This document shows positions 1-51,350 of a stretch of DNA of 51,350 bases, piece by piece. The DNA is from a virus (Duplodnaviria; Heunggongvirae; Uroviricota; Caudoviricetes). The stretch lies in IMG/VR virus record IMGVR_UViG_2690315831_000003; one strand, given 5' to 3'. The notes under the pieces are model-generated. The model saw nothing but the letters and a program-made list of their open reading frames with translations, had not been told where the DNA came from and did no database searches. A program made the translations under genes and the position numbers. Positions within the stretch are counted from its first letter, which is position 1; each line of letters begins with the position of its first letter.

Positions 1-1131
1 TCAAATGACCAGTTTTTTCCACTCTTTACCGCGTACATCGTTGTAAATATCGGTCATTTTTTGATTCGAATGACCCAGCAAAATTTGGGTATCAATTCCC
101 TGCTCCCTGAACAATCGCTCTGATAAAGATCTCTGCTCATGGAAAGAGGGTGGAGTGCCATTAGCGCGCCAGTTGTAATCCACAGAATCCCGGGCTTTTT
201 TAAATGCAACTGTCAACGTTGCTGGCTTAACCATCCCGCCGCGCTTAGCTGTCCCTTTAGCATGATGGTGGTGCAATAACCACGGACTAAGAACGCAATC
301 GCGACAGGATGACACTACATCATCCAGGGTGAGATTTAATTTATCGCAACGCAGAGCCAGAGGGATGGCAATCCGGGTTCCTGTTTTTTGCTGTTCGACA
401 TGAAGATAACCATCCCTGATATCCGAAAATTTCATTTTGCAAATATCTGAAAGGCGCTGGCCTGTCATCAGCGCCAGCAGCATACCACGTTGTAAAAAGT
501 AACCATCCTTTTCCGCTGCATTATAAATCATCATCCACTCATCAAAGGTCAGTCGTTGCCGTGATATCCGTACCTGTGGTTTTTTTGCCGATTCTGCAGG
601 GTTAAAGCCTGGCGAGACATCGCCCGTTTGCTGGGCCTCCCGGAAAACATCAATCAGTACTTTCCTGAAAATTTGTCCCATTCTGTTATGTCCTTTTGCC
701 TTGTAATCTTCCAGCACCGATACCACATCTTTTACGGTTATGGCATCTAATGGTCTGGTACCAAAACGTTCATCAAATACCCTGAGAGGGGATGCTTTCT
801 GTTTCAGTGTGTTGAGTTTGATCTCTCCGTTTTCATATCTTTCCTGTTGAATTTTTCGGTAACTATTCAGAAAAACAGAAACGGTTGATGAACCACCGGT
901 ATCACGAATAATTTTCTCCTGCAGAGTGAGCATTTGTTCCATTTGTTGCCTGGCAAGACGGCTGTTCGCTTCTGCTGCAATAGCTTCTGCCTGTTTCTGG
1001 TCAATACTGCCGAGCCCGTGATTTTTTCCTGTTATGGGATGCCTGTAACGCCAGTAAACTTTGTTATTTCTTTTGTCAAAATACGGAGATAATCCCGGAA
1101 CTTCAGTTTTATATTTTCGTGGGCGCGCCAT
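1..1131 (-). CDS. int: Tyrosine-type site-specific integrase
   Basis: 376-aa ORF ending exactly at window start; position next to an excisionase-like gene; typical phage integrase length and basic N-terminal arm. Confidence 0.85.
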   Translation of the reverse strand: MARPRKYKTEVPGLSPYFDKRNNKVYWRYRHPITGKNHGLGSIDQKQAEAIAAEANSRLARQQMEQMLTLQEKIIRDTGGSSTVSVFLNSYRKIQQERYENGEIKLNTLKQKASPLRVFDERFGTRPLDAITVKDVVSVLEDYKAKGHNRMGQIFRKVLIDVFREAQQTGDVSPGFNPAESAKKPQVRISRQRLTFDEWMMIYNAAEKDGYFLQRGMLLALMTGQRLSDICKMKFSDIRDGYLHVEQQKTGTRIAIPLALRCDKLNLTLDDVVSSCRDCVLSPWLLHHHHAKGTAKRGGMVKPATLTVAFKKARDSVDYNWRANGTPPSFHEQRSLSERLFREQGIDTQILLGHSNQKMTDIYNDVRGKEWKKLVI

Positions 1132-1357
1132 CTTCCAGTATCCTCTTCAAAGCAGGGTGATCTGTGGCGATCACTTCCGGCTTGTTTACCATTCCGACAA
1201 AGCGAGCTCGAGGATCCACTCGCCAGTGTCTTCCAACTTTTTTGGGGAGAGGAAATATCATTCCGGCTTTAGCGTATTTACTTAACGTGCCCGGAGTCGG
1301 GACCGGTTCACTGAATTCCTCTTTTGCCCACTCAGTGAGCAGAATAAGTCTTGCCAT
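1109..1357 (-). CDS. xis: Excisionase-like small DNA-binding protein
   Basis: 82-aa basic ORF overlapping the int start by 23 bp, as in lambda xis/int. Confidence 0.6.
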   Translation of the reverse strand: MARLILLTEWAKEEFSEPVPTPGTLSKYAKAGMIFPLPKKVGRHWRVDPRARFVGMVNKPEVIATDHPALKRILEDGAPTKI

Positions 1358-1421
1358 GAGCGTTGTTCGCTAATCATGGCCGCCGCCACTATAGCTTGCG
1401 GACGACGACCGGGGTTGAACA

Positions 1422-3893
1422 TTAAAAATCAGCCTGACTCGGGATCAGTTTTTGCCAGATGGCTGAAACGTATTTTGCCTGGTAACGCGCATCGTGCAGC
1501 GCGTTATGGCGTTCACCTTCGAATGGAATAGTCGTTCTTGCGTCGAAATCCATCACCAGTCCCAGAGCAACCATCGTTCTTACATCGCGATCATTGGTGT
1601 AACGCCACGGGCAGGGGATCCCCTGCCGTTCATATGAACGGCGTAAAATCACGTTGTCGAAAGTTGCACCGTTACCCCAGACCTGAACAAAAAATTCACC
1701 GGAGTTTTCGTCGATAAATTCCCGGAATTGCAGCAGTGCATCATCCAACGGGATTTCATCGGTCAGAATGGCGGATTGTGCTTCGCGTGACTGTTTCAGC
1801 CACCACTTAATGGTGTCCCGATCGATGACCCCGCCTGCGGTTTCCAGATCGATAGTTTTGCTGAATTCTGGCCCCATCTCTCCGGTTGCCGGATCAAAAA
1901 ACTTACCGGCTATAGCGTTTATTGGCGCATCAGGATTTTTTCCCATTGTTTCAAGGTCAATCATCAGATGGTGCCACAACCTGCTGGTGGATGTGATTTC
2001 ATGATGACCGTTCACTTTAATTAAGGGATTTGCTGTTTCGCCAGTTTTATTATCGCTGGCGTGATACCGATCGCTGACAGTGTTCTCCTTGTGCAGATGT
2101 TCAGTGCCTTCCATTTCCTCCGGATCATTTTCCTGAGCTTCAGCCTGATTCTCTTCATCGAATGTTTCCTGGTAGGTTGCGTTCCCCATCACCGCACCAC
2201 AGTCAGGACAGTTGCCGCCACCGGTCTGACCGCATGCGGTGCAAACTTTTTCCGGTTCTTGTTGCACTTCTGGTTCAGGCAGTTTCGTTTCTGGCTCGTT
2301 TTGTAACGCATTTGGGCTGTTTTGTTCCGCTTTCTGGTCGTTTTGTTCCGATTCGGGCTGGTTCTGGTTCACAGAATCGCGGGTTTCAATCCCCTTAACC
2401 CATTTCGGATCATTCGGGTCGCTAATCCCTTCAACAAACTCACCACGTGATGCACCAAGCAATTTATCGGCGTCAGGCTGGCTGATATTGGCTGCCTGCA
2501 TAATTTTGTTTACTTCGTCAGCGGTAACTTTTACCGGCTCTGGTTGTTCTGAATGTTCAGATATATCTGTATTTTGCGGTAAGCCCATGTATGTGCCGTT
2601 TTTGCGGGCAAAATATTCTTCTTTCGTGATTTCAGTAGCCCCGGCAGCCAGCGCCTTGTCCAGACCAGAAAGTTTGTTTGCGCGACCGTATTTTTCCCCG
2701 TCCTTATCGGTAAAGACGAAATAAAAAGGCCCTTCACGCTCTACAGATGGTTCAGCTTCCACCAGGATTTCATTTTTTTGAGAATTGGATTCCGCCGTCT
2801 CCACTGGATCAGTTTGTTCTGCTGACAGGAGGAGAGCATCAGCAGGGCTCTGGTCTGTTTCTTCATGTTCAAATACGCCCTTTGTAGTCAGGTATTCAGT
2901 GATGTATTTGTTCAGCGCCACGGGATCTTTATGAATGTCGATCGGACGTTCACGAACAAGGCCGAAAATAGTCTGACGGCTGTATAGAAGTGCATCAGGT
3001 TGTTTGCGCATTGATGCAGAGATACGCTTCCAGTCTTCGCGATCCTTGTCGATAACTTCATTTTTTGCCCAGCGATGGATGCTGCCGTCAATGTTTCCGG
3101 CATCAATATCACCAGGCCAGAGAGCGTAAGCCAGCTCTTCATCCAGTGTTTTCCATGTCTGCCTGTATTCGCGACGAATGGCTGTAGTGACAGGGTTGAT
3201 TTTTGCTGCTGAGTTTTCGGTGAGGTGCTGGTTAACTCTGGTGCGTGCGAGATCAACAACAGACGTATATTTTCCGGTTTCCTTGCGTTTACCTTCGCGA
3301 CGTTTTTTCCAGATGCGCATCTCTGCCTGAATTTCTGGCCATTTGGCACCAGGCTTACATTTATGCTTAACCCACCCGATGGCATGCAGTTTAATCTCCG
3401 GATACATGGCGTTAACTTCTGGCATTTTCATCAACGCTTCAACGATATGTCCGTCGAATGTTGCCATGTCTTCCTGCAACAATTCCTGTGCGCTAATCAC
3501 CATATCAACGGTGATGTTTTCACATGTGTCGAACTTAACCATGACAGCGTTCTGTACTTCAGGGGACAGCTTGTCAAAAGTGACGTTCATCGGATCTGAT
3601 TCAGTCTCAACCGGGACAAAGGAAGCAGACGCCTCATCCCAGCGGTTTTCCAGCATATATTCAGCATCCCAGGAGTCGAGGGCTGGGCGGGGTGTACCGG
3701 GTTTATCCTCACAGACAAGAAATTTATAAGCGCAGTCCTGAGCAGCCGGATAATGTTCAAGGAATTGCCAGTGAAATTTTGCGCGGGCGCGACGTTCATC
3801 ACCGGCTTCAATGGCAGTGGCCACAGCAACAGCGCCCTCGTTTTTTATTGCCTGTTCGTCAGGAATGGCGGCGCAAATAAATATTTTACTCAT
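1422..3893 (-). CDS. Large exonuclease (the type often annotated exodeoxyribonuclease VIII-like) with C-terminal DnaQ/DEDDh 3'-5' exonuclease domain
   Basis: 823 aa; C-terminal motifs IDLETMG and HNALHDARYQAK fit DEDDh Exo I and Exo III; Cys-rich CTACGQTGGGNCPDCGA segment mid-protein; RBS GAGG before ATG at 3893. Confidence 0.7.
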   Translation of the reverse strand: MSKIFICAAIPDEQAIKNEGAVAVATAIEAGDERRARAKFHWQFLEHYPAAQDCAYKFLVCEDKPGTPRPALDSWDAEYMLENRWDEASASFVPVETESDPMNVTFDKLSPEVQNAVMVKFDTCENITVDMVISAQELLQEDMATFDGHIVEALMKMPEVNAMYPEIKLHAIGWVKHKCKPGAKWPEIQAEMRIWKKRREGKRKETGKYTSVVDLARTRVNQHLTENSAAKINPVTTAIRREYRQTWKTLDEELAYALWPGDIDAGNIDGSIHRWAKNEVIDKDREDWKRISASMRKQPDALLYSRQTIFGLVRERPIDIHKDPVALNKYITEYLTTKGVFEHEETDQSPADALLLSAEQTDPVETAESNSQKNEILVEAEPSVEREGPFYFVFTDKDGEKYGRANKLSGLDKALAAGATEITKEEYFARKNGTYMGLPQNTDISEHSEQPEPVKVTADEVNKIMQAANISQPDADKLLGASRGEFVEGISDPNDPKWVKGIETRDSVNQNQPESEQNDQKAEQNSPNALQNEPETKLPEPEVQQEPEKVCTACGQTGGGNCPDCGAVMGNATYQETFDEENQAEAQENDPEEMEGTEHLHKENTVSDRYHASDNKTGETANPLIKVNGHHEITSTSRLWHHLMIDLETMGKNPDAPINAIAGKFFDPATGEMGPEFSKTIDLETAGGVIDRDTIKWWLKQSREAQSAILTDEIPLDDALLQFREFIDENSGEFFVQVWGNGATFDNVILRRSYERQGIPCPWRYTNDRDVRTMVALGLVMDFDARTTIPFEGERHNALHDARYQAKYVSAIWQKLIPSQADF

Positions 3894-4173
3894 TGTGTTT
3901 AAACCTCATTACAGATTTCAGGGTGAACGAATCCCTGCCATTGCTGGCATTTTTAATCCGTTGGTATGGCGTTAATATGGCTGGCGGGTTATCCAGCCGG
4001 TGTTTCGTTATTCAGGTACAGCGATACTTTGTTTAACGGGAGACATTCACCGGAAATTTATTGCTCGTCTCTTGCCTGATGGCAGGATTCTTTACTGGCA
4101 TAAATTCCGGTAATCACATTCTGTGGCTCACCTGTTATCAGAAAAACCGTCATCATCAGTGCAAACGCTGAAC

Positions 4174-4362
4174 TCACTGCTGCCCTCCGAAAATGCCAAG
4201 TTTAATAAGGGCAATTCTGGAGAGAATGGAATTATCATTGAGAAGATAAGGCTCATATTTTCTCATCCTGATGGCGTCCTCAGTAAACTCCCGGTTACTG
4301 AGCAGAATACCAATATTAAAACACCCTTCAGACGTATTAACGTTTGGTAGTGACGTTTCCAT
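4174..4362 (-). CDS. dicB: DicB-like cell-division inhibitor
   Basis: 62-aa ORF METSLPNVNTSEGCF... closely matches recalled Qin DicB N-terminus MKTLLPNVNTSEGCFEIG... Confidence 0.75.
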   Translation of the reverse strand: METSLPNVNTSEGCFNIGILLSNREFTEDAIRMRKYEPYLLNDNSILSRIALIKLGIFGGQQ

Positions 4363-4539
4363 TATCGCGTCCTCAACAATGAATTTTGTGATGTGGTGCC
4401 TGGTGCCTCCAGGTGACGTTAACCAGTTAACAATTAACGCCGGATTGTTAGTTGATGTCTGTTACGCCAGTAAAAGACCGCTTGTTTTAACTGTTCCGCG
4501 TGCGCTTAGCCGCATTCACCGCATCACAAAATACACTTT

Positions 4540-4578
4540 AAAAATGGCGGATATCCATTTCCGCCGAATCACCAGAAA
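4540..4578 (-). ncRNA. dicF: DicF-like small RNA immediately upstream of dicB
   Basis: Minus-strand reads UUUCUGGUGAUUCGGCGGAAAUGGAUAUCCGCCAUUUUU: DicF-like 5' seed followed by stem-loop and U-run; downstream spacer also resembles the recalled dicF-dicB spacer. Confidence 0.5.
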
Positions 4579-4890
4579 AGTGATAACAGAGGTTGTTGTG
4601 GCGGTGTTGTCACTCAGGCGTATGGTCAACCTGACAACCCGGTGCATTTTCTGGAGCAATGGAGGAAGCCCCAGCCATACTTACCGCCGCGCCATTTCGC
4701 GGATTGCCACAACCGGAAGCGCACGATCGAATTACATTTAACGACAACATATACAGAGAGACTAACTTCGCCGAGCGCTTTCGTGTTGTGTGCCTGCTTT
4801 TAACCACGTCAGGCGAGGTGGACCTGTTATTCCCCAACAACAAGGAGCTTGTTAATCTGGATATCCCCAACAACAATAAGAGTATTGAAT

Positions 4891-5406
4891 GTGATCGCTG
4901 AATTAACGGCAGCAATGACGGCTATTCGTGAAACCGCTCAGATTACAAAACTAATGAACGAGGCAAAAACTCAAGCTGAAGTAAATGCGGCTATTGGTGA
5001 ACTGAACTCAAAGCTTGCATCTATTCAGCACGAATGCGTGTCTCTCGTTGAGCTGGTGAGCACTTATCAAGAAATAAATGCTTCTCTCAAAGCTAAAATT
5101 GCAGAATTTGAAAACTTTGAGGCTCAGACGGAAGGTTATATCCTTAACCAACTTGAGTCGGGAACTTTTGTGTACTCGAAGGAGGTAACCGTGAACGGCG
5201 GCAGCATAATCATGCATCTTTGTCCAAAATGTTTTGGACAAAAGATAGTATCGATACTTCAACCATTCCCGGTTAGAGAACATGAGTTTTTTCATAAAAG
5301 CAGGTGCCTCTACTGTGAAAATCAGTTTCTTATGAATAAAAATCCGGATTATGTATCGCCTCCATCTATTGAGGAGTTGGCCAGAAAACTGAACGGCAAT
5401 CTGTAG
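4891..5406 (+). CDS. Hypothetical coiled-coil protein with C-terminal CxxC...CxxC zinc ribbon; low-GC cargo gene oriented against the leftward early operon
   Basis: Long ORF in AT-rich DNA; GTG at 4891 with AAGAG upstream (track start 4849 is TTG; ATG alternatives 4915, 4954); motifs CPKCFGQK and CLYCENQF. Confidence 0.45.
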   Translation: MIAELTAAMTAIRETAQITKLMNEAKTQAEVNAAIGELNSKLASIQHECVSLVELVSTYQEINASLKAKIAEFENFEAQTEGYILNQLESGTFVYSKEVTVNGGSIIMHLCPKCFGQKIVSILQPFPVREHEFFHKSRCLYCENQFLMNKNPDYVSPPSIEELARKLNGNL

Positions 5407-5519
5407 ATTGTTACTGTTATGGATATCCAGATTGTTAAAGAGCATGCCGGATGCTTGCTTGTGTCCGGCGCGTGTGCACCAGTTCTCCCCGTGGAGGATT
5501 CCTTAACTACCAGACTTCA

Positions 5520-5672
5520 TTAGTCAGAGTTTCTTGCTAACCAGCGACGCGCGCCAGCTTCAGTTTTAAACGTTTTGCTTCTGGTATACGTCATCGCGGT
5601 AAACGTGCCGTCCTGGTTGGGGAATACTCCGCATACCAGAGATTCGTTGTTGCCAAGATTGAGCGTATCCAT
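5520..5672 (-). CDS. Small YdfA-like early protein (50 aa)
   Basis: Minus-strand ORF MDTLNLGNNESLVCGVFPNQDGTFTAMTYTRSKTFKTEAGARRWLARNSD with GAGG RBS 6 nt upstream; below the 60-aa cutoff of the ORF track. Confidence 0.45.
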   Translation of the reverse strand: MDTLNLGNNESLVCGVFPNQDGTFTAMTYTRSKTFKTEAGARRWLARNSD

Positions 5673-5829
5673 GTTGACCTCATTTGCCCTTAACGCCGGG
5701 TCGCGGAACTAAAAACCTGCTGCGCTGTTATACAAAGTGTTCCCGCCGTCATGTTCATACGCCTCGGGCTGGCTACTTAACCCCTGACCACTGCCTGGTA
5801 ACTCGAAGTATTGCCTGGCGTTCTGTGGG

Positions 5830-5900
5830 GCGGGGTGGGTTGGTGATATAATGTACCTGCTGTTCATTAATGTAAAGTACTTTTAGTACATTTTTGTGAG
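5830..5900 (-). promoter_or_regulatory. Candidate leftward early promoter/operator region (pL-like)
   Basis: Sits between repressor stop and first leftward gene; palindrome AAAGTACTTT and a TTGTGAG motif shared with the oR region; promoter hexamers not resolved. Confidence 0.3.
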
Positions 5901-5967
5901 AGGTAAAATATCAGGAGGGGATGAGAGGAGCATAAACCCGGAGGGAAGCTACCGGATTTATGCAGAT

Positions 5968-6387
5968 TCAGGAGGCTTTTTGTTTTTTCTTTCGCGCTAA
6001 TTCTTCATAAATTGCGTTGTACTTCTGTTTTTTCTCCTCAAGAGTTTTTAAAAGTTCATCAGTTTCACTGTCAGGGAGTTCATCAAGAAGTTCAATGATG
6101 ATTTTTTGCTTCGGACTTAACTCCTGATAGAAACGCAGGCTTCCGCTTTCTTCAGTGTCCTCCCCCAGAAGGTAAGTTGGTGTTGTTCCGATAAGTGCTG
6201 CCAATTCTTTCAGTTTCTCTCGACGGGGAATTGCCTCTCCATTAAACCATTTACTAACCGCTTTGGGTGTTAGCTTCATTCGACGGGCAATTTCTGCCTG
6301 CCTTCCGTGTTGTTCAAAGCCAGCATTTTCACAGGCTAGCGCAAGCCTGCTGGCGAACTCTTTACGCGCTTCATCTTCATGAACCAT
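5968..6387 (-). CDS. Prophage repressor, DicA-like (HTH only, no S24 peptidase domain)
   Basis: 139 aa; N-terminal HTH segment; C-terminal acidic LP-rich helix resembles recalled DicA C-terminus; divergent from cro-like gene. Confidence 0.8.
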   Translation of the reverse strand: MVHEDEARKEFASRLALACENAGFEQHGRQAEIARRMKLTPKAVSKWFNGEAIPRREKLKELAALIGTTPTYLLGEDTEESGSLRFYQELSPKQKIIIELLDELPDSETDELLKTLEEKKQKYNAIYEELARKKKQKAS

Positions 6388-6466
6388 AAGTTCAATGATA
6401 TTTGCTATTGAATGTACTGTCAGTTCTGTTATATTGTGTACTCAAAGTTCACATTGTGAGGGTGAT
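6388..6466. promoter_or_regulatory. Divergent pRM/pR promoter-operator region
   Basis: Plus strand -35 TTGAAT (6408-6413), 16-17 nt spacer, -10 TATATT (6430-6435) before cro-like gene; minus strand CTGACA-17 nt-TATCAT giving a near-leaderless repressor mRNA; inverted repeats TTCAAT...ATTGAA and TCACATTGTGA. Confidence 0.5.
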
Positions 6467-6733
6467 ATGAGCCATACAACACTTGCAGATGTAATCAAAG
6501 CAGTTCGCGTTTCTGTTGTAGCCGATGTTTGCGGTGTCAGCCAAAGAGCAATCTACAAATGGATGAATAATGGAAAATTACCGCGCACAGAATATACAGG
6601 CGAAACAAATTACGCTGAAAAAATTGCTCTGGCATCAAACGGATTATTTTCTGCTGATGCGGTTTTGACTATTGGCAGGATTAAGCCTACAGCGAATGAA
6701 TCACTGGCGGTGAACAATGAAAATCACCCCTGA
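6467..6733 (+). CDS. Cro/DicC-like HTH regulator
   Basis: ATG at 6467 preceded by GAGGGTGA; HTH segment VCGVSQRAIYKWMNNGKLP; divergent from repressor. Confidence 0.7.
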   Translation: MSHTTLADVIKAVRVSVVADVCGVSQRAIYKWMNNGKLPRTEYTGETNYAEKIALASNGLFSADAVLTIGRIKPTANESLAVNNENHP

Positions 6734-7268
6734 ACAGGTTTGTGAGGCTCTGGATGCCTGGGTATGCCGACCAGGAATGACACAGGAGCAGGCGACGATA
6801 TTAATCACGGAAGCATTCTGGGCTCTGAAAGAACGCCCGAACATCGATGTTCAACGCGTCACGTTTAATGATGGCGAGGTTGATCAACGGGCGCTGGGCG
6901 TTAATCGAGTGAAGATATTCGAACGCTGGAAGGCTATCGACACCAGGGATAAGCGTGAAAAATTCACGGCGCTGATTCCGGCAATTATGGAGGCTATCCG
7001 GGTAAGTGATTTCAGGTTGTATTGTGAAATTACTGACGGAAAAAGCATTACGTACATGATCGCCGGGTTAAACAAAGAGTATGGCGATGTGGTGGAGTCC
7101 GGGCTGCTTTTTGCGGATCCAGTTGTTGTGGAACGTGAGACTGATGAGCTTATAGAAAAAGCCATTGCTTTCAAGCGTGCGTATCGTCAGCAATACCAAC
7201 ATTACTTTGCAGATAAACAAATATCTGTCTGGGGTTCGTATGAGTATCGATGCACTACGATGGGCTAA
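6717..7268 (+). CDS. Early protein in the CII/YdaT position, function uncertain
   Basis: 183-aa ORF overlapping cro-like stop; position between cro and replication genes. Confidence 0.5.
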   Translation: MKITPEQVCEALDAWVCRPGMTQEQATILITEAFWALKERPNIDVQRVTFNDGEVDQRALGVNRVKIFERWKAIDTRDKREKFTALIPAIMEAIRVSDFRLYCEITDGKSITYMIAGLNKEYGDVVESGLLFADPVVVERETDELIEKAIAFKRAYRQQYQHYFADKQISVWGSYEYRCTTMG

Positions 7269-8277
7269 AAAGGTGAAAACCGGCAGTTCATCCAGTAAGT
7301 CAGTATTGACCTGGCTTGCTGATATGTGCGGTGCCGATTTGTGCGCATACCCGTCTATATCTGCACTGGCAGAAGTAACGGAACTGAACAAAAAGACTGT
7401 GCAGGACAGTTTACGACACCTGATGGAGATTGGGTTAATTGTTGATACTGGTGAGAGAAAAGGCAGAACAAAGCAAATTGTGGTGTACCGACTTATCGGT
7501 GTAGAAGAAAGTGTTGCCGAGCCTGAATACACCCAAAAACGGGAGTCTTTAAAGGTGGGTAAAATTGGTACTGTTAATAAAAATAGTACCGAAAATGGTT
7601 ATGTTTCAGCACAAAACAGACCCAAAAACGGAACTCTTAGCTGCATGGAAAATAACCAAAGACACCCAAATTTTCCATCAAAGACACCCAAAAACGGATC
7701 ACGGAACCCAAAGGAACCCAAAGATCTAAACCCCACACATAACGCACGCGAGAGTGCTCCGACCAGTGAGCAGGAAGTTTTGTCGTTACAGGCAGCGCCC
7801 CCTGTATTCTTGGATGGCCTGAGCGAACCCATCGGGAAATTTTCGATGACTACTGTCTGGCAGCCGTCGCTGGATTTTCGACAACGGGCAGTAGTGTGGG
7901 GTATGGCTCTGCCTGAGCCGGAATTTACACCTGCTGAGCTTGCCGCATTCCGGGATTACTGGATGGCGGAGGGGAAGGTTTTCACGCAGGTTCAGTGGGA
8001 GCAGAAATTTGCCCGTCACGTGCAGCACGTCAGGGCACAGGTAAAACCAGTCAGCAAGGGGGTAAGCCATGCAGCATCAGGTGGCACGGCATCACGGGCA
8101 GTTCAGGAAATCCGGGCAGCACGCGAACAGTGGGAACGTGAAAACGGATTTATCAGCAACGGAAACGGCCTGGAAGCTGTGGGAGCTTATGGGGGAGGTG
8201 TATTCGAACCGCTGGACTCAGAAGAATGGGGCCGCACCTTCGAAGCTCTGGATTGCCCAGATTGGTGCGATGACTGA
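7240..8277 (+). CDS. Replication initiator, O-like (N-terminal winged-helix, iterons inside the gene)
   Basis: ATG at 7240 (MSIDALRWAKKV...) with GGGG upstream; iteron cluster within the coding sequence as for lambda O. Confidence 0.75.
   Translation: MSIDALRWAKKVKTGSSSSKSVLTWLADMCGADLCAYPSISALAEVTELNKKTVQDSLRHLMEIGLIVDTGERKGRTKQIVVYRLIGVEESVAEPEYTQKRESLKVGKIGTVNKNSTENGYVSAQNRPKNGTLSCMENNQRHPNFPSKTPKNGSRNPKEPKDLNPTHNARESAPTSEQEVLSLQAAPPVFLDGLSEPIGKFSMTTVWQPSLDFRQRAVVWGMALPEPEFTPAELAAFRDYWMAEGKVFTQVQWEQKFARHVQHVRAQVKPVSKGVSHAASGGTASRAVQEIRAAREQWERENGFISNGNGLEAVGAYGGGVFEPLDSEEWGRTFEALDCPDWCDD
7560..7730. repeat. Candidate replication origin: AT-rich palindrome plus ACCCAAA(AACGGA) iterons
   Basis: GGTACTgttaataaaaatAGTACC palindrome (about 7567-7590) followed by at least five ACCCAAA-containing repeats at about 7620, 7664, 7686, 7706, 7718. 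Confidence 0.55.
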
Positions 8278-8731
8278 ACAGCAAATCCGTCTGGTCTGCC
8301 GTCAGTGCATGGACCGCTGCCGGGCGGGTGAAACGTGGCCCCCGGACCTGGCTGAGTTTGTTGCGCTGATTTCGGAGAGTGGGGCAAATCCATTTGGTCT
8401 TACGGTGGATGCCGTGATGGAAGAGTACCGGCGCTGGCGCAATGAATCCTGGCGATACGACGGGAGTGATAAATACCCGTGGCCACAGCCTGTGCTGTAC
8501 CACATCTGCCTCGAAATGCGTACCAGAGGGATTGAGCGCCAGATGACGCAGGGTGAGTTAAAACGACTTGCGGAACGGCAACTGACGAAATGGGCAAAGC
8601 ATGTTGGTAACGGGATGAGTGTTCCGCCAGTGCGACGACAACTGGAAGGGGCGAAACACCCGAAAGGGCCAACGCCAATTGAACGGCTGAAACAGGAATA
8701 CGAACGCCGGAAGGCTGCTGGTTTTGTTTGA
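8069..8731 (+). CDS. Replication protein P-like (helicase loader)
   Basis: C-terminal half aligns by eye with recalled lambda P (segments around YPW and the preceding GxxTxEQ region); strong SD GGGGGT before ATG 8069; overlaps the O-like 3' end by about 200 bp in another frame, alternative start ATG 8189. Confidence 0.65.
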   Translation: MQHQVARHHGQFRKSGQHANSGNVKTDLSATETAWKLWELMGEVYSNRWTQKNGAAPSKLWIAQIGAMTEQQIRLVCRQCMDRCRAGETWPPDLAEFVALISESGANPFGLTVDAVMEEYRRWRNESWRYDGSDKYPWPQPVLYHICLEMRTRGIERQMTQGELKRLAERQLTKWAKHVGNGMSVPPVRRQLEGAKHPKGPTPIERLKQEYERRKAAGFV

Positions 8732-8764
8732 ATCTGGGAAACGATTTTGTCGGAGGAAATTTTA

Positions 8765-9481
8765 ATGGAAACCGTATTTGACGCACTGAAAGCACTGAAA
8801 AGAGCCTCTTCACAGGTAGTGGCGGCCCGCCTTGGAATCAGCCGTGAAGATGCGGTCAACGAACTGTGGAAACTGAAGCGCCGTGGTGAAGCGGATAACA
8901 AGGGGTCGATGTGGTGGCTGACTCAGGCAGGTGAAAGTGAACCAGTGTCACCGGTACCGAAAGTGACAGCGCAAATGCTGACTGAGGCGATTGAACAACA
9001 TGGCCCACAAACGGCGGATGAGCTGGCACTTATGTTCGGGATTACCTCCCGCCGGGCGAATTCATCGCTGGCCATGGCAATCAGCAAAGGGCGTCTGATT
9101 CGCGTAAATCAGGGCGGTAAATTTCGTTACTGCATACCGGGCGCTGATTTACCGGCAGAGCCGGAAGCTGCATCCGTAGCGGAAACCGATGGTAAAGCCT
9201 TTCCTCAGCCAGCAGGTGTTGCGTTACCAGTCCAGGAAACGACGACACAGGAAGAAATGAAAACAGAAATCGTGGAAGACATTGTGAAGTTACAGCCATC
9301 GGTCACCGAAACGAAAGCAGATGACCTGATTCTACCATCGCTGCATGTGGCTAACCGCGAGCTGCGCCGGGCAAAAGGTCAGGTTCAGAAGTGGGAGCGA
9401 GTCTGCGCCGCGCTGCGGGAGCTGAACAAGTGCCGGGATATTCTCCGGGATATTACCGCCACCAGAGAACAGCAGCGGTGA
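8765..9481 (+). CDS. Hypothetical protein, possibly tandem winged-helix
   Basis: ATG 8765 preceded by GGAGG; acidic central linker. Confidence 0.55.
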
Positions 9482-9795
9482 GTGGGTGGAAGACGTGGTG
9501 CCGGGCTGAAATTCTGATACTCCGGCAGTGCGCGGGAACAATGAAGGTAAAAAGCATTGGCGCACTTATCGGACGAACTGAAGCGGCAGTGAGAACGAAG
9601 GCACGGGAGTTGGGCATCAGCATGATGTTACGTGGTGATTTTCACCCGTCGGCAAAATATTCTCAGCGTGATATTGAGCTGGCGCGGCAACTGCATCAGA
9701 GAGGCATGCAAAGAAGGGAAATTGCCAGAAAATTAGGCATGCCGCTGCGCATAGTGAATAACTACGTTTATTTCGACAGGAGGGTTCAGGCGTGA
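9478..9795 (+). CDS. Small HTH DNA-binding protein
   Basis: GTG start overlapping the upstream stop (GTGA coupling); two HTH-like segments ([14 protein letters not shown] and [12 protein letters not shown]). Confidence 0.5.
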
Positions 9796-10097
9796 GGGTG
9801 AGCATTTATATCGCCGGTCCAATGACGGGATATGAAAATTTCAACCGCGAGGCGTTTCACAGGGCGGAAGAAGCACTGAAACGGGAAGGGCATACCGTTT
9901 TAAACCCGGCAGTACTTCCGGACGGGCTGACTCAGCCGCAGTACATGGATATTTGCATGGCAATGATTCGTTGTGTGGATGCGGTTTATATGCTGAAAGG
10001 CTGGCAGCGATCGGCAGGCGCTAAGGCAGAACTGGCACTGGCGGAGAAACTGGGACATGCGGTTATTTTCCAGGAGGCAACCAGTGAGCGAAATTAA
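9792..10097 (+). CDS. DUF4406-type / nucleoside 2-deoxyribosyltransferase-like protein
   Basis: N-terminal motif VSIYIAGPMTG typical of this fold; GTG start overlapping the upstream stop. Confidence 0.55.
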   Translation: MRVSIYIAGPMTGYENFNREAFHRAEEALKREGHTVLNPAVLPDGLTQPQYMDICMAMIRCVDAVYMLKGWQRSAGAKAELALAEKLGHAVIFQEATSERN

Positions 10098-10246
10098 TTA
10101 CCAGGAGCTACGGCAGGTGAAAGAGAAAGCATAATCCAGATCTGAATAATTAAAATCAGCACTGTAAATAAAATTTAATCCTTAACCGGAGGGATTTCTG
10201 CACCCTCAGAACATCAGGAGACCGCCAGAAAGGGCGGTAATGAAAA

Positions 10247-10615
10247 ATGACTGAATTAACAAAAGAGCAATTAATCAAAGAAGCCAAATTAAAAATAGCG
10301 GTTGCGAAATGTTACCCTAATTCAGAGATGGCCAGGGTAGAGGGAGAGCTATTCAAAATTGCACTGGCATCGCTGGAGGCGGTTCCGGTGGCATGGCTGC
10401 ATTCAGACAATGGCCTGGGTATTCCAGCAATAACCAGGAGTAAAAACGTTGCTGATAGTTGGTTATCAAAGGGCTGGTATGTTCAGCCGTTATATGTAGC
10501 CCAACCTGTACCGGTGGTGCCGGATGCTCGTCCATCTTTAAATAATGGCATTGTCGGATTTGATGAAGGCTGGAATGCCTGCCGGGATGCCATGCTTAAT
10601 GGAGATAAATCATGA
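10247..10615 (+). CDS. Hypothetical nin-region protein
   Basis: 122-aa ORF with ATG start, coupled to the next ORF. Confidence 0.5.
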   Translation: MTELTKEQLIKEAKLKIAVAKCYPNSEMARVEGELFKIALASLEAVPVAWLHSDNGLGIPAITRSKNVADSWLSKGWYVQPLYVAQPVPVVPDARPSLNNGIVGFDEGWNACRDAMLNGDKS

Positions 10616-11313
10616 TTAATCGTATCAAACTGGAGCACATCCTCGAATATGCCGGGCAGCAGAGGCATATTGGTCAGCATTGTAAAATTCCACCAGGAGA
10701 TATGGTTGAAATCATGGAGATTGCCATGCGCAAGGCTGGCAACCCTCCGGTAACTCCGGGGCGTTTGCCTGGCGGTTTCACCATTGAGGAGGCGAAGGAG
10801 TTACATGAAGACCTGGTGCGCAGCCACATAAGCAAGGCTTTAAGTGGCGAAAAGATGAAGAAGAAGGATCTCGATGCTGATTTGCGCTGGATCCATGGGG
10901 TTATAGTCCAGGCCGCCTGGTTTGTAAAAGCATCACTGGAGCAGAATGTGCTAACGGGTAACTCTCAGGTAATCCCTGATGACGGTCGCGAACAGTTTGA
11001 AACACTTATCAGGTTCCATGCAGATGATAAAAACCATGAAACATTATTGCTTCGTGCTAACGAAGGGATGAATTACCGGGATCCAAATGTGGATTTGGCA
11101 TGGATATTCTGGAAATCCAGTCGAGAGCACATATTGCCTGGAAAAAGCGACAATAATCCAGCATCAGGCGATCAGGTAAGTGAATTAACAATGTGGGTGA
11201 AGCGGTTATCTCATTCCTTAAAAAGCGTTAATAAATCAAGCAAACTACCGGATAAAGCGATGGACTACCTGAAGCGAAACGGACTGATAAACGAGGAGAA
11301 TATTTTACGATGA
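10612..11313 (+). CDS. Hypothetical nin-region protein
   Basis: 233-aa ORF, start overlaps the upstream stop. Confidence 0.5.
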   Translation: MINRIKLEHILEYAGQQRHIGQHCKIPPGDMVEIMEIAMRKAGNPPVTPGRLPGGFTIEEAKELHEDLVRSHISKALSGEKMKKKDLDADLRWIHGVIVQAAWFVKASLEQNVLTGNSQVIPDDGREQFETLIRFHADDKNHETLLLRANEGMNYRDPNVDLAWIFWKSSREHILPGKSDNNPASGDQVSELTMWVKRLSHSLKSVNKSSKLPDKAMDYLKRNGLINEENILR

Positions 11314-11393
11314 CCTGGCCTGAAGCGTTCATAACGGTAGGAATTGCAATGGCGGTGGCGCTGGTGGTGTATTCGATTTGCCGCTGGGGATAA
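11310..11393 (+). CDS. Possible small hydrophobic peptide (27 aa)
   Basis: ATGA overlap with the upstream stop; GAGGAG 11 nt upstream; sequence MTWPEAFITVGIAMAVALVVYSICRWG is one predicted TM helix. Confidence 0.3.
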   Translation: MTWPEAFITVGIAMAVALVVYSICRWG

Positions 11394-11603
11394 AAACGGT
11401 TTGCGGGGAAAGAAGAGTTAAGTAGAATTGCTGCGGGTGCTTGAGGCTGTCTGCCTCGGGCATGCCGCCGTAAGGCAGACAGAGAAAAGCCCCAGTTAAC
11501 ATTACGCGTCTTGCAGGACGCTTAACATTAATCTGAGGCCCAATCTATGCTTCACAAACGTAGGTTAGCCTCTTACGTGCCGAAAGGCAAGGAGAAGCAG
11601 GCT

Positions 11604-11759
11604 ATGAAGCAGCAAAAGGCGATGTTAATCGCCCTGATCGTCATCTGTATTACCGTTGTTGTGACGGCACTGGTAACGAGGAAAGACCTCTGCGAGGTAC
11701 GAATCCGAACCGGCCAGACGGAGGTCGCTGTCTTCGTAGACTACGAATCTGAGAAGTAA
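11604..11759 (+). CDS. hokD: Hok/Gef-family type I toxin (HokD/RelF-like)
   Basis: 51-aa MKQQKAMLIALIVICITVVVTALVTRKDLCEVRIRTGQTEVAVFVDYESEK nearly matches recalled HokD/RelF; structured 5' leader with 10-bp hairpin and 3' fold-back hairpin GCGAGGGAgaaaTCCCTCGC. Confidence 0.85.
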   Translation: MKQQKAMLIALIVICITVVVTALVTRKDLCEVRIRTGQTEVAVFVDYESEK

Positions 11760-11927
11760 GAGTGACCAAGCGAGGGAGAAATCCCTCGCCACCTCTGATG
11801 TGTCAGGCATCCTCAACGCACCCGCACTTACCCCGTTTCGGCAGACTTTGTTTTTTCCTGGCATTCTGGTTTACAATTCGCACGTCAGCCTGAACAACTG
11901 GCACCTGCTGCGTCACCGGAGAACCCG

Positions 11928-12200
11928 ATGGCGCAACATATAAAATCCCACAATTCTGAAGTCGATCCGGCCATTAAGCGGGGGCGGCGTTCGCACGTAT
12001 TTAAAACTGACTGGTACCAGCATCCCCCATGCACTGAAGAACAGGCCGAATGGCTGATCCAGTGTTACCGCAGGCGCGGATATGAGTTTGAGAAAGCCCT
12101 CAGCCTCGATTATCGTCACTGGATAATCTCCGTCAGGCTCCCTTATTCCGAACGCCCACCGCGTCCGTCCCGCACATTCCAGCAGCGCATCTGGAGGTAA
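11928..12200 (+). CDS. Small protein in the Rem position
   Basis: 90-aa ORF between hok and the DUF968-like gene, mirroring recalled Qin order hokD-rem-ydfU. Confidence 0.45.
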   Translation: MAQHIKSHNSEVDPAIKRGRRSHVFKTDWYQHPPCTEEQAEWLIQCYRRRGYEFEKALSLDYRHWIISVRLPYSERPPRPSRTFQQRIWR

Positions 12201-12201
12201 C

Positions 12202-13251
12202 GTGCGGGTATTACTTCGACCTGTTCTGGTACCGGAACTCGGTCTGGTTATCGTTAAGCCAGGCCGTGAATCAATGTCAGCATTCCATAACGGCAGAATA
12301 TTGGTGGAGGCGGAACCGAAAAACATGCGCGATCTGCCGTCCGGAGTCGTTCCTGCCGTTCGCCAGCCGCTGGCAGAGGATAAAACATTACTGCCATTTT
12401 TCAGCGATGAGCGGGTTATTCGTGCAGCAGGTGGTGCAGGTGCACTGTCTGACTGGTTATTACGTCACGTGAAATCCTGCCAGTGGCCACACGGCGATTA
12501 TCATCACAGCGAAACAGTCATTCACCGTTACGGTACCGGCGCGATGGTATTGTGCTGGCACTGTGACAACCAGCTGCGCGACCAGACATCAGAATCACTC
12601 GATCAACTTGCTCAGCAGAATCTGGTTGCCTGGATGATTGACGTCATCCGTCACGCAATAAGCGGTACGCAGGAGAGGGAGTTATCGCTGGCCGAATTAT
12701 CCTGGTGGGCGGCCTGCAATCAGGTGGTGGATGCACTACCTGAGGCAGTAGCGCGTCGTTCGCTGGGATTACCGGCGGAAAAAATCCGCTCCGTATACCG
12801 TGAGAGTGACATCGTACCGGGAGAACAGACAGCCATCAGCATACTGAAGCAGCGCACAAAAAATATTGCGCTGCCACTTCACGTCCACCAGCAACAAAAT
12901 CCACCACAGAAAAAAACGGTTGTCAGTATCGCCGTTGATCCGGAGTCTCCTGAATCGTTCATGAGGCGGCCTAAACGTCGCCGTTGGGTTAATGAGAAAT
13001 ACACGCGCTGGGTAAAGACACAGCCGTGTGCGTGTTGTGGTAAGCCAGCTGACGATCCGCATCACCTGATTGGTCATGGTCAGGGGGGAGTGGGAACAAA
13101 GGCCCACGATATTTTCACGCTACCGTTGTGCCGGGAGCACCACAACGAACTTCATGCAGACCCGCTGAAGTTTGAGAAAAAGTACGGCTCTCAGATTGAG
13201 TTAATTTTTCGTTTTCTTGATCACGCCTTTGCGACTGGCGTGCTCGGGTAA
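12202..13251 (+). CDS. DUF968/YdfU-like protein with C-terminal HNH-like Cys/His motif
   Basis: 349 aa; GGAGGT before GTG; C-terminal CACCGKPADDPHHLIGHG...CREHHNELH. Confidence 0.65.
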   Translation: MRVLLRPVLVPELGLVIVKPGRESMSAFHNGRILVEAEPKNMRDLPSGVVPAVRQPLAEDKTLLPFFSDERVIRAAGGAGALSDWLLRHVKSCQWPHGDYHHSETVIHRYGTGAMVLCWHCDNQLRDQTSESLDQLAQQNLVAWMIDVIRHAISGTQERELSLAELSWWAACNQVVDALPEAVARRSLGLPAEKIRSVYRESDIVPGEQTAISILKQRTKNIALPLHVHQQQNPPQKKTVVSIAVDPESPESFMRRPKRRRWVNEKYTRWVKTQPCACCGKPADDPHHLIGHGQGGVGTKAHDIFTLPLCREHHNELHADPLKFEKKYGSQIELIFRFLDHAFATGVLG

Positions 13252-13263
13252 AAGAGGTGACTG

Positions 13264-13626
13264 ATGCTCATAGATTTGGTTTTACCTTACCCGCCGACGG
13301 TGAACACTTACTGGCGACGCCGTGGCAGCACATATTTTGTATCAAAAGCCGGGGAGCGTTATCGCCGGGCAGTGGTGCTTATTGTTCGCCAGCAGCGACT
13401 GAAATTAAGCCTGTCCGGACGGCTGGCAATAAAAATTATTGCAGAGCCGCCGGATAAGCGCCGCCGTGACCTGGACAATATTCTGAAAGCACCGCTGGAT
13501 GCGCTGACGCACGCGGGGTTGTTAATGGACGATGAGCAGTTTGATGAAATCAATATTGTACGTGGCAAGCCAGTATCTGGTGGACGGCTGGAGATAAGAA
13601 TTACAGAGGTGGGTGTGCATGAATAA
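13264..13626 (+). CDS. rusA: Holliday-junction resolvase RusA
   Basis: 120 aa; motifs PDKRRRDLDNILKAPLDAL and GGRLEIRITEVG match recalled RusA. Confidence 0.85.
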   Translation: MLIDLVLPYPPTVNTYWRRRGSTYFVSKAGERYRRAVVLIVRQQRLKLSLSGRLAIKIIAEPPDKRRRDLDNILKAPLDALTHAGLLMDDEQFDEINIVRGKPVSGGRLEIRITEVGVHE

Positions 13627-14284
13627 CCAGTATTTACAGTTTGTTCGTGAGCAACTCATGATTGCCACTGCGGATCTTAGTGGGTCGACAAAAGGCCAGC
13701 TGGAAGTCTGGCAGGAAAATGCCCTGTTCGATACAGGGCGTTACAGACGCAAAAAAATTCGTTACCGCGATGAGGTAACCGGAAAAATGATCACGCGGGA
13801 TAATCCCCCGATCCCGGGTAAACAATCACTGGCGAAAGGCTCATCAATTGCCCTGGTCAGTCCGGTTGAGTTTTCGACATCATCATGGCGACGCGCCGTT
13901 CTGTCTCTTGAAGAACATCATAAAGCCTGGCTGCTGTGGTGTTACAGCGGTAGCATTTGCTGGGAGCATCAGATCGCGATAACGCAGTGGGCGTGGACTG
14001 AATTTAATGCTCAATCCGGTACCAGAAAAATTGCAGGAAAAACTCTGGTGCGCCTGAAGACGTTGATCTGGTTGGCGGCGCAGGCGGTAAAAGCTGAGCT
14101 TTTTGGTGGGGAAGGTTACGAATACCAGGAACTGGCGTTACTGGTGGGAGTAACAACCAAAAACTGGTCCAAGACATTTACTGGTCACTGGGTTGCAATG
14201 AAACACATTTTTCATCGGCTGGATAGTGAAGCTTTATTGTTGGTGGAGGGAACACGTTCAAAACAAAAGGCGGCATTTTCATAG
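13619..14284 (+). CDS. Late-gene antiterminator, Q-like
   Basis: Follows rusA and directly precedes a strong promoter plus intrinsic terminator pair (pR'/tR' architecture); Qin-like gene order. Confidence 0.6.
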   Translation: MNNQYLQFVREQLMIATADLSGSTKGQLEVWQENALFDTGRYRRKKIRYRDEVTGKMITRDNPPIPGKQSLAKGSSIALVSPVEFSTSSWRRAVLSLEEHHKAWLLWCYSGSICWEHQIAITQWAWTEFNAQSGTRKIAGKTLVRLKTLIWLAAQAVKAELFGGEGYEYQELALLVGVTTKNWSKTFTGHWVAMKHIFHRLDSEALLLVEGTRSKQKAAFS

Positions 14285-14291
14285 CAAAGTA

Positions 14292-14320
14292 TTGCAAAAG
14301 TAGATAAAAAGGCATATATT
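14292..14320 (+). promoter_or_regulatory. Late promoter pR'-like
   Basis: TTGCAA (14292-14297), 17-nt spacer, TATATT (14315-14320), immediately downstream of the Q-like gene. Confidence 0.6.
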
Positions 14321-14371
14321 TCGTGTAAATCTGATATTTTGCCGTTATTATACGTGATGGCAAAGCCACTA

Positions 14372-14397
14372 AAACCCGTGACCGAGCGGGTTTTTTA
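14372..14397 (+). terminator. Intrinsic terminator tR'-like (Q antitermination target)
   Basis: AAACCCG-tgaccgag-CGGGTTT followed by TTTTTT, about 55 nt downstream of the -10 box. Confidence 0.65.
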
Positions 14398-14537
14398 CCC
14401 CCCAAAAAATGGCATAGACATTAAACGTGATGACGATTGTGCCAATACTTTCTCCATCAATGACGCCCCTTGACTGCATGGAATCCAATTTGTTATGTAA
14501 TGTGTGTTGATATTTTTGAGTTGTTAATGGTGTTACT

Positions 14538-15251
14538 ATGGATGACAGTGCTCTGCTCAGAAACTCTTCACTTTTTGTTGCTTATATGGGCTGTCTCGGA
14601 TGGGGGAGCGCTTATTTCTATGGATGGGGTACTTCATTTTACTATGGCTTTCCATGGTGGGTTGTCGGGGCTGGTGTCGATGATGTAGCACGAAGTTTGT
14701 TTTATGCTGTGACAGTTATTGTTATATTCCTTATTGGATGGGGAGTTGGTATTGTTTTCTTTTTGGGCATAAAACAAAAGCGCAATATACAAAATTTGAG
14801 TTTTATCCGGCTTTTTCTCGCGATATTGCTGCTTTTTATTCCACCTGTTCTGGAGTTTTCTGTAATTCATCAGCATGTTGAGCCAGATGTACTGATTTTC
14901 TGCGTTCTTGCTGCCTTTGCAATCACGCTTTTTGTCAGGTCTGGAAGAAGACTTGTTTCAGTCAAATGTTTTTCGGAAATGTCTGTTATTCGCCATCACC
15001 GAATTGAGTTCATGATGGCTGGGTTTATGATTTATTTCTGGGCATTCTCTCTTATTGCCGGTTGGTACAAACCACAGTTTAAGAGGGAATATCAGGCGGT
15101 CCACTATGAGAATGTATGGTATTACATTATTGCGCGCTATGATGATCGTCTGGTGTTATCGAAATCATACAGGAGTGGGGGTAAGAAATTCGTTATATTT
15201 AATAGCGGAAATATTAATGATTTTGAAATTAATATTGTCAGAGTACGTTAA
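14538..15251 (+). CDS. Hypothetical polytopic membrane protein (late-region cargo, low GC)
   Basis: 237-aa ORF in AT-rich DNA; aromatic-rich hydrophobic segments (FYGWGTSFYYGFPWWVVGAG and others). Confidence 0.5.
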   Translation: MDDSALLRNSSLFVAYMGCLGWGSAYFYGWGTSFYYGFPWWVVGAGVDDVARSLFYAVTVIVIFLIGWGVGIVFFLGIKQKRNIQNLSFIRLFLAILLLFIPPVLEFSVIHQHVEPDVLIFCVLAAFAITLFVRSGRRLVSVKCFSEMSVIRHHRIEFMMAGFMIYFWAFSLIAGWYKPQFKREYQAVHYENVWYYIIARYDDRLVLSKSYRSGGKKFVIFNSGNINDFEINIVRVR

Positions 15252-15424
15252 AATTTCCTGAGTAATAAAGATTTTACTGCCCGGCATTGAGCGGTTTTTT
15301 TATGCCAGAAAAATGGTGCAGTACATAAAATGTGCAGGTGGTTATTAATACCGGTCTTTCAGCTTGCTGGCTTTTTTGACAAGAGTTATTGGTGTGTCAC
15401 GTTAACCGGAAAAGGGAAAAAGAC

Positions 15425-15622
15425 ATGCTGAAACAGCAGGATATGACAGAAACCGCCAGAGCAGTTTTTAATGAATTAAGTGCCACCGAACCGGCGACAG
15501 TCGGGGAGATTGCACAGAATACGTACCTTTCACGCGAACGCTGCCAGCTAATACTGACCCAGCTTGTTATGGCGGGTCTGGCAGACTATCAGTTCGGTTG
15601 TTACAGACGCCTTCAGTCCTGA
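15425..15622 (+). CDS. Small winged-helix-like DNA-binding protein
   Basis: ATG 15425 with purine-rich RBS; ATVGEIAQNTYLSRERCQLILTQL resembles a recognition helix. Confidence 0.45.
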   Translation: MLKQQDMTETARAVFNELSATEPATVGEIAQNTYLSRERCQLILTQLVMAGLADYQFGCYRRLQS

Positions 15623-15632
15623 AGGCTTTTTT
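15604..15632 (+). terminator. Intrinsic terminator
   Basis: GCCTTCA-gtcc-TGAAGGC then TTTTTTATTT, overlapping the stop of the upstream small gene. Confidence 0.55.
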
Positions 15633-15772
15633 ATTTGTGGTAAATGGGCGGCTGGTGGGGGTTAGGGGCACTCACCAGCCATCTGCTCATGCGTCCGGAT
15701 CACAAGCAAACCTCAGGCCCACTGCTTTGCGCAAAAGCAGAATGAGCCTATCAGAGACAGGCTTAATGATCC

Positions 15773-16831
15773 ATGTTTAATACTGTAAAAATATCCAGTT
15801 GTGAGTTAATCAACGCTGACTGCCTGGAATTTATCCGGTCGTTACCCGAAAATTCTGTTGACCTGATAGTCACGGACCCGCCGTACTTTAAAGTGAAGCC
15901 TGAGGGCTGGGATAACCAGTGGAAGGGCGACGATGACTACCTGAAGTGGCTGGACCTGTGTCTGGCGCAGTTCTGGCGGGTGCTGAAACCTGCCGGAAGT
16001 CTTTACCTGTTCTGTGGCCATCGCCTGGCATCTGACATTGAAATCATGATGCGTGAACGCTTCAGTGTGCTGAACCATATTATCTGGGCAAAGCCGTCCG
16101 GACGCTGGAACGGGTGCAACAAGGAAAGCCTGCGGGCGTATTTCCCCGCCACAGAGCGCATTCTGTTCGCGGAACATTATCAGGGGCCGTATCGCCCGAA
16201 AGATGCCGGGTATGAGGCGAAGGGCAGGGCACTGAAACAGCATGTGATGGCCCCGCTGATTTCTTACTTTCGTGATGCGCGTGCTGCCCTGGGGATAACG
16301 GCAAAACAGATAGTGGATGCCACAGGAAAGAAAAACATGGTGTCGCACTGGTTCAGTGCCAGTCAGTGGCAGCTACCGAACGAAAGCGATTATCTGAAAT
16401 TACAGGCGCTGTTTGCCCGGGTGGCAGAAGAGAAGCATCAGCGGGGGGAACTGGAGAAGCCCCACCACCAGCTGCTGGAGACGTATACTTCACTGAACCG
16501 GCAGTATGCGGAACTGCAGAGTGAATATAAGCATCTGCGGCGGTATTTTGGCGTGACGGCGCAGGTGCCGTACACGGATGTGTGGACGCATAAACCGGTG
16601 CAGTACTATCCCGGGAAACATCCGTGCGAAAAACCGGCAGAAATGCTGCAGCAGATAATCAGCGCGAGCAGTCGTCCGGGTGACCTGGTTGCAGATTTTT
16701 TCATGGGGTCGGGTTCGACAGTCAAAGCCGCGATGGCGCTGGGGCGGCGTGCTACAGGCGTTGAGCTGGAGACTGAACGTTTTGAGCAGACGGTCAGGGA
16801 AGTTCAGGATTTAGTCAGTCAGAACGGATGA
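15773..16831 (+). CDS. Orphan DNA methyltransferase (N6-adenine or N4-cytosine, beta-class)
   Basis: DPPY motif near N-terminus (VTDPPYF) and FxGxG motif near C-terminus (FFMGSGST); no adjacent restriction endonuclease gene. Confidence 0.85.
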   Translation: MFNTVKISSCELINADCLEFIRSLPENSVDLIVTDPPYFKVKPEGWDNQWKGDDDYLKWLDLCLAQFWRVLKPAGSLYLFCGHRLASDIEIMMRERFSVLNHIIWAKPSGRWNGCNKESLRAYFPATERILFAEHYQGPYRPKDAGYEAKGRALKQHVMAPLISYFRDARAALGITAKQIVDATGKKNMVSHWFSASQWQLPNESDYLKLQALFARVAEEKHQRGELEKPHHQLLETYTSLNRQYAELQSEYKHLRRYFGVTAQVPYTDVWTHKPVQYYPGKHPCEKPAEMLQQIISASSRPGDLVADFFMGSGSTVKAAMALGRRATGVELETERFEQTVREVQDLVSQNG

Positions 16832-16871
16832 TATTGCAGGATTAGTTACGTACCGTTATTATCCTGCGACC

Positions 16872-16947
16872 GGCCCTTTAGCTCAGTGGTGAGAGCGAGC
16901 GACTCATAATCGCCAGGTCGCTGGTTCAAATCCAGCAAGGGCCACCA
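16872..16947 (+). tRNA. tRNA with CAU anticodon (Ile2/ileX-like or Met)
   Basis: Cloverleaf folded by hand: acceptor GGCCCTT/AAGGGCC, D-arm GCTC-AGTGGTGA-GAGC, anticodon loop CTCATAA, T-loop TTCAAAT, 3' CCA. Confidence 0.85.
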
Positions 16948-16956
16948 TATCACATA

Positions 16957-17033
16957 CCGCCATTAGCTCATCGGGATAGAGCGCCAGCCTTCGAAGCTGG
17001 CTGCGCGGGGTTCGAGTCCTCGATGGCGGTCCA
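16957..17033 (+). tRNA. tRNA-Arg (UCG anticodon)
   Basis: Acceptor CCGCCAT/ATGGCGG, anticodon stem CCAGC/GCTGG with loop CTTCGAA, T-loop TTCGAGT, 3' CCA; unusual C1-G72. Confidence 0.75.
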
Positions 17034-17311
17034 TTATCTGCATTATGCGTTGTTGGTTCTGATGAGTGAATCATTGTCTTTTGAGCAACAGGCTATCATA
17101 TAAGATAGCCTCAGACTTCCTTGTTTATTCTCGCCGGATGCTTCGTAGATATTTGCAGGCATCTGTATGCAGGGGTATTATTGCGGCATATATCATCCGG
17201 AAAAATAAAAACTACATGCTGATCCGGAGATGATAGTTACAAGTCCTCCCGGATCCCGCATATTTACTATATTTTATAGATAATTGTTCTTGTTAATATG
17301 GAGATGGATAA

Positions 17312-17740
17312 ATGTATTGCCGTGCTGTACCGGTTCTTGTTTTGATATTAGCCAGTCTGACAACTGGCTGCACAAAAGATGTATCGACAAATAATTATGA
17401 TGCTTCTCTGTATCACTCAGATAAATTAATAAAGTCGCAAAATTTGAGCTCATCGGAACGTACCCCTGATGCCAGTGAAGAAATCCGGCAGTATGCCATT
17501 CAGGTCAGGAAAGCCATAGAAGAACAGTTAAAGGATGCGAGTAAGTATTCAGGAAAAGAGTGTTCACTGAGAATGTATATGGCCCCGAATGGTCTTCTGC
17601 TACAGGTTAAAAGAGAAAGCGGTGATCCCGATTTATGTCGTGAAGCGATGAATGCAGTAAAGAATGCTGATATACCATCACCACCGTCTTCAGGAGTATA
17701 TAAAGCATTTAGAAATGGCGTGCTGGATTTTAAACTCTGA
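17312..17740 (+). CDS. Lipoprotein with TolA C-terminal (domain III)-like domain
   Basis: Signal peptide plus lipobox LTTGC; C-terminal SKYSGKECSLRMYMAPNGLLLQVKRESGDPDLCREAMNAVKNADIPSPPSSGVYKAFRNGVLDFKL parallels recalled E. coli TolA III; AT-rich context. Confidence 0.7.
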   Translation: MYCRAVPVLVLILASLTTGCTKDVSTNNYDASLYHSDKLIKSQNLSSSERTPDASEEIRQYAIQVRKAIEEQLKDASKYSGKECSLRMYMAPNGLLLQVKRESGDPDLCREAMNAVKNADIPSPPSSGVYKAFRNGVLDFKL

Positions 17741-17877
17741 CAGGGGGAGAAGATTTTCTCCTGTCCTGATGATTTTGGGGCGCTGGAAAGATATTGTGCT
17801 GTGAAGTGTTAAATCCCTCACAATTCAGTAAGTTGACAGTTGCCTGTCAGACTGAGCATTTGTTAAAAAAATTTCGC

Positions 17878-18053
17878 ATGGTGAATCCCCCTGTGCGGAG
17901 GGGCGACTGGTGAACGGTATGATCTCTTTGATGATCGTAAGCGAGAATACGCGGGTTTGGTGTCACCGGGCTGAACTCACCGGGAGGCACCCGGCACCAT
18001 GCTCATGGTGATACAGAAATGCGGCTTCAGCCCCTCTCCGGAGGGGCTTTCTT
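17878..18053 (+). ncRNA. Putative sRNA, repeat unit A
   Basis: Promoter TTGCCT (17840-17845) / TAAAAA (17864-17869); terminator GCCCCTCTCCGGAGGGGC + T-run at 18030-18052; ORFs across the unit not conserved. Confidence 0.4.
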
Positions 18054-18060
18054 ATGGACA

Positions 18061-18128
18061 AAAAAAGCCCGCGCTGGGAGACGCGGGCGGCAAGGAATAA
18101 ACAATAAAACGTGAAGTAATACTTCAAC
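18061..18128 (-). ncRNA. Putative minus-strand sRNA, copy 1
   Basis: Minus strand: -35 TTGCGC, 17 nt, -10 TATTAT, then a ~70-nt transcript with hairpin GAAGTAtTACTTC and terminator GCCCGCG...CGCGGGC + T7. Confidence 0.4.
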
Positions 18129-18210
18129 TGGCGAATAATACCCTACAGTAATCACTCTGCGCAATAGCGTGGCCTTTTTCGAATTGCGGGCTGTAGTCTC
18201 CCTTCTGCCG

Positions 18211-18372
18211 GGTGTCCTGGTTGCAGATTTCTTCATGTGGTAGGGTTCGGCAGTTAAAGCAGCGATGGCGCTGGGGCGTCGTGCAACTGGCGTTGAGCTG
18301 GATACCGGGCGTTTTGAACAGACTGCGCAGGAAATCAGGGATGTATTTAGCGGGAGCGGTTTGCAGAAGTAA
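18211..18372 (+). pseudogene. Duplicated 3' fragment of the methyltransferase gene
   Basis: About 160 bp homologous to 16679-16831 (MTase C-terminus), with an in-frame stop and no start. Confidence 0.6.
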
Positions 18373-18435
18373 TCTCCCAAAATGCCATTTTTGGAATATA
18401 CTGGTATTAAGTCTTTTTGCTAAGGTTAATTCAAA

Positions 18436-19161
18436 ATGGATGTTGCCTGCTCTGTGGTCCTGATTCGCTATCCGATAGATATTTTTCTTGAAAAAGAAAA
18501 AGTTTCACTCGATGCCGGAAGTGTTATGCTTGTTGCCAGAAATATAAGAGGGCTTTTCTGTGCTTATGCCGACAGAGTGAAAATGGCAGATATAAGTAAC
18601 AGCGTCGTCAATCAGTATCTGGAAAGGGAGTGTGAACTGACGGAGTATACACCGACAAAAATGCCTCTTTATTTGATGTCTGATATTTACAATACGGAAC
18701 TGGCGGAGGCTTTAATAACCCGGCATAGTGAATCCAGTGATACTTTGAAGGATTTCTCTGTTATAACCGCATTTTCATGTATCTCCTTATTTGCAACAGA
18801 CAGACGTCTGCCATTATTTTTGTCCGGTGCTGTAAATAATATCAGCTGTAAAGTAAGGGCTATAATTCAGACCGACATATCGGCAGGCTGGATGCTTGGT
18901 GTGATTGCATTACAATTGCATATGAGCGAAAGCTTGTTGAAGCGAAAACTTAAGGATGAAGGTTATAGCTTTAGTCGGTTGTTGCTGGAGGAGCGAATGC
19001 GTGTTGCTGTTAATCTTGTATGTTTCCAGCGAGAGTGTGGACAAGCGATAGCGGAAAAATGTGGTTACTCAAGTAAGTCCTACTTCATTTCTGTATTTCA
19101 CCAGTATTATGGTGCACCACCTGAGAGCTATGCATATTTGCAGAAAGCAGACGTTATCTGA
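18436..19161 (+). CDS. AraC/XylS-family transcriptional regulator (cargo)
   Basis: 241 aa; C-terminal dual-HTH AraC signature region; AT-rich locus. Confidence 0.7.
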   Translation: MDVACSVVLIRYPIDIFLEKEKVSLDAGSVMLVARNIRGLFCAYADRVKMADISNSVVNQYLERECELTEYTPTKMPLYLMSDIYNTELAEALITRHSESSDTLKDFSVITAFSCISLFATDRRLPLFLSGAVNNISCKVRAIIQTDISAGWMLGVIALQLHMSESLLKRKLKDEGYSFSRLLLEERMRVAVNLVCFQRECGQAIAEKCGYSSKSYFISVFHQYYGAPPESYAYLQKADVI

Positions 19162-19250
19162 TGTTTTTTCATCAGGCATATATTGATTGACTGTATTAGA
19201 TATAGTCTGAATGTGTTCAGCATAAAAAGTTATAATCATTTGGTGTTTGC

Positions 19251-19529
19251 GTGAATATTGATGAGAAAATCAGATGTAGCCAACTGTTACAGCGTATTGA
19301 AGCCGTCAATGTGGAACGAACAAAGGTCTTCAGTCGTCTGACAGTTTTATTTTGTACCCCTGATCGACGTTCAGGTCAGGAGATGGTTCTTCTGGATGTA
19401 GATGCACTTCGGAACGTCTGTGAGGAGTTCACCGCGGCTAATTCGGAGTTACTGAGTCTTGTTCAGGAGTACAACAGAATTGCAGGTAGTAACGGTTTTG
19501 ATGAAATCAAAATTATATCCCGTGGATAA
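19251..19529 (+). CDS. Hypothetical protein downstream of the AraC-like regulator
   Basis: 92-aa ORF with GTG start and weak RBS. Confidence 0.35.
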   Translation: MNIDEKIRCSQLLQRIEAVNVERTKVFSRLTVLFCTPDRRSGQEMVLLDVDALRNVCEEFTAANSELLSLVQEYNRIAGSNGFDEIKIISRG

Positions 19530-19852
19530 AACATATCCTGTATATTTATGTTGTTACATACAGGCGCTTTTAGTATCTGCCGCACGGCAGTTGTACTTCA
19601 GAATAAGATGCTTTTGTGACTGGTGGTGTTGTATCTGGGGTTAGCCAGTAGGCAGGTTCAGAGAGTCCGGTGGTAATTATGTGTATGCAGTGGTTGTTGC
19701 TGTACCGTGGGCAAGTTCTGGAACTGGCTTCGTCCATTGTAGATGATTGTTAGCTGGATATCAGTTACCTCATGGAAATGTTAAATGACTCACAATTCGG
19801 TTGATGGGCTATTGTCTGATCGATGGAAGTCTTGTAAAAACGAGCCAGCATA

Positions 19853-20012
19853 GTGAATCCCCCTGTGCGGAGGGGCGTCTGACATGGTCTCCATAGCGAT
19901 GGTCACAATACGCAGATTCAGTAGTCAGGCTGAATCTACCGGGAGGCACCCGGCACTATGCTGCTTATGGTGTATACATAGCGATCGGCCCCTCTCCGGA
20001 GGGGCTTTTTTT
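19853..20012 (+). ncRNA. Putative sRNA, repeat unit B
   Basis: Same conserved 5' and 3' blocks, divergent middle; terminator 19988-20012. Confidence 0.4.
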
Positions 20013-20111
20013 GTGCGGGAAAAGGCTGTGTTGTTAAGTGTTAAATTCCTCACAGTTCAGATGGTTGATGCTTGCCTGTCTGAGGGGGAGTTGTTAAAAA
20101 AGTTCTGCATG

Positions 20112-20282
20112 GTGAATCCCCCTGTGCGGAGGGGCGACTGGTGTGATTTGCATCTTTTCTGTTGTAGGCAATGCAAACGCGGGTTCAGGGACACCAGACT
20201 GGACTCACCGGGAGGCACCCGGCACCATGTTCATGATGATACAGATACGCAGTGTCAGCCCCTCTCCTGAGGGGCTTTTTTA
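20112..20282 (+). ncRNA. Putative sRNA, repeat unit C
   Basis: Near-identical to unit A over the first ~35 nt and the 3' hairpins; terminator 20258-20282. Confidence 0.4.
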
Positions 20283-20381
20283 TGCAGGAAAAACGCTGTG
20301 TTGTGAAATGTTAAATTCCTCACAGTTCAGATGGTTGATGCTTGCCTGTCTTACGGGGAGTTGTTAAAAAAGTTCTGCATG

Positions 20382-20544
20382 GTGAATCCCCCTGAGCGGA
20401 GGGGCATATCAGCGCAGGTGTTTCTACTCTATCCTTTCTGTGCGGGTTCAGGTGCTGATACTGAACTCACCGGGAGGCACCCGGCACCATGCAGTATACA
20501 GAGATTAGGCATACATCCAGGCTCCTCATCGCAGGAGCCTTTTT
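20382..20544 (+). ncRNA. Putative sRNA, repeat unit D
   Basis: Conserved 5' box and internal hairpin; different terminator GGCTCCTcatcgcAGGAGCC + T5. Confidence 0.35.
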
Positions 20545-20550
20545 ACATGT

Positions 20551-20628
20551 AAAAAAAAACCGCTCCTGGGAAGAGCGGTTGGCAAGGAAGCAAGGAATAA
20601 ATAACAAAACGTGAAGTAATTTATTCAG
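20551..20628 (-). ncRNA. Putative minus-strand sRNA, copy 2
   Basis: Same promoter TTGCGC-17-TATTAT and conserved body UUACUUCACGUUUU..UUAUUCCUUGC; terminator AACCGCTC...GAGCGGTT + T9. Confidence 0.4.
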
Positions 20629-20777
20629 CACCCTAATAATACCTTAGAGTAATCACCTTGCGCAACTGTAAGGGCGTATTTCTTTTTTGCGGGCTGTTTT
20701 TCTGTGTGACTTTTGTGTTTCCGGAGGTCAGCCCGTGCCTTCTCTGACTCAGAACATTATCCCGGCCGGGAGGATTC

Positions 20778-22742
20778 ATGGCATTTAAACACTACGATGT
20801 GGTCAGGGCGGCATCGCCGTCAGACCTTGCTGAACGACTGACACAAAAACTGAAGGAGGGCTGGCAGCCATTTGGCAGTCCGGTGGCCATCACGCCTTAT
20901 ACCCTGATGCAGGCCATTGCGGCGGAAGGTGATGTCACCACACCAGTGGCGGTGACCGGTAATGAGGGTAAGGCGGTGGCTGTCAGTGCCACCAGCGACC
21001 CGGAGTATTACTTTGTTGTGGTTCTGGCAGGGCAGTCAAATGGCATGTCGTATGGTGAAGGTCTTCCGCTGCCGGAGACATATGACCGTCCGGACCCGCG
21101 CATTAAGCAGCTGGCGCGCCGCAGTACGGTGACACCGGGCGGTGCAGCATGCAAATATAACGACATCATTCCGGCGGACCATTGTCTGCATGATGTGCAG
21201 GACATGAGCCGCCTTAACCATCCGAAAGCGGACCTGTCAAAGGGGCAGTACGGTACCGTGGGGCAGGGGCTGCATATCGCCAAAAAACTGCTGCCGTTTA
21301 TACCGGCGAATGCGGGTATTCTGCTGGTTCCGTGCTGTCGTGGTGGTTCAGCGTTCACCACCGGAGCTGATGGCACATACAGTGACGCTGGCGGTGCCTC
21401 GGAGAATTCAGCGCGCTGGGGTGTGGACAAGCCGCTGTATAAGGACCTTATCGGTCGAACAAAAGCAGCACTGAAGAAGAACCCGAAAAATGTGCTGTTT
21501 ACCGTGGTGTGGATGCAGGGGGAATTTGATTTTGACGGCACGCCCGGAAATCACGCAGCACAGTTTGGTGCGCTGGTTGATAAATTCCGTGCAGACCTGA
21601 CGGATATGGCAGGTCAGTGCGTTGGTGGCTCTGCTGGCGGTGTTCCCTGGATATGCGGGGACACGACGTATTTCTGGAAGCAGAAGAACGAATCCACGTA
21701 CCAGACGGTGTACGGCAGCTATAAAAACAAAACGGAAAAGAATATCCATTTCGTACCGTTCATGACGGATGAGAACGGGGTGAATGTGCCGACGAACAAA
21801 CCGGAAGAAGACCCGGACATTCCGGGTATCGGGTATTACGGTTCGAAATGGCGTGACAGCTCAGCCACCTGGACGTCACAGGACAGGGCGAGCCATTTCA
21901 GCACCTGGGCACGCCGGGGGATTATTTCCGACCGTCTGGCAACGGCGATTCTGGTGCACGCCGGGAGAACCGCTGAATTCATTACCGGAAAACAGCCTGA
22001 TATGGTGAAGCCCACCGTACCTTCCGGTGAAGGTCCGGAGAGAGAGGCGGAAGCCCCGGTCAGTAACCGAACCCTGATGAGTCTGCTGGCATCCGGCGAA
22101 GACCTGGCATCACAGGGCTGGCGCTATTATCACAAACCGGCGGGCGGAGACAGTGTTAACAAAAACATTGCTGAAGCGGTGGTCAGTGATGCGGGGGCTA
22201 CGGGAGGTAAGGCCCTGCAACTGAACAAACCGGAAAACCACATCTGGTTTCTGGAGCATGATGCAGCCGGACAGGGGGCGGAGTTACTGAAGAAGGGCGG
22301 ACGTGTGAGCGTACGGTTTAAGTTGCCGGGTTCACTGGTGCCGAATCAGTTTGCCCTGGGCATTTACTGGCAGTTGTCGTCCCTGCCGGAGGGGGTGACG
22401 CTGTCAGGAGAAGGTAACGATATGCTGATGTCTTTCTTCCTGCAGACGGATACGACGAACCTGAACGCGATGCATCACAGGAAGCCGAATGCGAAGCTGG
22501 ATACATTCGGGGTCTTTGATAACGGATGGCACACGCTGGCTTTTGAGTTTGCCGGAAACAACAGCATTCAGGTGACACCAGTACTGGATGAGAAACGGGG
22601 AGCGGCGTTCACACTGGTGAAGTCACCGGCATCGGGGGCGGCGGACAAACTGCAACTGACCGATATATCAAAATCGGCGACGTATACGCTGCTGATTGAC
22701 AGCATTGCGGTGGAAGTGAACAGCACAGACACTGCGGCATGA
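20778..22742 (+). CDS. nanS: Prophage 9-O-acetyl-sialate esterase NanS-p-like (SGNH hydrolase)
   Basis: 654 aa; GQSN motif in VVLAGQSNGMSYGEG; same location relative to the stx site as the NanS-p gene of Stx phages. Confidence 0.7.
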   Translation: MAFKHYDVVRAASPSDLAERLTQKLKEGWQPFGSPVAITPYTLMQAIAAEGDVTTPVAVTGNEGKAVAVSATSDPEYYFVVVLAGQSNGMSYGEGLPLPETYDRPDPRIKQLARRSTVTPGGAACKYNDIIPADHCLHDVQDMSRLNHPKADLSKGQYGTVGQGLHIAKKLLPFIPANAGILLVPCCRGGSAFTTGADGTYSDAGGASENSARWGVDKPLYKDLIGRTKAALKKNPKNVLFTVVWMQGEFDFDGTPGNHAAQFGALVDKFRADLTDMAGQCVGGSAGGVPWICGDTTYFWKQKNESTYQTVYGSYKNKTEKNIHFVPFMTDENGVNVPTNKPEEDPDIPGIGYYGSKWRDSSATWTSQDRASHFSTWARRGIISDRLATAILVHAGRTAEFITGKQPDMVKPTVPSGEGPEREAEAPVSNRTLMSLLASGEDLASQGWRYYHKPAGGDSVNKNIAEAVVSDAGATGGKALQLNKPENHIWFLEHDAAGQGAELLKKGGRVSVRFKLPGSLVPNQFALGIYWQLSSLPEGVTLSGEGNDMLMSFFLQTDTTNLNAMHHRKPNAKLDTFGVFDNGWHTLAFEFAGNNSIQVTPVLDEKRGAAFTLVKSPASGAADKLQLTDISKSATYTLLIDSIAVEVNSTDTAA

Positions 22743-22876
22743 TAAAAAAAGCCGCCAGTTACCGGAATGGACTGGCGGTGGTAATACCCATGGAGAAATA
22801 TAAAGGAACGATACTTTCGTGCTCTGTTTTTTTAAATGAAAACAGTTCTTATTGTCAACAATAACGGTAAGAAATT

Positions 22877-23056
22877 ATGACTTTTATTCATCAGGTGATG
22901 CTGTACTTCTGTACGGCAGTCTGTGTGCTGTATCTCCTTTCGGGTGGATACCGGGCCATGCGTGACTTCTGGCGCAGACAGATTGACAAAAGGGCCGCTG
23001 AGAAAATCAGCGCCAGTCAGTCAGCCGGAAGCAAACCCGAAGAGCCGCTCATTTAG
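22877..23056 (+). CDS. Possible small membrane protein (59 aa)
   Basis: ATG 22877; hydrophobic N-terminus; below the ORF-track cutoff. Confidence 0.3.
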   Translation: MTFIHQVMLYFCTAVCVLYLLSGGYRAMRDFWRRQIDKRAAEKISASQSAGSKPEEPLI

Positions 23057-23096
23057 CGGCAACTTTCTTAATCACACCTTTCGACGAGAAAATCCC

Positions 23097-23342
23097 ATGT
23101 CAGAAATTACATCCCTGGTCACTGCTGAAGCAGTGAAGGACGTCCTGCGCTCTGAAGAAGTCCTGAGCGCACTGAAACAGAAACTTCGCCATAACCTGGA
23201 AGCGCGTCTTGATGCAGAAGTGGATGCCATTCTGGATGAACTGCTGGGCGCACCGGCAGCTCCGGAGCCGGAAGGCATCGCGGGAGAGGGGAGTGCTTCA
23301 GATAGCGGTGACCCCACACCTGACAGCGACATGATGATGTAA
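23097..23342 (+). CDS. Small acidic hypothetical protein
   Basis: ATG 23097 (MSEITSLV...); Asp/Glu-rich C-terminus. Confidence 0.4.
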
Positions 23343-23419
23343 GCATGCGTCAGGGACCATCGGTGTGTGCCGGTGGTCTTTTTTATTGTTGTGAGCTTCC
23401 GGATTGCGGGAGACGGGGT

Positions 23420-23635
23420 ATGTACCAGATGGAAAAAATCACAACAGGTGTGTCATACACCACGTCAGCGGTGGGAACGGGCTACTGGTTCCTGCAGTTG
23501 CTGGACAGGGTTTCCCCGTCTCAGTGGGCGGCAATAGGCGTGCTGGGGAGTCTGCTGTTTGGGCTGCTGACATATCTGACGAACCTGTATTTCAAGATTA
23601 AAGAAGACCGTCGTAAGGCGGCACGGGGAGAGTAG
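23420..23635 (+). CDS. S: Class II holin (phage 21 S-like pinholin), dual-start motif
   Basis: 71 aa [23 protein letters not shown]... closely matches recalled S21; two Met codons three residues apart. Confidence 0.85.
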
Positions 23636-23638
23636 GTG

Positions 23639-23968
23639 ATGAACCATGAAGAAATGAATCAGCGCTTCAGTCGTCTGGAAAATGAAATTGCTGAACTGAA
23701 TAAAAAACTGTCGGCGCTGATGCCTTCTGAAGATGCAAACAAACGCCGCGATGAGCAGTTTGCGGCGTTTTACGATGATTGCATCAAAATTGCTCGCAGG
23801 ATCTTTGCGAATATTTTGCAGGAAAAGTTTTTACCGACCGCATTGTCAGAAAAGTACTCCATTACGGTTAGAAGTGCCGGAGAGGAAGGCAATAAACGTT
23901 ATTTTATTGCGTCTGCACCGGATAAAGACCAGGAATGGGGGGGGGTAATCGGCCATCTTTTATTGTGA
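23639..23968 (+). CDS. Hypothetical protein, N-terminal part of a gene split at a G9 tract
   Basis: ORF runs into the G9 homopolymer (23937-23945) and stops 23 nt later; the next ORF starts inside the tract in the +1 frame. Confidence 0.45.
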   Translation: MNHEEMNQRFSRLENEIAELNKKLSALMPSEDANKRRDEQFAAFYDDCIKIARRIFANILQEKFLPTALSEKYSITVRSAGEEGNKRYFIASAPDKDQEWGGVIGHLLL

Positions 23969-24309
23969 CAAGCGATGACTGGAATATCACGATCAGTGAA
24001 GATGGAAAAGTAACACCAGCATCGCACCAGCACAGTGAGGCGCTCATTGAATTTGCCATTGATTACATGAAGAACAATAAAAAGCAGGGGCTGATGCAGC
24101 GCATTGGTCGCTGCATGGGATATCTGCAGCTGGCGGCAGAGATTGAAGCACTTGCCTGTGGTGCTGACAAGGATGTAGTTGTGCGGGAGGCTCTTCTTCG
24201 TGAGTTTGACAACCCGCCCTTTAAAAAAGTGCCGGCTTACTGGTTTCATCCTGGACTGACTTATCTGAAAGGGCGGTTTGGGGAGAGGTTATCTGAACTT
24301 AAGCGATAG
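23935..24309 (+). CDS. Hypothetical protein, C-terminal part of the same split gene
   Basis: Frame becomes continuous with 23639..23968 if the G-run has 10 rather than 9 G. Confidence 0.45.
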   Translation: MGGGNRPSFIVTSDDWNITISEDGKVTPASHQHSEALIEFAIDYMKNNKKQGLMQRIGRCMGYLQLAAEIEALACGADKDVVVREALLREFDNPPFKKVPAYWFHPGLTYLKGRFGERLSELKR

Positions 24310-24609
24310 TTTATTGAAGAGCCGTTTTTTTTGCAGACAGGCAAAGTTTTTATCCCATGAACAACCCGGGTGACTGAGTTCGTCATTAAACCATTTGTTA
24401 ATGTTGTGCTTCAGATGCTGAAGCATCAATGGTGTTAATGTGGTGATAATGATATCCAGAGTTTCTGTTGAAAGCATGCCGTAAGGCTCTGAGAGAATGG
24501 CCTGAGTGGCCTCGCTGTTATCCGGGATAAGCGCTTTTAATTCTGATTTAACATTTTCGTTCATTATCTGCAAAAACTCTTTGCGTAAATTGTTGTCATT
24601 ATTATTCAT
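24289..24609 (-). CDS. Hypothetical protein, convergent with the split gene
   Basis: 106-aa ORF in roughly 35% GC DNA, where long ORFs are unlikely by chance. Confidence 0.4.
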   Translation of the reverse strand: MNNNDNNLRKEFLQIMNENVKSELKALIPDNSEATQAILSEPYGMLSTETLDIIITTLTPLMLQHLKHNINKWFNDELSHPGCSWDKNFACLQKKRLFNKLSLKFR

Positions 24610-24734
24610 TTATAAAATCTCATTTGTTGTTACCGGGTGTGTCCTGGTGCCTGTTGATTATATTCATCGTGAGTACCGGATTATATATCTGACATATCCA
24701 GGAATAAGAGAGCTATAAATCCTGATAAATATCC

Positions 24735-25268
24735 ATGAACGCAAAAATCAAATACGGCCTGTCAGCTGCCGTTCTGGCGCTGATTGCCGCAGGGGCTTCT
24801 GCGCCTGAAATCCTCGACCAGTTTCTTGACGAAAAAGAAGGTAACCACACCACGGCATACCGTGATGGTGCGGGTATCTGGACCATCTGCCGTGGAGCCA
24901 CCCGGGTGGATGGTAAGCCTGTTATTCCTGGCATGAAGCTGTCGAAGGAAAAATGCGACCGGGTTAACGCTATCGAACGGGATAAGGCGCTGGCATGGGT
25001 GGAGAAAAACATCAAAGTGCCACTGACTGAACCCCAGAAAGCGGGTATTGCGTCATTCTGTCCTTACAACATTGGCCCCGGTAAGTGTTTCCCGTCGACG
25101 TTTTATAAACGAATTAATGCAGGCGATCGCAGGGGAGCGTGTGAAGCGATTCGCTGGTGGATTAAGGACGGTGGCAGAGACTGCCGTATCCGCTCAAATA
25201 ACTGTTATGGTCAGGTATCCCGTCGTGACCAGGAGAGCGCGCTGGCGTGCTGGGGTATCGACAGATAA
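24735..25268 (+). CDS. R: SAR endolysin (lysozyme-like, phage 21 R-like)
   Basis: 177 aa; N-terminal hydrophobic SAR segment YGLSAAVLALIAAGASA; lysozyme-like core; pairs with pinholin. Confidence 0.8.
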   Translation: MNAKIKYGLSAAVLALIAAGASAPEILDQFLDEKEGNHTTAYRDGAGIWTICRGATRVDGKPVIPGMKLSKEKCDRVNAIERDKALAWVEKNIKVPLTEPQKAGIASFCPYNIGPGKCFPSTFYKRINAGDRRGACEAIRWWIKDGGRDCRIRSNNCYGQVSRRDQESALACWGIDR

Positions 25269-25424
25269 GCAGAATATTTTGCTGAAAAATGACGTTGGCC
25301 AACGCGGACGGATAACACGAAATCCTGCGAACTGGCAAAACCTAAGTGAATAAAAGTAAAAACCCCGTTTGTTGGCAGCAAGCGGGGTTTTGTGTTTCTG
25401 ACCTTGGATAAGGCAAGGGAGAAC

Positions 25425-25607
25425 ATGGAAAAGTATAAACGAATTCTGTTGAGGTTGACTATGAAAAACGGCCTTGAACTGAAAGCGCCAGTAAGTGATG
25501 ACATCAGCAGAGCGCTGGCTTTTGCTATTAAGTGGGTGGCGGTCGGTATCGCTGTGTCTCCGATACTGTATGGGCTGGCAAAACTGGTCATTGCGTTGAA
25601 ATCGTGA
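25425..25607 (+). CDS. Small membrane protein between R and Rz
   Basis: 60 aa; AAGGGAGAAC before ATG; one C-terminal TM helix. Confidence 0.45.
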
Positions 25608-25621
25608 AGGGAGGATTAAGC

Positions 25622-25753
25622 ATGTCAGACAAACTCATAATGCTGGCGAAGATCCTCTGTGTAATCGTCGGCATTTCATTTTCACTAATGCTGGTTGCTC
25701 TTTTTCTTTCCATGGGCTGGATGATGTTGTCTTCGTCGGGGCTGCTGGAGTGA
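25622..25753 (+). CDS. Small membrane protein between R and Rz
   Basis: 43 aa; GGAGG before ATG; single TM helix. Confidence 0.45.
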
Positions 25754-26223
25754 GCATAAACCGAATGCTTTCCGCGTTTACCGTTATTCTGCTGGTGGTC
25801 TGTGGTGCGCTTAGTCTGGGGCTGAATCATTACCGCGATAACGCCATCACCTACAAAGCGCAGCGCGATAAAAAAGCCAGAGAGCTGGAGCAGGCAAACG
25901 CAACCATTACTGATATGCAGGTGCGCCAGCGCGATGTTGCTGCGCTCGATGCAAAATACTCGAGGGAATTAGCCGATGCGAGAGCTGAAAATGAAACTCT
26001 GCGTGCTGATGTTGCCGCTGGTCGTAAGCGCCTGCGGATCAACGCCACCTGTCCAGGCTCCGTGCGTGAAGCCCCCACCACCTCCGGCGTGGGCAATGAT
26101 GCCTCCGTCGAACTCTCTCCAGTTGCTGGACGAAACGTTCTCGGTATCAGAGACGGAATCATCAGCGATCAGGCCGCATTGAGAACGCTTCAGGAATATA
26201 TCCGCACTCAGTGCCTGAATTAA
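25750..26223 (+). CDS. Rz: Inner-membrane spanin Rz
   Basis: 157 aa; N-terminal TM then coiled coil; embedded lipoprotein ORF in the +1 frame. Confidence 0.8.
25991..26182 (+). CDS. Rz1: Outer-membrane lipoprotein spanin Rz1, embedded in Rz
   Basis: [15 protein letters not shown] lipobox followed by Pro-rich sequence, wholly inside Rz. Confidence 0.75.
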
Positions 26224-26403
26224 CAGAGCCTGCTTAATCGCTGGCTTTTTCATATCTGAATTTCACCGCGCACCGCAGCGCATGATAACCACCGAACCTG
26301 CCCCTTTGGAATGAGCCTTTGAGGATACCAGTTAGTGCTGGCGAGCCTCGGTGGGCTGGTTTCCTGTGCGGCAAAGGTTCATTTCAAAGAGCAGGTACAC
26401 GCT

Positions 26404-26949
26404 ATGAAATATTCTACCGTTGTTAACGGCATTGATTTTCGTGACATGGTTATGGTAGTGGGAGGCTCTGTCCTGACCACGAGTATTAAAGTGGCGGAAT
26501 TTTTTGGTAAGAGTCATAAGAACGTATTAAGAAAGATCAGGCAAACCATTTCTGAATGTCCTGATGATTTTGCCCGGCTCAATTTTGAGCCTACTGATTT
26601 TATTGATAAAAATGGTGATGTCCAGCCAATGTTTAACATGACGAAAGACGGTTACATGCTGGTCGTTATGGGGTTTACTGGTAAGACTGCGATGCAAATA
26701 AAGGTTACGTACATCCAGGCTTTCAACTGGATGGCAGAACTTATCATGCAGGGAAAAACACACCTGGAAGCTGAGAGAAATGCAGTCATGCTGGAATACA
26801 TGAAAGAGAAAGATGTCGCCAGTATGTCAGGTCGCTTGCTCAATCGCTGGGGCAGGGTGAAGAAGCCTCAGTTGCTGGCAAGGCTGGACAGGCTGGAGCA
26901 GCAGGGGCAGATTGCGTTACCCGGATTTGATAAAGGCATTTCAGCCTGA
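26404..26949 (+). CDS. Rha-family phage regulatory protein (antirepressor-like)
   Basis: N-terminal segment typical of Rha domain (VVNGIDFRDMV...); ATG 26404. Confidence 0.6.
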   Translation: MKYSTVVNGIDFRDMVMVVGGSVLTTSIKVAEFFGKSHKNVLRKIRQTISECPDDFARLNFEPTDFIDKNGDVQPMFNMTKDGYMLVVMGFTGKTAMQIKVTYIQAFNWMAELIMQGKTHLEAERNAVMLEYMKEKDVASMSGRLLNRWGRVKKPQLLARLDRLEQQGQIALPGFDKGISA

Positions 26950-27279
26950 CATAACTATGCGCCGTATCGTCGCCGTATTCCTGCATTAACAGAGACCGCA
27001 GCCCGACCGGGAGACTCCTCTGCGCGAGTGTGCGGGGATAATCAAAAACGATACACACCGGGGTTTACCGCGTTAACGGAGCGCGGCGTTGTCCCCTCAT
27101 GGTCGCTGGTCCGGTGCGATGGTGGAAGAAACCGGACGATGTGTTACCTCGCAAGCTCTGTTATGTCATGTGTCTGATTTGTGATTTAAGTCGGATAATT
27201 GTCGTTGCCATTAAGCAGAGGATTGATGACCGACAGGGTGGCATTGTTAGAATAAGACTTATTCTTATCTGTGCCGGGA

Positions 27280-27612
27280 ATGAAAATGAAAAGAAATCTT
27301 CCGTTAATTATTTTGTTGTCTTCTCTGGTTATGGGCTGTACGCAACATAAAACAGATATGCCCCGACAGTTGGTTAAGGCATTACCACAATATCCGGCCT
27401 ATGCAGCGGCAAATTATATAAAGGGACGGGTTGATGTGAAGTTTGATATTGGTGCTGATGGTACTGTCACCCGAATTGAGTTTATCCGTTCAGAGCCGCA
27501 CCATCTGTTTGATGAGCAGGTTGTAAAGGCGATGGCAAAATGGCGATTTGAGAAGGACAGGCCGCGTAAAGGCATGAAGAAAACGTTTATCTTTAGTCCT
27601 TCTGCACCCTGA
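27280..27612 (+). CDS. Lipoprotein with TonB C-terminal domain
   Basis: Lipobox LVMGC; PQYPAYAAANYIKGRVDVKFDIGADGTVTRIEFIRSEPHHLFDEQVVKAMAKWRFE parallels recalled E. coli TonB C-terminus; 17-bp palindrome just upstream. Confidence 0.75.
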   Translation: MKMKRNLPLIILLSSLVMGCTQHKTDMPRQLVKALPQYPAYAAANYIKGRVDVKFDIGADGTVTRIEFIRSEPHHLFDEQVVKAMAKWRFEKDRPRKGMKKTFIFSPSAP

Positions 27613-27743
27613 TTATTTCATCAGAAATTAATTATCACTCTGTTGTTATTCTGTACATCCCGGCTGGGTAAGTCTTGTTCCGCCGGGTATGAAGATGAAA
27701 TATTGTTGGAGGACAGTGGGTACCTGCTCCTGTAACCGAACGT

Positions 27744-27944
27744 TCATTTCTCGTTATTTGTCATGCTGGCCGGACGCAGATGCGTTGCATCTGTTGCCAG
27801 CCTTCTCCTGCAGGCTTCAATAACCCACGCTGAAAAGTTACCGGACCCTTTATGCTCAAGGGCGATGTTGATCTGTTCAATCATGTGATTGGGGAAACGG
27901 ATATTGCGGGTTGTGGTTCTACGGGTCCGGTTTTTCGATGACAT
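27744..27944 (-). CDS. YlcI/YnfO-like small protein
   Basis: Start MSSKNRTRRTTTRNIRFPNHMIEQINIALEHKG; 66 aa. Confidence 0.45.
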   Translation of the reverse strand: MSSKNRTRRTTTRNIRFPNHMIEQINIALEHKGSGNFSAWVIEACRRRLATDATHLRPASMTNNEK

Positions 27945-27985
27945 ATTTATTTCCTTTACTGATTGCCATATGACGGGGATTTTAC

Positions 27986-28351
27986 ATGGCTGAGCTTCGT
28001 ACACTCCAGAGCAGAATCAAAACACTGAATACCCGACGGGTGAATATTCTGAAGGGTGAACAGCGTCGTGTCAGTGGCAGTGCACGTGTTTCCCTCAAGC
28101 GTCATATCTGGCTCAGGGATGCCGGGCAGTGCTGTCTCTGTGGTCGTGTGGTTGACCTCTGTGACAGTGAACTCGATCACCGAATTGCACTTCAGTTCGG
28201 TGGTGGTAATGAGGAGACGAATCTCTGGACGCTCTGTACCGAATGCCATCGACAAAAGTCTGCTCGTGAAGCGGCGGGTGGTATGCCGGACCCGACGCTG
28301 CCGGAGGTGTCCGGAGGTAGTGACAGAGCGGACGACATCATCGGACTGTAA
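27986..28351 (+). CDS. HNH endonuclease (terminase-associated)
   Basis: Cys-rich HNH core (CCLCG...DHRIALQFGG...CTECH); immediately upstream of terminase genes. Confidence 0.8.
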   Translation: MAELRTLQSRIKTLNTRRVNILKGEQRRVSGSARVSLKRHIWLRDAGQCCLCGRVVDLCDSELDHRIALQFGGGNEETNLWTLCTECHRQKSAREAAGGMPDPTLPEVSGGSDRADDIIGL

Positions 28352-28429
28352 CCCGACCCGGGGGGGTATCATCCGGCGTAAAAAACGATCGCTTTGGACA
28401 CCGCGCCCCCTCTCACGCAGAGAAAAAAT

Positions 28430-28572
28430 TCCCGTTTCAGGGCAGTTAACATGTTAACTGGCTGTCCGGGCATTTTTTCGGTTTTTATCTTTATTATTCA
28501 GTTTGTTGCGTGGAAAAAATGTTAACAGGCTTTTTCAGCAAATGTTAACCTGGCAGCAGTTAACATTTGCGG
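28430..28572. repeat. Cluster of GTTAAC-containing repeats upstream of terS (candidate cos/terminase recognition region)
   Basis: At least five (T)GTTAAC(A) motifs within about 140 bp between HNH and terS. Confidence 0.45.
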
Positions 28573-28639
28573 CATGAGACGCCGGGAAAAATGGCTGAAC
28601 CATACCCGGCTGAGTGCGTTCTGGACCCGGGAGGAGGCT

Positions 28640-29203
28640 GTGCTGACAACGCAAAAACGAAAATTTGCGCTGGCGCTCATGTCCGGGAAAAACAAAACAG
28701 CGTCAGCCATTGCCGCCGGTTATTCGGCGAAGACAGCCAGGGTTAAAGGCTCGCAGCTGGCAAAAGATCCGGAGGTGCTTGCGTTTATAGCCCGTAAACA
28801 GTGCGAGACGGTGGAGGTGGATGAGGTTCCTGTTTACCGGCAGAAAAAATCAGAGCAGGAGGATAAACCCCGTCGCCGTGAGGCGGCTGCAATACCACAG
28901 CCGGACGAAACAAATCCGGAGATGCCACCGCCCGTGGTGATATCTCCTGGTATTGAGTATATGGAGGACGGTCTTCCCGATCCGGTGAAAGCGATGGGGC
29001 GTCTTCTGGTGGAGAACATTAATACCGACCCCAGGCTGGCGCTGGATGCGGCTTATAAGCTGGCGCAGTTCACGCACCACAAAAAAGGGGATGCCGGTAA
29101 AAAATCGGCAAAAGGTGACGCGGCGAAAAAAGCGGCTAACCGTTTTGCGGTGCCACCACCACCCCGACTGGTGGTGAATAATGATAATGAGGGCAACGGA
29201 TGA
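28640..29203 (+). CDS. Terminase small subunit
   Basis: GAGGAGG before GTG 28640 (track ATG 28574 is the alternative); N-terminal HTH; stop overlaps terL start. Confidence 0.7.
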   Translation: MLTTQKRKFALALMSGKNKTASAIAAGYSAKTARVKGSQLAKDPEVLAFIARKQCETVEVDEVPVYRQKKSEQEDKPRRREAAAIPQPDETNPEMPPPVVISPGIEYMEDGLPDPVKAMGRLLVENINTDPRLALDAAYKLAQFTHHKKGDAGKKSAKGDAAKKAANRFAVPPPPRLVVNNDNEGNG

Positions 29204-30861
29204 TACCTGTGTGGAGCACGGCCTGCCCGGACTGGGCAGAGCGCCTGAAAAAGGGGCTGTCGATTATTCCGGCCCCGATTTATCCGGATCAGGCTGCACA
29301 TGCACTGGCGATTTTTAAACAACTGCGGATTGTGGATGCACCGGGCAGCCCGACGTTCGGGGAGTCCTGCGCACAGTGGGTGTTTGACCTGGTGGCGACC
29401 CTGTTTGGCTCCTACGATGCGCAGACCGGTGTACGCCATATCAAGGAAGTTTTTATCCTTATCCCGAAAAAAAACAGCAAGTCCACGCTGGCTGCCGGGA
29501 TCATGATGACGGCGCTGTTACTGAACTGGCGGCAGGCGGCGGGCTACACCATTCTGGCCCCGACCGTGGAGGTGGCGGCTAACGCCTTTAATCCTGCGCG
29601 GGATATGGTCAGACGTGACGATGATCTGGATGACCTCTGCCAGGTACAGACACATATCCGGACCATCACCCACAGGGTGACGGACACTACCCTTAAGGTG
29701 GTGGCAGCCGATCCGAATACGGTGTCCGGTATCAAGTCCGTGGGGACACTGATTGATGAACTGTGGCTGTTTGGCAAGCAGTACAAAGCGGAAGACATGT
29801 TACGTGAAGCCATCGGCGGGCTTGCCTCCCGTCCGGAAGGATTTGTGGTGTACACAACCACCCAGTCGAATGAGCCGCCAGCCGGGGTGTTCAGACAGAA
29901 ACTGCAGTACGCCCGGGATGTCCGTGACGGCAAAATTCATGATCCGCACTTTCTGCCGGTGATATTTGAACACCCTCCTGAAATGGTGGAAAGCGGGGCT
30001 CACCTGCTGATGGAAAACCTCGCCATGGTCAATCCGAATCTCGGTTATTCGGTGGATGAGGCTTTTCTGTACCGGGAGTACCGTAAAGCCCGGGAGGCTG
30101 GTGAGGAAGCATTTCGTGGCTTCATGTCAAAACATGCCAATGTGGAAATTGGTCTTGCCCTGCGTTCTGACCGCTGGGCGGGTGCGGATTTCTGGGAGCA
30201 GCAGGGCAGGCGCGTCAGCCTGGACGATATCCTGCAGCGCGCTGATGTGGTGACGGTGGGGATTGACGGCGGGGGCCTGGATGATCTGCTGGGAATGTAC
30301 GTGATTGGCCGTGACAGGGAAACCCGCGAATGGCTGGGCTGGGGCCATGCCTGGGCGCATGAAACCGCGGTGGTCAGACGGAAGAGTGAGGCATCCCGGT
30401 TTCAGGATTTTGTGGCCTGTGGAGACATGACGATTGTCCGTCGGGTCGGGGATGACACGGCGGAAGTGGCGGAGTATGTGCGTCGTATTCATGAGGCTGA
30501 GTTACTGGAGCATATCGGTATTGACCCGTCAGGTGTGGGGCAGATTCTGGATTCACTGGCGGAAGCCGGGATCCCCGACGGAATTGTTGTGGGGATAAGC
30601 CAGGGCTGGAAGCTGGGCGGGGCCATAAAAACCACCGAGCGCAAACTGGCTGAGGGAGTGCTGGTGCATGGTGGTCAGCCACTGATGGCCTGGTGCGTTG
30701 GCAATGCCCGGGTGGAGCCGAAAGGTAACGCCATCCTTATTACCAAACAGGCCAGCGGACGGGGGAAAATTGACCCGCTGATGGCGCTCTTCAATGCGGT
30801 ATCCCTGATGTCCCTGAATCCGGAGCCGAAAAAGAAAGAATATGCGGTTTTTTTCATATAA
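29200..30861 (+). CDS. Terminase large subunit
   Basis: 553 aa, overlapping terS stop (ATGA), in the packaging module. Confidence 0.85.
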   Translation: MIPVWSTACPDWAERLKKGLSIIPAPIYPDQAAHALAIFKQLRIVDAPGSPTFGESCAQWVFDLVATLFGSYDAQTGVRHIKEVFILIPKKNSKSTLAAGIMMTALLLNWRQAAGYTILAPTVEVAANAFNPARDMVRRDDDLDDLCQVQTHIRTITHRVTDTTLKVVAADPNTVSGIKSVGTLIDELWLFGKQYKAEDMLREAIGGLASRPEGFVVYTTTQSNEPPAGVFRQKLQYARDVRDGKIHDPHFLPVIFEHPPEMVESGAHLLMENLAMVNPNLGYSVDEAFLYREYRKAREAGEEAFRGFMSKHANVEIGLALRSDRWAGADFWEQQGRRVSLDDILQRADVVTVGIDGGGLDDLLGMYVIGRDRETREWLGWGHAWAHETAVVRRKSEASRFQDFVACGDMTIVRRVGDDTAEVAEYVRRIHEAELLEHIGIDPSGVGQILDSLAEAGIPDGIVVGISQGWKLGGAIKTTERKLAEGVLVHGGQPLMAWCVGNARVEPKGNAILITKQASGRGKIDPLMALFNAVSLMSLNPEPKKKEYAVFFI

Positions 30862-30924
30862 CCCTGTTCACCCTGTAACCATCATGGACCGCTGCGGCGG
30901 TTTTTTTATTTTCAGGAGGTTGAT

Positions 30925-32862
30925 GTGACTCTTAAACGGGCCTGCTCCCTGCTGACGGTGAAATCCTTCAGTGAGGATGAGCGGGTGATCACCGGGATTG
31001 CGTCAACGCCTTCTCCGGATCGGGATGGTGACATCCTGGAGCCGGAGGGCGCGGAGTTTGGCAGTGCGATCCCGTTTCTCTGGCAGCATGACCATTCCCG
31101 CCCGGTGGGGCAGTGTACGGTGCGCCGGGTCAGCGAAGGGCTGGAAATCACGGCAACACTGGCGAAGCCCGTGCCGGATATGCCATCGCAACTGGCTGCC
31201 AGGCTGGATGAGGCCTGGGCGGCCATTAAGACCGGGCTGGTCAGGGGGCTGTCCGTGGGCTTCCGTCCTCATGAATACACCTTTCTGGACGGAGGCGGAC
31301 TGCATTTTCTGCGCTGGGAGCTGATGGAGGTGTCTGCCGTCACCGTGCCCGCGAATGCGGAATGCACCATCCGGACCATTAAATCTTACGACCGCCAGTT
31401 TTCTGCCGCGTCCGGCAACCGGAAACCGGTGGTGAAAATCGCATCTTCTGCCGGCGCTGCGGCACAGTCAACAACCGTTTTTCATAAGGAAAAGACCATA
31501 ATGAATATTGGCGAACAGATTAAAAGTTTTGAAAACAAGCGTGCAGCACTGGCAGCCTCCCTTGAGGAGGTCATGACCAAAGCCGCAGAGGAAGGGCGAA
31601 CGCTGGATGTGGAGGAGGAAGAGCATTACGACAACACCGCAGCGGAAATACGTCAGGTGGATGCGCACCTGAAGCGCCTGCGTGAACTGGAAGCCGGTAA
31701 GGCCGCCACGGCGCAGCCGGTGAAACAGGCCGGTAACGGGAATGTGGCCGCGGTGGCTTCTGCGCCGGTGATCCGTGTGGAGCAGAAACTGGATAAGGGG
31801 ATTGGTTTCGCACGTTTTGCCAAATCGCTGGCTGCGGCTAAAGGTGTCCGCTCTGAAGCCCTGGAAGTGGCCCGTCGTCAGTATCCGGATGACAGTCGTC
31901 TGCATCATGTCCTGAAATCGGCAGTGGGCGCGGGGACCACCACGGATCCGCAGTGGGCAGGCAGCCTGTCTGAATATCAGGAATACGCACAGGACTTTAT
32001 TGATTACCTGCGTCCTCAGACCATTATCGGGCGATTTGGTCAGGGCGGGATCCCTGCACTTCGTCAGGTGCCGTTCAATATCCGTGTGCACGCCCAGGTG
32101 TCGGGCGGTGCTGCCGGCTGGGTGGGGGAGGGTAAGGCAAAACCCCTGACGAAGTTTGATTTTGAATCCATCACCTTCAGTCATGCGAAGGTGTCGGCCA
32201 TTGCGGTACTGACGGAAGAATTGATCCGTTTTTCCAGTCCGGCTGCTGATGCACTGGTCCGTAATGCGCTGGCGGAAGCGGTGGTGGCGCGTCTGGATAC
32301 AGACTTTGTGGACCCGAAAAAAGCGGCGGTGGCAGATGTCTCCCCGGCGTCCATCACCCATGATGTGAAGGGCACGGCCTCAAGCGGTAACCCGGATGCG
32401 GATGCAGAGGCGGCGTTTGGACAGTTTGTTGCAGCAAACCTGCAGCCCACCGGTGCGGTCTGGCTGATGTCCAGCACCAATGCTCTGGCGCTGTCCATGC
32501 GTAAAAATGCGCTGGGTCAGAAAGAATACCCGGACATGACCCTGCTGGGTGGCTCCTTCCAGGGGCTGCCGGTGATTGTCTCCCAGTACGTGGGTGACCA
32601 GCTGGTGCTGGTGAATGCCCCGGATATTTATCTGGCGGATGACGGCGGCGTGGCAGTGGATATGTCCCGCGAGGCATCACTGGAAATGCAGTCTGAGCCG
32701 ACCGGCGACAGTACCACGCCGTCGCCGGTGGAGCTGGTTTCCATGTTCCAGACAGGCAGCGTGGCCATCCGTGCGGAGCGCTGGATCAACTGGCGTCGTC
32801 GCCGTACCGCGGCGGTGGCGGTGATCACCGGAGTGAACTATGGCAGTGCGTCCGGCGGCTGA
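30925..32862 (+). CDS. HK97-family prohead protease fused to major capsid protein
   Basis: 645 aa; N-terminal region with protease-like segments GIASTPSPDRDGDI and WQHDHSRPVG, coiled-coil linker, C-terminal capsid-like domain; AGGAGG before GTG. Confidence 0.75.
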   Translation: MTLKRACSLLTVKSFSEDERVITGIASTPSPDRDGDILEPEGAEFGSAIPFLWQHDHSRPVGQCTVRRVSEGLEITATLAKPVPDMPSQLAARLDEAWAAIKTGLVRGLSVGFRPHEYTFLDGGGLHFLRWELMEVSAVTVPANAECTIRTIKSYDRQFSAASGNRKPVVKIASSAGAAAQSTTVFHKEKTIMNIGEQIKSFENKRAALAASLEEVMTKAAEEGRTLDVEEEEHYDNTAAEIRQVDAHLKRLRELEAGKAATAQPVKQAGNGNVAAVASAPVIRVEQKLDKGIGFARFAKSLAAAKGVRSEALEVARRQYPDDSRLHHVLKSAVGAGTTTDPQWAGSLSEYQEYAQDFIDYLRPQTIIGRFGQGGIPALRQVPFNIRVHAQVSGGAAGWVGEGKAKPLTKFDFESITFSHAKVSAIAVLTEELIRFSSPAADALVRNALAEAVVARLDTDFVDPKKAAVADVSPASITHDVKGTASSGNPDADAEAAFGQFVAANLQPTGAVWLMSSTNALALSMRKNALGQKEYPDMTLLGGSFQGLPVIVSQYVGDQLVLVNAPDIYLADDGGVAVDMSREASLEMQSEPTGDSTTPSPVELVSMFQTGSVAIRAERWINWRRRRTAAVAVITGVNYGSASGG

Positions 32863-32906
32863 GTCTGATAAGGAGGACGGGAGGCGTGTGCCTCCCGTAA
32901 CAGGTT

Positions 32907-33128
32907 ATGGCAAAGATCCGATATCTGCAGGGCACGCATGATGCCCGGGCCGGGGATATCCGTGATGTGGCACAGCCGTGTGCGGAGGTGCTGGTTCGCC
33001 TGGGAAAGGCGGAGTACATCACGGTGCGACGTCCGGCAGGTCAGAAAAAGAAACGTGATGCGGAGCATGGCGAATGTGGAACCTTTTACGGCGAACCCGA
33101 AAAAACCAGAAATCAGGACGTGACGTAA
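32907..33128 (+). CDS. Possible small protein between capsid and portal genes
   Basis: 73-aa ORF preceded by AGGAGG and a hairpin; overlaps the portal start. Confidence 0.3.
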   Translation: MAKIRYLQGTHDARAGDIRDVAQPCAEVLVRLGKAEYITVRRPAGQKKKRDAEHGECGTFYGEPEKTRNQDVT

Positions 33129-35659
33129 GAGAGGCGGGCTGGACCAGCCTGTTTCAGGCGGTGGCTGAGCCCTTTTCCGGCGCCTGGCAGCAGGGCGTGA
33201 AAGCCGATCCTGAAGCCGTCCTCTCCTTTCATGCGGTGTTTGCATGTATTTCGCTGATATCCCAGGATATCGCCAAAATGCGGCTGCGTCTTATGCAGAC
33301 GGATGCGCATGGGATACGCAGGGAAACGCGCCGGGGGGATATTGCCCGCCTCTGTCGTCGCCCCAATGCGCAGCAGAACCGCATTCAGTTTTTTGAACTG
33401 TGGCTGAACGCCAAACTGCGTCACGGCAATACGGTGGTGCTGAAAATCCGTAATGCCCGGGGGCAGATCAAAGAACTGCGTATTCTGGACTGGAACCGGG
33501 TTGAACCTCTGGTGGCGGATGACGGCGAGGTGTTCTACCGCATCACGCCGGACCGGAACTGTGGGATCACTGAGGCGGTGACGGTGCCTGCCCGGGAAGT
33601 GATCCACGATCGGTTTAACTGTTTTTTTCATCCGCTTATAGGGTTGCCGCCGGTGTATGCCGCCGGGCTGGCGGCCACGCAGGGGCATCATATTCAGGAA
33701 AATTCGACGTCTTTTTTCAGAAATGGCGGCAGGCCGTCCGGGGTGATTGAGATCCCCGGCAGTATTACGGAAGAAAATGCGAAAAAACTGAAGAGCAACT
33801 GGGACAGCGGGTATACAGGCGAAAATGCGGGGAAAACGGCCATTCTGAGCAACGGGGCAAAATACAACCCCACGACGTTTTCACCGGTGGATGCGCAGAC
33901 GGTGGAACAACTGAAGATGACCGCTGAAATTGTCTGTTCGGTGTTCCGTGTCCCGGCCTACAAGATTGGCGTGGGACAACCGCCTTCCAGTGACAATGTG
34001 GAGGCGCTGGAGCAGCAGTATTATTCCCAGTGCCTGCAGACGCTGATTGAGTCCATTGAACTGTTACTGGATGAGGCGCTGGAAACGGGGGAAAACGAGA
34101 GTACGGAATTTGATGTCACCACGCTGCTGAGAATGGACAGTGAGCGGCGCATGAAAACGCTGGGGGATGCGGTGAAAAATACGCTTCTCACGCCCAATGA
34201 GGCCCGTAAACGGGAGAACCTGCCGCCCCTGGCCGGCGGTGATGCACTGTATCTTCAGCAGCAGAACTACAGTCTGGAGGCGCTGTCCCGTCGTGATGCC
34301 CGTGAAGATCCGTTCGCGTCGACCGGGAAAACGGCCTTAGCGCAACCGCCTGACGGCGCATCTGACGGTAATAAGGCAATCAGTGAAACAGAGCATGATG
34401 CGGTGAAAGCGATGTTCAGGGGGGATACTGCGAAAATGACGGAACGGGAACTGTCCATTATCCGTGCGCTGGGTGAAGAATTTTCCGCAGTGCTGGCGGA
34501 TTTACAGCGCACATTTGAGGGGAAAATAGCCGCGCAGGCACAAACGTTTGAAGAAAAACTGGCTTCCCTGTCTGTGGTATTACAGAAGTGCGTGACGGGC
34601 GATGATGTGCGTCCGATGCTTGAGCAGATGGTGAAGGAGGCGGTAAGCCATATCCCTGTTCCGCGTGACGGTCGTGACTACGATCCGGAAGTACTGCAGA
34701 AGGCGGTGAATGACGCGGTCGCAAATATTCCACAGCCAGCGGACGGTAAAAGTCTCACCCCGGATGATGTGCGTCCGATGCTTGAACAGATGGTGAAGGA
34801 GGCGGTAAGCCATATCCCTGTTCCGCGAGATGGTCGTGACTATGATCCCGATGTTCTGCAGAAGGCGGTGAATGATGCGGTCGCAAATATTCCTGTACCG
34901 GCGAACGGTAAAAGTATCACTCCCGATGATGTGCGTCCGATGCTTGAGCAGATGGTGAAGGAGGCGGTAAGCCATATTCCTGTTCCGCGCGACGGTCGTG
35001 ACTATGATCCCGATGTTCTGCAGAAGGCGGTGAATGATGCGGTCGCAAATATTCCGCTGCCGGCAGACGGTAAAAGTATCACCCCGGATGATGTGCATCC
35101 GATGCTTGAACAGATGGTGAAGGAGGCGGTAAGCCATATTCCTGTTCCGCGTGATGGTCGAGACTACGATCCGGATGTTCTGCAGAAGGCGGTTCTGGAT
35201 GCGGTGAGTGCCCTGCCGGCTCCGCAGGACGGGCGTGATGCCACGGCACTGGAAATACTCCCCGCCATTGACGATCAAAAATCCTTTCCCCGGGGCACGT
35301 ATGCCACACACCAGGGCGGACTCTGGCGGGCGTATGAAAAAACGCACGGGATGCGGGGATGGGAATGCCTGGTTGACGGGGTGGCGGATATTGACGTCAG
35401 TATGACGGGGGAACGGTTGTTCTCTGTGGTGGTCCGGCAGAGCAGCGGTCAGCGTACGGAAAAAACATTTTCCCTGCCGGTGATGCTCTACCGCGGTGTG
35501 TTCAGAGCCGGTGAAACCTACCACCCCGGCGATACAGTGACATGGGGGGGCTCGCTGTGGCACTGCAACAGTATGACCGGTGATAAACCCGGAGAAGCTC
35601 ATTCATCAGCCTGGACCCTGGCTGCAAAACGTGGGCGGGATGCAGGAGGCGGAAAATGA
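33074..35659 (+). CDS. Portal protein with C-terminal tandem-repeat extension
   Basis: 861 aa; N-terminal portal-like region (AVFACISLISQDIAKMRLRL); four ~54-aa repeats DDVRPMLEQMVKEAVSHIPVPRDGRDYDP... Confidence 0.75.
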   Translation: MWNLLRRTRKNQKSGRDVREAGWTSLFQAVAEPFSGAWQQGVKADPEAVLSFHAVFACISLISQDIAKMRLRLMQTDAHGIRRETRRGDIARLCRRPNAQQNRIQFFELWLNAKLRHGNTVVLKIRNARGQIKELRILDWNRVEPLVADDGEVFYRITPDRNCGITEAVTVPAREVIHDRFNCFFHPLIGLPPVYAAGLAATQGHHIQENSTSFFRNGGRPSGVIEIPGSITEENAKKLKSNWDSGYTGENAGKTAILSNGAKYNPTTFSPVDAQTVEQLKMTAEIVCSVFRVPAYKIGVGQPPSSDNVEALEQQYYSQCLQTLIESIELLLDEALETGENESTEFDVTTLLRMDSERRMKTLGDAVKNTLLTPNEARKRENLPPLAGGDALYLQQQNYSLEALSRRDAREDPFASTGKTALAQPPDGASDGNKAISETEHDAVKAMFRGDTAKMTERELSIIRALGEEFSAVLADLQRTFEGKIAAQAQTFEEKLASLSVVLQKCVTGDDVRPMLEQMVKEAVSHIPVPRDGRDYDPEVLQKAVNDAVANIPQPADGKSLTPDDVRPMLEQMVKEAVSHIPVPRDGRDYDPDVLQKAVNDAVANIPVPANGKSITPDDVRPMLEQMVKEAVSHIPVPRDGRDYDPDVLQKAVNDAVANIPLPADGKSITPDDVHPMLEQMVKEAVSHIPVPRDGRDYDPDVLQKAVLDAVSALPAPQDGRDATALEILPAIDDQKSFPRGTYATHQGGLWRAYEKTHGMRGWECLVDGVADIDVSMTGERLFSVVVRQSSGQRTEKTFSLPVMLYRGVFRAGETYHPGDTVTWGGSLWHCNSMTGDKPGEAHSSAWTLAAKRGRDAGGGK
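34602..35240 (+). repeat. Four in-frame ~160-bp tandem repeats inside the portal gene
   Basis: Repeat starts at 34602, 34763, 34925, 35078. Confidence 0.8.
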
Positions 35660-35982
35660 CGGCATTACTGACACTGGAAGAGATCAAGGCACATCTGCGT
35701 GTCGACCATGACGCGGATGATGACATGCTGATGGACAAGGTTCGTCAGGCTACCGCCGTGCTGCTGGCCTACATTCAGGGCAGCCGGGATAAAGTGATTC
35801 GTGAGGACGGTGAACTGATCCCGGGCGAGGCATTAACCCGGATGAAGGGGGCTGCCATGCGGCTGACCGGGATGCTGTACCGGAATCCGGATCTTGCGGA
35901 GCGGGAAGAACTGCTTCAGGGGGAGCTGCCGTTTTCTGTTTCCATGCTGATTTACGATTTGCGGTGTCCGACGGTGTTATGA
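35656..35982 (+). CDS. Head-tail connector (gp6-like)
   Basis: 108 aa, coupled to the portal stop; typical size and position. Confidence 0.6.
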   Translation: MTALLTLEEIKAHLRVDHDADDDMLMDKVRQATAVLLAYIQGSRDKVIREDGELIPGEALTRMKGAAMRLTGMLYRNPDLAEREELLQGELPFSVSMLIYDLRCPTVL

Positions 35983-35991
35983 GGAGGGGGA

Positions 35992-36342
35992 ATGGCAATA
36001 TATGCAGGTCGTCTGACACAGATGATAAGTGTTCTGAACCCGGTGTTAACCCGTAATGCTGCCGGAGAAATGACGGAAGAATGGGTGTCATGCGGGAAAA
36101 TTCATGCGGATATCCGTGGCAGGAGCAGCCGGGAGCGGATGCAGTCCGGTGCGGAAATGGCGCAGGCGGAAATCCGCATCTGGGTGCGCGGTCAGTCCGG
36201 TCGGGAAATCACGGCAGCGTCACGACTTCATGTGCTGAGTGGTCCATGGCGTGACCGGATCCTGAACGTTGTCGGGCTGCCCGTGCCGGATGCGACCGGC
36301 GGGCGTCTGGAAATTCTCTGTCGGCTGGGAGGGGAAAAATGA
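35992..36342 (+). CDS. Head closure / head-tail joining protein
   Basis: 116 aa, next in the head completion module. Confidence 0.6.
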   Translation: MAIYAGRLTQMISVLNPVLTRNAAGEMTEEWVSCGKIHADIRGRSSRERMQSGAEMAQAEIRIWVRGQSGREITAASRLHVLSGPWRDRILNVVGLPVPDATGGRLEILCRLGGEK

Positions 36343-36785
36343 TCGAAACCCTGCTGGATTTTTCGGGGCTGGAGGACATCCGCCGCGATTTGCAGCTTCT
36401 GAGTGGTGCGGAAAATAACCGGGTGCTGCGTGAGGCAACCCGTGCGGGTGCGAATGTGCTGAAAGAAGAAGTGGTGTCACGGGCACCGGTGCGCAGGGGA
36501 AAACTGCGCCGCAATGTGGTGGTCCTTTCCCGGCGCTCCCGCGATGGCGGGATGGAATCCGGTGTCCATATCCGTGGTGTTAATCCGGACACCGGTAACA
36601 GCGATAACACCATGAAGGCGGATAACCCGCGGAATGCTTTCTACTGGCGGTTTGTGGAAATGGGGACCGTGAATATGCCACCGCACCCGTTTGTGCGCCC
36701 GGCGTTTGATGTGCGCAGTGAACAGGCAGCGCAGGTGGCGATTGCGCGGATGAACCGGGCCATTGATGAGGTACTGAGACGATGA
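36339..36785 (+). CDS. HK97 gp10-like tail component
   Basis: 148 aa, coupled start. Confidence 0.6.
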   Translation: MIETLLDFSGLEDIRRDLQLLSGAENNRVLREATRAGANVLKEEVVSRAPVRRGKLRRNVVVLSRRSRDGGMESGVHIRGVNPDTGNSDNTMKADNPRNAFYWRFVEMGTVNMPPHPFVRPAFDVRSEQAAQVAIARMNRAIDEVLRR

Positions 36786-37126
36786 CGGAGGCGGATTTGT
36801 ATCCTCATCTGGCGCATCTTGCCGGCGGGCAGGTGTACCCGTATGTGGTCCCCCTGCTGGATGGCAGGCCGTCGGTGGCGCTTCCGTGGGTGGTTTTCAG
36901 CCTGATTTCATCGGTGTCTGCGGACGTGATGGGCGGGCAGGCGGAGTCCTCAGTGTCGGTGCAGATAGACGTTTATGCCGGGACTGTGACGCAGGCGCGT
37001 CAGATACGTCAGGACGCCCGTGAAGCCATAATGCTGCTGGCCCCGGGAGCCGTCAGTGAAATGCAGGACTATATTCCGGAAAACCGCTGTTACCGTGCAA
37101 CCCTGGAGTTTCAGGTCACGGTGTGA
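36782..37126 (+). CDS. Tail completion / terminator-like protein (DUF3168-like)
   Basis: 114 aa, coupled start, immediately before the major tail gene. Confidence 0.55.
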   Translation: MTEADLYPHLAHLAGGQVYPYVVPLLDGRPSVALPWVVFSLISSVSADVMGGQAESSVSVQIDVYAGTVTQARQIRQDAREAIMLLAPGAVSEMQDYIPENRCYRATLEFQVTV

Positions 37127-37155
37127 CTTTTTCTTTTTTCCCACAAAACCCATAC

Positions 37156-37176
37156 CCCGCCGCGTGCGGGTTTTTT
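37156..37176 (+). terminator. Intrinsic terminator/attenuator before the major tail gene
   Basis: CCCGC-cgcgt-GCGGG followed by TTTTTT. Confidence 0.45.
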
Positions 37177-37192
37177 ATTATCAGGAGGCAGA

Positions 37193-37909
37193 ATGTCTGC
37201 TTTGTATGAACGCTCACAGCTGACGCAGGTGATGATTTCATCTGCCCCGGCGACTGCTGAAACTATGGATAAGGCGGAATATCTGCGCCTGGACTGCACC
37301 ATCAAGGAAGTCCAGTTCACCGCCGGTCAGAAACAGGATATTGATGTGACCACGCTCTGCTCCACAGAGCAGGAGAACATCAACGGTCTGGGGGCGTCGT
37401 CCGAGATTTCCATGTCGGGTAATTTTTATCTGAATCAGGCCCAGAACGCCCTGCGTGATGCTTATGACAATGACGCGTTGTATGCGTTTAAGGTGCAGTT
37501 TCCGTCCGGTAAGGGCTTTAAATTCCTGGCGGAAGTGCGTCAGCACACCTGGTCATCCGGTACCAACGGCGTGGTGGCTGCAACGTTCTCACTGCGTCTG
37601 AAAGGCAAACCGGTGTCCTTTGTGGTACCGCTGGCGTTTGTGAAAAATCTGGATAAGACACTTACCGTGAATACCGGTGCGCTGCTGACAATGTCAGTCA
37701 GTGCCAACGGGGGAACGCCGCCGTATAAATACGCCTGGAAGAAGGATGGTCAGCCGGTTGACGGGCAGACGACAGACACCTTCAGTAAGCCAGGTGCGCA
37801 GTCCGCTGATGCGGGGAAATATACCTGCGTGGTGACCGATTCGGCAGAGAAAGCACAGAGTGTGACGTCTGTTGAATGCACCGTGACAGTGAGCGCATCC
37901 GCCGGATAA
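37193..37909 (+). CDS. Major tail protein with C-terminal Ig-like domain
   Basis: 238 aa; C-terminal segment GGTPPYKYAWKKDGQPV...GKYTCVVTD typical of Big_2/Ig-like. Confidence 0.8.
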   Translation: MSALYERSQLTQVMISSAPATAETMDKAEYLRLDCTIKEVQFTAGQKQDIDVTTLCSTEQENINGLGASSEISMSGNFYLNQAQNALRDAYDNDALYAFKVQFPSGKGFKFLAEVRQHTWSSGTNGVVAATFSLRLKGKPVSFVVPLAFVKNLDKTLTVNTGALLTMSVSANGGTPPYKYAWKKDGQPVDGQTTDTFSKPGAQSADAGKYTCVVTDSAEKAQSVTSVECTVTVSASAG

Positions 37910-37923
37910 GGGGATGGGGCATC

Positions 37924-38298
37924 ATGAAAAAGGATCTGAAAACGCTGGCGCTGGCCAGACTGTCAGGGTTTCGTCATAAAACGGTGAAGGTGCCGGAATG
38001 GGGTAATGTCAGCGTGGTGCTGCGGGAGCCTTCGGCAGAGGCCTGGTATCTGTGGCAGGAAGTGCTCAATGGTGATGGAGAGGATGACGATACCCTGTCG
38101 GTGGTGGCGAAAACCCGCCGTAACCTGGAAGCGGATGTGACGCTGTTCTGCGATGTCCTGTGTGATACAGACCTGCAACGGGTGTTCACTCCGGACGACC
38201 GTGAGCAGGTGCTGGCCGTCTATGGTCCGGTACATGCCCGCTTGCTGCGTCAGGCACTGGAACTGATCGCTGATGCAGAGTCGGCCAGAAAAAAGTAG
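37924..38298 (+). CDS. Tail assembly chaperone (G-like)
   Basis: ATG 37924; ends at an A AAA AAG slippery site before TAG. Confidence 0.7.
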   Translation: MKKDLKTLALARLSGFRHKTVKVPEWGNVSVVLREPSAEAWYLWQEVLNGDGEDDDTLSVVAKTRRNLEADVTLFCDVLCDTDLQRVFTPDDREQVLAVYGPVHARLLRQALELIADAESARKK

Positions 38299-38603
38299 CC
38301 CGCCCGGAAATTCGCTTTCTGATGCGACTTGCGCTCCGTCTGGGGCGCACCTTATCCGAACTGCGGCACAGCCTGAGTGCGAGCGAGGCGATGATGTGGA
38401 TGGAGTTCGACAGGATATCCCCGCTGGGTGATGAGCGCGGGGATATCCGTAATGCACAGATCGTGAAAGCGGTTTTCGGGGCACAGGGGATGAATGTTGC
38501 ACTGAAGGACGCCATGCTCTGCTGGGGCGAGGATGAGGATAAGCCGGAGGTGGATCCGTTTGCGGCGCTGGAAGACGCGCTGAGCTTTGCAGCACAGTCA
38601 TGA
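37924..38603 (+). CDS. Tail assembly chaperone -1 frameshift product (GT-like)
   Basis: Heptamer A AAA AAG at 38289-38295; the -1 frame stays open to 38603 (track ORF 38322..38603). Confidence 0.55.
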
Positions 38604-38650
38604 ATGATGAGAACCGCTGAGGCGGTTTTTTTACGCCCGGAGAAAGGTGA

Positions 38651-41600
38651 ATGGCGACGTTACGTGAACTGATTATAAAAATTTCGGCAAATTCACAGTC
38701 ATTCCAGTCGGAGATCCAGCGGGCGTCCCGTATGGGCAGTGAATATTACCGGACCCTGCAGAATGGCGGACGTCAGGCTGCTGCGGCAGCCAGGGAGCAG
38801 CGCCGGGCTCTGGCTGAGCTGAACAGCCAGTTGACGGAAATCCGCGCTTCAGCTGTCGGAATGACCGGTGCGTTTGCCGGTGTCTTTGCCACCGGACACC
38901 TGATTTCGCTGGCGGATGAATGGGGTTCCGTGAATGCCCGTCTGAAACAGGCGTCGCAGTCATCGGATGAATTTGCGTCATCACAGAAAGTGCTGATGGA
39001 TATCAGCCAGCGGACAGGCACCGCATTTTCGGATAATGCGGCCCTGTTTGCCCGCTCTGCCGCCTCAATGCGTGAATATGGTTACAGTGCTGATGATGTG
39101 CTGAAGGTGACGGAGGCCATTTCGACAGGGCTGAAAATTTCCGGTGCCAGTGCGGCAGAGGCGGGTTCGGTGATCACCCAGTTCAGCCAGGCGCTGGCAC
39201 AGGGGGTGTTGCGCGGCGAGGAATTTAATTCGGTCAATGAAAGTGGGGACCGGATCATTCGCGCACTGGCTGCAGGCATGGGCGTGGCCCGTAAGGATCT
39301 GAAGGCGATGGCGGACGATGGTCAACTGACGGCGGATAAAGTCGTTCCCGCGTTAATCAGCCAGCTGGGGATATTGCGTGATGAATATGCAGCCATGCCG
39401 GAAACGGTTTCCGGTAGTATCACGAAGGTGGAAAACGCCTTTATGGCCTGGGTGGGCGGCGCGAATGAGGCCAGCGGAGCGACGAAAACGCTCTCCGGCG
39501 CGCTGAACGGTGTGGCCGGAAATATTGATACCGTGGCAACAGCTGCGGGTGTGCTGGTTGCTGTCGGGGTGGCCCGGTACTTTGGTAATCTGGCTTCCGG
39601 AGCGATGTCTGCCACGGCAGGACTTGTGACCGCTGCACGTAATGAAGTGGCACTGGCTGAGGCCCAGTTAAGGGGAACGCAGATTGCCACTGCGCGGGCA
39701 AGGGCAGCCGTGTACCGGGCTCAGCAGGCTGTGGCGGCAGCCCGCGGGACTGAGATGCAGATTGCCGCAGAGGCCCGTCTGGCGGTCACACAGGAACGCC
39801 TGAACAGAAATATTGCTGCCAGAACCGCCGCCCAGAATGCGCTGAACAGTACAACGGCGGTGGGCTCACGTCTGATGAGCGGTGCGCTGGGACTGATTGG
39901 AGGCGTACCCGGACTGGTGATGCTGGGAGCTGCCGCATGGTACACGCTGTACCAGAATCAGGAACAGGCCAGGGAGTCTGCGCACCAGTATGCACTGACG
40001 ATTGATGAAATCGCGCATAAAACGCCATCAATGTCTCTGCCTGAAGCCTCAGATAATGAAGGGCGAACACGGGAGGCGCTGACAGAGCAGAACCGGCTGA
40101 TTGATGAGCAGGCCAGCCGGGTGAAATCCCTGCAGGAAAAAATCGCCGGGTATCAGTATGTGCTGGCTAATCCGGGCTGGACGACCGGTAACGGCTTCAT
40201 GATAAACCATCTGACATCGGTGAAAACTGTAACGGAAGAGCTTGCTCAGGCAACAGAGCAGTTTGCTGTTGAGCAGTCCCGTCTGGCACAGATGCAGGAA
40301 AAAGCGCAGTCCATTCAGGATGTGCTTGCCGGACTGGAAGAGCGCCGTGTTGTGTTAATTCGTCAGCAGGCGGCAGAGCAGAATAAAGCGTATCAGTCAC
40401 TGCTGATCATGAACGGTCAGCATACGGAATTCAACCGCCTGCTGGGGCTGGGTAATGAACTGCTGCAACAGCGTCAGGGACTGGCGAGTGTACCGCTGCG
40501 ACTGCCACAGGCCACTCTGGATGATAAACAGCAGGGCGCCCTGAATAACACAGAGCGTCAACTTGCCCTGTCCCGGCTGAAAGGGGAAGAAAAAGAGCGT
40601 GCCCGGCTGGGGTATGCGGCGGATGACCTTGGTCTGGTGGGGGATACGTATCAGGAGGCGAGGCAGCGTTACATCCGTAATTCGATGGAAGCCTGGCGCA
40701 ATAATGAGGCGAATAAACCCAAATCCCGGGCCGGAAAATCAGGGGCGGAAAAAGCGGAAGACAGTTTTTCCCGTCTGCTGAAGCAGCAGAAGGAACAACT
40801 GGCACTGGCCGGGAAGAATACAGAACTGGCAAAACTGAAATACCAGACCTCGCAGGGCGAGCTGAAAACCCTGACGGAGATACAGAAGCAGGAGCTGCTG
40901 CGCAATGCTGCCCTGATTGACCAGAAGAAAATCCGGGAGCAGTTACGGGCCCGGGAGGAGGCTCTGAAAAATGATAATGCAGACGAAAGGGCATCAAATG
41001 ACGCTGAGCTGCTGGGGTACGGGCAGGGTGAGCGGGTCCGTGAACGGATGCGGGAGCTGCAGCAGATTCGTGACGGCTACCGCCAGAAGGATGCGGACCT
41101 GCAGTCTCAGTATCAGACAGGGGATATCAGTGAGGATTTTTACAGACAGGCGCTGGCGCAGAATGCGCAGTATCTGAGTGAACGACTGAAAGACCAGGAG
41201 GCTTTTTATGCCGAATCGGATGCGCAGCGTGCTGACTGGCAGAAAGGGCTGCAGGAAGGGCTAAGTAACTGGGTGGACAGCGCATCAGATTACGCTTCAC
41301 AGGCAGCACAGCTTGCGACAGACGGTATCTCAGGGATGGTGAATAACATCACGGAGATGCTGAACGGAAATAAAGTGGAATGGCGCAGCTGGGCTGCATC
41401 AATCCTGCAGGAAATATCAAAAGTTCTTATGAATGCGGCCATTGTCAACGGCATTAAGATGGCGGCAAACAGTATGTCCGGTGCAGGAGGATTTTTCGGC
41501 AGTATAGGCAACTGGCTGGGTGGCGCGGTGGCAAATGCAAAAGGCGGCGTTTATACCTCGGCAAACCTGAGTGCATACAGTAACAGTATTGTGGACACGC

Positions 41601-41893
41601 CCACGTACTTTGCCTTTGCAAAAGGGGCAGGGCTGATGGGGGAGGCCGGACCTGAAGCCATCATGCCCCTGACCCGGGCAGCGGATGGTTCACTCGGCGT
41701 GCGTGCGGTGGGCCGCATGAACGGCAGTGCGGGTCTGGTGTATTCCCCGGTGTACCACATCGCCATTCAGAATGACGGCGCTAACGGGCAGATAGGGCCG
41801 GAAGCGGCGGGCACCCTTGTGCAACTGATAGACCAGAGGGTACAGGCGGTGATGTTATCCATGCGTCGTGACGGAGGAATGCTGAGTGGATGA
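38651..41893 (+). CDS. Tail tape-measure protein
   Basis: 1080 aa, Ala/Gln-rich coiled coil, position after G/GT. Confidence 0.85.
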   Translation: MATLRELIIKISANSQSFQSEIQRASRMGSEYYRTLQNGGRQAAAAAREQRRALAELNSQLTEIRASAVGMTGAFAGVFATGHLISLADEWGSVNARLKQASQSSDEFASSQKVLMDISQRTGTAFSDNAALFARSAASMREYGYSADDVLKVTEAISTGLKISGASAAEAGSVITQFSQALAQGVLRGEEFNSVNESGDRIIRALAAGMGVARKDLKAMADDGQLTADKVVPALISQLGILRDEYAAMPETVSGSITKVENAFMAWVGGANEASGATKTLSGALNGVAGNIDTVATAAGVLVAVGVARYFGNLASGAMSATAGLVTAARNEVALAEAQLRGTQIATARARAAVYRAQQAVAAARGTEMQIAAEARLAVTQERLNRNIAARTAAQNALNSTTAVGSRLMSGALGLIGGVPGLVMLGAAAWYTLYQNQEQARESAHQYALTIDEIAHKTPSMSLPEASDNEGRTREALTEQNRLIDEQASRVKSLQEKIAGYQYVLANPGWTTGNGFMINHLTSVKTVTEELAQATEQFAVEQSRLAQMQEKAQSIQDVLAGLEERRVVLIRQQAAEQNKAYQSLLIMNGQHTEFNRLLGLGNELLQQRQGLASVPLRLPQATLDDKQQGALNNTERQLALSRLKGEEKERARLGYAADDLGLVGDTYQEARQRYIRNSMEAWRNNEANKPKSRAGKSGAEKAEDSFSRLLKQQKEQLALAGKNTELAKLKYQTSQGELKTLTEIQKQELLRNAALIDQKKIREQLRAREEALKNDNADERASNDAELLGYGQGERVRERMRELQQIRDGYRQKDADLQSQYQTGDISEDFYRQALAQNAQYLSERLKDQEAFYAESDAQRADWQKGLQEGLSNWVDSASDYASQAAQLATDGISGMVNNITEMLNGNKVEWRSWAASILQEISKVLMNAAIVNGIKMAANSMSGAGGFFGSIGNWLGGAVANAKGGVYTSANLSAYSNSIVDTPTYFAFAKGAGLMGEAGPEAIMPLTRAADGSLGVRAVGRMNGSAGLVYSPVYHIAIQNDGANGQIGPEAAGTLVQLIDQRVQAVMLSMRRDGGMLSG

Positions 41894-42227
41894 GATTAAG
41901 ACCCTTCACTGGTGTCCCCGGGAAGGGATGCAGGTGACGGAGAAACCGTCGGTGGTGACGGTGAAGTTTGGCGACGGTTATCAGCAGCGTCGTCCGGCAG
42001 GACTGAATGCGCAACTGAAGACCTTTCAGGTGGTTTTTCGGGTGACAACGGATGCTGAGCGGGAGGCACTGTCCGCGTTTCTGTCATGGCATGGCGGTTA
42101 CCGGGCTTTTTTGTGGAAGCCCCCGAAACATAACCGGACGGTCAGGGTGGTGTGCCGGGAGTGGAGTATTACGGATAACGCCCGGTACAGTGATTTCAGT
42201 TGCACGATAGAGCAGGTGGTGAACTGA
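41886..42227 (+). CDS. Minor tail protein M-like
   Basis: 113 aa, coupled to the tape-measure stop. Confidence 0.75.
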   Translation: MDEIKTLHWCPREGMQVTEKPSVVTVKFGDGYQQRRPAGLNAQLKTFQVVFRVTTDAEREALSAFLSWHGGYRAFLWKPPKHNRTVRVVCREWSITDNARYSDFSCTIEQVVN

Positions 42228-42925
42228 TGCAGGATATTCACGAAGCAAGCCTGAACGAGTCGGTTAAATCAGAGCAGTCACCGCGGGTGGTGCTCTGGGA
42301 AATCGACCTGACGGTGCAGGGCGGTGAGCGGTATTTTTTCTGCAATGAGCTGAATGAAAAAGGGGAGCCGGTGACCTGGCAGGGGCGTGAATATCAGGCG
42401 TACCCGATTGAGGGGAGTAGCTTTGAGATGAACGGAAAGGGCAGCAGTGCCCGCCCGTCGCTGACAGTGTCCAATCTTTTCGGCCTTGTCACCGGGATGG
42501 CGGAGGATTTGCAGAGCCTGGTGGGGGCCACGGTGGTCCGTCGCCGGGTGTATGCGCGTTTTCTGGATGCGGTGAACTTTGTGGCGGGGAATCCGGAGGC
42601 CGACCCGGAGCAGGAGCTGACGGACCGGTGGGTGGTGGAGCAGATGTCAGCGCTGACGGCCATGACGGCCTCGTTTGTGCTGGCGACACCGACGGAGACG
42701 GACGGTGCGCTGTTTCCCGGTCGCATCATGCTGGCGAACACCTGTATGTGGGATTACCGGGGCGATGAATGCGGGTATAACGGTCCGGCAGTGGCGGATG
42801 AGTTCGACAACCCCACCACGGATATCCGGAAGGACAGATGCAGTAAATGCATGCGCGGGTGTGAGATGCGCGGCATGGTGGCTAATTTCGGCGGTTTCCT
42901 TTCCATTAATAAACTTTCGCAGTAA
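42227..42925 (+). CDS. Minor tail protein L-like
   Basis: ATG 42227 overlapping the M stop; C-terminal Cys cluster. Confidence 0.75.
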   Translation: MQDIHEASLNESVKSEQSPRVVLWEIDLTVQGGERYFFCNELNEKGEPVTWQGREYQAYPIEGSSFEMNGKGSSARPSLTVSNLFGLVTGMAEDLQSLVGATVVRRRVYARFLDAVNFVAGNPEADPEQELTDRWVVEQMSALTAMTASFVLATPTETDGALFPGRIMLANTCMWDYRGDECGYNGPAVADEFDNPTTDIRKDRCSKCMRGCEMRGMVANFGGFLSINKLSQ

Positions 42926-42935
42926 ATCCCGTTTT

Positions 42936-43679
42936 ATGACACAGACTGAATCAGCGATTCTGGCGCATGCCCGGCGGTGTGCGCCAGCGGAGTCGTGCGG
43001 CTTCGTGATAAGCACCCCGGAGGGCGAACGGTACCAGTCCTGCGTGAATATCTCCGCAGAGCCGGAGGCGTACTTTCGTATTGCGCCGGAAGACTGGCTG
43101 CAGGCACAGATGCAGGGGGAGATTGTGGCGCTGGTCCACAGTCATCCCGGTGGTCTGCCCTGGCTGAGCGAGGCGGACCGGCGGCTGCAGATAAAGAGTG
43201 CCCTGCCCTGGTGGCTGGTCTGTCGGGGTGAAATTCACCGCTTCCGCTGTGTGCCGCACCTGACCGGACGGCGCTTTGAACACGGTGTGACGGACTGTTA
43301 CACCCTGTTCCGGGATGCATACCATCTGGCGGGGATAACGCTGCCGGATTTTGTGCGTGAGGATGACTGGTGGCGCAACGGCCAGAACCTGTACCTGGAC
43401 AACCTGGCGGAAAACGGCTTTTGCCGGGTGTCTCCATCCTGTGCACAGGCAGGCGATATTCTGCTGTGCTGCTTTGGTTCATCGGTGCCGAATCATGCCG
43501 CCATTTACTGTGGCAACGGTGACCTGCTTCACCATATACCTGAACAACTGAGTAAACGGGAGAGGTATTCTGAAAAATGGCAACGACGAACGCATTCTGT
43601 CTGGCGTCACCGCCACTGGTCCGCATCTGCCTTCACGGGGATTTACAACGATTTGGTCGCCGCATCAGCCTGTATGTGA
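42936..43679 (+). CDS. Tail assembly protein K-like (JAB/MPN plus NlpC/P60-like)
   Basis: ATG 42936; HSHPGG motif consistent with JAMM/MPN; Cys/His of papain-like fold. Confidence 0.75.
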   Translation: MTQTESAILAHARRCAPAESCGFVISTPEGERYQSCVNISAEPEAYFRIAPEDWLQAQMQGEIVALVHSHPGGLPWLSEADRRLQIKSALPWWLVCRGEIHRFRCVPHLTGRRFEHGVTDCYTLFRDAYHLAGITLPDFVREDDWWRNGQNLYLDNLAENGFCRVSPSCAQAGDILLCCFGSSVPNHAAIYCGNGDLLHHIPEQLSKRERYSEKWQRRTHSVWRHRHWSASAFTGIYNDLVAASACM

Positions 43680-44257
43680 ACACGGCAGCGGAGGCCATCC
43701 GTGCCCTGTCGCAGCAGGTGCCGGGATTCCGCTGTCAGATGAACGAAGGCTGGTACCAGATACGTATTGCCGGTGAGGATACCGCGCCGGAGGCGGTGTA
43801 TGCCCGTCTTCATGAACCGCTGAGCGGGAGAGCCGTGATACATATTGTACCGAGGCTGGCAGGGGCCGGGGGAAATGGTGTTTTTCAGGTGGTGCTGGGG
43901 GCTGCAGCCATCGTGGGCTCTTTCTTCACCGCCGGTGCAACGATGGCGTTGTGGGGCGCAGCCCTGAGTGCCGGAGGGCTGACTGCCACCACGATGCTGT
44001 TCTCACTGGGTGCCAGCATGATACTGGGTGGTGTGGCCCAGATGCTGGCCCCGAAGGCAAAGACGCCGGAGTACAAAAGCACGGATAACGGCAGACAGAA
44101 CACGTATTTTTCGTCACTGGACAACATGATTGCTCAGGGGAATCCGGTGCCGGTGCCTTACGGTGAAATGCTGGTTGGTTCACGACGGATATCCCAGGAC
44201 ATCAGCACCCGTGATGAGGGCGGTGACGGGAAAGTGGTGGTTATCGGGCGGGGATGA
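43577..44257 (+). CDS. Tail assembly protein I-like
   Basis: 226 aa; N-terminus and Gly/Ala-rich hydrophobic C-half closely follow recalled lambda I; overlaps K 3' end as in lambda. Confidence 0.8.
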   Translation: MATTNAFCLASPPLVRICLHGDLQRFGRRISLYVNTAAEAIRALSQQVPGFRCQMNEGWYQIRIAGEDTAPEAVYARLHEPLSGRAVIHIVPRLAGAGGNGVFQVVLGAAAIVGSFFTAGATMALWGAALSAGGLTATTMLFSLGASMILGGVAQMLAPKAKTPEYKSTDNGRQNTYFSSLDNMIAQGNPVPVPYGEMLVGSRRISQDISTRDEGGDGKVVVIGRG

Positions 44258-44261
44258 AAAA

Positions 44262-45128
44262 TAAAAAAAATCCCGCAGTGCTCTGTAGCTGCGGGAAGAG
44301 ATACGAAGATTAACTTTAAGGAATTTTTCATTATTCTGGCAGATGAACTGTAACGCAGCGTGATTATGAGCACTACAGTCAGTGTGCGGAAATGTGAATA
44401 AACTCAGAATTTTTATTCACGGGAAGGGAGGGGCCGGATATCGGTGGCAGAGGACAGAAGGCATCATGCGGGTTCAGGGGATAAAAAAATCCCGCAGTAC
44501 TCCGTGCTGCGGGAAGAGAACGATGTTGACTAACCTGAAGGCGTTTTATTTTTATTGACCCGAAGAAACTGTAACCTGCCGGAATGCACTCTGCCACGGA
44601 GAATGACGGAAAATGTGAAGAAAATCAGAGTTTTTATTTATCCCGTACATTCGTCTCTGGCGACAGAGTGGCGTCAGTAATGTCCGTGATACTGAGGGGG
44701 GAATTAAAAAATCTCCCGTAATACACCTGGATATTGACGGGAGAAACGAATAGTCACCTTAAGGAGTAGTTTTGATTATTGCCTGTAATCAGCGGGTGAA
44801 TTGTAACGTATGGTGATTATGAGTGCCACAGGTAATTTGCAGAAATGTGAATAAATTCAGAATTTTTATTCACAGGAAGGGGCTGCGGGATATCGGTGGC
44901 AGAGGACAGAAAATATCAGGCCGGGTTTAAGGGATAAAAAAATCCCGCAGAGTCAGCGGAGCTGCGGGAGAGAACGATGAAGATTAACGTTATGGAGTTA
45001 TTTTTCAGGCATCAAAAAAGTAACGCAGCGTCATTATTGCGGCTACAGGCAATTTGCAGAAATGTGAAGAATTTCAGAAATTTTATTCCGTCATGACACA
45101 GGCACCCTCCGGGGTGCCTGTTGTTTTT
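44262..45128. repeat. About 860-bp non-coding insert between I and J with four degenerate ~215-bp tandem units
   Basis: Each unit has an A-run plus hairpin (CCCGCAG..CTGCGGG; minus-strand intrinsic terminator), a TGTAACG..GTGATTATGAG block and an inverted repeat GTGAATAAA..TTTATTCAC; no ORF. Confidence 0.7.
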
Positions 45129-45171
45129 GGGCATAAACAGATTCAGACATCAGACAGGAGAGGGGGACAGA

Positions 45172-48100
45172 GTGGGTAAAGGGGGCGGCAAGGGGCACAC
45201 ACCGCGTGAGGCGAAGGACAATCTCAAGTCAACGCAGATGATGAGCGTGATTGATGCCATCGGTGAGGGACCGGTGGAAGGTCCGGTGAAGGGACTGCAG
45301 AGTATTCTGGTGAACAAAACCCCGCTGACGGACACGGACGGTAATCCCGTGATACACGGTGTGACCGCCGTCTGGCGTGCCGGGGAGCAGGAGCAGACAC
45401 CGCCGGAAGGCTTTGAGTCCTCCGGGGCAGAAACCGCACTGGGCGTGGAGGTGACGAAGGCAAAGCCGGTGACGCGCACCATCAAGTCAGCGAACATTGA
45501 CCGTCTGCGGGTCACCTTCGGGGTGCAGTCACTGGTGGAGACCAGCTCAAAGGGTGACCGTAATCCCTCTTCTGTCCGGCTGCTGATTCAGCTTGAGCGT
45601 AACGGTAACTGGGTGACGGAGAAGGATGTCACCATTAACGGCAAGACCACCTCGCAGTACCTGACGTCGGTGATTCTGAATAATCTCCCTGAGCGCCCCT
45701 TTAACATCCGGATGGTCAGGGTGACGGCGGACAGTACCACGGACCAGCTGCAGAACAGAACGCTGTGGTCGTCATACACCGAAATCATCGATGTGAAACA
45801 GTGCTACCCGAACACGGCCATTGTGGGGCTGCAGGTGGATGCGGAGCAGTTCGGTGGCCAGCAGATGGTGGTGAACTACCATATCCGCGGCCGCATCATT
45901 CAGGTGCCGTCAAACTATGACCCGGAAAAACGCACCTACAGCGGTATCTGGGACGGGAGTCTGAAACCGGCATACAGCAATAACCCGGCCTGGTGCCTGT
46001 GGGACATGCTGACCCACCCGCGCTACGGCATGGGAAAACGCCTGGGGGCGGCGGATGTGGACAAGTGGGCGCTGTATGCCATCGGGCAGTACTGCGACCA
46101 GACGGTCCCGGATGGTTTCGGGGGCACAGAGCCGCGGATGACTTTCAATGCGTACCTGTCACAGCAGCGTAAGGTGTGGGATGTCCTGGGGGATTTTTGC
46201 TCGGCGATGCGCTGTATGCCGGTATGGAACGGCCAGACGCTGACGTTCGTTCAGGACCGTCCGTCGGATGTGGTGTGGCCGTACACCAACAGCGATGTGG
46301 TGGTGGATGATAACGGCGTGGGGTTCCGCTACAGCTTCAGTGCCCTGAAGGACCGGCACACGGCGGTGGAGGTGAATTACACTGACCCGCAGAACGGCTG
46401 GCAGACCTCCACTGAACTGGTGGAAGACCCGGACGCCATCCTGCGCTACGGGCGCAACCTGCTGAAGATGGATGCGTTCGGCTGTACCAGCCGCGGTCAG
46501 GCCCACCGTGCCGGACTGTGGGTGATAAAGACCGAACTGCTGGAAACGCAGACGGTGGATTTCACGCTCGGGTCACAGGGGCTGCGGCACACGCCCGGTG
46601 ACATCATTGAAATCTGTGATAACGACTATGCCGGGACCCTGACCGGCGGACGCATCCTGTCCATCGATGCCGCCAGCCGCACACTGACGCTGGACCGAGA
46701 GGTGACACTGCCGGAAGCAGGGGCATCGACGGTGAACCTGATTAACGGCAGCGGTAAGCCGGTGCGCGTGGACATCACTGCACACCCCGCCCCGGACCGG
46801 ATACAGGTCAGCGTCCTGCCTGATGGCGTGGAGACATACGGTGTGTGGGGACTCTCCCTGCCGTCACTGCGTCGTCGCCTGTTCCGCTGTGTTTCCATCC
46901 GGGAAAACACGGACGGCACCTTTGCCATCACGGCGGTGCAGCATGTGCCGGAAAAAGAAGCCATTGTGGATAACGGGGCCCGCTTTGAGCCGATGTCCGG
47001 CTCACTGAACAGCGTCATCCCGCCGGCAGTGCAGCACCTCACGGTGGAGGTGAGTGCCTCAGACGGCCAGTATCTGGCGCTGGCGAAATGGGACACGCCG
47101 CGGGTGGTGAAGGGGGTGCGCTTCAGTCTGCGCCTGACCAGCGGAAACGGTGAAAACAGCCGCCTGGTGACCAGCGCCATCACGGCGGACACGGAGCACC
47201 GTTTCAGTGGCCTGCCGCTCGGGGAATACACCCTGACGGTCAGGGCGATAAACAGCTACGGCCAGCAGGGCGAACCTGCCACCACCACATTCCGGATTAA
47301 TGCACCGGCGGCACCGGCCAGCATTGAACTGACGCCGGGCTATTTTCAGATAACGGTGGTCCCGCATCCTGCGGTGTATGACCCGACGGTACAGTATGAA
47401 TTCTGGTTCTCAGAAAAACGCATCACGGACACGGCACAGGTGGAAACCTCTGCCCGTTATCTGGGTACCGGCAGCCAGTGGAGCGTTTCCGGCCCGCACA
47501 TTAAGCCGGGGAAGGATTTCTGGTTTTATGTGCGCAGCGTCAACCTGGTGGGGAAATCTGCGTTTGTGGAGGCCAGCGGGCAGGCCAGCAATGATGGTGA
47601 AGGGTATCTGGAAATTTTCCGTGGGCTGATAGATGAGGCGCTGCTGGGGAAGGCACTGAAAGAGCGTATTGATGCGTCAGCCCTGCGTACTGAGGTCACG
47701 CAACTGGAAGAAGACATCCGCCAGCGACTGGAGACGGATGTTGCGGAAGTGACCCGAAAAATCGGGGAGGCGGAAAACAGCCTCACGCAGCTGGTTGCGA
47801 AAAAGAATGAGGACCAGACGCTGGCCATCGCGCAGGTGAGTCAGCAGGTGGACCGGGTGAGCAGTGAAATCACACAGACAGTCAGCCAGAGCACGGAGGA
47901 AAACGCCAGGCAGATAGCGCAGGTCCGCCAGTACGTGGATGACAAAGGGAGTGAAATCACCTCGACCACGGATAAAAAGCTGGAAGACCAGAGCGCGACC
48001 ATACAGCAGATACAGCAGGTCCAGTCAGACACGAATGATGAGCTGGCAGCGCTGTACATGCTGAAGGTGCAGAAAACGAAAAACGGCATTCCGTATGTTG

Positions 48101-48858
48101 CCGGTATTGGTGCGGGGATTGAGGATGCTGATGGCCAGACGCTGAGCAATATTCTGCTGCAGGCGGACCGTATCGCGATGATTACCCCGGAGAACGGCAA
48201 CACCACGCCGCTGTTTGTGGCACAGGGGAATCAGCTGTTCATGAACGACGTGTTCCTGAAGCGACTGTTTGCGGTGAGTATCACGTCATCCGGCAATCCC
48301 CCGACGTTCTCCCTGACGCCGGAGGGCAGGCTGACGGCCCGCAATGCTGACATCAGCGGACATATCAGTGCGAACTCGGGCACGCTGAATAATGTCGTGA
48401 TAGCGGAGAACTGCACGATAAATGGCACGCTGAAAGCGGAGAACATTATTGGTGATCTGGTGAAATGTGCCGGGGTGGCTTTTCCGGTGGATGGTAGTCA
48501 CCTTGCGAACGGTACACGAACGCTGACGGTGTATGACGATCACAGCTTTGACCGGCAGATTATAATCCCGCCGATAATCTATGTCGGGTCAAAACAGGAA
48601 TCCCGCACCAGTAATGACATCTGGACAGAGTGCTTCCTGCATGTTGATCAGAACGGACGCCGGATTTATTCAGGCAGGTCAGTGGCAGAGCCGGGAATTT
48701 TCAGCGGGATCATCGATATGCCAGCTGGCGGTGGTCATATCACCCTGAGTTTTACCGTGAGCTCACGGCGTCAGAATGACAGTTGGGGCAGTTCACGAAT
48801 CAGTAACCTTCAGGCGATAGTGGTGAAGAAAAACAGCGCGGGGATCAGTATCCGCTGA
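45172..48858 (+). CDS. J: Host specificity / central tail fibre protein J-like
   Basis: GTG 45172 after AGGAGAGGGGG; N-terminus [22 protein letters not shown] matches recalled lambda J start; about 1229 aa. Confidence 0.85.
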
Positions 48859-49056
48859 ACATCGCGCCCCGGGATTGCCGGAAGGAGACAAAAACCGTAC
48901 AGTATGCGCGGGTGCCTTTGGCTGATGGCCGGAGGGAACACCTGAAGGCCGGATGTGAAAAGGCCCCGGACAAAACATTCATGTTTAACCCGAGGCCTGA
49001 CGTTCTTCCTTCAGCAAGAAGAAGGTTAGCGCCTCTCCGTAAAAGGAGCAAGCGTT

Positions 49057-49197
49057 ATGTCGCAAAAACCGTTAAAAACCACCGTGATTTGTATCACGGT
49101 AGTGCTCATTATCTGGATCACCCACACTTCACTGTGCGAGTTCCGGTTCCGGATAGCGGGCGCGGAGATTGCGGCGTTCTTACAGTGTAAGCGGTAA
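49057..49197 (+). CDS. Hok-family type I toxin (second copy, divergent)
   Basis: 46 aa MSQKPLKTTVICITVVLIIWITHTSLCEFRFRIAGAEIAAFLQCKR: single TM plus LCEfR and E-x-AAF hallmarks; AGGAG RBS; overlapping mok-like ORF 48912..49190. Confidence 0.7.
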   Translation: MSQKPLKTTVICITVVLIIWITHTSLCEFRFRIAGAEIAAFLQCKR

Positions 49198-49295
49198 GAA
49201 ACCGTGGCGGGGGAGTGTACCTTCCCCGCCGACCGGTTGCTGAGGGTGATCAGCCGGATGGCACCTTTTTAACATCAATAAATCACAAATTTTAC

Positions 49296-49328
49296 CGCAG
49301 GCCGGGAAACCGGTCCTGCGGTTTTTTT
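49296..49328 (+). terminator. Intrinsic terminator after the hok-like locus
   Basis: CCGCAGGCCGG-gaaa-CCGGTCCTGCGG followed by TTTTTTT. Confidence 0.6.
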
Positions 49329-49341
49329 ATGGAGGAAATCC

Positions 49342-50610
49342 ATGGCAGTCAGAATATCGGGTGTGCTGAAGGACGGGGCCGGTAAGCCGGTACCGAGATG
49401 CACGATAGAGCTGAAAGCGCGACGCACAACGGAGACGGTGATTGTCACCACGGTGGCGTATGGTCAGCCGGGGGAAACCGGCAGTTACAGTATGGATGTT
49501 GAGCCGGGTCTGTACCGGGTGACGCTGAACACGGAAGGGTACGCGCCGTCATATGTGGGTGACATTCTGGTGAAGGCGGAGTCTGCACCGGGAACGCTGA
49601 ATAAATTTCTGATGGACCAGGAGGACGCACAGTATTACCCGAAAGCCCTTGCAGAGCTGGAAGCGGTGGCCGCGGAAATCCTGAAACGTGCGGAAGCGTC
49701 AGCGGCGAGTGCAGAGGAAGCGAAGAAACGGGCAGAGAATGCGCGGGGACCGAAGGGGGATAAGGGAGACACCGGGCCACAGGGTATTCCCGGGCCAAAA
49801 GGCGATACCGGCGAGCGTGGGCCAAAGGGTGAGCGTGGTGAGGCAGGCCCACAGGGGGTACAGGGGCCACGGGGTGAAACCGGACCCGTGGGACCGCAAG
49901 GAGAGGCGGGTATTCAGGGGCCTGCTGGTCCTGCGGGCCCGCGAGGTGAAACCGGAGCCAGAGGCGAAAAAGGAGAGCCGGGAGATCCCGGAGGACCTCC
50001 GGGACCAAAAGGTGACACTGGCCCCAGAGGGGAGCCGGGGCCTCAGGGCCCGGCAGGTCCGAGGGGACCCGCCGGAGAGAGAGGGCCGCAAGGATTGCAG
50101 GGTGTGGCAGGGGAGAGAGGCGATACAGGTCCGGCTGGTCCACAGGGTATACCTGGACCTCCGGGGCCAACAGGTAGCGTCGGTCCTAAGGGGGAAAAAG
50201 GCGAGCCTGGTGATCGAGGTCCACAGGGTGCTACCGGCCCCAGAGGACCACAAGGGGAAAAAGGGGATAAAGGTGACCCCGGCCCGGCAGGCCCTGCCGG
50301 TGAGCGGGGGCCGAAAGGTGATACCGGGCCGACGGGCCCCGCAGGGAAGGATGGCGCAGATTCACAGGCGAACAGAGTGCGTATCAGCGAGAAAACAGAA
50401 GTCACCTCCAGTACAGTCGTTTTCCCCTCTTTTTATGGCGGTGCGCAGGGGGAAAATGCAGCCCCTGATGGCGCTGTGATTCTGAATATCAGGACGGCTC
50501 CGGTATCACTGACGAACGGCAATTTAGGGGCAGCCTGTGTCACCGCTGTCACTTACGGCTTCCTTCAGGTTCATGATGGCAGGCAGTGGGTTACGGTGGA
50601 ACATGAATAA
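49342..50610 (+). CDS. Side tail fibre protein with collagen-like Gly-X-Y repeats
   Basis: 422 aa; N-terminal tail-fibre-like segment; about 200 aa of uninterrupted G-X-Y triplets. Confidence 0.8.
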
Positions 50611-50678
50611 CATGATTTTTCCGGGCGCGGAAAGCTTAAACGGGTACCCTGTCCTGAATATTCGTATGAGGAGAAGAA

Positions 50679-51350
50679 ATGAATCTTAAAAATCTGCAAC
50701 GTTATACTCCTGAGAAGTCGGATGTTCCGGGGGCAATGTACCTGAAGGCAGAGGATGGCCGTGACTGGTATGAAAGCCAGTCGTCATTTAAGGCGGATAC
50801 GCTGAAGCTGGTTTATGACAGCGAAGGCATAATCACGAGTATCAGTAAGGATGTGTCGATGCTGTGGCCAGTGGGACAGAGTGTGGTGGAGGTTGAGGAT
50901 ACAGAAGAAAACCGCAAAGCTGATATCTCCGGGCGCTGGAAGTTTGACGGGGAAAAAGTCGTTGATACTCTGACCGCGGAGAAAGCGCGCGGGATGAAGG
51001 GTGATGAAATAAACGCGTGGCGTAATGCGATGGAGGCGGCGAACTACACGTTTGAGCACAATGGCCGGAAATGGGACTACGGAAAGTCAACGCAGACGCG
51101 CCTTGAGCCATCGGTGGCGGCAGCGAAAGCGGGGAAACTGCCGGAGGCGTTTTTCTGGACGGATGCGGAAAACAATGATGTACAGGTGACAGCAGAAGAG
51201 CTTATTGCGCTGAGTGAAGCGGCAGAGCAGGCGATGTTCAGCAAAGGGATGGAAATCCACATTCGCCAGCGCACCATGAAGAAGGACCTGGAATCGCTGA
51301 GCAGTGCGGATGAGATCCTGGCATACAGGGTTGGCTGGGCACAGGAATAA
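50679..51350 (+). CDS. Tail fibre assembly protein (Tfa-like)
   Basis: 223 aa immediately after the tail fibre gene; stop at window end. Confidence 0.7.
   Translation: MNLKNLQRYTPEKSDVPGAMYLKAEDGRDWYESQSSFKADTLKLVYDSEGIITSISKDVSMLWPVGQSVVEVEDTEENRKADISGRWKFDGEKVVDTLTAEKARGMKGDEINAWRNAMEAANYTFEHNGRKWDYGKSTQTRLEPSVAAAKAGKLPEAFFWTDAENNDVQVTAEELIALSEAAEQAMFSKGMEIHIRQRTMKKDLESLSSADEILAYRVGWAQE

What the first reader, a model, noticed from the sequence alone, without database searches (positions are those of the whole stretch)
4174..4578. DicF-like sRNA and DicB-like division inhibitor in the leftward early operon
The minus strand encodes a DicB-like 62-aa protein and, 178 bp upstream, a short RNA with a DicF-like 5' seed (UUUCUGGUGA..GGCGG) and terminator. 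DicF (targets ftsZ mRNA) and DicB (MinC-dependent division inhibition) are a known prophage module; this copy has a shorter, variant DicF body that might shift target specificity.
Basis: partly seen in the sequence, partly recalled or inferred. Interest (0 to 1): 0.5.

Follow-up and report, generated by a model that had tools for sequence, protein, structure and literature searches.

The report
Short DicF variant upstream of dicB
This prophage carries the known dicF-dicB cell-division-inhibitor module, but its small RNA is a 39-base version that keeps only the first 10-11 bases and the terminator of DicF and has lost the part that pairs with the ftsZ message, so it is an ordinary module with a moderately interesting natural variant.

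Summary
On the minus strand, 4540-4578 reads UUUCUGGUGAUUCGGCGGAAAUGGAUAUCCGCCAUUUUU. A 62-aa DicB (Pfam 112.6 bits) starts 178 nt downstream at 4362.

The locus matches E. coli K-12 Qin dicF-dicB in gene order and flanking sequence (86% mean column identity over about 340 nt). The RNA is therefore the positional homologue of DicF. Its hairpin body is replaced by a 6-bp stem with an 8-nt loop, and the seed diverges after nt 10-11.

Rfam's DicF model scores K-12 DicF at 76.7 bits but does not detect this variant even at E<=10.

In K-12, the missing or altered part is the region shown experimentally to pair with ftsZ. My calculations also place the manX and pykA-RBS pairing there. The xylR pairing drops from 10 to 6 bp.

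The processing context is conserved: the upstream RNase E site context, the terminator, and a long helix in the dicB leader.

The variant occurs in 442 of 5426 complete E. coli genomes, including O157:H7 Sakai prophage Sp14, and in E. albertii. It is one of at least five seed/hairpin combinations at this locus.

Most likely it is an intra-operon terminator and processing module that yields a minimal 5'-seed sRNA no longer repressing ftsZ, leaving division inhibition to DicB. Expression is untested.

Verdict: new variant of a known kind, moderate interest.

The parts
4540..4578 (-). Short DicF-family RNA (39 nt if processed and terminated as in K-12): UUUCUGGUGAUUCGGCGGAAAUGGAUAUCCGCCAUUUUU
   Evidence: Sequence read. 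Pattern match is unique in the window. Alignment to K-12 dicF. The 5' end is placed by homology to the RNase E-generated K-12 5' end (L002 3883). The 3' end is the U-tract.
4568..4578 (-). Conserved 5' seed UUUCUGGUGA(U). It is identical to K-12 DicF nt 1-10; nt 11 onward differ (UUC versus CGUUU).
4546..4565 (-). Replacement terminator hairpin: GGCGGA / UCCGCC stem (6 bp) with loop AAUGGAUA. It is followed by A+U5 at 4540-4545.
   Evidence: Fold; terminator scan.
4579..4685 (-). Conserved non-coding leader upstream of the RNA, shared with K-12 and every DicF-bearing variant aligned. It includes the ...CUGUUAUCA(C/A) context of the K-12 RNase E cleavage site.
4363..4539 (-). Structured dicF-dicB spacer and dicB leader. 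A long-range helix pairs 4517-4537 with 4378-4398. This is a candidate RNase III substrate. There is a sub-threshold STnc100-like match.
   Evidence: RNAalifold on 7 loci. Single-sequence fold gives z = -3.37. Rfam STnc100 scores 33 bits against a cut-off of 47, and K-12 behaves the same way.
4174..4362 (-). dicB, 62 aa.
   Evidence: Pfam PF05358, 112.6 bits. 56% identity to K-12 DicB. RefSeq names the homologue DicB.
4058..4177 (-). ydfD-like DUF1482 ORF. Its start overlaps the dicB stop (GTGA). It is truncated to 39 aa by an AAA->TAA change at 4058-4060.
   Evidence: Pfam DUF1482. Alignment with the 62-aa homologue and with K-12 ydfD.
5520..5672 (-). ydfA-like DUF1391 ORF, first gene of the operon.
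   Evidence: Pfam PF07151, 103 bits. Synteny with K-12 ydfA.
5848..5876 (-). Candidate operon promoter in the PL/dicBp position: TTTACA-17-CATTAT.
   Evidence: Consensus scan only. Its position between the repressor gene and the ydfA-like ORF matches K-12.
5968..6387 (-). DicA/CI-type HTH repressor, 139 aa.
   Evidence: Pfam HTH_3. Same position as dicA in Qin.
1422..3893 (-). 823-aa exonuclease (ydfE/RecE-position gene), downstream in the same operon. An excisionase-like ORF (1109-1357) and the integrase (1-1131) follow.
   Evidence: Pfam PF16473; ORF list; annotation of the homologous locus.

Best explanation
This is the dicF-dicB module of a lambdoid prophage's leftward early operon, carrying a natural truncated allele of dicF. 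When the DicA/CI-like repressor is lifted, transcription from the PL-like promoter runs through ydfA and the conserved leader. Part of it stops at the short GGCGGA/UCCGCC hairpin plus U5. RNase E cleavage at the conserved ...UAUCAC|UUUUCUGG site would leave a roughly 39-nt RNA. Read-through transcripts fold the U-tail and the next ~25 nt into a long helix with the dicB leader, which is a likely RNase III site as for the 72-nt K-12 form, and they go on to express DicB. DicB blocks Z-ring assembly through MinC. Because the hairpin body was replaced and the seed is altered after nt 10-11, this RNA has lost the nucleotides that K-12 DicF uses against ftsZ. By my calculations it has also lost those used against manX and the pykA RBS, and it keeps only a 6-bp remnant of the xylR pairing. 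Its remaining roles are therefore an intra-operon terminator and processing element, and possibly a minimal 5'-seed sRNA (UUUCUGGUGA). Division inhibition in this prophage would rest on DicB alone. Shown here: homology, synteny, structure, loss of the pairing region, and distribution. Inferred: processing sites, production and stability of the RNA, Hfq binding, and loss of ftsZ control.
For: The terminator fold is. The 3' region of K-12 DicF is required for ftsZ repression (DicF9 and DicF23 mutants) and the 5' end for xylR (PMC5069750). My duplex and cofold calculations place K-12 pairing to ftsZ, manX and the pykA RBS in nt ~25-53, and pairing to xylR in nt 6-15. The short RNA shows only weak 6-8 bp contacts. 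The ddG values are ftsZ -13.9 versus -5.3, xylR -13.3 versus -5.9, manX -13.0 versus -3.1, and pykA -9.7 versus -7.5 kcal/mol. The processing context is conserved: the upstream flank, the terminator, and a long helix of about 21 bp in the window's own fold (about 28 pairs in the alignment consensus) in the spacer. The allele is not a one-off. It occurs in 442 of 5426 complete E. coli genomes, in Sakai Sp14, in E. albertii, and in 19 of the 80 closest dicB loci in IMG/VR.
Against: There is no expression evidence. Hfq-CRAC in Sakai lists no peak at the Sp14 copy, although canonical DicF is not reported there either, presumably because the operon is repressed. The thermodynamic comparison has little power: experimentally validated K-12 DicF pairings with ftsZ and manX do not beat shuffled controls in my test. 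The 5' seed has an 8-bp wobble-rich match to the ftsZ Shine-Dalgarno region, so residual ftsZ regulation is not excluded. The window copy has an A between stem and U-tract and only 5 U, so termination may be weak and Hfq binding uncertain. Conservation of the seed cannot be separated from the recent common ancestry of these prophage segments.
Confidence: 0.6

Rival explanations
1. Neofunctionalised sRNA. The short RNA is a stable, Hfq-dependent regulator whose retained seed, possibly with the new loop AAAUGGAUAU, controls its own target set. That set could include the still unidentified targets behind the DicF toxicity that maps to the 5' region. The hairpin swap would then be an adaptive change that separates metabolic or toxic regulation from division control.
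For: The seed UUUCUGGUGA is identical in every short copy retrieved without requiring it, from dicB-anchored loci. Seeds and hairpins occur in at least five combinations at this locus. One is the mirror image, with the seed replaced and the K-12 hairpin kept, and its stem carries a compensatory GGUGG/CCACC change. In K-12, growth inhibition depends on the 5' region rather than on ftsZ pairing (PMC5069750). The variant is frequent, at 8% of genomes.
Against: No target was identified here. Only 10-11 nt of the seed are retained, and the validated xylR pairing is cut to 6 bp. The RNA would be unusually short at 39 nt with a 5-U tail. No expression or Hfq data exist. The high overall identity of the region means that an invariant seed is weak evidence for selection.
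Confidence: 0.2
2. Decayed remnant. An internal deletion destroyed DicF, and what remains is only a transcription terminator or attenuator in front of dicB. No functional small RNA accumulates.
For: The Rfam DicF model finds nothing. The new hairpin resembles the 3' half of another DicF hairpin type (11 of the last 14 nt match the 55-nt type, by my reading), which fits an internal deletion. The neighbouring ydfD-like gene carries a nonsense mutation in this window, showing some decay in the operon. 16 of the 80 dicB loci have no DicF at all, so dicB does not need it.
Against: The stem arms, U-tract, RNase E context and spacer helix are all intact. The same allele persists in hundreds of genomes and in two species with only 1-3 substitutions. 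Only one stem-breaking variant was seen among 19 copies.
Confidence: 0.2

Closest known systems
DicF sRNA of the E. coli K-12 Qin prophage (Rfam RF00039)
   Same: It sits at the same position in the dicB operon, about 175-178 nt upstream of dicB. The flanks are homologous. The first 10 nt are identical (UUUCUGGUGA). The GGCGG/CCGCC closing stem and U-tract are the same, and the downstream spacer helix is conserved.
   Different: It is 39 nt rather than 53-58 nt. The hairpin interior, which carries the ftsZ-, manX- and pykA-RBS-complementary bases, is replaced by an unrelated 8-nt loop. Seed nt 11-15 differ. It gives no Rfam hit, against 76.7 bits for K-12.
DicB division inhibitor (Pfam PF05358) and the dicBF operon
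   Same: It is a full-length 62-aa match. The operon order is the same: repressor, ydfA, dicF, dicB, ydfD, exonuclease.
   Different: It is only 56% identical to K-12 DicB, with most divergence in the C-terminal half. ydfB and ydfC are replaced by an opposite-strand 185-aa ORF. The ydfD-like gene is truncated.
Laboratory separation-of-function alleles DicF9/DicF21 and DicF3 (Balasubramanian et al. 2016)
   Same: The short variant resembles DicF9/DicF21-type alleles, in which ftsZ pairing is lost and part of the 5' function is kept. The seed-less natural variant (S2H1) resembles DicF3.
   Different: These are natural alleles with whole-module replacement rather than point mutations, and their activities are untested.
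Prophage 'anti-sRNA' family AgvB/AsxR (Tree et al. 2014)
   Same: These are short (51-60 nt) prophage sRNAs that share a conserved 3' terminator module with variable 5' seeds, so they show the same kind of modular variation.
   Different: They lie at a different locus (the late-region moron site), are primary transcripts, and have an unrelated sequence. The AgvB Rfam hit here is noise (15 bits, E = 4.3).

Membership tests
DicF (Rfam RF00039) | Score at or above the family gathering threshold (48 bits) against the covariance model | tested here: not met
   No DicF hit in window 4100-4800 even at E<=10, and none for the E. albertii short copy at E<=1. Controls: K-12 76.7 bits, seed-less variant 61.1, 55-nt variant 43.5.
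DicF (Rfam RF00039) | Located inside the dicB operon, upstream of dicB, with homologous flanks | tested here: met
   Synteny. About 340 nt aligned at 86% mean column identity, and 178 nt to the dicB ATG.
DicF (Rfam RF00039) | Single-stranded 5' seed UUUCUGGUGACGUUU | tested here: inconclusive
   The first 10 nt are identical; nt 11-15 differ and the linker is 2 nt shorter. The seed is unpaired in the predicted fold.
DicF (Rfam RF00039) | 3' hairpin region complementary to the ftsZ ribosome binding site (experimentally required in K-12) | tested here: not met
   The hairpin interior is absent. The best ftsZ contacts of the short RNA are 8-9 nt and weak. The K-12 requirement comes from PMC5069750.
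DicF (Rfam RF00039) | Rho-independent terminator forming the 3' end | tested here: met
   6-bp GC-rich stem followed by A+U5.
DicF (Rfam RF00039) | Biogenesis by RNase E (5' end) and RNase III (alternative 3' end); Hfq binding | not testable with these tools
   Only the sequence context is conserved. No Hfq-CRAC peak is listed for the Sakai Sp14 copy.
DicF (Rfam RF00039) | Overexpression blocks FtsZ synthesis and causes filamentation | not testable with these tools
   Requires an experiment.
DicB (Pfam PF05358) | Full-length match above the Pfam gathering score | tested here: met
   112.6 bits against a cut-off of 27, residues 1-62 of 62. 56% identity to K-12 DicB, E = 8e-22.
DicB (Pfam PF05358) | MinC-dependent division inhibition | not testable with these tools
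   Known for K-12 DicB (PMC6832061). Not testable for this 56%-identical variant.
STnc100 / PasD-type prophage sRNA (Rfam RF02076), considered for the dicF-dicB spacer | Score at or above the gathering threshold (47 bits) | tested here: not met
   33 bits in the window spacer and 30-38 bits in other loci. Four genuine copies score 120-172 bits elsewhere in the window.

The most novel reading that the evidence does not exclude
The DicF locus may be a natural module-swapping site. A 5' seed module and a 3' hairpin module appear to assort independently among prophages. Five combinations were seen: seed+K-12 hairpin, seed+short hairpin, seed+alternative hairpin, new 5' end+K-12 hairpin, and new 5' end+alternative hairpin. 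This would give paralogous sRNAs with separated functions. The short allele would be a 'division-blind' DicF that keeps only the 5'-seed regulon, possibly including the unidentified targets behind DicF toxicity. On this reading, strains such as O157:H7 Sakai carry it in Sp14 in addition to the four canonical copies reported in the literature.
Probability: 0.3. Interest if true: 0.55.

Novelty: new variant of a known kind. Interest (0 to 1): 0.36.

Why it matters
DicF is a textbook prophage sRNA whose two ends regulate different targets. A widespread natural allele lacking the ftsZ-pairing end is invisible to Rfam-model scans. It is also invisible to the >99%-identity criterion used to collect dicF copies in the one survey I could read. 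DicF copy counts in pathogenic E. coli may therefore be incomplete. Together with the mirror-image seed-less allele, it offers ready-made natural separation-of-function alleles. These could be used to ask which DicF activities (division block, metabolic control, toxicity, or virulence control in EHEC) are selected in prophages. For genome annotation, the practical point is that dicB loci should be checked for non-canonical DicF forms. None of this changes the basic picture of the dicBF module.

Tried and rejected
1. AgvB-like anti-GcvB sRNA. There is a weak Rfam AgvB hit over 4540-4609 (15 bits, E = 4.3) and a CACAACA motif upstream. I rejected this reading because AgvB sits at the late-region moron site and is a primary transcript, the score is at noise level, and the motif lies upstream of the homologous processing site.

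2. The spacer as a true STnc100 copy. It is sub-threshold in every locus, so I kept it only as a side note.

3. Expression evidence from Hfq-CRAC in Sakai. No peak is listed at the Sp14 copy. This is uninformative because canonical DicF is not listed either. I first looked in Sp10, which turned out to be Rac-like with kilR/sieB and no dicB.

4. Shuffle-based significance for sRNA-mRNA binding energies. Validated K-12 pairs do not stand out, so I did not use the z-scores.

5. Unrestricted duplexfold gave long, loop-rich duplexes that were hard to interpret. I replaced it with a loop-limited, accessibility-corrected scan.

6. Seed-complementary sites within the phage. There were 9 one-mismatch hits against 3.2 expected, including the RNA's own locus, with no coherent target.

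7. Sequenced phage isolates (INPHARED). No match to the short allele.

8. Melson & Kendall 2019, Murashko & Lin-Chao 2017 and Faubladier & Bouché 1994 could not be read. I therefore could not check whether any of them already shows this allele.

Full report
**What is there**

The minus strand of 4540-4578 reads UUUCUGGUGAUUCGGCGGAAAUGGAUAUCCGCCAUUUUU. It folds into three parts:
- a 13-nt unpaired 5' end;
- a 6-bp GGCGGA/UCCGCC stem with an 8-nt loop (4546-4565);
- an A+U5 tail.

The dicB start lies 178 nt downstream of the tail. The ORF at 4174-4362 encodes a 62-aa protein that matches Pfam DicB over its whole length (112.6 bits, cut-off 27). It is 56% identical to K-12 DicB. A locus 99.7% identical in E. 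coli 2013C-4282 is annotated 'cell division inhibition protein DicB'.

**Is the RNA related to DicF?**

Yes, by position and descent. In K-12 Qin the order is dicA, ydfA (DUF1391), ydfB, ydfC, dicF, dicB, ydfD (DUF1482), ydfE. In the window the order on the minus strand is:
- HTH repressor (5968-6387);
- DUF1391 ORF (5520-5672);
- the short RNA;
- dicB;
- DUF1482 ORF;
- an 823-aa exonuclease;
- an excisionase-like ORF and the integrase.

About 340 nt around the RNA align to the K-12 dicF region at 86% mean column identity. The identical elements are the upstream context CUGUUAUCA-UUUUCUGGUGA, the stem arms GGCGG/CCGCC, the U-tract, and most of the spacer down to the dicB start.

The differences are confined to the RNA itself. 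The linker after GGUGA is UUC instead of CGUUU. The 27-nt hairpin interior of K-12 DicF is replaced by AAAUGGAUAU. The net loss is 19 nt.

The Rfam DicF model gives 76.7 bits for K-12. It gives nothing for the window copy even at E<=10 in a 701-nt search, and nothing for the E. albertii copy. The RNA is therefore a homologue of the dicF locus that fails the family's scoring test.

Lack of annotation in RefSeq is not informative. Canonical DicF is also unannotated in the RefSeq records I saw listed.

**What the missing part does in K-12**

Balasubramanian et al. 2016 (PMC5069750) established the following:
- The 3' region of DicF pairs with the ftsZ ribosome binding site. The DicF9 and DicF23 mutants, with a compensatory ftsZ mutation, support this.
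- The 5' end pairs with xylR (DicF3, DicF11).
- pykA regulation needs both the DicF23 site and the DicF3 site.
- Growth toxicity maps to the 5' region rather than to ftsZ control.

My accessibility-corrected scans reproduce this geography for K-12 DicF:

| Target | K-12 DicF nucleotides used |
|---|---|
| xylR +10..+19 | nt 6-15 (10 contiguous pairs) |
| pykA RBS | nt 26-42 |
| manX +35..+50 | nt 38-53 |
| ftsZ -29..+26 | nt 4-53, including CUCCG against the ftsZ GGAG |

The short RNA keeps none of nt 17-47. It shows only short contacts: 6 bp with xylR, 7 bp with pykA codons 2-4, and an 8-bp wobble-rich match to the ftsZ SD.

Cofold binding energies compare as follows:

| Target | K-12 DicF (kcal/mol) | Short RNA (kcal/mol) |
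|---|---|---|
| ftsZ | -13.9 | -5.3 |
| xylR | -13.3 | -5.9 |
| manX | -13.0 | -3.1 |
| pykA | -9.7 | -7.5 |

These energies do not separate validated K-12 pairs from shuffled RNAs in my control. The argument therefore rests mainly on the published mutational map plus the physical absence of those nucleotides, not on the energies.

**Biogenesis context**

The sequence around the K-12 RNase E-generated 5' end is conserved.

A consensus fold of seven loci predicts a long helix of about 28 pairs. It joins the U-tail plus the next ~25 nt to the segment just 5' of the dicB Shine-Dalgarno. In the window this helix pairs 4517-4537 with 4378-4398. The 249-nt read-through RNA folds much better than shuffles (-76.3 kcal/mol, z = -3.37).

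The helix is in the right place to be the RNase III substrate that gives the 72-nt K-12 form (PMC5069750; PMC9438474). That assignment is my inference.

A PL-like promoter candidate lies at 5848-5876 (consensus only).

The signals for making and releasing a small RNA therefore look intact. Whether the RNA accumulates is unknown. Hfq-CRAC in O157:H7 Sakai lists no peak at the Sp14 copy. It does not list canonical DicF either, as expected for a repressed operon.

**Distribution and relatives**

A 61-nt query specific for the short allele finds it in 442 of 5426 complete E. coli genomes, at 528 places, all at >=95% identity. Many of these are O157:H7 genomes. In Sakai it lies in prophage Sp14, 179 nt upstream of ECs_2768 dicB. 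It is also present in E. albertii. It is absent from sequenced phage isolates in INPHARED. Canonical DicF is found in 3975 of 5426 genomes.

I then anchored on dicB rather than on the RNA. The 80 IMG/VR loci encoding the closest DicB relatives show these forms upstream:

| Form at the DicF position | Loci |
|---|---|
| Canonical DicF (seed S1 + hairpin H1) | 27 |
| Short allele (S1 + H2) | 19 |
| UUUCUGGUGA seed and upstream context replaced, K-12 hairpin kept (S2 + H1) | 14 |
| Different 5' end plus a third hairpin (S3 + H3) | 4 |
| No DicF-like terminator within 450 nt | 16 |

- **S2+H1.** Its stem carries a compensatory GGUGG/CCACC change. It occurs in about 207-296 complete genomes.
- **S1+H3.** This 55-nt form turned up in the pattern scan.
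- **Linkage.** DicF type is not linked to DicB type, because DicB proteins 97% identical to the window's sit behind both long and short alleles.
- **Rfam DicF scores.** S1H1 scores 76.7 bits, S2H1 61.1, S1H3 43.5, S3H3 29.0, and S1H2 gives no hit.
- **Origin of the short hairpin.** Its 3' half resembles that of H3 (11 of the last 14 nt, by my reading). That would fit origin by internal deletion, but this is only suggestive.

**Interpretation**

The most likely reading (confidence about 0.6) has three parts:
- This is a standard dicBF module whose dicF allele has lost the ftsZ-, manX- and pykA-pairing domain.
- The element still serves as the intra-operon terminator and processing site in front of dicB, and may release a minimal RNA carrying only the UUUCUGGUGA seed.
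- Division inhibition by this prophage would then depend on DicB and MinC (PMC6832061).

Two rivals differ in what the RNA itself does. One is a neofunctionalised regulator acting through the retained seed (about 0.2). The other is a dead remnant that is only a terminator (about 0.2). Sequence alone cannot separate them.

**Comparison with the known, and novelty**

The module and both gene families are well known. I found no description of this short allele in the papers I could read. 'DicF-like' occurs in only two papers in the library. The surveys I could read counted copies >99% identical or reported four copies in EHEC.

I rate it a new variant of a known kind, of moderate interest. Its value is as a natural separation-of-function allele and as a reminder that Rfam-based counts miss part of the DicF family.

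Noticed in passing
window 4363-4539 (-); also L002 3947-4087: The dicF-dicB spacer gives a reproducible sub-threshold match to the prophage sRNA family STnc100/RF02076 (30-38 bits, cut-off 47) in the window, K-12 and four other loci. It shares the GGUGAAU...UCACCNGGAGGCACCNGGCACC architecture. A long-range helix links the DicF U-tail region to the dicB leader next to the Shine-Dalgarno.
   Followed up: partly
window 17847-18059, 19819-20014, 20078-20287, 20349-20550 (+): Four full STnc100 copies (120-172 bits) lie in the late-region moron site, three of them in tandem at 19819-20550. They sit between two tRNA genes (16872-17030) and a 654-aa ORF (20778-22742) that I take to be a NanS-p-like esterase from recall, without running a family search. 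A 241-aa ORF (18436-19161) that looks AraC-like from its sequence, also not searched, sits among them.
   Followed up: no
window 11435-11609 (+): A sok antitoxin RNA of a hok/sok-type toxin-antitoxin locus (117.7 bits) lies in the early-right region.
   Followed up: no
window 4058-4060 (-): The ydfD-like DUF1482 gene downstream of dicB carries an AAA->TAA nonsense change that truncates it to 39 aa. A locus 99.7% identical over the 651-nt dicF-dicB query encodes 62 aa, and K-12 YdfD is annotated as a lysis protein.
   Followed up: yes
window 4849-5406 (+): A 185-aa ORF with CxxC...CxxC motifs and no Pfam match is inserted on the opposite strand, between the ydfA-like gene and the DicF leader. 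It occupies the place of ydfB/ydfC in Qin. Operon transcription must cross it in antisense.
   Followed up: no
L165 1263-1314, L212, and about 207-296 complete E. coli genomes: A mirror-image DicF allele exists. The UUUCUGGUGA seed and its upstream context are replaced by AUGUGUAGUCUUU, while the ftsZ-pairing hairpin is kept with a compensatory GGUGG/CCACC stem change. It still passes the Rfam DicF threshold (61.1 bits).
   Followed up: partly
L154 42679-42716 (NC_002695.2 about 2707678-2707715, prophage Sp14): E. coli O157:H7 Sakai carries the short DicF allele (with C instead of A after the stem) upstream of ECs_2768 dicB. I could not check whether it is counted among the 'four dicF copies' reported for EHEC.
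   Followed up: partly
window 4596-4602 (-): A CACAACA motif, the consensus target of the GcvB R1 seed, lies about 18 nt upstream of the DicF-like 5' end and is absent from K-12. It is probably chance, since the AgvB Rfam hit is only 15 bits (E = 4.3).
   Followed up: partly
L191-L195, L201-L203, L207, L211, L232, L233 (16 of 80 dicB loci): In some prophages dicB is preceded directly by an ORF that looks antirepressor-like to me (not searched). There is no DicF-like terminator within 450 nt, so dicB also occurs without any DicF.
   Followed up: no

What the first reader, a model, noticed from the sequence alone, without database searches (positions are those of the whole stretch)
4579..5525. 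Low-GC, opposite-strand cargo gene inside the leftward early operon (zinc-ribbon coiled-coil protein)
The leftward operon (YdfA-like, DicF-like sRNA, DicB-like) is on the minus strand, but between the YdfA-like ORF and dicF sits a plus-strand, AT-rich ORF (4891..5406) encoding a ~100-aa coiled coil followed by CPKCFGQK(N20)CLYCENQF. The strand inversion and composition suggest independent acquisition; this repressor-proximal slot is where lambdoid phages carry exclusion genes (rex, sieB). A direct repeat TCCCCAACAACAA occurs twice just upstream (about 4830-4875).
Basis: partly seen in the sequence, partly recalled or inferred. Interest (0 to 1): 0.6.

Follow-up and report, generated by a model that had tools for sequence, protein, structure and literature searches.

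The report
Prophage Rip1-type pore defence gene cassette
The flagged opposite-strand gene is real and belongs to the recently described Rip1 family of prophage proteins, which kill an infected cell by forming a membrane pore when they sense ring-shaped packaging proteins of an invading phage. It sits on a small mobile cassette that reuses the promoter and antisense-RNA control region of the classic sieB exclusion gene.

Summary
A plus-strand, low-GC ORF (4891..5406, GTG start, 171 aa; 41% GC against 52% for the window) lies antisense inside the leftward early operon of an ompW-integrated lambdoid prophage, preceded by an exact 13-nt direct repeat.

It is not an orphan. A family profile matches PDB 9oox, phage HK446 Rip1 ("ring interacting pore 1") bound to T6 small terminase, at E=2.9e-23 over nearly full length. 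An AlphaFold model (pLDDT 89) has 9oox as its only significant fold match. The four Zn-ribbon cysteines are invariant.

The gene rides on a ~660-bp cassette (4784-5443). The same cassette occurs at 94% identity in an unrelated phage backbone, is absent from K-12 Qin at this junction, and is present in 648 of 5426 complete E. coli genomes.

The ~110 nt upstream, including the direct repeat, is the sieB-type control module. It aligns with the annotated P22 sieB promoter and RNA start, and its reverse complement aligns with the sequenced P22 sas antisense RNA. HK446 rip1 has the same module in the same slot.

Verdict: a new, untested member of a known kind. A side result is that the same module precedes at least 29 unrelated cargo gene families.

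The parts
4784..5443 (.). Mobile 'moron' cassette: control module, Rip1-family ORF and conserved 3' element.
   Evidence: 94.3% nt identity over 661 nt to phage PhiR49_1 (L005 4342-5002), whose flanks are unrelated. Relative to K-12 Qin, window 4802-5446 replaces ~33 bp between Qin locus positions 2630 and 2663. Present at >=80% coverage in 648 of 5426 complete E. coli genomes. GC 41.2%.
4891..5406 (+). Rip1-family gene (171 aa, GTG start).
   Evidence: phrog_1244 at 1.9e-57. phmmer against PDB 9oox Rip1 gives 1.1e-7 and the family profile gives 2.9e-23. Foldseek's top hit is 9oox_M: E 5.6e-7, probability 1.00, TM 0.71. Codon-position substitutions 39/18/56.
4894..5127 (+). N-terminal helical half (residues 2-79). 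By homology this is the amphipathic, pore-forming part.
   Evidence: AF2 helices 2-23 and 28-79. No transmembrane segment; helical hydrophobic moment 0.27-0.40 over the first ~30 residues. The role is taken from the summary of the Rip1 paper.
5140..5340 (+). C-terminal beta-rich Zn-ribbon domain (residues 84-150). By homology this is the part that contacts the terminase/portal ring. Cys codons are at 5221-5223, 5230-5232, 5305-5307 and 5314-5316.
   Evidence: Six AF2 strands, pLDDT 92-96. C111, C114, C139 and C142 are invariant in 27 homologues and align with the CxxC...CxxC of HK446 Rip1.
4775..4895 (-). sas-like antisense RNA region, the reverse complement of the promoter and 5' UTR of the ORF.
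   Evidence: The published P22 sas RNA (127 nt, PMC13397905 Table 2) maps to L016 1487-1613, that is, from the sieB ATG leftwards. The window aligns along its whole length. In 32 sequences the conserved hairpin is canonical in 415/416 pair cells on this strand against 383/416 on the other, with 33 G.U cells against 1 A.C.
4792..4822 (+). Near-invariant 31-nt block GCCTGCTTTTAACCACGTCAGGCGAGGTGGA, which corresponds to the 3' part of sas.
   Evidence: One copy in the window against 0 expected. Found upstream of P22, lambda, HK620 and HK446 cargo genes and in more than 120 viral contigs.
4828..4858 (+). sieB-type promoter, inferred by alignment only. The -10 is about TAATCT 4853-4858 and the predicted RNA start about 4863-4865.
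   Evidence: Aligned column by column with the promoter (1541-1571) and 'sieB RNA start site' (1578) annotated in P22 record BK000583. The consensus scan does not call it.
4831..4843 (+). Direct repeat copy 1. It lies over the -35 region, and in sas it forms the 5' arm and GGGG loop of the covarying hairpin.
4864..4876 (+). Direct repeat copy 2. It lies at the predicted 5' end of the mRNA, followed by the Shine-Dalgarno AAGAG (4878-4882).
   Evidence: P22, lambda, HK620 and HK446 carry an analogous pair, ACCCCTACAG x2, at the same two positions.
5408..5443 (+). Conserved 3' element. It contains the right arm of a 26-nt inverted repeat whose left arm is 4854-4879; the element continues as GGATATCCAGATTGTTAAAGAGC.
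   Evidence: The inverted repeat is 81% complementary and brackets the ORF. The element is conserved in homologous cassettes of E. coli, Salmonella, Citrobacter and Klebsiella, where a canonical terminator hairpin follows it. The window lacks that hairpin.

Best explanation
Window 4784-5443 is a self-contained accessory-gene cassette inserted antisense into the pL early-left operon of a lambdoid prophage, between ydfA and a DicF-like sRNA.

Shown here:
- Its ORF encodes a 171-aa member of the Rip1 (ring interacting pore 1) family.
- The cassette is mobile between phage backbones.
- The upstream ~110 nt belongs to the sieB-type control module.

Inferred from the characterised homologues:
- The protein is made in the lysogen from the sieB-type promoter and is harmless on its own.
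- When another phage infects and makes its ring-shaped small-terminase or portal oligomer, the C-terminal Zn-ribbon domains of about 12 Rip1 copies bind around the ring.
- This brings the N-terminal amphipathic helices together into a pore in the inner membrane. The cell is permeabilised and dies before progeny are finished, which is abortive infection.

Inferred from P22 sieB/sas:
- Leftward transcription across the cassette yields a sas-like antisense RNA covering the 5' UTR, Shine-Dalgarno and start codon.
- That RNA would shut off Rip1 translation when the prophage itself, or a phage carrying the same module, enters lytic growth. This would spare the prophage from its own weapon.
For: Family membership:
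- Profile of 27 homologues against PDB 9oox Rip1: E=2.9e-23, profile positions 5-151 against chain residues 15-160 of 164. The single sequence gives 1.1e-7.
- AF2 pLDDT 89.1. Foldseek against the PDB returns only 9oox ('HK446 Rip1 in complex with T6 small terminase') as significant: probability 1.00, TM 0.71.
- BLASTP: 27% identity to HK446 gp37 (2e-12) and 30% to DMS3-25 (3e-21).
- The four Cys are invariant.

Family function, as summarised in the review:
- Rip1 is an anti-phage protein of a P. aeruginosa prophage that is not toxic alone.
- Escapers carry mutations in the portal or small terminase.
- Cryo-EM shows a 12-mer around an 11-mer terminase ring.
- Pore formation was shown with liposome dye release and by microscopy.
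- The primary source is Patel et al. 2026, Nature 651:1060. Searches agree with this summary.

Context:
- DMS3-25 lies antisense between the small and large terminase genes, as described for Pseudomonas Rip1.
- HK446 rip1 and HK620 hkaP lie antisense between cIII/ral and N.
- Homologues in Salmonella, Citrobacter, Edwardsiella and Klebsiella all lie next to prophage repressors, antisense to an early operon.

Cassette mobility.

Control module:
- The P22 sieB promoter and RNA start align with window 4828-4865.
- P22 sas equals the reverse complement of this region.
- Strand-specific covariation and G.U pairs support a minus-strand RNA.
- HK446 rip1 carries the same module.
Against: - Identity to the characterised Rip1 proteins is only 27-30%, and nothing from this clade has been tested as far as I could find.
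- I could not read the primary paper, so the mechanism rests on a review summary, a meeting report and the PDB entry title.
- The amphipathicity of the N-terminal helices is moderate and not significantly above shuffled sequence: 114 of 1000 shuffles reach it.
- The sieB-type promoter is not detected by the consensus scan, and its position is inferred by alignment only.
- No convincing promoter for the sas-like RNA is visible on the minus strand in P22 or here. How the RNA is made is therefore open: from its own promoter or by processing of the pL transcript.
- The canonical terminator present after the cassette in relatives is missing in the window.
- PADLOC (2023), Pfam and NCBIfam have no model for the family.
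Confidence: 0.8

Rival explanations
1. The protein is a true Rip1 homologue by descent but serves the resident phage itself rather than defence. It could be a lysis-timing or packaging-checkpoint factor that binds the phage's own terminase or portal ring.
For: - The family binds conserved virion-assembly rings, and the prophage encodes its own small terminase and portal.
- In Pseudomonas phages the gene sits between the terminase genes.
Against: - In every locus examined the gene is antisense to the lytic operon around it. It also carries a sieB-type promoter, which fits expression in the lysogen.
- It moves as a cassette between unrelated backbones and is absent from close relatives of this prophage, so it is dispensable for the phage.
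- Characterised members defend against other phages.
Confidence: 0.1
2. The coiled-coil plus Zn-ribbon protein is a nucleic-acid-binding regulator, or a generic membrane exclusion protein of the SieB kind, and the similarity to Rip1 is only a shared small fold.
For: - Zn ribbons are common in DNA/RNA-binding proteins.
- The gene occupies the sieB slot and uses sieB control sequences.
Against: - The match to Rip1 covers both halves of the protein at E=2.9e-23 and is the only fold match below E=0.28.
- SieB is an unrelated protein: it forms a separate cluster in the all-against-all BLAST.
- The window protein has no hydrophobic segment (maximum Kyte-Doolittle mean 1.13).
Confidence: 0.04
3. The real gene is the overlapping minus-strand ORF 5008..5445, which is co-oriented with the pL operon. 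The plus-strand ORF would then be a chance open frame.
For: - It is 145 aa and co-directional with ydfA and dicB.
- The corresponding frame stays fairly open (104-152 codons) in homologues.
Against: - It has no hit in Pfam, PHROGs, NCBIfam or PADLOC.
- The substitution pattern puts most changes at plus-frame position 3, which is position 1 of the minus frame.
- The plus-frame protein has thousands of homologues (3333 clusters), a confident fold and a solved relative. RefSeq annotates the plus-strand gene.
- Openness of this antisense frame is the usual shadow-frame effect, with position 2 opposite position 2.
Confidence: 0.01

Closest known systems
Rip1 (ring interacting pore 1) of Escherichia phage HK446, gp37 (PDB 9oox; Patel et al. 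2026, Nature 651:1060)
   Same: - Size: 164 aa against 171 aa here.
- Architecture: N-terminal helical half, then a C-terminal beta domain with CxxC...CxxC.
- Near full-length profile match (2.9e-23) and the top fold match.
- Same genomic slot, antisense in the pL operon near N and the repressor.
- Same upstream block, repeat and promoter module.
   Different: - Only 27% identical.
- The repeat motif of the control module differs: CCCCAACAACAA here, CCCCTACAG in HK446.
- The trigger range of this clade is untested.
- Here the flanking genes are ydfA and a DicF-like sRNA rather than ral and N.
Pseudomonas Mu-like phage DMS3-25 / D3112 orf25 / JBD30 homologues (the position described for P. aeruginosa prophage Rip1)
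   Same: 30% identity over 153 residues (3e-21). Also an opposite-strand moron.
   Different: [quoted passage not shown] No sieB/sas-type module is upstream.
HK620 HkaP (annotated 'putative superinfection exclusion protein'), also in HK629 and HK630
   Same: Same family (about 30% identity by tblastn; HkaP against 9oox gives 2.4e-10). Same sieB slot and same upstream module.
   Different: A separate branch of the family. To my knowledge it is annotated by position only.
SieB / Esc / sas of phages P22 and lambda
   Same: - Same slot.
- Homologous promoter, RNA-start region and antisense sas sequence.
- Also an abortive-infection-type exclusion function expressed from the prophage.
   Different: - SieB is an unrelated protein. 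From my own knowledge it is membrane-embedded, which I did not test.
- There is no evidence here for an Esc-like internal start. The in-frame Met10 and Met24 are not conserved.
Other sensors of phage packaging proteins (Avs1-3 for the large terminase; TerI for the small terminase)
   Same: They sense conserved DNA-packaging proteins and trigger cell death (PMC13601566).
   Different: Avs proteins are large STAND NTPases with separate effector domains. Rip1 is a single small protein that is both sensor and pore.

Membership tests
Rip1 (ring interacting pore 1) | Sequence homology to a characterised Rip1 over most of its length | tested here: met
   phmmer 1.1e-7. Profile 2.9e-23, positions 5-151 against residues 15-160 of 164. 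BLASTP 2e-12 to HK446 gp37 and 3e-21 to DMS3-25.
Rip1 (ring interacting pore 1) | Fold: N-terminal long helices followed by a compact C-terminal beta domain, superposable on the solved Rip1 chain | tested here: met
   AF2 pLDDT 89.1. Foldseek 9oox_M: E 5.6e-7, probability 1.00, TM 0.71 normalised to the target, 120 aligned columns. The next hit has E=0.28.
Rip1 (ring interacting pore 1) | Four conserved cysteines (CxxC...CxxC) in the C-terminal domain | tested here: met
   Invariant in 27 homologues, and aligned with the cysteines of HK446 Rip1, HkaP and DMS3-25. Zinc binding itself was not tested.
Rip1 (ring interacting pore 1) | Amphipathic N-terminal helix able to form the pore | tested here: inconclusive
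   The region is helical and lacks a transmembrane segment. Hydrophobic moment is 0.27-0.40 in the first 30 residues, but the mean over residues 1-80 is reached by 114 of 1000 shuffles.
Rip1 (ring interacting pore 1) | Prophage-encoded, stand-alone, opposite-strand accessory gene | tested here: met
Rip1 (ring interacting pore 1) | Binds ring oligomers of phage small terminase or portal as a ~12-mer | not testable with these tools
   Known only for HK446 Rip1 with T6 small terminase (PDB 9oox title).
Rip1 (ring interacting pore 1) | Protects against phage by membrane permeabilisation, and is non-toxic without its trigger | not testable with these tools
   Reported for the family. No data for this clade.
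SieB superinfection exclusion protein | Homology to the P22 or lambda SieB protein | tested here: not met
   SieB proteins and Rip1-like proteins form separate clusters in the all-against-all BLAST of cargo proteins. No hydrophobic segment in the window protein.
sieB-type control module (P_sieB promoter plus sas antisense RNA) | Sequence homologous to the P22 sieB promoter, RNA start and sas RNA, immediately upstream of the cargo start codon | tested here: met
   blastn finds 81% identity to the region annotated as the P22 sieB promoter. Full-length alignment. sas maps exactly to this region in P22.
sieB-type control module (P_sieB promoter plus sas antisense RNA) | Conserved RNA structure on the sas (minus) strand | tested here: met
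   Hairpin with compensatory changes. 415/416 against 383/416 canonical cells, and 33 G.U against 1 A.C.
sieB-type control module (P_sieB promoter plus sas antisense RNA) | The antisense RNA is actually made and switches cargo translation | not testable with these tools
   Shown for P22 only, in literature cited.
   No hit at E<=1 or E<=10. The region is nevertheless syntenic, shares the 5' TTTTCTGGTGA, and has a terminator at 4565-4546.

The most novel reading that the evidence does not exclude
The sieB/sas module (31-nt block, covarying hairpin and repeat) is a portable, antisense-RNA-gated expression socket of lambdoid phages.
- It precedes at least 29 unrelated cargo families. Only two have a known function, SieB and Rip1, and both are abortive-infection systems.
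- The other cargoes would then be undiscovered exclusion or defence genes.
- The sas-type RNA would be the general device that silences them when the carrier phage goes lytic. For Rip1 this would prevent triggering by the phage's own terminase or portal ring.
Probability: 0.4. Interest if true: 0.65.

Novelty: new member of a known kind. Interest (0 to 1): 0.4.

Why it matters
- **Annotation.** A gene labelled 'hypothetical protein' in 648 of 5426 complete E. coli genomes, including O157:H7 strains, can now be read as a Rip1-family pore-forming abortive-infection gene. No Pfam, NCBIfam or PADLOC model catches it.
- **Phage work.** This bears on predicting phage susceptibility of STEC and other E. 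coli. It also gives a diverged (27-30% identity) family member for asking which terminase or portal rings are recognised.
- **Regulation.** The work ties the new Rip1 family to the 30-year-old sieB/sas regulatory paradigm. The same promoter and antisense-RNA module drives both, which suggests a testable answer to how a prophage avoids being killed by its own ring sensor.
- **Discovery.** The near-invariant 31-nt block gives a simple sequence handle for finding further candidate defence genes in lambdoid prophages.

Tried and rejected
- **Protein libraries.** Pfam, NCBIfam and PADLOC gave only sub-threshold coiled-coil noise or nothing. PHROGs gave a family of unknown function.
- **Literature.** Searches for 'hkaP', 'phrog_1244' and 'ring interacting pore' found nothing useful. 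The primary Rip1 paper is not held.
- **Minus-strand ORF 5008..5445.** Rejected as a shadow frame.
- **Rfam.** No family covers the upstream element or sas, even at the P22 and lambda loci.
- **Upstream block as a plus-strand element.** I first considered a plus-strand 5' UTR pseudoknot, a CRP-like site or an UP element. G.U/A.C asymmetry and the published sas sequence show that the selected structure is on the minus strand.
- **Perfect 11+11 palindrome inside the ORF (5219-5242).** It is not conserved in close homologues encoding the same residues, so it is a by-product of the CPKCFG codons.
- **Esc-like internal start.** In-frame Met10 and Met24 are not conserved.
- **Promoters.** The consensus scan finds no plus-strand promoter for the ORF. 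I saw no convincing minus-strand sas promoter in P22 or in the window.
- **Amphipathicity statistics.** Inconclusive.
Full report
**1. The observation**

The window begins with a lambdoid prophage integrated next to ompW. It is 99.9% identical over the tested 1301-bp stretch (window 4400-5700) to E. coli STEC435. The leftward genes, all on the minus strand, are:
- integrase, 1..1131;
- excisionase;
- an 823-aa exonuclease;
- a DUF1482 protein;
- DicB, 4174..4362 (Pfam 6.9e-33);
- YdfA/DUF1391, 5520..5672 (5.4e-30);
- a cI-like repressor, 5968..6387.

Between DicB and YdfA lies a plus-strand ORF, 4891..5406. It has a GTG start preceded by AAGAG and encodes 171 aa. RefSeq annotates exactly this ORF as a hypothetical protein.

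The ORF is 41.3% GC against 52.4% for the window, which places it in the lowest 4.4% of equally sized windows. The exact 13-nt direct repeat is at 4831-4843 and 4864-4876.

Rfam does not recognise a DicF. However, minus strand ~4588->4546 is syntenic with K-12 dicF, keeps its 5' TTTTCTGGTGA, and ends in a terminator hairpin.

**2. Which strand codes**

- The plus-frame protein matches phrog_1244 at 1.9e-57. The overlapping minus-strand ORF 5008..5445 matches nothing in four libraries.
- Against a 71%-identical Salmonella homologue, substitutions fall 39/18/56 on plus-frame codon positions 1/2/3. The same pattern holds for four other homologues.
- Position 3 of the plus frame is position 1 of the minus frame, so the minus ORF is a shadow frame.
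- The family search found 118 homologues across Enterobacterales. An exhaustive profile search found 3333 clusters at 50% identity with E<=1e-3, almost all 145-180 aa and matched end to end.

**3. What the protein is**

- The single sequence hits one solved structure, PDB 9oox chain L, 'ring interacting pore 1 (Rip1)', at E=1.1e-7.
- A profile of 27 homologues raises this to 2.9e-23 over profile positions 5-151 and chain residues 15-160 of 164.
- In that alignment the four cysteines are invariant, as are G91, V94 and Y95.
- An AlphaFold2 model built on the alignment is confident (pLDDT 89.1). It has helices 2-23 and 28-79, then a six-stranded domain at 84-150.
- Foldseek against the PDB returns 9oox as the only significant match: probability 1.00, TM 0.71 on the target, 28% identity. 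The entry is titled 'Cryo-EM structure of the Escherichia phage HK446 Rip1 in complex with the Enterobacteria phage T6 small terminase'. The next hit has E=0.28.
- Pairwise identity is 27% to HK446 gp37 and 30% to DMS3-25. HK620 HkaP is a further branch.

**4. What Rip1 does**

I could not obtain the primary paper, Patel, McCarthy, Taylor et al. 2026, Nature 651:1060. A 2026 review summarises it (PMC13434031):
- Rip1 is an anti-phage protein of a P. aeruginosa prophage, encoded between the small and large terminase genes.
- It is not toxic by itself.
- Infected lysogens round up.
- Escapers map to the portal (Pseudomonas phages) or the small terminase (E. coli phages).
- Cryo-EM shows an 11-mer small-terminase ring surrounded by 12 Rip1 subunits. 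The C-terminal half contacts the ring and the N-terminal amphipathic helix forms a pore.
- The complex releases dye from liposomes.
- Homologues are widespread in proteobacterial prophages.

A meeting report and a Nature Communications paper agree. The position of DMS3-25, antisense between DMS3-24 and the large terminase, matches that description.

Features I could test are met, except that the amphipathicity of the N-terminal helices is only moderate and not statistically distinctive. Ring binding, pore formation and protection cannot be tested with these tools.

**5. The cassette**

- Window 4784-5443 is 94% identical to a segment of Escherichia phage PhiR49_1. That phage has a different early region (YfdP/YfdQ type) and carries the gene directly beside cI.
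- Compared with K-12 Qin, ydfA (86%) and the dicF-dicB region (77%) are conserved. Window 4802-5446 replaces ~33 bp of Qin, and ydfB and ydfC are absent.
- A related ompW prophage, PPompW_132418, lacks the gene.
- The cassette occurs at >=80% coverage in 648 of 5426 complete E. coli genomes, including O157:H7 at 97.3%.
- Homologues in Salmonella, Citrobacter, Edwardsiella and Klebsiella are all in prophage immunity regions, antisense to the early operon that surrounds them.

Independent acquisition is therefore shown.

**6. The upstream region and the direct repeat**

The ~110 nt upstream of the start codon are better conserved than the protein. This holds even in HK620, where the protein is about 30% identical.

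*Match to the P22 sieB promoter.* A blastn search of phage genomes matched the P22 region annotated 'sieB: promoter'. The P22 record gives the promoter, the mapped sieB RNA start and the sieB and esc coding regions. A nine-sequence alignment places three features in the window:
- the promoter at about 4828-4858;
- the RNA start at about 4863-4865;
- the two repeat copies over the -35 region and at the 5' end of the mRNA.

P22, lambda, HK620 and HK446 have an analogous pair, ACCCCTACAG x2, at the same positions.

*Match to the P22 sas RNA.* A 2026 small-RNA sequencing paper prints the P22 sas antisense RNA (127 nt; PMC13397905). It maps exactly to the reverse complement of this region, from the sieB ATG leftwards through the near-invariant block. 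The window's minus strand 4895->4775 aligns along its whole length.

*RNA structure.* RNAalifold in the sas orientation predicts a hairpin in which repeat copy 1 forms the 5' arm and a GGGG loop. The hairpin shows compensatory changes. Over 32 distinct sequences, its pairs are canonical in 415 of 416 cells on the minus strand against 383 on the plus strand. There are 33 G.U cells against 1 A.C cell. This asymmetry is expected only if the minus-strand RNA is the selected structure.

*Link to the characterised Rip1.* HK446 rip1 itself lies between a ral-like gene and N, with the same block and repeat upstream. The characterised E. coli-phage Rip1 and the window gene therefore share both slot and control module.

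In P22, sas switches translation of sieB (reviews quoted). By analogy I infer three things, none tested here:
- Leftward transcription through the cassette silences the Rip1-like gene.
- This is attractive because the prophage's own terminase and portal rings could otherwise trigger the protein.
- The GGGG loop may nucleate pairing with the CCCC at the 5' end of the mRNA.

I saw no convincing promoter for the antisense RNA in P22 or here. Whether it has its own promoter or is processed from the pL transcript remains open.

**7. A wider pattern**

- Over all loci held there were 136 occurrences. The first same-strand ORF downstream falls into at least 29 unrelated clusters: SieB (29), Rip1-like including HkaP (23), and many small proteins. 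The ten representatives I scanned are all of unknown function or unmatched in PHROGs.
- There are two architectures. The first has ~80 nt with the direct repeat and is seen with SieB, Rip1-like and a few other cargoes. The second has ~45 nt consisting of the block, a covarying hairpin and a Shine-Dalgarno sequence.
- In nearly all of the 81 deduplicated loci, the genes to the left of the block are on the opposite strand.
- SfIV carries an 89%-identical copy of the window's module in front of an unrelated 144-aa protein.
- Rfam has no family for this RNA.

I regard this as the most novel lead, but it is a side result.

**8. Unexplained**

A 26-nt inverted repeat (4854-4879 and 5408-5433, 81% complementary) brackets the ORF. 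Its right arm, GGATATCCAGATTGTTAAAGAGC, is conserved downstream of the homologous cassettes. There it is followed by a canonical terminator that the window lacks. On the leftward transcript the two arms could pair across the whole antisense gene. I did not test this.

**9. Verdict**

- The gene is a diverged, untested member of the recently described Rip1 family. It is carried on a sieB-type cassette.
- It is a new member of a known kind and of moderate interest.
- The link to sas and the cargo-swapping module deserve follow-up.

Noticed in passing
window 4792-4822; loci L019-L138, L002, L016, L139, L141: A near-invariant 31-nt block, GCCTGTCTTTTNACCACNTCAGGCTCGGTGG (the 3' part of P22 sas RNA), precedes at least 29 unrelated same-strand cargo families in lambdoid phages. 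SieB and Rip1-like proteins are the only two with a known function. Rfam has no model for this RNA.
   Followed up: partly
window 4854-4879 and 5408-5433: A 26-nt inverted repeat (81% complementary, core AATCTGGATATCC) brackets the ORF exactly. The right arm is conserved after the homologous cassettes of other genera. Its role is unknown; possibilities are long-range pairing on the leftward transcript, an RNA-processing site, or the trace of an inverted duplication of part of sas.
   Followed up: partly
window 4546-4588 (-): A short DicF-like sRNA. It is syntenic with K-12 dicF and shares the 5' TTTTCTGGTGA, but the middle of DicF is missing and the terminator is a different, shorter hairpin (GGCGGAAATGGATATCCGCC followed by a T run). 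There is no Rfam DicF hit, only a 15-bit sub-threshold AgvB match at 4540-4609.
   Followed up: partly
window 4330-4547 (-): A sub-threshold Rfam match to the sRNA STnc100 (33 bits against a gathering score of 47, E=1.1e-4) in the dicF-dicB spacer, starting right after the DicF-like terminator.
   Followed up: no
window 5447-5527 compared with L006 (K-12 Qin) 2166-2542: ydfB and ydfC of the Qin-type operon are absent here. The related ompW prophage PPompW_132418 has ydfC with only the 31-nt block upstream of it and a 13-codon remnant ORF where a cargo gene would be (L018 2501-2620).
   Followed up: partly
window 5407-5470: The canonical terminator hairpin (GCGTCC...GGGCGCTTTTTT) that follows the cassette in E. 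coli PhiR49_1, Salmonella, Citrobacter and Klebsiella relatives is replaced in the window by a weak AGCAT-GCCGG-ATGCT hairpin with no T run.
   Followed up: no
window 33074..35659 (+); L140 16978-19562: The portal ORF is intact in the window (861 aa) but annotated as frameshifted in the closely related STEC435 genome. Coordinates of the two also drift by ~1.25 kb, so the window is not from that exact strain.
   Followed up: no
L140 (STEC435 copy of this prophage) 9058-10212, 2278-2418, 39631-39786, 34430-34591: Other cargo of the prophage as annotated in RefSeq: an OmpC-type porin gene inside the tail module, two Hok/Gef toxin genes, tRNA-Arg and tRNA-Ile, and a valyl-tRNA synthetase fragment.
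   Followed up: no
window 5219-5242: A perfect 11+11-nt palindrome, TTTGTCCAAAA-TG-TTTTGGACAAA, lies over the CPKCFG codons. It is not conserved in close homologues with the same residues, so it is probably a chance by-product.
   Followed up: yes

What the first reader, a model, noticed from the sequence alone, without database searches (positions are those of the whole stretch)
11400..11870. hok-family type I toxin locus in the nin-like region
A 51-aa ORF nearly matching HokD/RelF is preceded by a long structured leader (10-bp hairpin CTGTCTGCCT..AGGCAGACAG) and followed by a fold-back hairpin. The regulating antisense (Sok-like) RNA should lie on the minus strand over the leader, but I could not place its promoter. 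Unlike the Qin arrangement as I recall it, no relBE pair is adjacent. A 27-aa hydrophobic ORF (11310..11393) lies just upstream.
Basis: partly seen in the sequence, partly recalled or inferred. Interest (0 to 1): 0.45.

Follow-up and report, generated by a model that had tools for sequence, protein, structure and literature searches.

The report
Intact prophage hok/sok toxin-antitoxin locus
This is an ordinary, apparently complete copy of the well-known hok/sok RNA-controlled toxin module carried by an E. coli lambdoid prophage; it is nearly identical to the experimentally studied hokW-sokW of Shiga-toxin phages and is already annotated in public genomes.

Summary
Window 11604..11759 (+) encodes a 51-aa Hok toxin (Pfam HOK_GEF, E 3e-23). 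It is 96% identical to HokW of phage 933W/Sp5 and 88% identical to K-12 HokD. The leader matches Rfam RF01794 at 117.7 bits (gathering score 59).

Every element of the plasmid R1 hok/sok model can be placed:
- hok promoter and the 5' tac element
- ucb, mok SD/ATG and dcb
- a 3' protective hairpin
- fbi, complementary to tac across 365 nt

It would give a ~71-nt Sok RNA (11555 to 11485). This stretch is identical to sokW, whose -10 was mutated experimentally (PMC8621323).

K-12 Qin hokD shares only the hok SD onward, because relBE replaces its leader. The missing relBE therefore marks this copy as the intact form.

The same DNA is annotated hokD/"Hok/Gef family" in RefSeq, and related DNA occurs in 4741 of 5426 complete E. 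coli genomes. Verdict: already known, low interest.

Side observations: a broken hok terminator, a hypervariable Sok-target loop, a conserved unannotated 27-aa gene, and a second hok locus near 49057.

The parts
11401..11428 (+). hok promoter: -35 TTGCGG (11401-11406), 16-nt spacer, -10 TAGAAT (11423-11428); predicted start near G11435
   Evidence: Read from the sequence. The -10 TAGAAT is kept in nearly all of 65 unique relatives, even where the upstream DNA is unrelated, and each has a TTG-type -35. The Rfam model begins at 11435. The start site is inferred, not mapped.
11435..11446 (+). tac (translational activator element), the 5' end of hok mRNA: GGGUGCUUGAGG
   Evidence: It pairs with fbi 11811-23 in the full-length fold and with ucb 11487-93 in the 3'-truncated fold. 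It is invariant across relatives.
11447..11482 (+).
   Evidence: Covariation at 11449/11480: A-T 29, G-C 27. It corresponds to Rfam RF01794 helix positions 11-23/37-49.
11487..11493 (+). ucb / anti-SD (AAGCCCC)
   Evidence: It pairs with the mok SD (11535-39) in the full-length MFE and with tac in the truncated MFE. Element definitions come from PMC9841398.
11485..11555 (-). Sok antisense RNA (~71 nt): a 14-nt single-stranded 5' tail (GUGAAGCAUAGAUU), a long hairpin, then a U-run
   Evidence: Maps onto the sokW misc_RNA of phage 933W (AF125520 58664..58734). The fold is -28.1 kcal/mol, z -4.1. sokW RNA was detected by northern blot in Sp5 lysogens (PMC8621323). Its presence here is inferred by homology.
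11562..11590 (-). sok promoter: -35 TTGCCT (11590-11585), 17-nt spacer, -10 TAACCT (11567-11562), start at G (11555)
   Evidence: Read from the minus strand. The stretch 11560-11606 is identical to 933W and near-invariant in relatives. Takada et al. primers YO-421/422 replace exactly TAGGTTAG, the complement of the -10, to make the promoter-less sokW.
11535..11538 (+). mok Shine-Dalgarno (GAGG)
   Evidence: It lies 8 nt upstream of the ATG at 11547. It is sequestered by ucb in the full-length fold and paired with dcb (11568-72) in the truncated fold. R1 also uses GAGG as the mok SD.
11547..11759 (+). mok-like ORF (70 codons), here in frame with hok, so it encodes an N-terminally extended Hok
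   Evidence: 933W annotates mokW in the same way. Some relatives are frameshifted, or stop just before the hok ATG, and codons 2-5 are hypervariable. This points to a translational role rather than a protein role.
11550..11558 (+). Loop of the Sok-target hairpin (CUUCACAAA), complementary to the Sok 5' tail
   Evidence: P(unpaired) is 0.74 in the truncated mRNA against 0.43 in the full-length mRNA. Window 11540-11561 is the only hypervariable island inside the element.
11568..11572 (+). dcb (GCCUC)
   Evidence: It pairs with the mok SD in the truncated fold.
11604..11759 (+). hok toxin gene (51 aa); SD AAGGAG at 11589-11594
   Evidence: Pfam HOK_GEF E 3.4e-23. PHROG 251 'MokW-like host killing' E 2.5e-32. 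96% identical to HokW. The exact protein occurs on >=1000 contigs and is named Hok/Gef.
11732..11756 (+). Hairpin with the 7-nt loop CUACGAA (11741-11747) presenting Tyr47 codon UAC (11742-11744); a candidate TadA A-to-I editing site (Tyr to Cys)
   Evidence: The hairpin appears in the MFE folds. The loop is CUACGAA or UUACGAA in 57 of 59 relatives, and stem pair 11737/11751 covaries. Editing of hokC/D/E at this cysteine position is stated in bioRxiv 10.1101/2025.08.07.668861. Editing here is inferred.
11770..11789 (+). 3' stem-loop (GCGAGGGA-GAAA-TCCCTCGC), the likely 3' end protector of the processed hok mRNA
   Evidence: I11. Compensatory changes at 11773/11786 and 11775/11784. The role follows R1.
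11811..11823 (+). fbi (fold-back inhibitory element) CCUCAACGCACCC; extended complementarity spans 11804-11826
   Evidence: Complementary to 11432-11453 (I3 and I5). It pairs with tac in the MFE, where tac P(unpaired) is 0.01. Near-invariant across relatives.
11831..11856 (+). Remnant of the hok intrinsic terminator (CCCCGTTTCGGCAGACTTTGTTTTTT); the stem is broken
   Evidence: Most relatives, including K-12 Qin, have AACCCGCTTCGGCGGGTTTTT. The window version is unique among 65 unique sequences. No terminator was called, and only a 3-bp stem is left in the fold.

Best explanation
This is a complete hok/mok/sok type I toxin-antitoxin module of the HokW/HokD subgroup. It sits in the nin region (between P and Q) of a Qin-like lambdoid prophage of E. 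coli.

Proposed mechanism, by analogy with plasmid R1 and with hokW-sokW:
1. A weak constitutive promoter (-10 TAGAAT) makes a ~400-nt hok mRNA.
2. The 5' end of that mRNA (tac) base-pairs with fbi near the 3' end. This locks the RNA closed, with ucb masking the mok SD.
3. Slow 3' trimming back to the 11770-11789 hairpin removes fbi. tac then pairs with ucb, the mok SD pairs with dcb, and the target hairpin opens.
4. In this open form, either ribosomes translate mok and, by coupling, hok, or the ~71-nt Sok RNA made from the minus strand (Psok TTGCCT-17-TAACCT) pairs through its 14-nt 5' tail with the target loop and mok start. That blocks translation and triggers RNase III cleavage.
5. Sok is unstable. 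When its synthesis stops (loss of the prophage, or prophage induction), stored hok mRNA yields Hok, a small inner-membrane peptide that collapses membrane potential.

Shown here: sequence and family membership of the toxin and leader, placement of all regulatory elements, covariation of two hairpins, and thermodynamic refolding consistent with the model.

Inferred only: transcription start sites, 3' processing, toxicity and the biological role. For the 91%-identical hokW-sokW, that role was helping lysis and phage release after induction.
For: - Toxin: Pfam HOK_GEF E 3.4e-23, PHROG 251 'MokW-like host killing' E 2.5e-32, 49/51 identical to HokW.
- Leader: Rfam RF01794 at 117.7 bits against a gathering score of 59, full-length match to the 157-position model.
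- Homology: the DNA is 91% identical to the annotated mokW/hokW/sokW of phage 933W from 11310 to 11829. Psok and the hok SD region are identical to 933W.
- Experiments on the relative: hokW is toxic, sokW neutralises it, mutating the -10 abolishes protection, and both RNAs are seen on northern blots (PMC8621323).
- tac/fbi complementarity. In the folds, the full-length RNA shows tac-fbi and ucb-mok SD pairing. The truncated RNA shows tac-ucb and mok SD-dcb pairing, with the target loop opening from 0.43 to 0.74 unpaired. This matches the R1 scheme summarised in PMC9841398.
- Covariation in the 5' hairpin and the 3' hairpin.
- Sok fold: a free 5' tail, a hairpin and a U-run, z -4.1.
- Promoter hexamers are conserved across 65 unique relatives.
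- Context: cI/cro-like genes, O/P, then hok, then DUF968, RusA and Q, all on the same strand.
Against: - Nothing here is measured. No RNA ends, toxicity or antisense expression were determined for this copy.
- The hok terminator stem is destroyed in this lineage, so the 3' end of the primary transcript, and hence the 3'-processing step, may differ from R1.
- tac/fbi shows no informative covariation because it is almost invariant.
- Chromosomal hok loci tested in E. coli did not mediate post-segregational killing (summarised in bioRxiv 10.1101/2025.08.07.668861).
- The Rfam 'sok' hit is on the hok-sense strand and spans the whole leader. It identifies the locus, not the antisense RNA itself.
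Confidence: 0.9

Rival explanations
1. The locus is a silent relic. It looks like a hok/sok module but no longer fires, as reported for the K-12 chromosomal hok loci. It is simply carried along by the prophage.
For: - The intrinsic terminator after fbi carries about 5 substitutions that break its stem. This version is unique among 65 relatives.
- In K-12 Qin, the hokD copy at the same position has lost its whole leader.
Against: - The toxin ORF, mok, both promoters, tac, ucb, dcb, fbi and both hairpins are all intact. They are identical or nearly identical to the functional hokW-sokW.
- The 933W-type locus also lacks the terminator and is still functional.
Confidence: 0.15
2. The real product is the 70-aa in-frame protein (11547..11759), a single longer toxin. 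There would then be no separate mok reading frame and no translational coupling.
For: - The ATG at 11547 is in frame with hok, with no stop between them.
- Most relatives keep this frame.
- Public annotations often call the 70-aa form 'Hok family toxin'.
Against: - Codons 2-5 of the extension are hypervariable.
- Several relatives have the upstream ATG out of frame, or have a TAG directly before the hok ATG.
- The conserved part of the extension coincides with the sok promoter on the other strand.
- hok has its own AAGGAG SD.
- The 51-aa HokW alone is toxic.
Confidence: 0.1
3. The same module is present, but its selected role is defence against other phages by abortive infection, as reported for R1 hok/sok against T4. 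It would not then serve prophage maintenance or assist lysis.
For: - R1 hok/sok reduces T4 plating (cited in PMC8621323).
- Prophages often carry defence genes, and hok is enriched in prophages.
Against: - hok is not enriched near defence systems.
- The closest studied relative, hokW-sokW, promoted release of its own phage rather than blocking phages.
- Sequence alone cannot separate these roles.
Confidence: 0.2

Closest known systems
hokW-mokW-sokW of Stx2 phage 933W / Sakai prophage Sp5 (AF125520; Takada et al. 2021, PMC8621323)
   Same: - The DNA is 91% identical from the 27-aa ORF through fbi.
- The toxin is 49/51 identical.
- The sok promoter and hok SD are identical.
- mok is in frame in the same way, and the tac/fbi, ucb and dcb layout is the same.
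   Different: - Position in the phage: this copy is in the nin region on the early-right strand. In 933W the module lies at the far end of the genome, next to tail-fibre-region genes, on the opposite strand of the record.
- The Sok 5' tail and target loop differ: CUUCACAAA here, CUGAACACA in 933W.
- Here a degraded terminator follows fbi. In 933W the homology simply ends after fbi.
hokD (relF) of the K-12 cryptic prophage Qin
   Same: - It occupies the same genomic slot, upstream of the DUF968 gene (ydfU) and antiterminator Q.
- The toxin is 88% identical.
- The hok SD, coding region, 3' hairpin and fbi are the same.
   Different: - In Qin, homology begins only at the hok SD. relB-relE lie where the hok promoter, tac, ucb, mok and sok should be, so Qin has no Sok and no leader.
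- Qin keeps the intact terminator that is broken here.
- The downstream gene differs: there is no similarity between the 90-aa ORF and Rem.
hok/sok (parB) of plasmid R1, the paradigm of the family
   Same: It has the same regulatory architecture: weak hok promoter, tac/fbi lock, ucb/dcb switch, mok-coupled translation, a ~65-70-nt antisense with a free 5' tail, and a HOK_GEF toxin.
   Different: - The toxin is only about 44% identical (HokW against R1 Hok).
- From my own knowledge of the R1 sequence, mok is out of frame with hok in R1. Here it is in frame.
- R1 is a plasmid, this is a prophage.
- Only one C-terminal cysteine is hard-coded here. The second would need Tyr47 to Cys editing.

Membership tests
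[quoted passage not shown] | A small (~50 aa) hydrophobic toxin with the HOK_GEF domain | tested here: met
   Pfam PF01848 E 3.4e-23, 81.4 bits against a cut-off of 22. PHROG 251 E 2.5e-32. NCBIfam Hok subfamily models score below their cut-offs (52.8 against 73), which reflects subgroup divergence only.
[quoted passage not shown] | A structured hok mRNA leader recognisable by the curated covariance model | tested here: met
   Rfam RF01794 at 117.7 bits (gathering score 59), matching model positions 1-157 of 157 at 11435-11609 (+).
[quoted passage not shown] | Long-range 5'-3' pairing (tac/fbi) that closes the full-length mRNA | tested here: met
   11432-11453 is complementary to 11804-11826. 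The two pair in the MFE, where tac P(unpaired) is 0.01. Fold z-score is -5.7. There is no informative covariation because both sides are invariant.
[quoted passage not shown] | A ucb/dcb switch: ucb masks the mok SD in the full-length form, and tac-ucb plus SD-dcb form after 3' truncation | tested here: met
   The ViennaRNA MFE partners for the full-length and truncated forms reproduce exactly this exchange. The scheme is as described in PMC9841398. This is a thermodynamic prediction only.
[quoted passage not shown] | An overlapping upstream reading frame (mok) whose start region is the antisense target | tested here: met
   ATG at 11547 with GAGG SD at 11535-38, overlapping hok and here in frame with it. 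The Sok tail is complementary to 11542-11555.
[quoted passage not shown] | A cis-encoded ~65-70-nt antisense RNA (Sok) with its own promoter and terminator | tested here: inconclusive
   The promoter hexamers, a hairpin and a U-run are present and identical to the experimentally validated sokW promoter. No transcript data exist for this sequence.
[quoted passage not shown] | Toxicity of Hok, neutralisation by Sok, and RNase III cleavage of the duplex | not testable with these tools
   These are shown only for the 96%-identical HokW and for sokW.
[quoted passage not shown] | 3' exonucleolytic processing of a terminated primary transcript | tested here: inconclusive
   The protective 3' hairpin is present and covaries. 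However, the terminator found in most relatives is disrupted here, so the primary 3' end is unknown.
relBE-hokD operon arrangement of Qin | relB-relE immediately upstream of hok, replacing the leader | tested here: not met
   The upstream ORFs are the 27-aa ORF and a 233-aa phrog_924 protein, with no RelE or RelB. The Qin alignment diverges upstream of the hok SD.

The most novel reading that the evidence does not exclude
Position could couple Hok release to prophage induction. This copy lies in the nin region, co-directional with the early-right (pR-type) operon, and it has lost its own terminator. Induction would therefore send antiterminated transcription head-on into the sok promoter and straight through hok. 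That would silence Sok by transcriptional interference and make long hok-containing transcripts.

This would be a concrete mechanism for the unexplained RecA-dependent loss of Sok and appearance of Hok reported for hokW-sokW.

In addition, the hypervariable Sok-tail/target-loop island would keep the many co-resident hok/sok copies insulated from one another. There are two in this prophage and up to 12 per genome.
Probability: 0.15. Interest if true: 0.4.

Novelty: already known. Interest (0 to 1): 0.1.

Why it matters
For annotation, it matters little. The toxin is already named in RefSeq, and the family has been understood since the 1980s-90s. A near-identical prophage copy was characterised in 2021.

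The window does give a clean, intact reference for what the K-12 Qin hokD locus looked like before relBE replaced its leader.

It also shows where the un-annotated parts lie: Sok RNA, both promoters, tac/ucb/dcb/fbi and the candidate TadA-editing hairpin. These coordinates are useful for RNA-seq interpretation in STEC strains.

The position in the early-right operon, together with the broken terminator, offers a testable idea for how induction triggers Hok.

Tried and rejected
- The consensus promoter/terminator scan found neither the hok nor the sok promoter, and no terminator. Both promoters deviate from consensus (TTGCGG/TAGAAT and TTGCCT/TAACCT) and had to be placed by homology to 933W and by conservation.
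- I looked for tac/fbi covariation in 59 relatives. Both sides are essentially invariant, and the few changes are wobble pairs or mismatches, so this is uninformative.
- RNAalifold on 19 leader variants recovered the Sok-hairpin region, with 3 compensatory pairs from a variant form. It did not recover the target hairpin, because the loop region is too variable to align.
- I tested whether the downstream 90-aa ORF is Rem, as in Qin. There is no similarity.
- I checked whether the 27-aa ORF is a C-terminal piece of the DUF551 proteins it clusters with. The 121-aa proteins do not contain it, so the cluster link is an artefact of partial gene calls. Their N-termini resemble the window's upstream 233-aa ORF instead.
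- I checked whether the S19-141 annotation could stand in for the whole window. It is only about 98.5% identical and is rearranged in the tail region, so coordinates had to be re-derived for the second hok.
- The weak Rfam hits to ceN48, v-snoRNA-1 and mir-302 are chance matches far below their gathering scores.

Full report
**What is there**

The region 11400-11870 contains a 51-codon ORF at 11604..11759 (+) encoding MKQQKAMLIALIVICITVVVTALVTRKDLCEVRIRTGQTEVAVFVDYESEK.
- It matches Pfam HOK_GEF with E 3.4e-23 and PHROG 251 'MokW-like host killing' with E 2.5e-32.
- It is 45/51 identical to K-12 HokD and 49/51 identical to HokW of phage 933W.
- The 175 nt upstream, 11435-11609, match Rfam RF01794 end to end at 117.7 bits (gathering score 59, E 1.4e-27).
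- That hit lies on the hok-sense strand and spans the whole leader. It identifies the hok/sok leader, not the position of the antisense RNA itself.

**Is it known?**

- The 631-nt stretch 11300-11930 is 100% identical in six complete STEC chromosomes. There the ORF is annotated 'hokD / Hok/Gef family protein'.
- Related DNA occurs in 4741 of 5426 complete E. coli genomes. The median is 2 places per genome and the maximum is 12.
- In phage records it is 91% identical to the annotated mokW/hokW/sokW of 933W and to many Stx phages.
- The exact 51-aa and 70-aa proteins are each found on at least 1000 contigs under Hok names.
- hokW-sokW has been characterised experimentally (PMC8621323). HokW is toxic and goes to the inner membrane. 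sokW RNA, made from its own promoter, neutralises it, with partial dependence on RNase III and Hfq. Sok disappears and Hok appears after RecA-dependent prophage induction. Deleting the locus halves phage release.
- hok enrichment in prophages is documented in bioRxiv 10.1101/2025.08.07.668861.

**Anatomy**

Aligning the window with 933W and K-12 Qin, together with folds, places every element of the R1 model as summarised in PMC9841398.

| Element | Window coordinates | Notes |
|---|---|---|
| hok promoter | -35 TTGCGG 11401-06; -10 TAGAAT 11423-28 | 16-nt spacer; start near 11435 |
| tac | 11435-46 | 5' end of hok mRNA |
| ucb | 11487-93 | AAGCCCC |
| mok SD | 11535-38 | GAGG |
| mok ATG | 11547 | In frame with hok |
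| Target-hairpin loop | 11550-58 | |
| dcb | 11568-72 | GCCUC |
| hok SD | 11589-94 | AAGGAG |
| hok | 11604-11759 | |
| 3' hairpin | 11770-77 / 11782-89 | Compensatory changes: 11773/11786 is G-C 35, A-T 14, G-T 8 |
| fbi | 11811-23 | Complementary to tac |

- In the predicted full-length RNA, tac pairs with fbi (tac P(unpaired) 0.01) and ucb pairs with the mok SD.
- When the 3' end is trimmed to 11803, tac pairs with ucb and the mok SD pairs with dcb. The target loop opens from 0.43 to 0.74 unpaired.
- These are thermodynamic predictions, but they reproduce the published switch.

**The antisense RNA**

On the minus strand the sequence reads TTGCCT (11590-11585), a 17-nt spacer, TAACCT (11567-11562), then a G at 11555.
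- The 933W sokW feature maps to 11555-11485.
- The window is identical to 933W from 11560 to the hok ATG.
- The primers used by Takada et al. to make promoter-less sokW replace exactly TAGGTTAG, the complement of this -10 (this is my reading of the primer sequences).
- The predicted 71-nt RNA has a 14-nt free 5' tail, a long hairpin and a U-run (-28.1 kcal/mol, z -4.1).
- Both promoters are conserved across 65 unique relatives from IMG/VR, even where flanking DNA is unrelated.

**Relation to Qin**

- In K-12, homology to the window starts only at the hok SD and continues through fbi and the terminator. Upstream lie relE and relB.
- The window therefore shows the intact form of the locus at the same position: replication genes, then hok, then DUF968, RusA and Q, all on one strand.
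- The lack of relBE is expected rather than odd.
- The prophage is Qin-like in other respects too, with dicB, DUF1391 and YdaT.

**Points where this copy differs**

1. Terminator.
   - Most relatives, including Qin, follow fbi with AACCCGCTTCGGCGGGTTTTT. Here it reads ACCCCGTTTCGGCAGACTTTG, which breaks the stem, and this version is unique among the 65 relatives.
   - No terminator is detected until far downstream.
   - The 933W type also lacks a terminator and is still functional, so this need not inactivate the locus.
2. Sok-target variability.
   - Variation among relatives is almost nil across about 400 nt, including synonymous sites of hok. The exception is an island at 11540-11561, which covers the mok start flank, the target loop and the Sok 5' tail.
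   - This fits selection for distinct Sok/target specificities among co-resident copies, but I did not test that.
3. mok frame.
   - mok is in frame with hok here and in most relatives.
   - Some relatives are out of frame or stop just before the hok ATG, and codons 2-5 are hypervariable. The extension is probably not selected as a protein.
4. Candidate editing site.
   - Codon 47 (UAC, 11742-44) sits in a 7-nt loop, CUACGAA, on a 9-bp stem. The loop is conserved in 57 of 59 relatives.
   - Editing of hokC/D/E to create the second cysteine is stated. Editing here is an inference.

**Rivals**

- A silent relic is possible (broken terminator; inactive chromosomal loci). It is disfavoured because every element is intact.
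- A single 70-aa toxin is disfavoured by the variability and frame changes of the extension.
- The biological role (maintenance, lysis assistance or phage defence) cannot be decided from sequence. The closest experimental evidence favours help with lysis and release.

**Verdict**

The feature is already known and ordinary, so interest is low. The most novel reading not excluded is induction-coupled silencing of Sok by early-right transcription running head-on through Psok.

Noticed in passing
window 11310..11393 (+): The 27-aa hydrophobic ORF (MTWPEAFITVGIAMAVALVVYSICRWG) looks like a real, mostly unannotated small gene.
- Thirteen unique nucleotide versions all keep 27 codons, the start and the stop.
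- pN/pS is 0.28 in frame, against 0.95 and 1.62 in the other two frames.
- Its ATG overlaps the stop of the upstream gene (ATGA).
- It also occurs without any hok next to it, in the early-left/ea22 region of BP-4795 and phage 24-2-1, filling an 'intergenic' gap. It is therefore an independent mini-cassette.
- No Pfam or NCBIfam family matches, and the phrog_4612 hit is weak.
- A few GenBank records call it 'hypothetical' or 'bacteriophage protein'. PGAP and the 933W record omit it.
   Followed up: partly
window 48910..49330 (+); hok ORF 49057..49197: There is a second, divergent hok locus in the same prophage, between the tail-tip J gene and the tail-fibre gene.
- It encodes a 46-aa ORF, MSQKPLKTTVICITVVLIIWITHTSLCEFRFRIAGAEIAAFLQCKR, with Pfam HOK_GEF E 6e-11.
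- The leader hits Rfam RF01794 at 50.3 bits, below the gathering score of 59, with E 4e-10.
- Both C-terminal cysteines are hard-coded in this copy.
- The equivalent position is annotated Hok/Gef in strain S19-141.
   Followed up: partly
window 11831..11856 (+): The hok intrinsic terminator is mutated at about 5 positions within 20 nt. This breaks the CCCGC/GCGGG stem found in most relatives and in K-12 Qin. hok transcripts may therefore read into the downstream 90-aa ORF and DUF968 genes.
   Followed up: partly
window 11540..11561: This is a hypervariable island (mok start flank, target loop and Sok 5' tail) inside an otherwise almost invariant ~400-nt element across 57 unique relatives. It may reflect diversification of Sok-target specificity.
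   Followed up: partly
window 11732..11756 (+): A tRNA-Arg anticodon-arm-like hairpin with loop CUACGAA presents Tyr47 (UAC) of hok. It is a candidate TadA A-to-I recoding site (Tyr to Cys), as reported for hokC/D/E.
   Followed up: partly
window 17847..18059, 19819..20014, 20078..20287, 20349..20550 (+): Four copies of the Rfam sRNA family STnc100 (RF02076, 119-172 bits) lie downstream of the Q/tRNA region, three of them in tandem.
   Followed up: no
window 16872..16944 and 16957..17030 (+): Two tRNA genes lie downstream of Q and a DNA methyltransferase gene. They are annotated tRNA-Ile and tRNA-Arg in the near-identical S19-141 prophage. This is the layout typical of Stx phages, but no stx genes are annotated there.
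   Followed up: no
window 10612..11313 (+) and 11928..12200 (+): The flanking genes have unknown function. The 233-aa ORF matches phrog_924, and its N-terminus resembles DUF551-type proteins. The 90-aa ORF matches phrog_1212 and is not related to Rem, which occupies that slot in Qin.
   Followed up: partly

Follow-up and report, generated by a model that had tools for sequence, protein, structure and literature searches.

The window (the whole stretch of DNA analysed, 51,350 nt) is a lambdoid prophage of the Stx-phage-like type that lacks stx. A preliminary description of the 2.5-kb interval considered here had proposed three open reading frames, for a polytopic membrane protein, a small winged-helix protein and a DNA methyltransferase, and all three were found where it had placed them; the parts mapped below, from Q to the tRNA genes, lie on the + strand. 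The interval was found again in 160 complete E. coli genomes at an identity of 98.8-99.9%, and thus the gene arrangement is not due to chance. The GC content is approximately 0.40 across positions 14200-15400 and 0.50-0.55 in both flanks. The interval had been called an AT-rich block, which holds for the part that carries the membrane gene but not for the methylase gene, where GC is 52-58%.

Just outside the interval, at 13613-14284, lies the gene for the antiterminator Q (PF06323, 1.3e-90). It is of the type known from phages 82 and 434, and its product shows 77% identity with the Q82-like protein encoded by the latter. Directly 3' of Q is a block kept in phage 434 that contains a candidate late promoter, pR' (14292-14320), with the −35 sequence TTGCAA at 14292, a 17-nt spacer, and the −10 sequence TATATT at 14315-14320. 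The site has 9 of 12 matches in the promoter scan, and we take it to be the putative start of the late transcript. It is followed by the tR' terminator (14371-14396), consisting of the hairpin AAAACCCG / CGGGTTTT at 14371-14394 and a T-run that extends to 14396; it can be aligned with the terminator annotated in phage 434, where the stem is retained though the bases differ. In control regions of the phage 82/434 type, a PF06323 Q is followed, over no more than about 120 nt, by a promoter and then an intrinsic terminator; the region here has this make-up, and the Q-dependent late-operon location proposed earlier is thereby borne out. The interval had, however, been described as lying directly downstream of pR' and tR', whereas both are inside it. 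In control regions of this type, a Q-binding element and a promoter-proximal pause serve to load Q onto RNA polymerase; −10-like sequences are present in the early transcribed region after pR'.

The first gene of the interval (14538-15251) encodes a membrane protein of 237 aa whose sequence contains four or five hydrophobic segments and which appears to belong to the small PF27470 'TfpB'/PHROG 1521 family. It matched PHROG 1521 at 5.4e-86, and the precomputed label PF27470:TfpB is attached to all 104 of its homologues, one of them 96% identical; neither NCBIfam nor a copy of Pfam without the PF27470 model gave a match. In Moraxella, an ORF of the pilin inversion region probably bears the name tfpB; literature searches for TfpB yielded papers in which the acronym stands for something else, and none on Moraxella. 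The protein is 56% identical to CPT_434_68 of phage 434, which occupies the equivalent position behind the Q82-like Q, and its distant relatives in Neisseria and Pasteurellaceae all bear the name 'hypothetical' in the source. An AlphaFold model, for which the distant relatives were included, has five helices followed by a C-terminal domain of five beta strands, with a pLDDT of 79.7 (59.9 in an earlier model made with 39 close homologues alone). No similar solved structure and no similar viral predicted structure was found.

Upstream of the membrane gene, a putative sigma-70 promoter (14470-14499) composed of TTGACT, 18 nt and the extended −10 sequence TGtTATGTA could be read from the sequence. 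The consensus promoter scan did not call this site; the TTGAC and TTTGTTATG blocks are kept 5' of the phage 434 homologue, and the gene probably has a weak promoter of its own. When the sequence downstream was set against 14380-14430 and phage 1720a-02, a decayed second copy of the tR' region (15280-15301) emerged, degenerate as a terminator, which appears to be the right junction of an insertion; homology with Stx2 phages begins only at approximately 15290 (query position ~1000). Because the GC content is 0.40, because the segment is flanked by tR' and its decayed copy, and because the Stx2 phages are without it, the membrane gene reads as a separate moron-type insertion just 3' of tR'. Neither this status nor the tR' copy had been recognized in the preliminary description. 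Among the hallmarks of a moron, foreign composition and patchy presence are seen, the promoter is only a conserved reading, and the downstream terminator is degenerate.

One suggestion for the function of the membrane protein was that the prophage makes it as a superinfection-exclusion or abortive-infection factor. The classic moron position and the AT-rich, foreign composition would suit such a role, as would the possible promoter conserved with phage 434 and the carriage of the family by prophages, virulence plasmids and islands. However, no defence-system model of PADLOC 2.0 matched the protein, and the fold, having no counterpart among solved or viral predicted structures, was not informative. 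The family is also found beyond prophages, on virulence plasmids, on islands and on one chromosome outside prophages, and its members adjoin lpxR (Citrobacter rodentium chromosome) and enterotoxin genes (plasmids), neighbours that fit an envelope or virulence-linked role equally well. We consider an exclusion function rather unlikely.

The second gene (15425-15622) encodes a protein of 65 aa from its ATG that belongs to PHROG 331 and for which NCBI uses the name 'TrmB family transcriptional regulator'. Its winged-helix matches are sub-threshold (TrmB, 9.6e-4, as well as HTH_24, DprA_WH and MarR_2), no solved structural relative was found, and the PADLOC 2.0 search gave only a marginal partial match (4e-4), short of what a defence model calls for. 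The terminator scan located an intrinsic terminator (15609-15632), whose hairpin and T-run at 15609-15626 overlap the winged-helix stop codon, in agreement with the earlier proposal of a small winged-helix-like gene with a terminator of its own; in the alignment, the hairpin at the stop is retained in other genera with different sequences. In prophages of Salmonella, Klebsiella and Pantoea, the winged-helix gene is always directly 5' of the methylase gene, with a gap of about 150 nt, and the pair sits between Q and holin, with three Q families involved. The two genes are a fixed cassette that prophages across Enterobacterales carry in the stretch from Q to the lysis genes. This linkage and the structured nature of the spacer between the genes, described below, were both missed in the preliminary description.

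The third gene (15773-16831) encodes a beta-class N6-adenine DNA methyltransferase of 352 aa belonging to the M.EcoGI/M.EcoGII family. PF01555 (3.1e-43) spans residues 29-340, and the motif order is that of the beta class, TDPPYF (around residue 35) preceding FMGSGST (around residue 310). The protein is identical to M.EcoGII at 326 of 349 residues (93%) over the full length with 2 gaps, a value that may be a few residues off given that the reference was machine-read from Table S1 of PMC11551740. At the DNA level, the gene is 97% identical to that of phage 1720a-02, which Murray et al. (PMC5778455) named as a carrier of a very similar enzyme. Its neighbours are the winged-helix gene on the 5' side and, on the 3' side, two tRNA genes (16872-17033; ARAGORN and Rfam tRNA) with anticodons CAT and TCG, listed in RefSeq as tRNA-Ile and tRNA-Arg, that follow the methylase gene in Stx2 phages as well; no endonuclease gene or remnant, as would be found in a Type II restriction-modification system, was present beside the methylase in the loci examined, those of other genera included. 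The methylase is thus an orphan of the beta class, as had been reported from its DPPY and FxGxG motifs. Genes for a TolA-domain lipoprotein and an AraC-type regulator lie beyond the tRNAs in the prophage, and an Rfam scan found four copies of STnc100 1-4 kb downstream within the window.

M.EcoGII modifies adenines whatever the surrounding sequence; its native lysogen does not express it, and cells that do express it grow more slowly (Murray et al., PMC5778455). By analogy, the enzyme encoded here is most plausibly non-specific, made upon induction, and protective of progeny DNA; the protective role had been put forward before, and it agrees with the view of Murray et al. (PMC5778455) on the 93%-identical M.EcoGII. 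The prophage location of the methylase gene is confirmed, and three terminator-like sites lie between pR' and the gene, from which we infer that it would be silent in the lysogen. The preliminary description had made a methylation motif in the lysogen methylome the measure of the gene's function. This does not serve for an enzyme of the M.EcoGII type: because such enzymes have no motif and are silent in lysogens, a motif-less lysogen methylome is expected even if the gene is functional.

The spacer of about 150 nt between the winged-helix and methylase genes has as its core a structured RNA leader of 134 nt (15642-15775), supported by a covariance model (R1) and by covariation. R1 matched the window once only, at 125 bits (E = 2.4e-29). 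Of 5426 complete E. coli genomes, 2863 contain the leader, some of them with as many as eight copies, and prophages throughout the Enterobacterales carry it too. It was found at 28 of 29 genome loci and in all 69 viral contigs that were retrieved via a divergent winged-helix protein, even where protein identity was as low as 33-37%. Its nucleotide identity (67-84%) is higher than that of either neighbour, 57-80% for the winged-helix gene and 62-73% for the methylase gene. The 3' end is always exactly at the methylase start codon (15773-15775), and the leader never occurs apart from the methylase except at one decayed locus (L035). No Shine-Dalgarno sequence is visible before the methylase ATG. 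A small ORF in the spacer (15598-15780) was considered and excluded because of single-base indels, which rule out a coding spacer. Searches of Rfam 15 (4227 families, all SAM and SAH riboswitch classes included) gave no match to the leader, the best hits over 15590-15800 reaching 9.6-18.7 bits where the gathering scores are 36-100; four divergent leader members and an 8-kb scan likewise gave nothing, and neither Rfam 15 nor two papers on RNA discovery yielded an account of such a leader.

The leader contains a P1 hairpin (15650-15680) and a P3 hairpin (15722-15740), followed by two alternative sets of helices. An RNAalifold analysis of 28 diverse sequences identified helix P6, in which the 5' strand GGAUCA..AAG (15697-15706) pairs over a long range with 15762-15771, so that the 3' strand falls in the 13 nt just ahead of the AUG. 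Across 105 unique sequences, 95-96% of the P6 cells are paired, with the variants AAG/CUU, GGA/UCU, GGA/UUC and AGG/CUU, and P1 likewise occurs in the versions GGCUGGU/ACCAGCC, GACUGUA/UACAGUC and GACAGUG/CACUGUC. In a model-fitted alignment, 88.8% of the cells are paired as compared with 35-49% when partners are slid, and 23 of the 38 leader pairs vary on both sides. Compensatory cells number 160 against 54 ± 8 after shuffling, and the observed value was reached in none of 500 shuffles, a control that overstates significance because the sequences fall into few clades and many of the compensatory cells are inherited rather than independent. A structure-blind MAFFT alignment gave 87.5% and 95.0% pairing for the two folds, again with 0 of 500 shuffles reaching either value. 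These results show that the spacer is a conserved structured RNA with compensatory changes. In most sequences, burial of the pre-AUG segment gives the fold of minimum free energy or one close to it. In held-out tests with matched covariance models, each fold came out ahead in a single clade, fold B in the Providencia-type group (6-12 bits) and fold A in the E. coli-type group (1-7 bits), a result that fits two states as well as one pseudoknotted structure.

One possible hypothesis for why such an RNA precedes the methylase is that the leader acts as a translational switch that restrains synthesis of a toxic enzyme. This is the role that we infer from its position and pairings, and three other roles must be weighed against it. 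The first is that the RNA serves in processing or stabilizing the transcript, or that a stable small RNA acting in trans is released from the late transcript by cleavage. Late regions of prophages in pathogenic E. coli give several small RNAs, there are four STnc100 copies nearby, and Sy et al. (PMC7547250) describe a regulatory RNA derived from termination at tR'; moreover, the long invariant single-stranded stretches of the leader may be seed or protein-binding sites. Against this, the methylase start codon always marks the end of the element, the 13 nt ahead of the AUG form part of its 3' helix strands, and it is always accompanied by the methylase except at the decayed locus. A small RNA or processing element is, in our view, unlikely.

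The second is that the leader is a riboswitch for a ligand such as S-adenosylmethionine or S-adenosylhomocysteine, which would couple synthesis of the methylase to the supply of methyl donor. Features of the riboswitch type are seen, namely covarying helices that form a multi-helix junction, invariant unpaired nucleotides, and two exclusive sets of pairings (or else a single pseudoknotted fold), and the element stands directly ahead of a SAM-dependent enzyme. However, it matches no riboswitch family in Rfam 15, the SAM and SAH classes included, and with one methylase family as the sole associated gene, the surroundings are of no independent help in naming a ligand. We think that a riboswitch of this kind is quite unlikely.

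The third is that the spacer acts as DNA, either as an operator or promoter for the winged-helix protein, through the inverted repeats of P1 and P3, or as a Chi site, GCTGGTGG at 15651-15658, retained to shield rolling-circle DNA from RecBCD. P3 is a near-perfect 16-bp palindrome (GCTTTAGCGCTAAAGC) in many genera, and an extended −10-like motif (TGn + GAAAAT) is found 5' of the element in many sequences. Chi is recognized in one orientation relative to the entry of RecBCD from cos, and the site lies on the strand expected to be active; in E. coli-type sequences it is part of the 5' strand of P1, which is invariant there. Chi was nevertheless rejected as the reason for conservation of the spacer, because in Providencia-type members it is destroyed while three double changes keep the P1 helix. 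An operator would not need pairs about 65 nt apart to covary, as they do, and the many conserved G-U pairs, one of them nearly invariant in P4, have no equivalent in DNA pairing and are compatible with one strand only, the + strand. Operator and Chi together are, we believe, very unlikely to explain the spacer. As for the methylase, a sequence-specific enzyme left over from a decayed restriction-modification system, for which its top PADLOC match (a Type II methyltransferase model, 7.2e-163) and the ~7% of residues that differ from M.EcoGII, several of them in the central target-recognition region and thus leaving room for a narrower specificity, could be cited, is likewise very unlikely, as no endonuclease or remnant was found at any locus examined, M.EcoGI and M.EcoGII differ similarly (16 of 349 residues), and the late-operon position is constant across genera.

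Returning to the translational switch, we favour, with fair though not firm confidence, a model in which the interval is the promoter-proximal part of a late operon composed of two independent modules, with expression of the second controlled by the leader. The first module would be the AT-rich insertion that carries a TfpB-family inner-membrane gene in common with phage 434; the second would comprise the 65-aa winged-helix protein, the 134-nt leader, and a non-specific N6-adenine methylase of the M.EcoGII type. In the lysogen, transcripts from pR' would be halted at tR', and any read-through would meet two more terminator-like sites ahead of the methylase gene, which would keep the toxic enzyme silent. 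Upon induction, RNA polymerase modified by Q would pass the terminators, and the methylase could act on adenines across the replicating phage DNA before packaging, with the result that the progeny would escape most restriction systems of the next host. The leader may determine the amount of enzyme by means of two mutually exclusive folds, an "off" fold in which the 13 nt directly ahead of the start codon are paired with an upstream segment, and an "on" fold in which GAUC(C/U)AUG is left unpaired. The first candidate for shifting the balance between the folds would be the co-inherited winged-helix protein.

One could envision a further step, speculative but possible, in which the winged-helix protein, the RNA and the methylase constitute a self-limiting circuit, a new protein or ligand switch that licenses a burst of adenine methylation late in the lytic cycle and that might have an effect on stx2. 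In many Stx2 phages, pR' and stx2 stand on either side of the cassette, so that every late toxin transcript would run through it, and if the circuit exists, the cassette could also affect the output of Shiga toxin. M.EcoGII is a widely used laboratory enzyme, and the conserved, apparently two-state RNA offers a handle on how a phage times an enzyme that would poison its host if produced at the wrong moment. The leader, present in more than half of the complete E. coli genomes, represents an unannotated RNA family that merits curation. In annotation, an orphan methylase of this type should not be expected to leave a motif in lysogen methylomes.

The locus can be compared with several known systems. 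The C proteins of restriction-modification systems are likewise products of a small helix-turn-helix gene just 5' of a DNA-modification gene, but here there is no endonuclease to time, the winged-helix (TrmB/MarR-like) matches are below threshold, and a terminator and a structured RNA intervene before the methylase gene. Among mRNA leaders with alternative folds are the expression platforms of riboswitches and the lambda cIII mRNA, which exists in two conformers; the leader described here shares with them exclusive pairings, one of which occupies the region before the start codon, but differs in that it has no match in Rfam 15 and no visible Shine-Dalgarno sequence to mask. The membrane gene resembles the lambda-type morons bor, lom and stx in being an AT-rich late-region gene beside a terminator and missing from close relatives, although its product, a polytopic TfpB-family membrane protein, is unrelated to theirs and its promoter is a putative one. 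Phage 434 (OL657226) has a similar arrangement of a Q82-like Q, a promoter-like block, a terminator and the 'putative membrane protein' CPT_434_68, but in that phage the membrane gene is followed by genes for small membrane proteins and an esterase rather than by the winged-helix/methylase cassette.

The closest relatives of the methylase, M.EcoGII and M.EcoGI from prophages of E. coli O104:H4 (Murray et al. 2018, PMC5778455), have the same motif order and likewise reside in lambdoid prophages with no endonuclease. M.EcoGII has 349 aa, as compared with 352 aa here, and there are about 23 substitutions, some of which are perhaps reading errors in the source table; its publication (PMC5778455) mentions neither an upstream winged-helix gene nor a structured leader. 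The whole cassette is best matched in the Stx2 phages (1720a-02, Stx2_95 and its relatives, and phiP27), which have the winged-helix gene, spacer, methylase gene and tRNAs in the same order at 87-97% DNA identity. They differ from the prophage described here in having a different Q and in carrying stx2 after the tRNAs, where this prophage has the genes for the TolA-domain lipoprotein and the AraC-type regulator, and in having no membrane gene inserted between tR' and the cassette, as this prophage does.

The three genes of the 14290-16831 interval are unremarkable for a prophage of this class, and an ORF call placed all three as the preliminary description had given them. What goes beyond the known parts is a three-part cassette with an unannotated RNA leader. 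The methylase (15773-16831, + strand; PF01555 at 3.1e-43) is of a known kind, with a near-identical relative already characterised. That relative, M.EcoGII, was characterised from an O104:H4 prophage by Murray et al. (PMC5778455), who reported that it methylates adenine in any context, is silent in the native lysogen and slows growth when expressed, and that the enzyme of phage 1720a-02 is very similar. The window methylase is identical to M.EcoGII at 326 of 349 positions, a few of the differences being possible artefacts of the machine-read PDF (supplement of PMC11551740) that supplied the reference sequence; the best phage match of the window is 1720a-02 (97% DNA identity). No endonuclease flanks the methylase, either in the window or in the other-genus loci examined. 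The earlier suggestion that the methylase protects progeny DNA agrees with the literature on M.EcoGII (PMC5778455). The motif search in the lysogen methylome proposed with it is unsuited to such an enzyme, because M.EcoGII is unexpressed in the lysogen and methylates any context, so that the lysogen is expected to be blank and there would be no motif to find.

Upstream of the methylase is the 65-aa ORF (15425-15622, + strand), whose winged-helix matches are all sub-threshold and whose stop codon is overlapped by a hairpin and T-run detected in a terminator scan. Homologues of the protein occur in Escherichia, Salmonella, Klebsiella, Citrobacter, Buttiauxella and Pantoea. At loci examined in three genera, the gene lies between Q and holin and is followed, approximately 150 nt downstream, by a PF01555 methylase of approximately 350 aa, while the Q proteins belong to three different families. 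This gene order indicates that the winged-helix gene and the methylase are one cassette. A block upstream of the winged-helix gene (15330-15400, + strand; CTTGCTGG ... ACAAGAGTTATTGGTGTGTCA) is conserved from E. coli to Pantoea in the cross-genus alignment A5, and may have a regulatory function, for instance as a promoter.

Between the two genes is a spacer of approximately 150 nt whose core (134 nt, 15642-15775), here termed the RNA leader, ends at the start codon of a gene that has no visible Shine-Dalgarno sequence. In the cross-genus alignment the spacer is more conserved than its coding flanks, and single-base indels rule out that it is coding. Compared with the window at the nucleotide level, the RNA is 67-84% identical, the winged-helix gene 57-80% and the methylase 62-73%. 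The leader was present in 28 of the 29 genome loci with a winged-helix homologue (BLAST), in at least 120 viral contigs (pattern scan) and, with covariance-model scores of 50-144 bits, in all 69 viral contigs retrieved via a divergent Providencia protein, even at loci where identity of the winged-helix protein to the query is as low as 33-37%. It is carried by 2863 of 5426 complete E. coli genomes, in up to eight copies; of eight entries sampled along the ranking, seven had a DNA methyltransferase annotated at the site. The only leader seen without a methylase behind it, in genome locus L035 (3173-3299), has a decayed 3' part and is followed by no methylase reading frame. No Rfam 15 family matches the leader in the window or in divergent members, and it goes unmentioned in the two large RNA-discovery papers searched.

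A structured RNA is a well supported reading of the spacer. When 56 sequences were aligned to a covariance model, 88.8% of cells were paired, compared with 35-49% when the partners were slid; both sides had changed in 23 of 38 pairs, and 160 compensatory cells were observed against 54 ± 8 in shuffles, many of them inherited rather than independent, as the sequences represent few clades. G-U pairs are frequent and fit the + strand only. Hairpin P1 occurs as GGCUGGU/ACCAGCC, GACUGUA/UACAGUC, GACAGUG/CACUGUC and GGCUGGC/GCCAGCC. The 5' strand of P1 contains a Chi octamer, GCTGGTGG (15651-15658, + strand), in the orientation expected to act on RecBCD that enters from the cos side. E. coli-type members keep this octamer unchanged, and Providencia-type members lack it. 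Because P1 occurs in several compensated sequences, Chi is ruled out as the conserved feature of E. coli-type P1.

From 28 diverse members aligned without regard to structure, RNAalifold derived a fold that differs overall from the first one (P0, P2, P4). Here the 5' AUGGG pairs with CUCAU/CCCGU just 3' of P1, helix P5 joins A(G/A)GC to GC(C/U)U, and the long-range helix P6 joins G(G/A)UCA..AAG to the 13 nt that precede the AUG (CUU..UGAUC). A GATC (Dam site) directly 5' of the methylase start codon (15768-15771, + strand) is almost invariant across genera and, in the RNA, is part of P6, pairing with G(A/G)UC. The RNAalifold fold pairs 95.0% of cells and the first fold 87.5%, and each beat 500 of 500 shuffles. 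In a set of 105 unique sequences, pairing is 100% for both P0 and the competing P0' and 95-96% for P5 and P6, and outer P2 appears as UUCG/CGAA, UUUG/CAAA, UUAG/CUAA, UAUG/CAUA and UUUA/UAAA. The sets {P0, P2, P4} and {P0', P5, P6} are mutually exclusive. In most members the fold that includes P6 has the lowest free energy or nearly so; the two folds are only 1 kcal/mol apart in one Klebsiella member. Matched models of the two folds, applied to held-out sequences, each won in one clade. A two-state switch is the most economical interpretation; a single pseudoknotted fold is also conceivable.

A promoter scan gave a promoter-like site, TTGCAA-17-TATATT (14292-14320, + strand), and the tR' hairpin AAAACCCG/CGGGTTTT with its T-run was read at 14371-14396 (+ strand). 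Both align with the phage 434 region 3' of its Q82-like gene, in which a terminator is annotated in the deposited record; the window Q is 77% identical to the Q82-like protein. The promoter/terminator pair noted earlier thus exists, but lies inside the interval and not upstream of its start. In the lysogen, pR' transcripts would stop at tR', with two more terminator-like sites, at 15280-15301 (degenerate) and 15609-15632, as possible back-up; after induction, Q-modified polymerase would read through. The parts are identified and linked, and a conserved, covarying RNA ends at the methylase start codon. Such a leader would limit or time translation of the methylase, which would act on every accessible adenine and so protect phage DNA before packaging, the leader sparing the host untimely damage. 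For selection between the two folds, the winged-helix protein inherited along with the leader is the obvious candidate, and a metabolite or the methylase itself are alternatives.

The membrane ORF (14538-15251, + strand) has four to five hydrophobic spans, and GC is approximately 40% in the block around it, compared with 50-55% on either side. Because the sequence that follows tR' (14380-14430) is repeated behind its stop codon (15280-15330, with the hairpin decayed), and because homology to Stx2 phages starts exactly at this repeat, the gene is a separate insertion, and we regard it as a moron. A TTGACT-N18-TGtTATGTA motif upstream of it, which phage 434 shares, is a candidate for a promoter of the gene itself. 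A profile search placed the protein in PHROG 1521, and PF27470 'TfpB' is the precomputed label on its homologues. The family is small: a set of 1.84 billion proteins yields 75 representatives at 50% identity, and many of these are fragments. It is represented in Enterobacteriaceae and, by more distant relatives, in Neisseria and Pasteurellaceae. Members occur on Shigella virulence plasmids, on a Salmonella IncFII plasmid and on E. coli plasmids beside heat-labile and STb enterotoxin genes. On the latter contigs (L006-L009), the gene (6001-6714; 76% identical) is flanked by insertion sequences, approximately 900 bp from the divergently oriented heat-labile enterotoxin genes and a few kb from STb. 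A member adjoins lpxR (lipid A deacylase) on the Citrobacter rodentium chromosome (L003, 4863-6717); in phage 434 (L010, 737-3788), lpxR is just upstream of Q and the homologue, 56% identical and in the same position, is just downstream. The association with lpxR may point to a function related to the envelope. With distant relatives included, the predicted model (pLDDT 79.7) consists of five helices and a small beta domain at the C-terminus. Structure searches gave no meaningful match and defence-system models did not match the protein; the exclusion role proposed earlier is possible but unsupported.

Downstream of the methylase, the tRNA at 16872-16947 (+ strand) is Met (anticodon CAT) by ARAGORN and tRNA-Ile in RefSeq, a combination compatible with a lysidine-modified tRNA of the ileZ type, such as Stx phages carry. 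Where Stx2 phages have stx2, the window encodes a 142-aa protein (17312-17740, + strand) whose signal peptide is lipoprotein-like and whose C-terminal domain is of the TolA type (PF06519, 5.7e-23); speculatively, it might act as a periplasmic TolA-domain decoy that blocks Tol-dependent colicins or filamentous phages. The small-RNA family STnc100 (RF02076) has four full-length copies (119-172 bits) downstream of the tRNAs in the late region, at 17847-18059, 19819-20014, 20078-20287 and 20349-20550 (+ strand), the last three in tandem just 5' of the esterase gene. A methylase 3' remnant (18208-18359), a pseudogene fragment in RefSeq, is 80% identical to 16676-16827, the last 150 nt of the gene; owing to this second copy, the tRNA/TolA-domain/STnc100 block sits between the complete methylase and the remnant, a layout that points to recombination between two late regions. 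The 241-aa AraC-family regulator (18436-19161, + strand; PHROG 1450) is most similar to YdeO/GadX (NF007407, 1.6e-34, below cut-off) and is reminiscent of regulators of acid stress and secretion that O157 prophages are reported to encode.

The 2.5-kb interval is present at full coverage and 98.8-99.9% identity in 160 complete E. coli genomes, mostly of LEE-negative Shiga-toxin-producing lineages (e.g., O113:H21, O91:H21 and O22:H8). In one carrier annotated in RefSeq, the lambdoid gene order is DUF968, RusA, Q, two hypothetical genes, DNA methyltransferase, two tRNAs, TolA-domain protein, methylase fragment, AraC-type regulator, SASA esterase, holin and lysozyme. In sequenced phages, relatives were found only for the part from approximately 15290 onwards (253 records, 81-97% identity). 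Because nearly all of these are Stx2 phages with stx2 after the shared genes, the window is an stx-less relative of Stx2 phages, with the interval spanning the start of its late operon: Stx2 phages have the same small ORF, methylase and tRNAs, and then stx2.

Follow-up and report, generated by a model that had tools for sequence, protein, structure and literature searches.

Location of the gene in the prophage

The window analysed here, i.e. the whole stretch of 51,350 nucleotides recorded in IMG/VR as IMGVR_UViG_2690315831_000003, is a lambda-like prophage. Between the antiterminator gene and the lysis genes it carries the gene of a small lipoprotein whose C-terminal part resembles domain III of TolA (Table 1).

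Table 1. Features of the TolA-like gene and its surroundings, in window positions
Feature	Position	Strand	Basis or remark
DUF968, RusA, antiterminator Q	13613-14284		upstream of the TolA-like gene
237-aa ORF, no family match			between Q and the methyltransferase
N6/N4 DNA methyltransferase	15773-16831		
tRNA pair: CAU-anticodon ileZ type and tRNA-Arg UCG	16872..17033	+	ARAGORN, Rfam
Conserved AT-rich upstream island TATTTTATAGATAATTG	17270..17286	+	kept between the class I and the 70%-identical class III locus
Shine-Dalgarno GGAG, 8 nt 5' of the ATG	17300..17303	+	direct reading; common to class I and class III loci
TolA III-like lipoprotein CDS, 142 aa	17312..17740, stop codon included	+	ORF list; ATG start
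Signal peptide with lipobox (LTTG, then C), residues 1-20	17312..17371	+	direct reading; Cys20 predicted lipidated
Linker, residues 21-52, predicted disordered tether (~32 aa)	17372..17467	+	AF2 pLDDT
TolA III domain, residues 53-142	17468..17737	+	AF2 secondary structure, Foldseek, residue map to TolA 333-421
STnc100-family sRNA copy with terminator hairpin	17847..18059	+	Rfam RF02076, 172 bits; directly 3' of the gene
nanS-p-like SASA esterase	20778-22742		downstream of the TolA-like gene

The two tRNAs lie individually at 16872-16947 and 16957-17033 according to ARAGORN, and the block that they form shares 99% identity with ileZ/argN in 933W, in VT2-Sakai and in over 200 further Stx phages. 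In the Stx2 phages 933W and Sakai these tRNAs are followed by stx2AB and, in 933W, then by a YjhS (NanS-p) homologue. Since 933W displays the same tRNAs, then stx2AB, then the NanS-p homologue, the TolA-like gene occupies the stx slot. A preliminary description of this DNA had assigned the gene to that position, in AT-rich DNA just after the tRNA pair, and both points are confirmed: the gene starts 279 nt past tRNA-Arg, and the GC content is 37-44% across it versus 50-57% in the methyltransferase and tRNA DNA.

Beyond the STnc100 copy, whose terminator-like hairpin spans 18029-18048, comes a degenerate duplicate (~135 nt) of the methyltransferase 3' end and, further downstream, an AraC-type regulator as well as three other STnc100 copies. 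The esterase is followed by holin, lysozyme and lysis genes, as judged by homology to the near-identical RM10466 prophage. The gene therefore has the location of stx-slot cargo, 3' of Q and of the ileZ/argN tRNAs, 5' of nanS-p and the lysis genes, with a deviant base composition. Its description as cargo of a lambdoid prophage, coding in the stx slot for a lipoprotein with a TolA III module, is fully supported.

Around the gene itself, the upstream spacer has mostly diverged between class I and class III loci (two of the allele classes presented below), and the TATTTTATAGATAATTG island is among the few blocks conserved. This island is possibly the -10 or the operator of a gene-specific promoter; a promoter proper to the TolA III-like lipoprotein gene is only weakly suggested. 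A consensus scan also gave a weak promoter-like site at 17152-17181, in a region that is no richer in such sites than shuffled sequence. A hairpin without canonical T-run is found 3' of the stop codon.

A lipobox, a tether and a folded domain

The preliminary description had attributed to the 142-aa ORF a signal peptide and a lipobox (LTTGC); the coordinates proved exact and the direct reading fits the rule. We used a PROSITE-type rule: a positive n-region, an uncharged h-region, the motif [LVI..][AST..][GAS]C, and the Cys at 15-35. The N-terminus, MYCRAVPVLVLILASLTTGC, has R4 in the n-region, uncharged residues at 10-15 and L-T-T-G-C at 16-20; in other words the leader, MYCRAVPVLVLILASLTTG followed by C, combines a positive n-region, an uncharged hydrophobic core (VLILAS) and a lipobox Cys at position 20, and the protein conforms to the rule by direct reading. 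In E. coli the residue after the lipobox Cys decides the sorting by Lol (+2 rule), and the Thr found at +2 predicts the export of this lipoprotein to the outer membrane via Lol.

The AF2 model, whose input was an alignment of 13 family members, gives a pLDDT below 50 over residues 1-51 and of 76-94 over residues 52-142. The product is a secreted-type protein made of a lipobox, a flexible tether of ~32 residues and a fully folded TolA domain III.

Membership in the TolA_C family

The 142-aa protein belongs to the TolA_C domain family, and all the features tested agree on this point. The Pfam profile PF06519 (TolA_C) matched with 81.4 bits and E=5.7e-23, for a curated gathering threshold of 25 bits, and positions 7-96 of its 96 are covered. 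By phmmer, residues 54-141 matched the E. coli TolA III entries of the PDB (1S62, 3QDP, 2X9A, 1TOL) with E ~1e-25, as well as recent TolQRA cryo-EM entries. The identity to E. coli TolA 333-421 is 45/89, ~51%.

The structural comparison leads to the same family. By Foldseek, the AF2 model matched 3QDR, 2X9A, 3QDP and 1TOL with E from 1e-9 to 1e-11; the TM (target) was 0.81-0.90 on the isolated-domain chains 3QDR, 2X9A and 3QDP, versus 0.52 on the fusion chain of 1TOL; with 3QDR and 2X9A it was 0.86-0.90, at an rmsd of 0.9-1.6 Å, and overall the rmsd of the superposition on TolA III crystal structures ranged from 0.9 to 2.1 Å. The model displays the alpha/beta TolA III fold, a three-stranded sheet packed on helices, in the order helix, two strands, helix, PxPP loop, helix and C-terminal beta3 strand GVLDFK. 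The disulfide pair C363/C388 of TolA corresponds here to C84 and C109, both invariant in the prophage family. Thus the C-terminal ~85 residues, which the preliminary description said to run parallel to TolA III, do so significantly (E=5.7e-23 for PF06519, ~1e-25 in the PDB); the TolA sequence quoted there agrees with the real one, and the comparison by HMM and by structure suggested at that time is significant on both sides, profile and AF2/Foldseek.

An extra gene under the name of TolA

This kinship has consequences for annotation. From the NCBIfam TolA equivalogs, only the C-terminal parts were matched, 297-386 of 387 for NF007065 and 266-361 of 362 for TIGR02794. The score with NF007065 was 103 for a cutoff of 213; with TIGR02794 it was 75.9 for a cutoff of 59.45, which the C-terminal domain passes alone, and this probably explains the label 'tolA' given by PGAP. 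The N-terminal transmembrane domain I that couples TolA to TolQR is absent from the 142-aa protein, as is the long helical domain II. Its gene belongs to the late region of a prophage, not to a ybgC-tolQRAB-pal-cpoB operon; a host genome with the same prophage keeps this operon, intact, elsewhere, so that the TolA-like lipoprotein is an extra copy.

Because it has neither domains I and II nor the operon context, and fails the stricter equivalog, the TolA-like lipoprotein is not a TolA. By naming it 'TolA', PGAP over-annotates it; the current database name, 'cell envelope integrity protein TolA', misleads and gives hundreds of genomes a false second 'tolA' gene. The protein matched PHROG 5772 ('unknown function') with E=1e-57, and a structural search of BFVD returned no viral TolA III-like model. 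Full-text literature searches yielded no functional study of the protein or of any family member, the mentions of the family being incidental annotation only (PMC6854850; PMC10269471). The 'tolA' expression in O157 described in PMC2948877 was discarded as evidence: it concerns the host gene and is uninformative. The protein presents a known receptor domain in a new architecture, mobile and predicted to be lipid-anchored, which is already in the databases, mis-named and uncharacterised.

Distribution and maintenance in E. coli prophages

Among 5,426 complete genomes of E. coli, 125 have a near-identical copy of the gene, these being for the most part non-O157 STEC and bovine strains, and ~770 more have a sister allele, ~81% identical. 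Either allele is thus carried by 895-897 genomes, ~16%. When the DNA of the domain was compared by blastn to the same 5,426 genomes, 897 matched, every match being at prophage copies; no DNA similarity to chromosomal tolA was detected by this search. The TolA-like gene is not peculiar to this prophage and belongs to a large, old family borne by mobile elements.

Three allele classes are distinguished, with 66-70% protein identity between them. They use two unrelated signal peptides, MYCRAVPVLVLILASLTTGC and MGFRSASILTLIISGIIIGC, both with the lipobox Cys at residue 20, and Cys20 is invariant in the 13 E. coli prophage alleles bearing these two leader types. IMG/VR contains 125 viral contigs with the gene, of which 80 loci were retrieved for the survey of intactness, dN/dS and context; the only cultured-phage record with the gene is mEp460. 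Every one of the 80 loci has an intact 429-nt CDS, with 17 distinct alleles overall, and dN/dS among these alleles is 0.23-0.38 in the domain, 0.37-0.89 in the linker and 0.23-0.44 for the whole gene. The TolA III domain copy is selectively maintained.

These data bear on the explanation that the gene is debris, a fragment of host tolA left by an aberrant excision and joined by chance, in frame, to a hydrophobic leader. PGAP does call the gene 'tolA', and broken copies do exist: a Rac-like prophage, for example, has a pseudogene, and the proteins P0037, P0038 and P0021 are truncated or frameshifted; the lipobox Cys is nevertheless invariant across a deep family, and we consider this origin very improbable. 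A recent capture or pseudogene of host tolA was rejected on the lack of blastn match to chromosomal tolA, the ~51% protein identity, the 80/80 intact copies and a dN/dS below 0.4 in the domain.

All 80 viral loci show the gene on the late strand, with an antiterminator, of one of three types, on one side and the lysis cassette on the other. In class I loci the tRNA block is always at about -440 nt, and an STnc100 copy is present 3' of the allele in every locus with sequence beyond the gene. In class II the gene is always followed by the gene of a second, very divergent TolA III lipoprotein, then by the holin. This second paralog (hereafter paralog B), with a leader ending in FVAGC and a beta3 strand GFDMRG, is carried by mEp460 and Rac-like prophages.

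Relatives on plasmids and chromosomes

The family extends beyond E. coli prophages. When 1.84 billion cluster representatives were searched exhaustively with HMMER, 303 matches were obtained; the best 149 of these, the query's own cluster excluded, include 70 short proteins (105-170 aa) and 63 long ones. A lipobox is found in at least 43 of the 70 short, TolA III-only representatives versus 2 of the 63 long, TolA-like proteins. Alignment of 20 diverse relatives (28-72% identity) shows no change at the lipobox Cys, at either disulfide Cys, in the GD motif or at F140, and Y61, K82, Y130, N135 and L138 are almost as constant. Named members come from Serratia, Kosakonia, Klebsiella michiganensis, Pseudescherichia and Dryocola, and were all automatically named 'cell envelope integrity protein TolA'.

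By tblastn, distant relatives were found on 1,328 enterobacterial plasmids, 672 of Klebsiella and 549 of Escherichia; 506 of the 1,328 are conjugative (~38%) and 438 mobilizable. Three plasmid relatives were inspected and all three have a lipobox. On a CloDF13-like plasmid of ~10 kb the relative lies near a colicin-E3-like toxin/immunity/lysis operon, on an IncFII Klebsiella plasmid it adjoins a thioredoxin-fold protein, and the leading region of pO157 contains an ortholog of the paralog B of mEp460-type prophages. A 'TolB family protein' is said, in PMC10269471, to accompany a plasmid TolA-like gene; we did not find it at the homolog inspected. As for chromosomes, the Kosakonia copy is located between icd and dinI-like genes and may be a prophage remnant, and the K. 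michiganensis copy resides in an ordinary chromosomal context.

The ligand-binding surface

The residues that TolA III uses to contact its ligands can be followed in the prophage protein by subtracting 279 from the TolA numbering. According to PMC4339652 and PMC7391070, g3p-N1, ColN and the TolB N-terminus each add a strand to beta3 of TolA (A415-K420), using backbone hydrogen bonds of D418 and K420, and the changes D418P and K420P abolish the beta3 contacts. Here beta3 reads GVLDFK, and L138, D139, F140 and K141, the equivalents of L417, D418, F419 and K420, do not vary within the prophage family. The equivalents of F412 and Y340 are invariant as well, and I337 is also kept.

The ColA site, on the opposite face of TolA, is formed by 375-LLDIKP-380 together with K368, K379 and K396, K368 being the partner of the essential Tyr58 of ColA (PMC3365938). 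The corresponding strand reads LLQVKR; K379 and K396 are kept, K368 is changed to Y, H or N, D377 to Q or E, and P380 to R. At the tyrosine implicated in TolB binding, Y352 in Walburger's work (Y353 in the numbering used here), the prophage family has K, G or R. Finally, the face made by helix 1 and beta2 has diverged from TolA and varies between alleles, at positions 59, 60, 63, 74, 89 and 98. The site for TolB, g3p and ColN thus looks preserved, and the ColA site with part of helix 1 looks remodelled and allele-variable. As the ColA contact site is partly altered, the protection conferred, if any, could be unequal across TolA ligands.

The divergence and allelic variation of the helix 1 and beta2 face might also mean that the domain has a different ligand, the TolA/TonB-like fold being a generic adaptor for beta-augmentation. 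It would then bind another periplasmic or outer-membrane protein, a tailed-phage ejection protein, CpoB or Pal, and would modulate host physiology (stress tolerance, vesicles, biofilm) or exclude tailed phages. Paralog B of mEp460 and Rac-like prophages, of which pO157 has the ortholog, goes in this direction, since with a beta3 strand GFDMRG and not LDFK it cannot simply copy TolA. On the other hand, the best-conserved elements of the surface are precisely those that TolA uses for its known ligands, and the neighbours (tRNAs, sRNA, AraC-type regulator) suggest no alternative partner. We find such a different ligand unlikely for the protein studied here.

Possible function of the tethered domain

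The reading that we favour, tentatively and a little short of calling it probable, is that the tethered TolA III is a decoy conferring tolerance to group A colicins and resistance to filamentous phages. Through its lipid anchor the domain would sit beneath the outer membrane, where the ligands arrive. Unconnected to the TolQR motor, the tethered domain would offer the beta-strand-augmentation surface of the genuine TolA and might therefore capture ligands that must reach TolA for their uptake, at the place where they emerge from porins or pili: the g3p N1 of the filamentous phages Ff, If1 and IKe, the TolA boxes in group A colicins, among them ColN, and the N-terminus of TolB, which TolB-dependent colicins need. 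A capture without motor would be a dead end, giving the carrier tolerance of group A bacteriocins together with resistance to filamentous phages, and the gene would be a superinfection-exclusion or competition cargo, to the benefit of the lysogen or of the plasmid host.

Such a function is plausible with regard to the invariant beta3, the kept cysteines, the lipid anchor, the relatives outside lysis and the precedent of periplasmic TolA III. Concerning the latter, Levengood-Freyermuth in 1993 reportedly observed that periplasmic TolA III raised the tolerance to colicins E1, E2, E3 and A, and not to the TonB-dependent colicin D. In favour of the decoy are also the lipoprotein architecture, which is kept with both disulfide cysteines across the divergent signal peptides and the 20 relatives, and the 80/80 intact copies with a domain dN/dS of 0.23-0.38. 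Conjugative pili are the primary receptors of the TolA-dependent filamentous phages, and the relatives on plasmids and in ordinary chromosomal contexts imply that the function must pay off in living carriers, outside lysis. The affinities for TolA III, ~1 µM for ColN versus ~40 µM for TolB according to PMC4339652 and PMC7391070, lead in the same direction: a modest level of decoy could trap the invaders while Tol-Pal would be spared. We thus favour the decoy because the affinities favour the binding of invaders over that of TolB, because the relatives act in living cells, and because ~38% of the plasmids are conjugative.

Several observations speak against it. In 80/80 viral loci the gene is part of the Q-dependent late operon, just 5' of the lysis genes, so that its strongest expression is predicted during lytic growth, when exclusion matters least. 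The ColA site is altered and the Tyr implicated in TolB binding is replaced; by binding in this way the protein would also compete for TolB, with possible harm to the host; and no defence model of PADLOC-DB 2.0 matched the TolA-like lipoprotein or paralog B at E<=0.01.

The protein could alternatively be a dominant-negative loosener of the envelope, expressed late: the TolA III domain would titrate the TolB N-terminus and block the deposition of Pal, and the resulting leaky or vesiculating outer membrane would aid the release of phages, or that of colicins in the case of bacteriocin plasmids. TolB-Pal, too, is at the outer membrane. The strongest argument here is the invariable location between antiterminator and holin, on the late strand and in three Q backgrounds, taken jointly with the homolog beside the colicin toxin/immunity/lysis operon of the CloDF13-like plasmid. 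Moreover, export of TolA III to the periplasm is reported to perturb the envelope, and biotechnology makes use of periplasmic TolA III to free proteins from the periplasm (PMC6195910, citing Wan & Baneyx 1998 and Levengood-Freyermuth 1993 for the perturbation); the variants D418P and K420P of TolA lose TolB binding and cause a tol phenotype, which indicates that the envelope is sensitive to this contact (PMC4339652). However, these phages have a holin, an endolysin and Rz-type lysis proteins of their own, and the relatives on large conjugative or low-copy plasmids or in ordinary chromosomal contexts have no lysis step, a leaky envelope being costly there. The weak affinity between TolA and TolB (~40 µM, PMC7391070) and the non-conservation of the TolB-implicated Tyr do not help this explanation either, and we hold it for doubtful.

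It is conceivable, though we would not rely on it, that mobile elements of Enterobacterales (lambdoid prophages, bacteriocin and conjugative plasmids) have repeatedly spread putative TolA III decoys tethered to the outer membrane. This would be an unrecognised and widespread way to a broad tolerance of group A bacteriocins and filamentous phages, by mimicry of a receptor in the periplasm and not by blocking of a receptor or by immunity, and the mEp460 and Rac-like lineages would bear two divergent decoys in tandem, for different ligands.

Significance

TolA III is the shared gateway of group A colicins, klebicins, cloacins and filamentous phages. If the decoy function is true, its presence in about one in six complete E. 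coli genomes, with distant relatives on over a thousand plasmids of Klebsiella and E. coli, would make it a hidden determinant of the susceptibility to bacteriocins and phages, which would matter for colicin and klebicin therapeutics, for phage-display hosts and for competition in the gut. The mimicry of a receptor in the periplasm would then be a new principle in superinfection exclusion. If the envelope is loosened instead, the gene would be a new accessory factor of lysis or release, exactly at the site of Stx release.

Comparison with known systems

The closest known domain is E. coli TolA III itself (1TOL, 1S62, 3QDP/3QDR, 2X9A; PF06519), with which the prophage protein shares the fold, the Cys363-Cys388 pair, the PxPP loop and the LDFK beta3. 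It differs from TolA by the absence of domain II and of domain I with its SHLS motif for TolQR coupling, by the predicted lipid anchoring at the opposite membrane, and by the altered ColA face. The prophage TolA III cannot transduce force.

The nearest functional analogues may be lipoproteins of superinfection exclusion. Cor of phages phi80, HK022 and N15 inactivates FhuA. So does Llp of T5, an outer-membrane lipoprotein of superinfection exclusion (bioRxiv 10.64898/2026.03.26.714494). Their likeness to the prophage protein concerns only the lipoprotein architecture and the proposed role: they are unrelated in sequence, and they plug a host receptor, whereas the prophage protein would mimic a receptor domain and titrate the invader.

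The engineered periplasmic TolA III is also a free domain uncoupled from TolQR, and its phenotypes fit both the decoy and the loosening of the envelope. It is however artificial, soluble, overexpressed and identical to that of the host, whereas the prophage protein is predicted to be lipid-tethered, is 49% diverged and is under its own selection. Finally, the plasmid TolA III lipoproteins (CloDF13-like, IncFII Klebsiella, pO157) have in common with it the lipobox, the short linker, the TolA III domain and the mis-annotation; they are 27-37% identical to it, reside on other replicons and are equally uncharacterised.

TolA III lipoproteins outside the window

Class II alleles of the TolA-like gene, as in mEp460 and a Rac-like prophage, are accompanied by another TolA III lipoprotein, which is highly divergent (leader ...FVAGC, a linker with four extra cysteines, C-terminus GFDMRG). 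The order is constant: class II allele, second lipoprotein, holin. As two different TolA III lipoproteins stand in tandem, this suggests that they differ in target. The ortholog on pO157 lies in the leading region, 3' of psiB, psiA and hok.

On pKPN361-3, a CloDF13-like ColRNAI plasmid of 10,060 bp, a TolA III lipoprotein gene and a bacteriocin/immunity/lysis operon, whose bacteriocin is a colicin-E3-like tRNase, point away from each other, the gene lying some 850 nt upstream of the operon; small plasmids of this kind make up about one third of the plasmid matches in the sampled subset. There the lipoprotein may lower self-uptake of the Tol-dependent bacteriocin, or else help its release.

In RefSeq, PGAP gives the symbol "tolA" and the product "cell envelope integrity protein TolA" to a protein of 120-160 aa in hundreds of genomes, of E. 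coli, Klebsiella, Kosakonia and Serratia. This naming is a systematic over-annotation, probably because the C-terminal domain alone passes the TIGR02794 cutoff (75.9 bits against 59.45).

Features of the window and of related loci
Feature	Sequence	Coordinates	Strand	Remark
Hydrophobic ORF, 237 aa	window	14538-15251	+	directly 3' of Q
tRNA block	window	16872-17033		compared with 933W 4533-4784
STnc100-family sRNA, copy 1	window	17847-18059	+	Rfam RF02076
Degenerate duplicate, methyltransferase gene 3' end	window	~18205-18340	+	versus 16675-16810
AraC-family regulator, 241 aa	window	18436-19161	+	HTH_18 and HTH_AraC, C-terminal
STnc100-family sRNA, copy 2	window	19819-20014	+	Rfam RF02076
STnc100-family sRNA, copy 3	window	20078-20287	+	Rfam RF02076
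STnc100-family sRNA, copy 4	window	20349-20550	+	Rfam RF02076
Second TolA III lipoprotein, divergent	mEp460	6512-6907		
Second TolA III lipoprotein, divergent	Rac-like prophage	7533-7907		
Ortholog of second lipoprotein	pO157	5947-6378		
TolA III lipoprotein gene	K. pneumoniae pKPN361-3	9350-9721		
Short PGAP "tolA" (example)	NZ_CP028381.1	1545079-1545507		

Surroundings of the TolA-like gene

The four STnc100 copies (120-172 bits), each ending in a GC-rich hairpin and a T-run, are scattered from the TolA-like gene to the nanS-p-like esterase gene, possibly as prophage sRNA or anti-sRNA arrays. One copy lies 3' of the class I allele in every viral locus that reaches past the TolA-like gene.

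The AraC-family regulator, which probably resembles the AraC-like regulators that EHEC prophages encode (PatE/Psr type), is a second cargo gene of the slot, in AT-rich DNA. The 237-aa ORF, also AT-rich (38-42% GC), is a further uncharacterised cargo gene of the late region: it had no match in Pfam or PADLOC, its RM10466 counterpart is labelled "hypothetical", and its strongly hydrophobic product is probably a multi-pass membrane protein.

Beyond the tRNA/TolA-like/STnc100 block comes a degenerate repeat of the final ~135 nt of the DNA methyltransferase gene, identical to it in most aligned columns and annotated as a methyltransferase pseudogene in RM10466. This looks like a recombination scar, left when a methyltransferase-tRNA-TolA-like cassette inserted upstream of an older methyltransferase-AraC junction.

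As in Stx phages, one tRNA is of the ileZ type, with a CAU anticodon and labelled tRNA-Met by ARAGORN, and the other is of the argN type. However, 933W carries a third, argO (AGA/AGG), which the window lacks, and homology between the two stops within ~20 nt 3' of argN.
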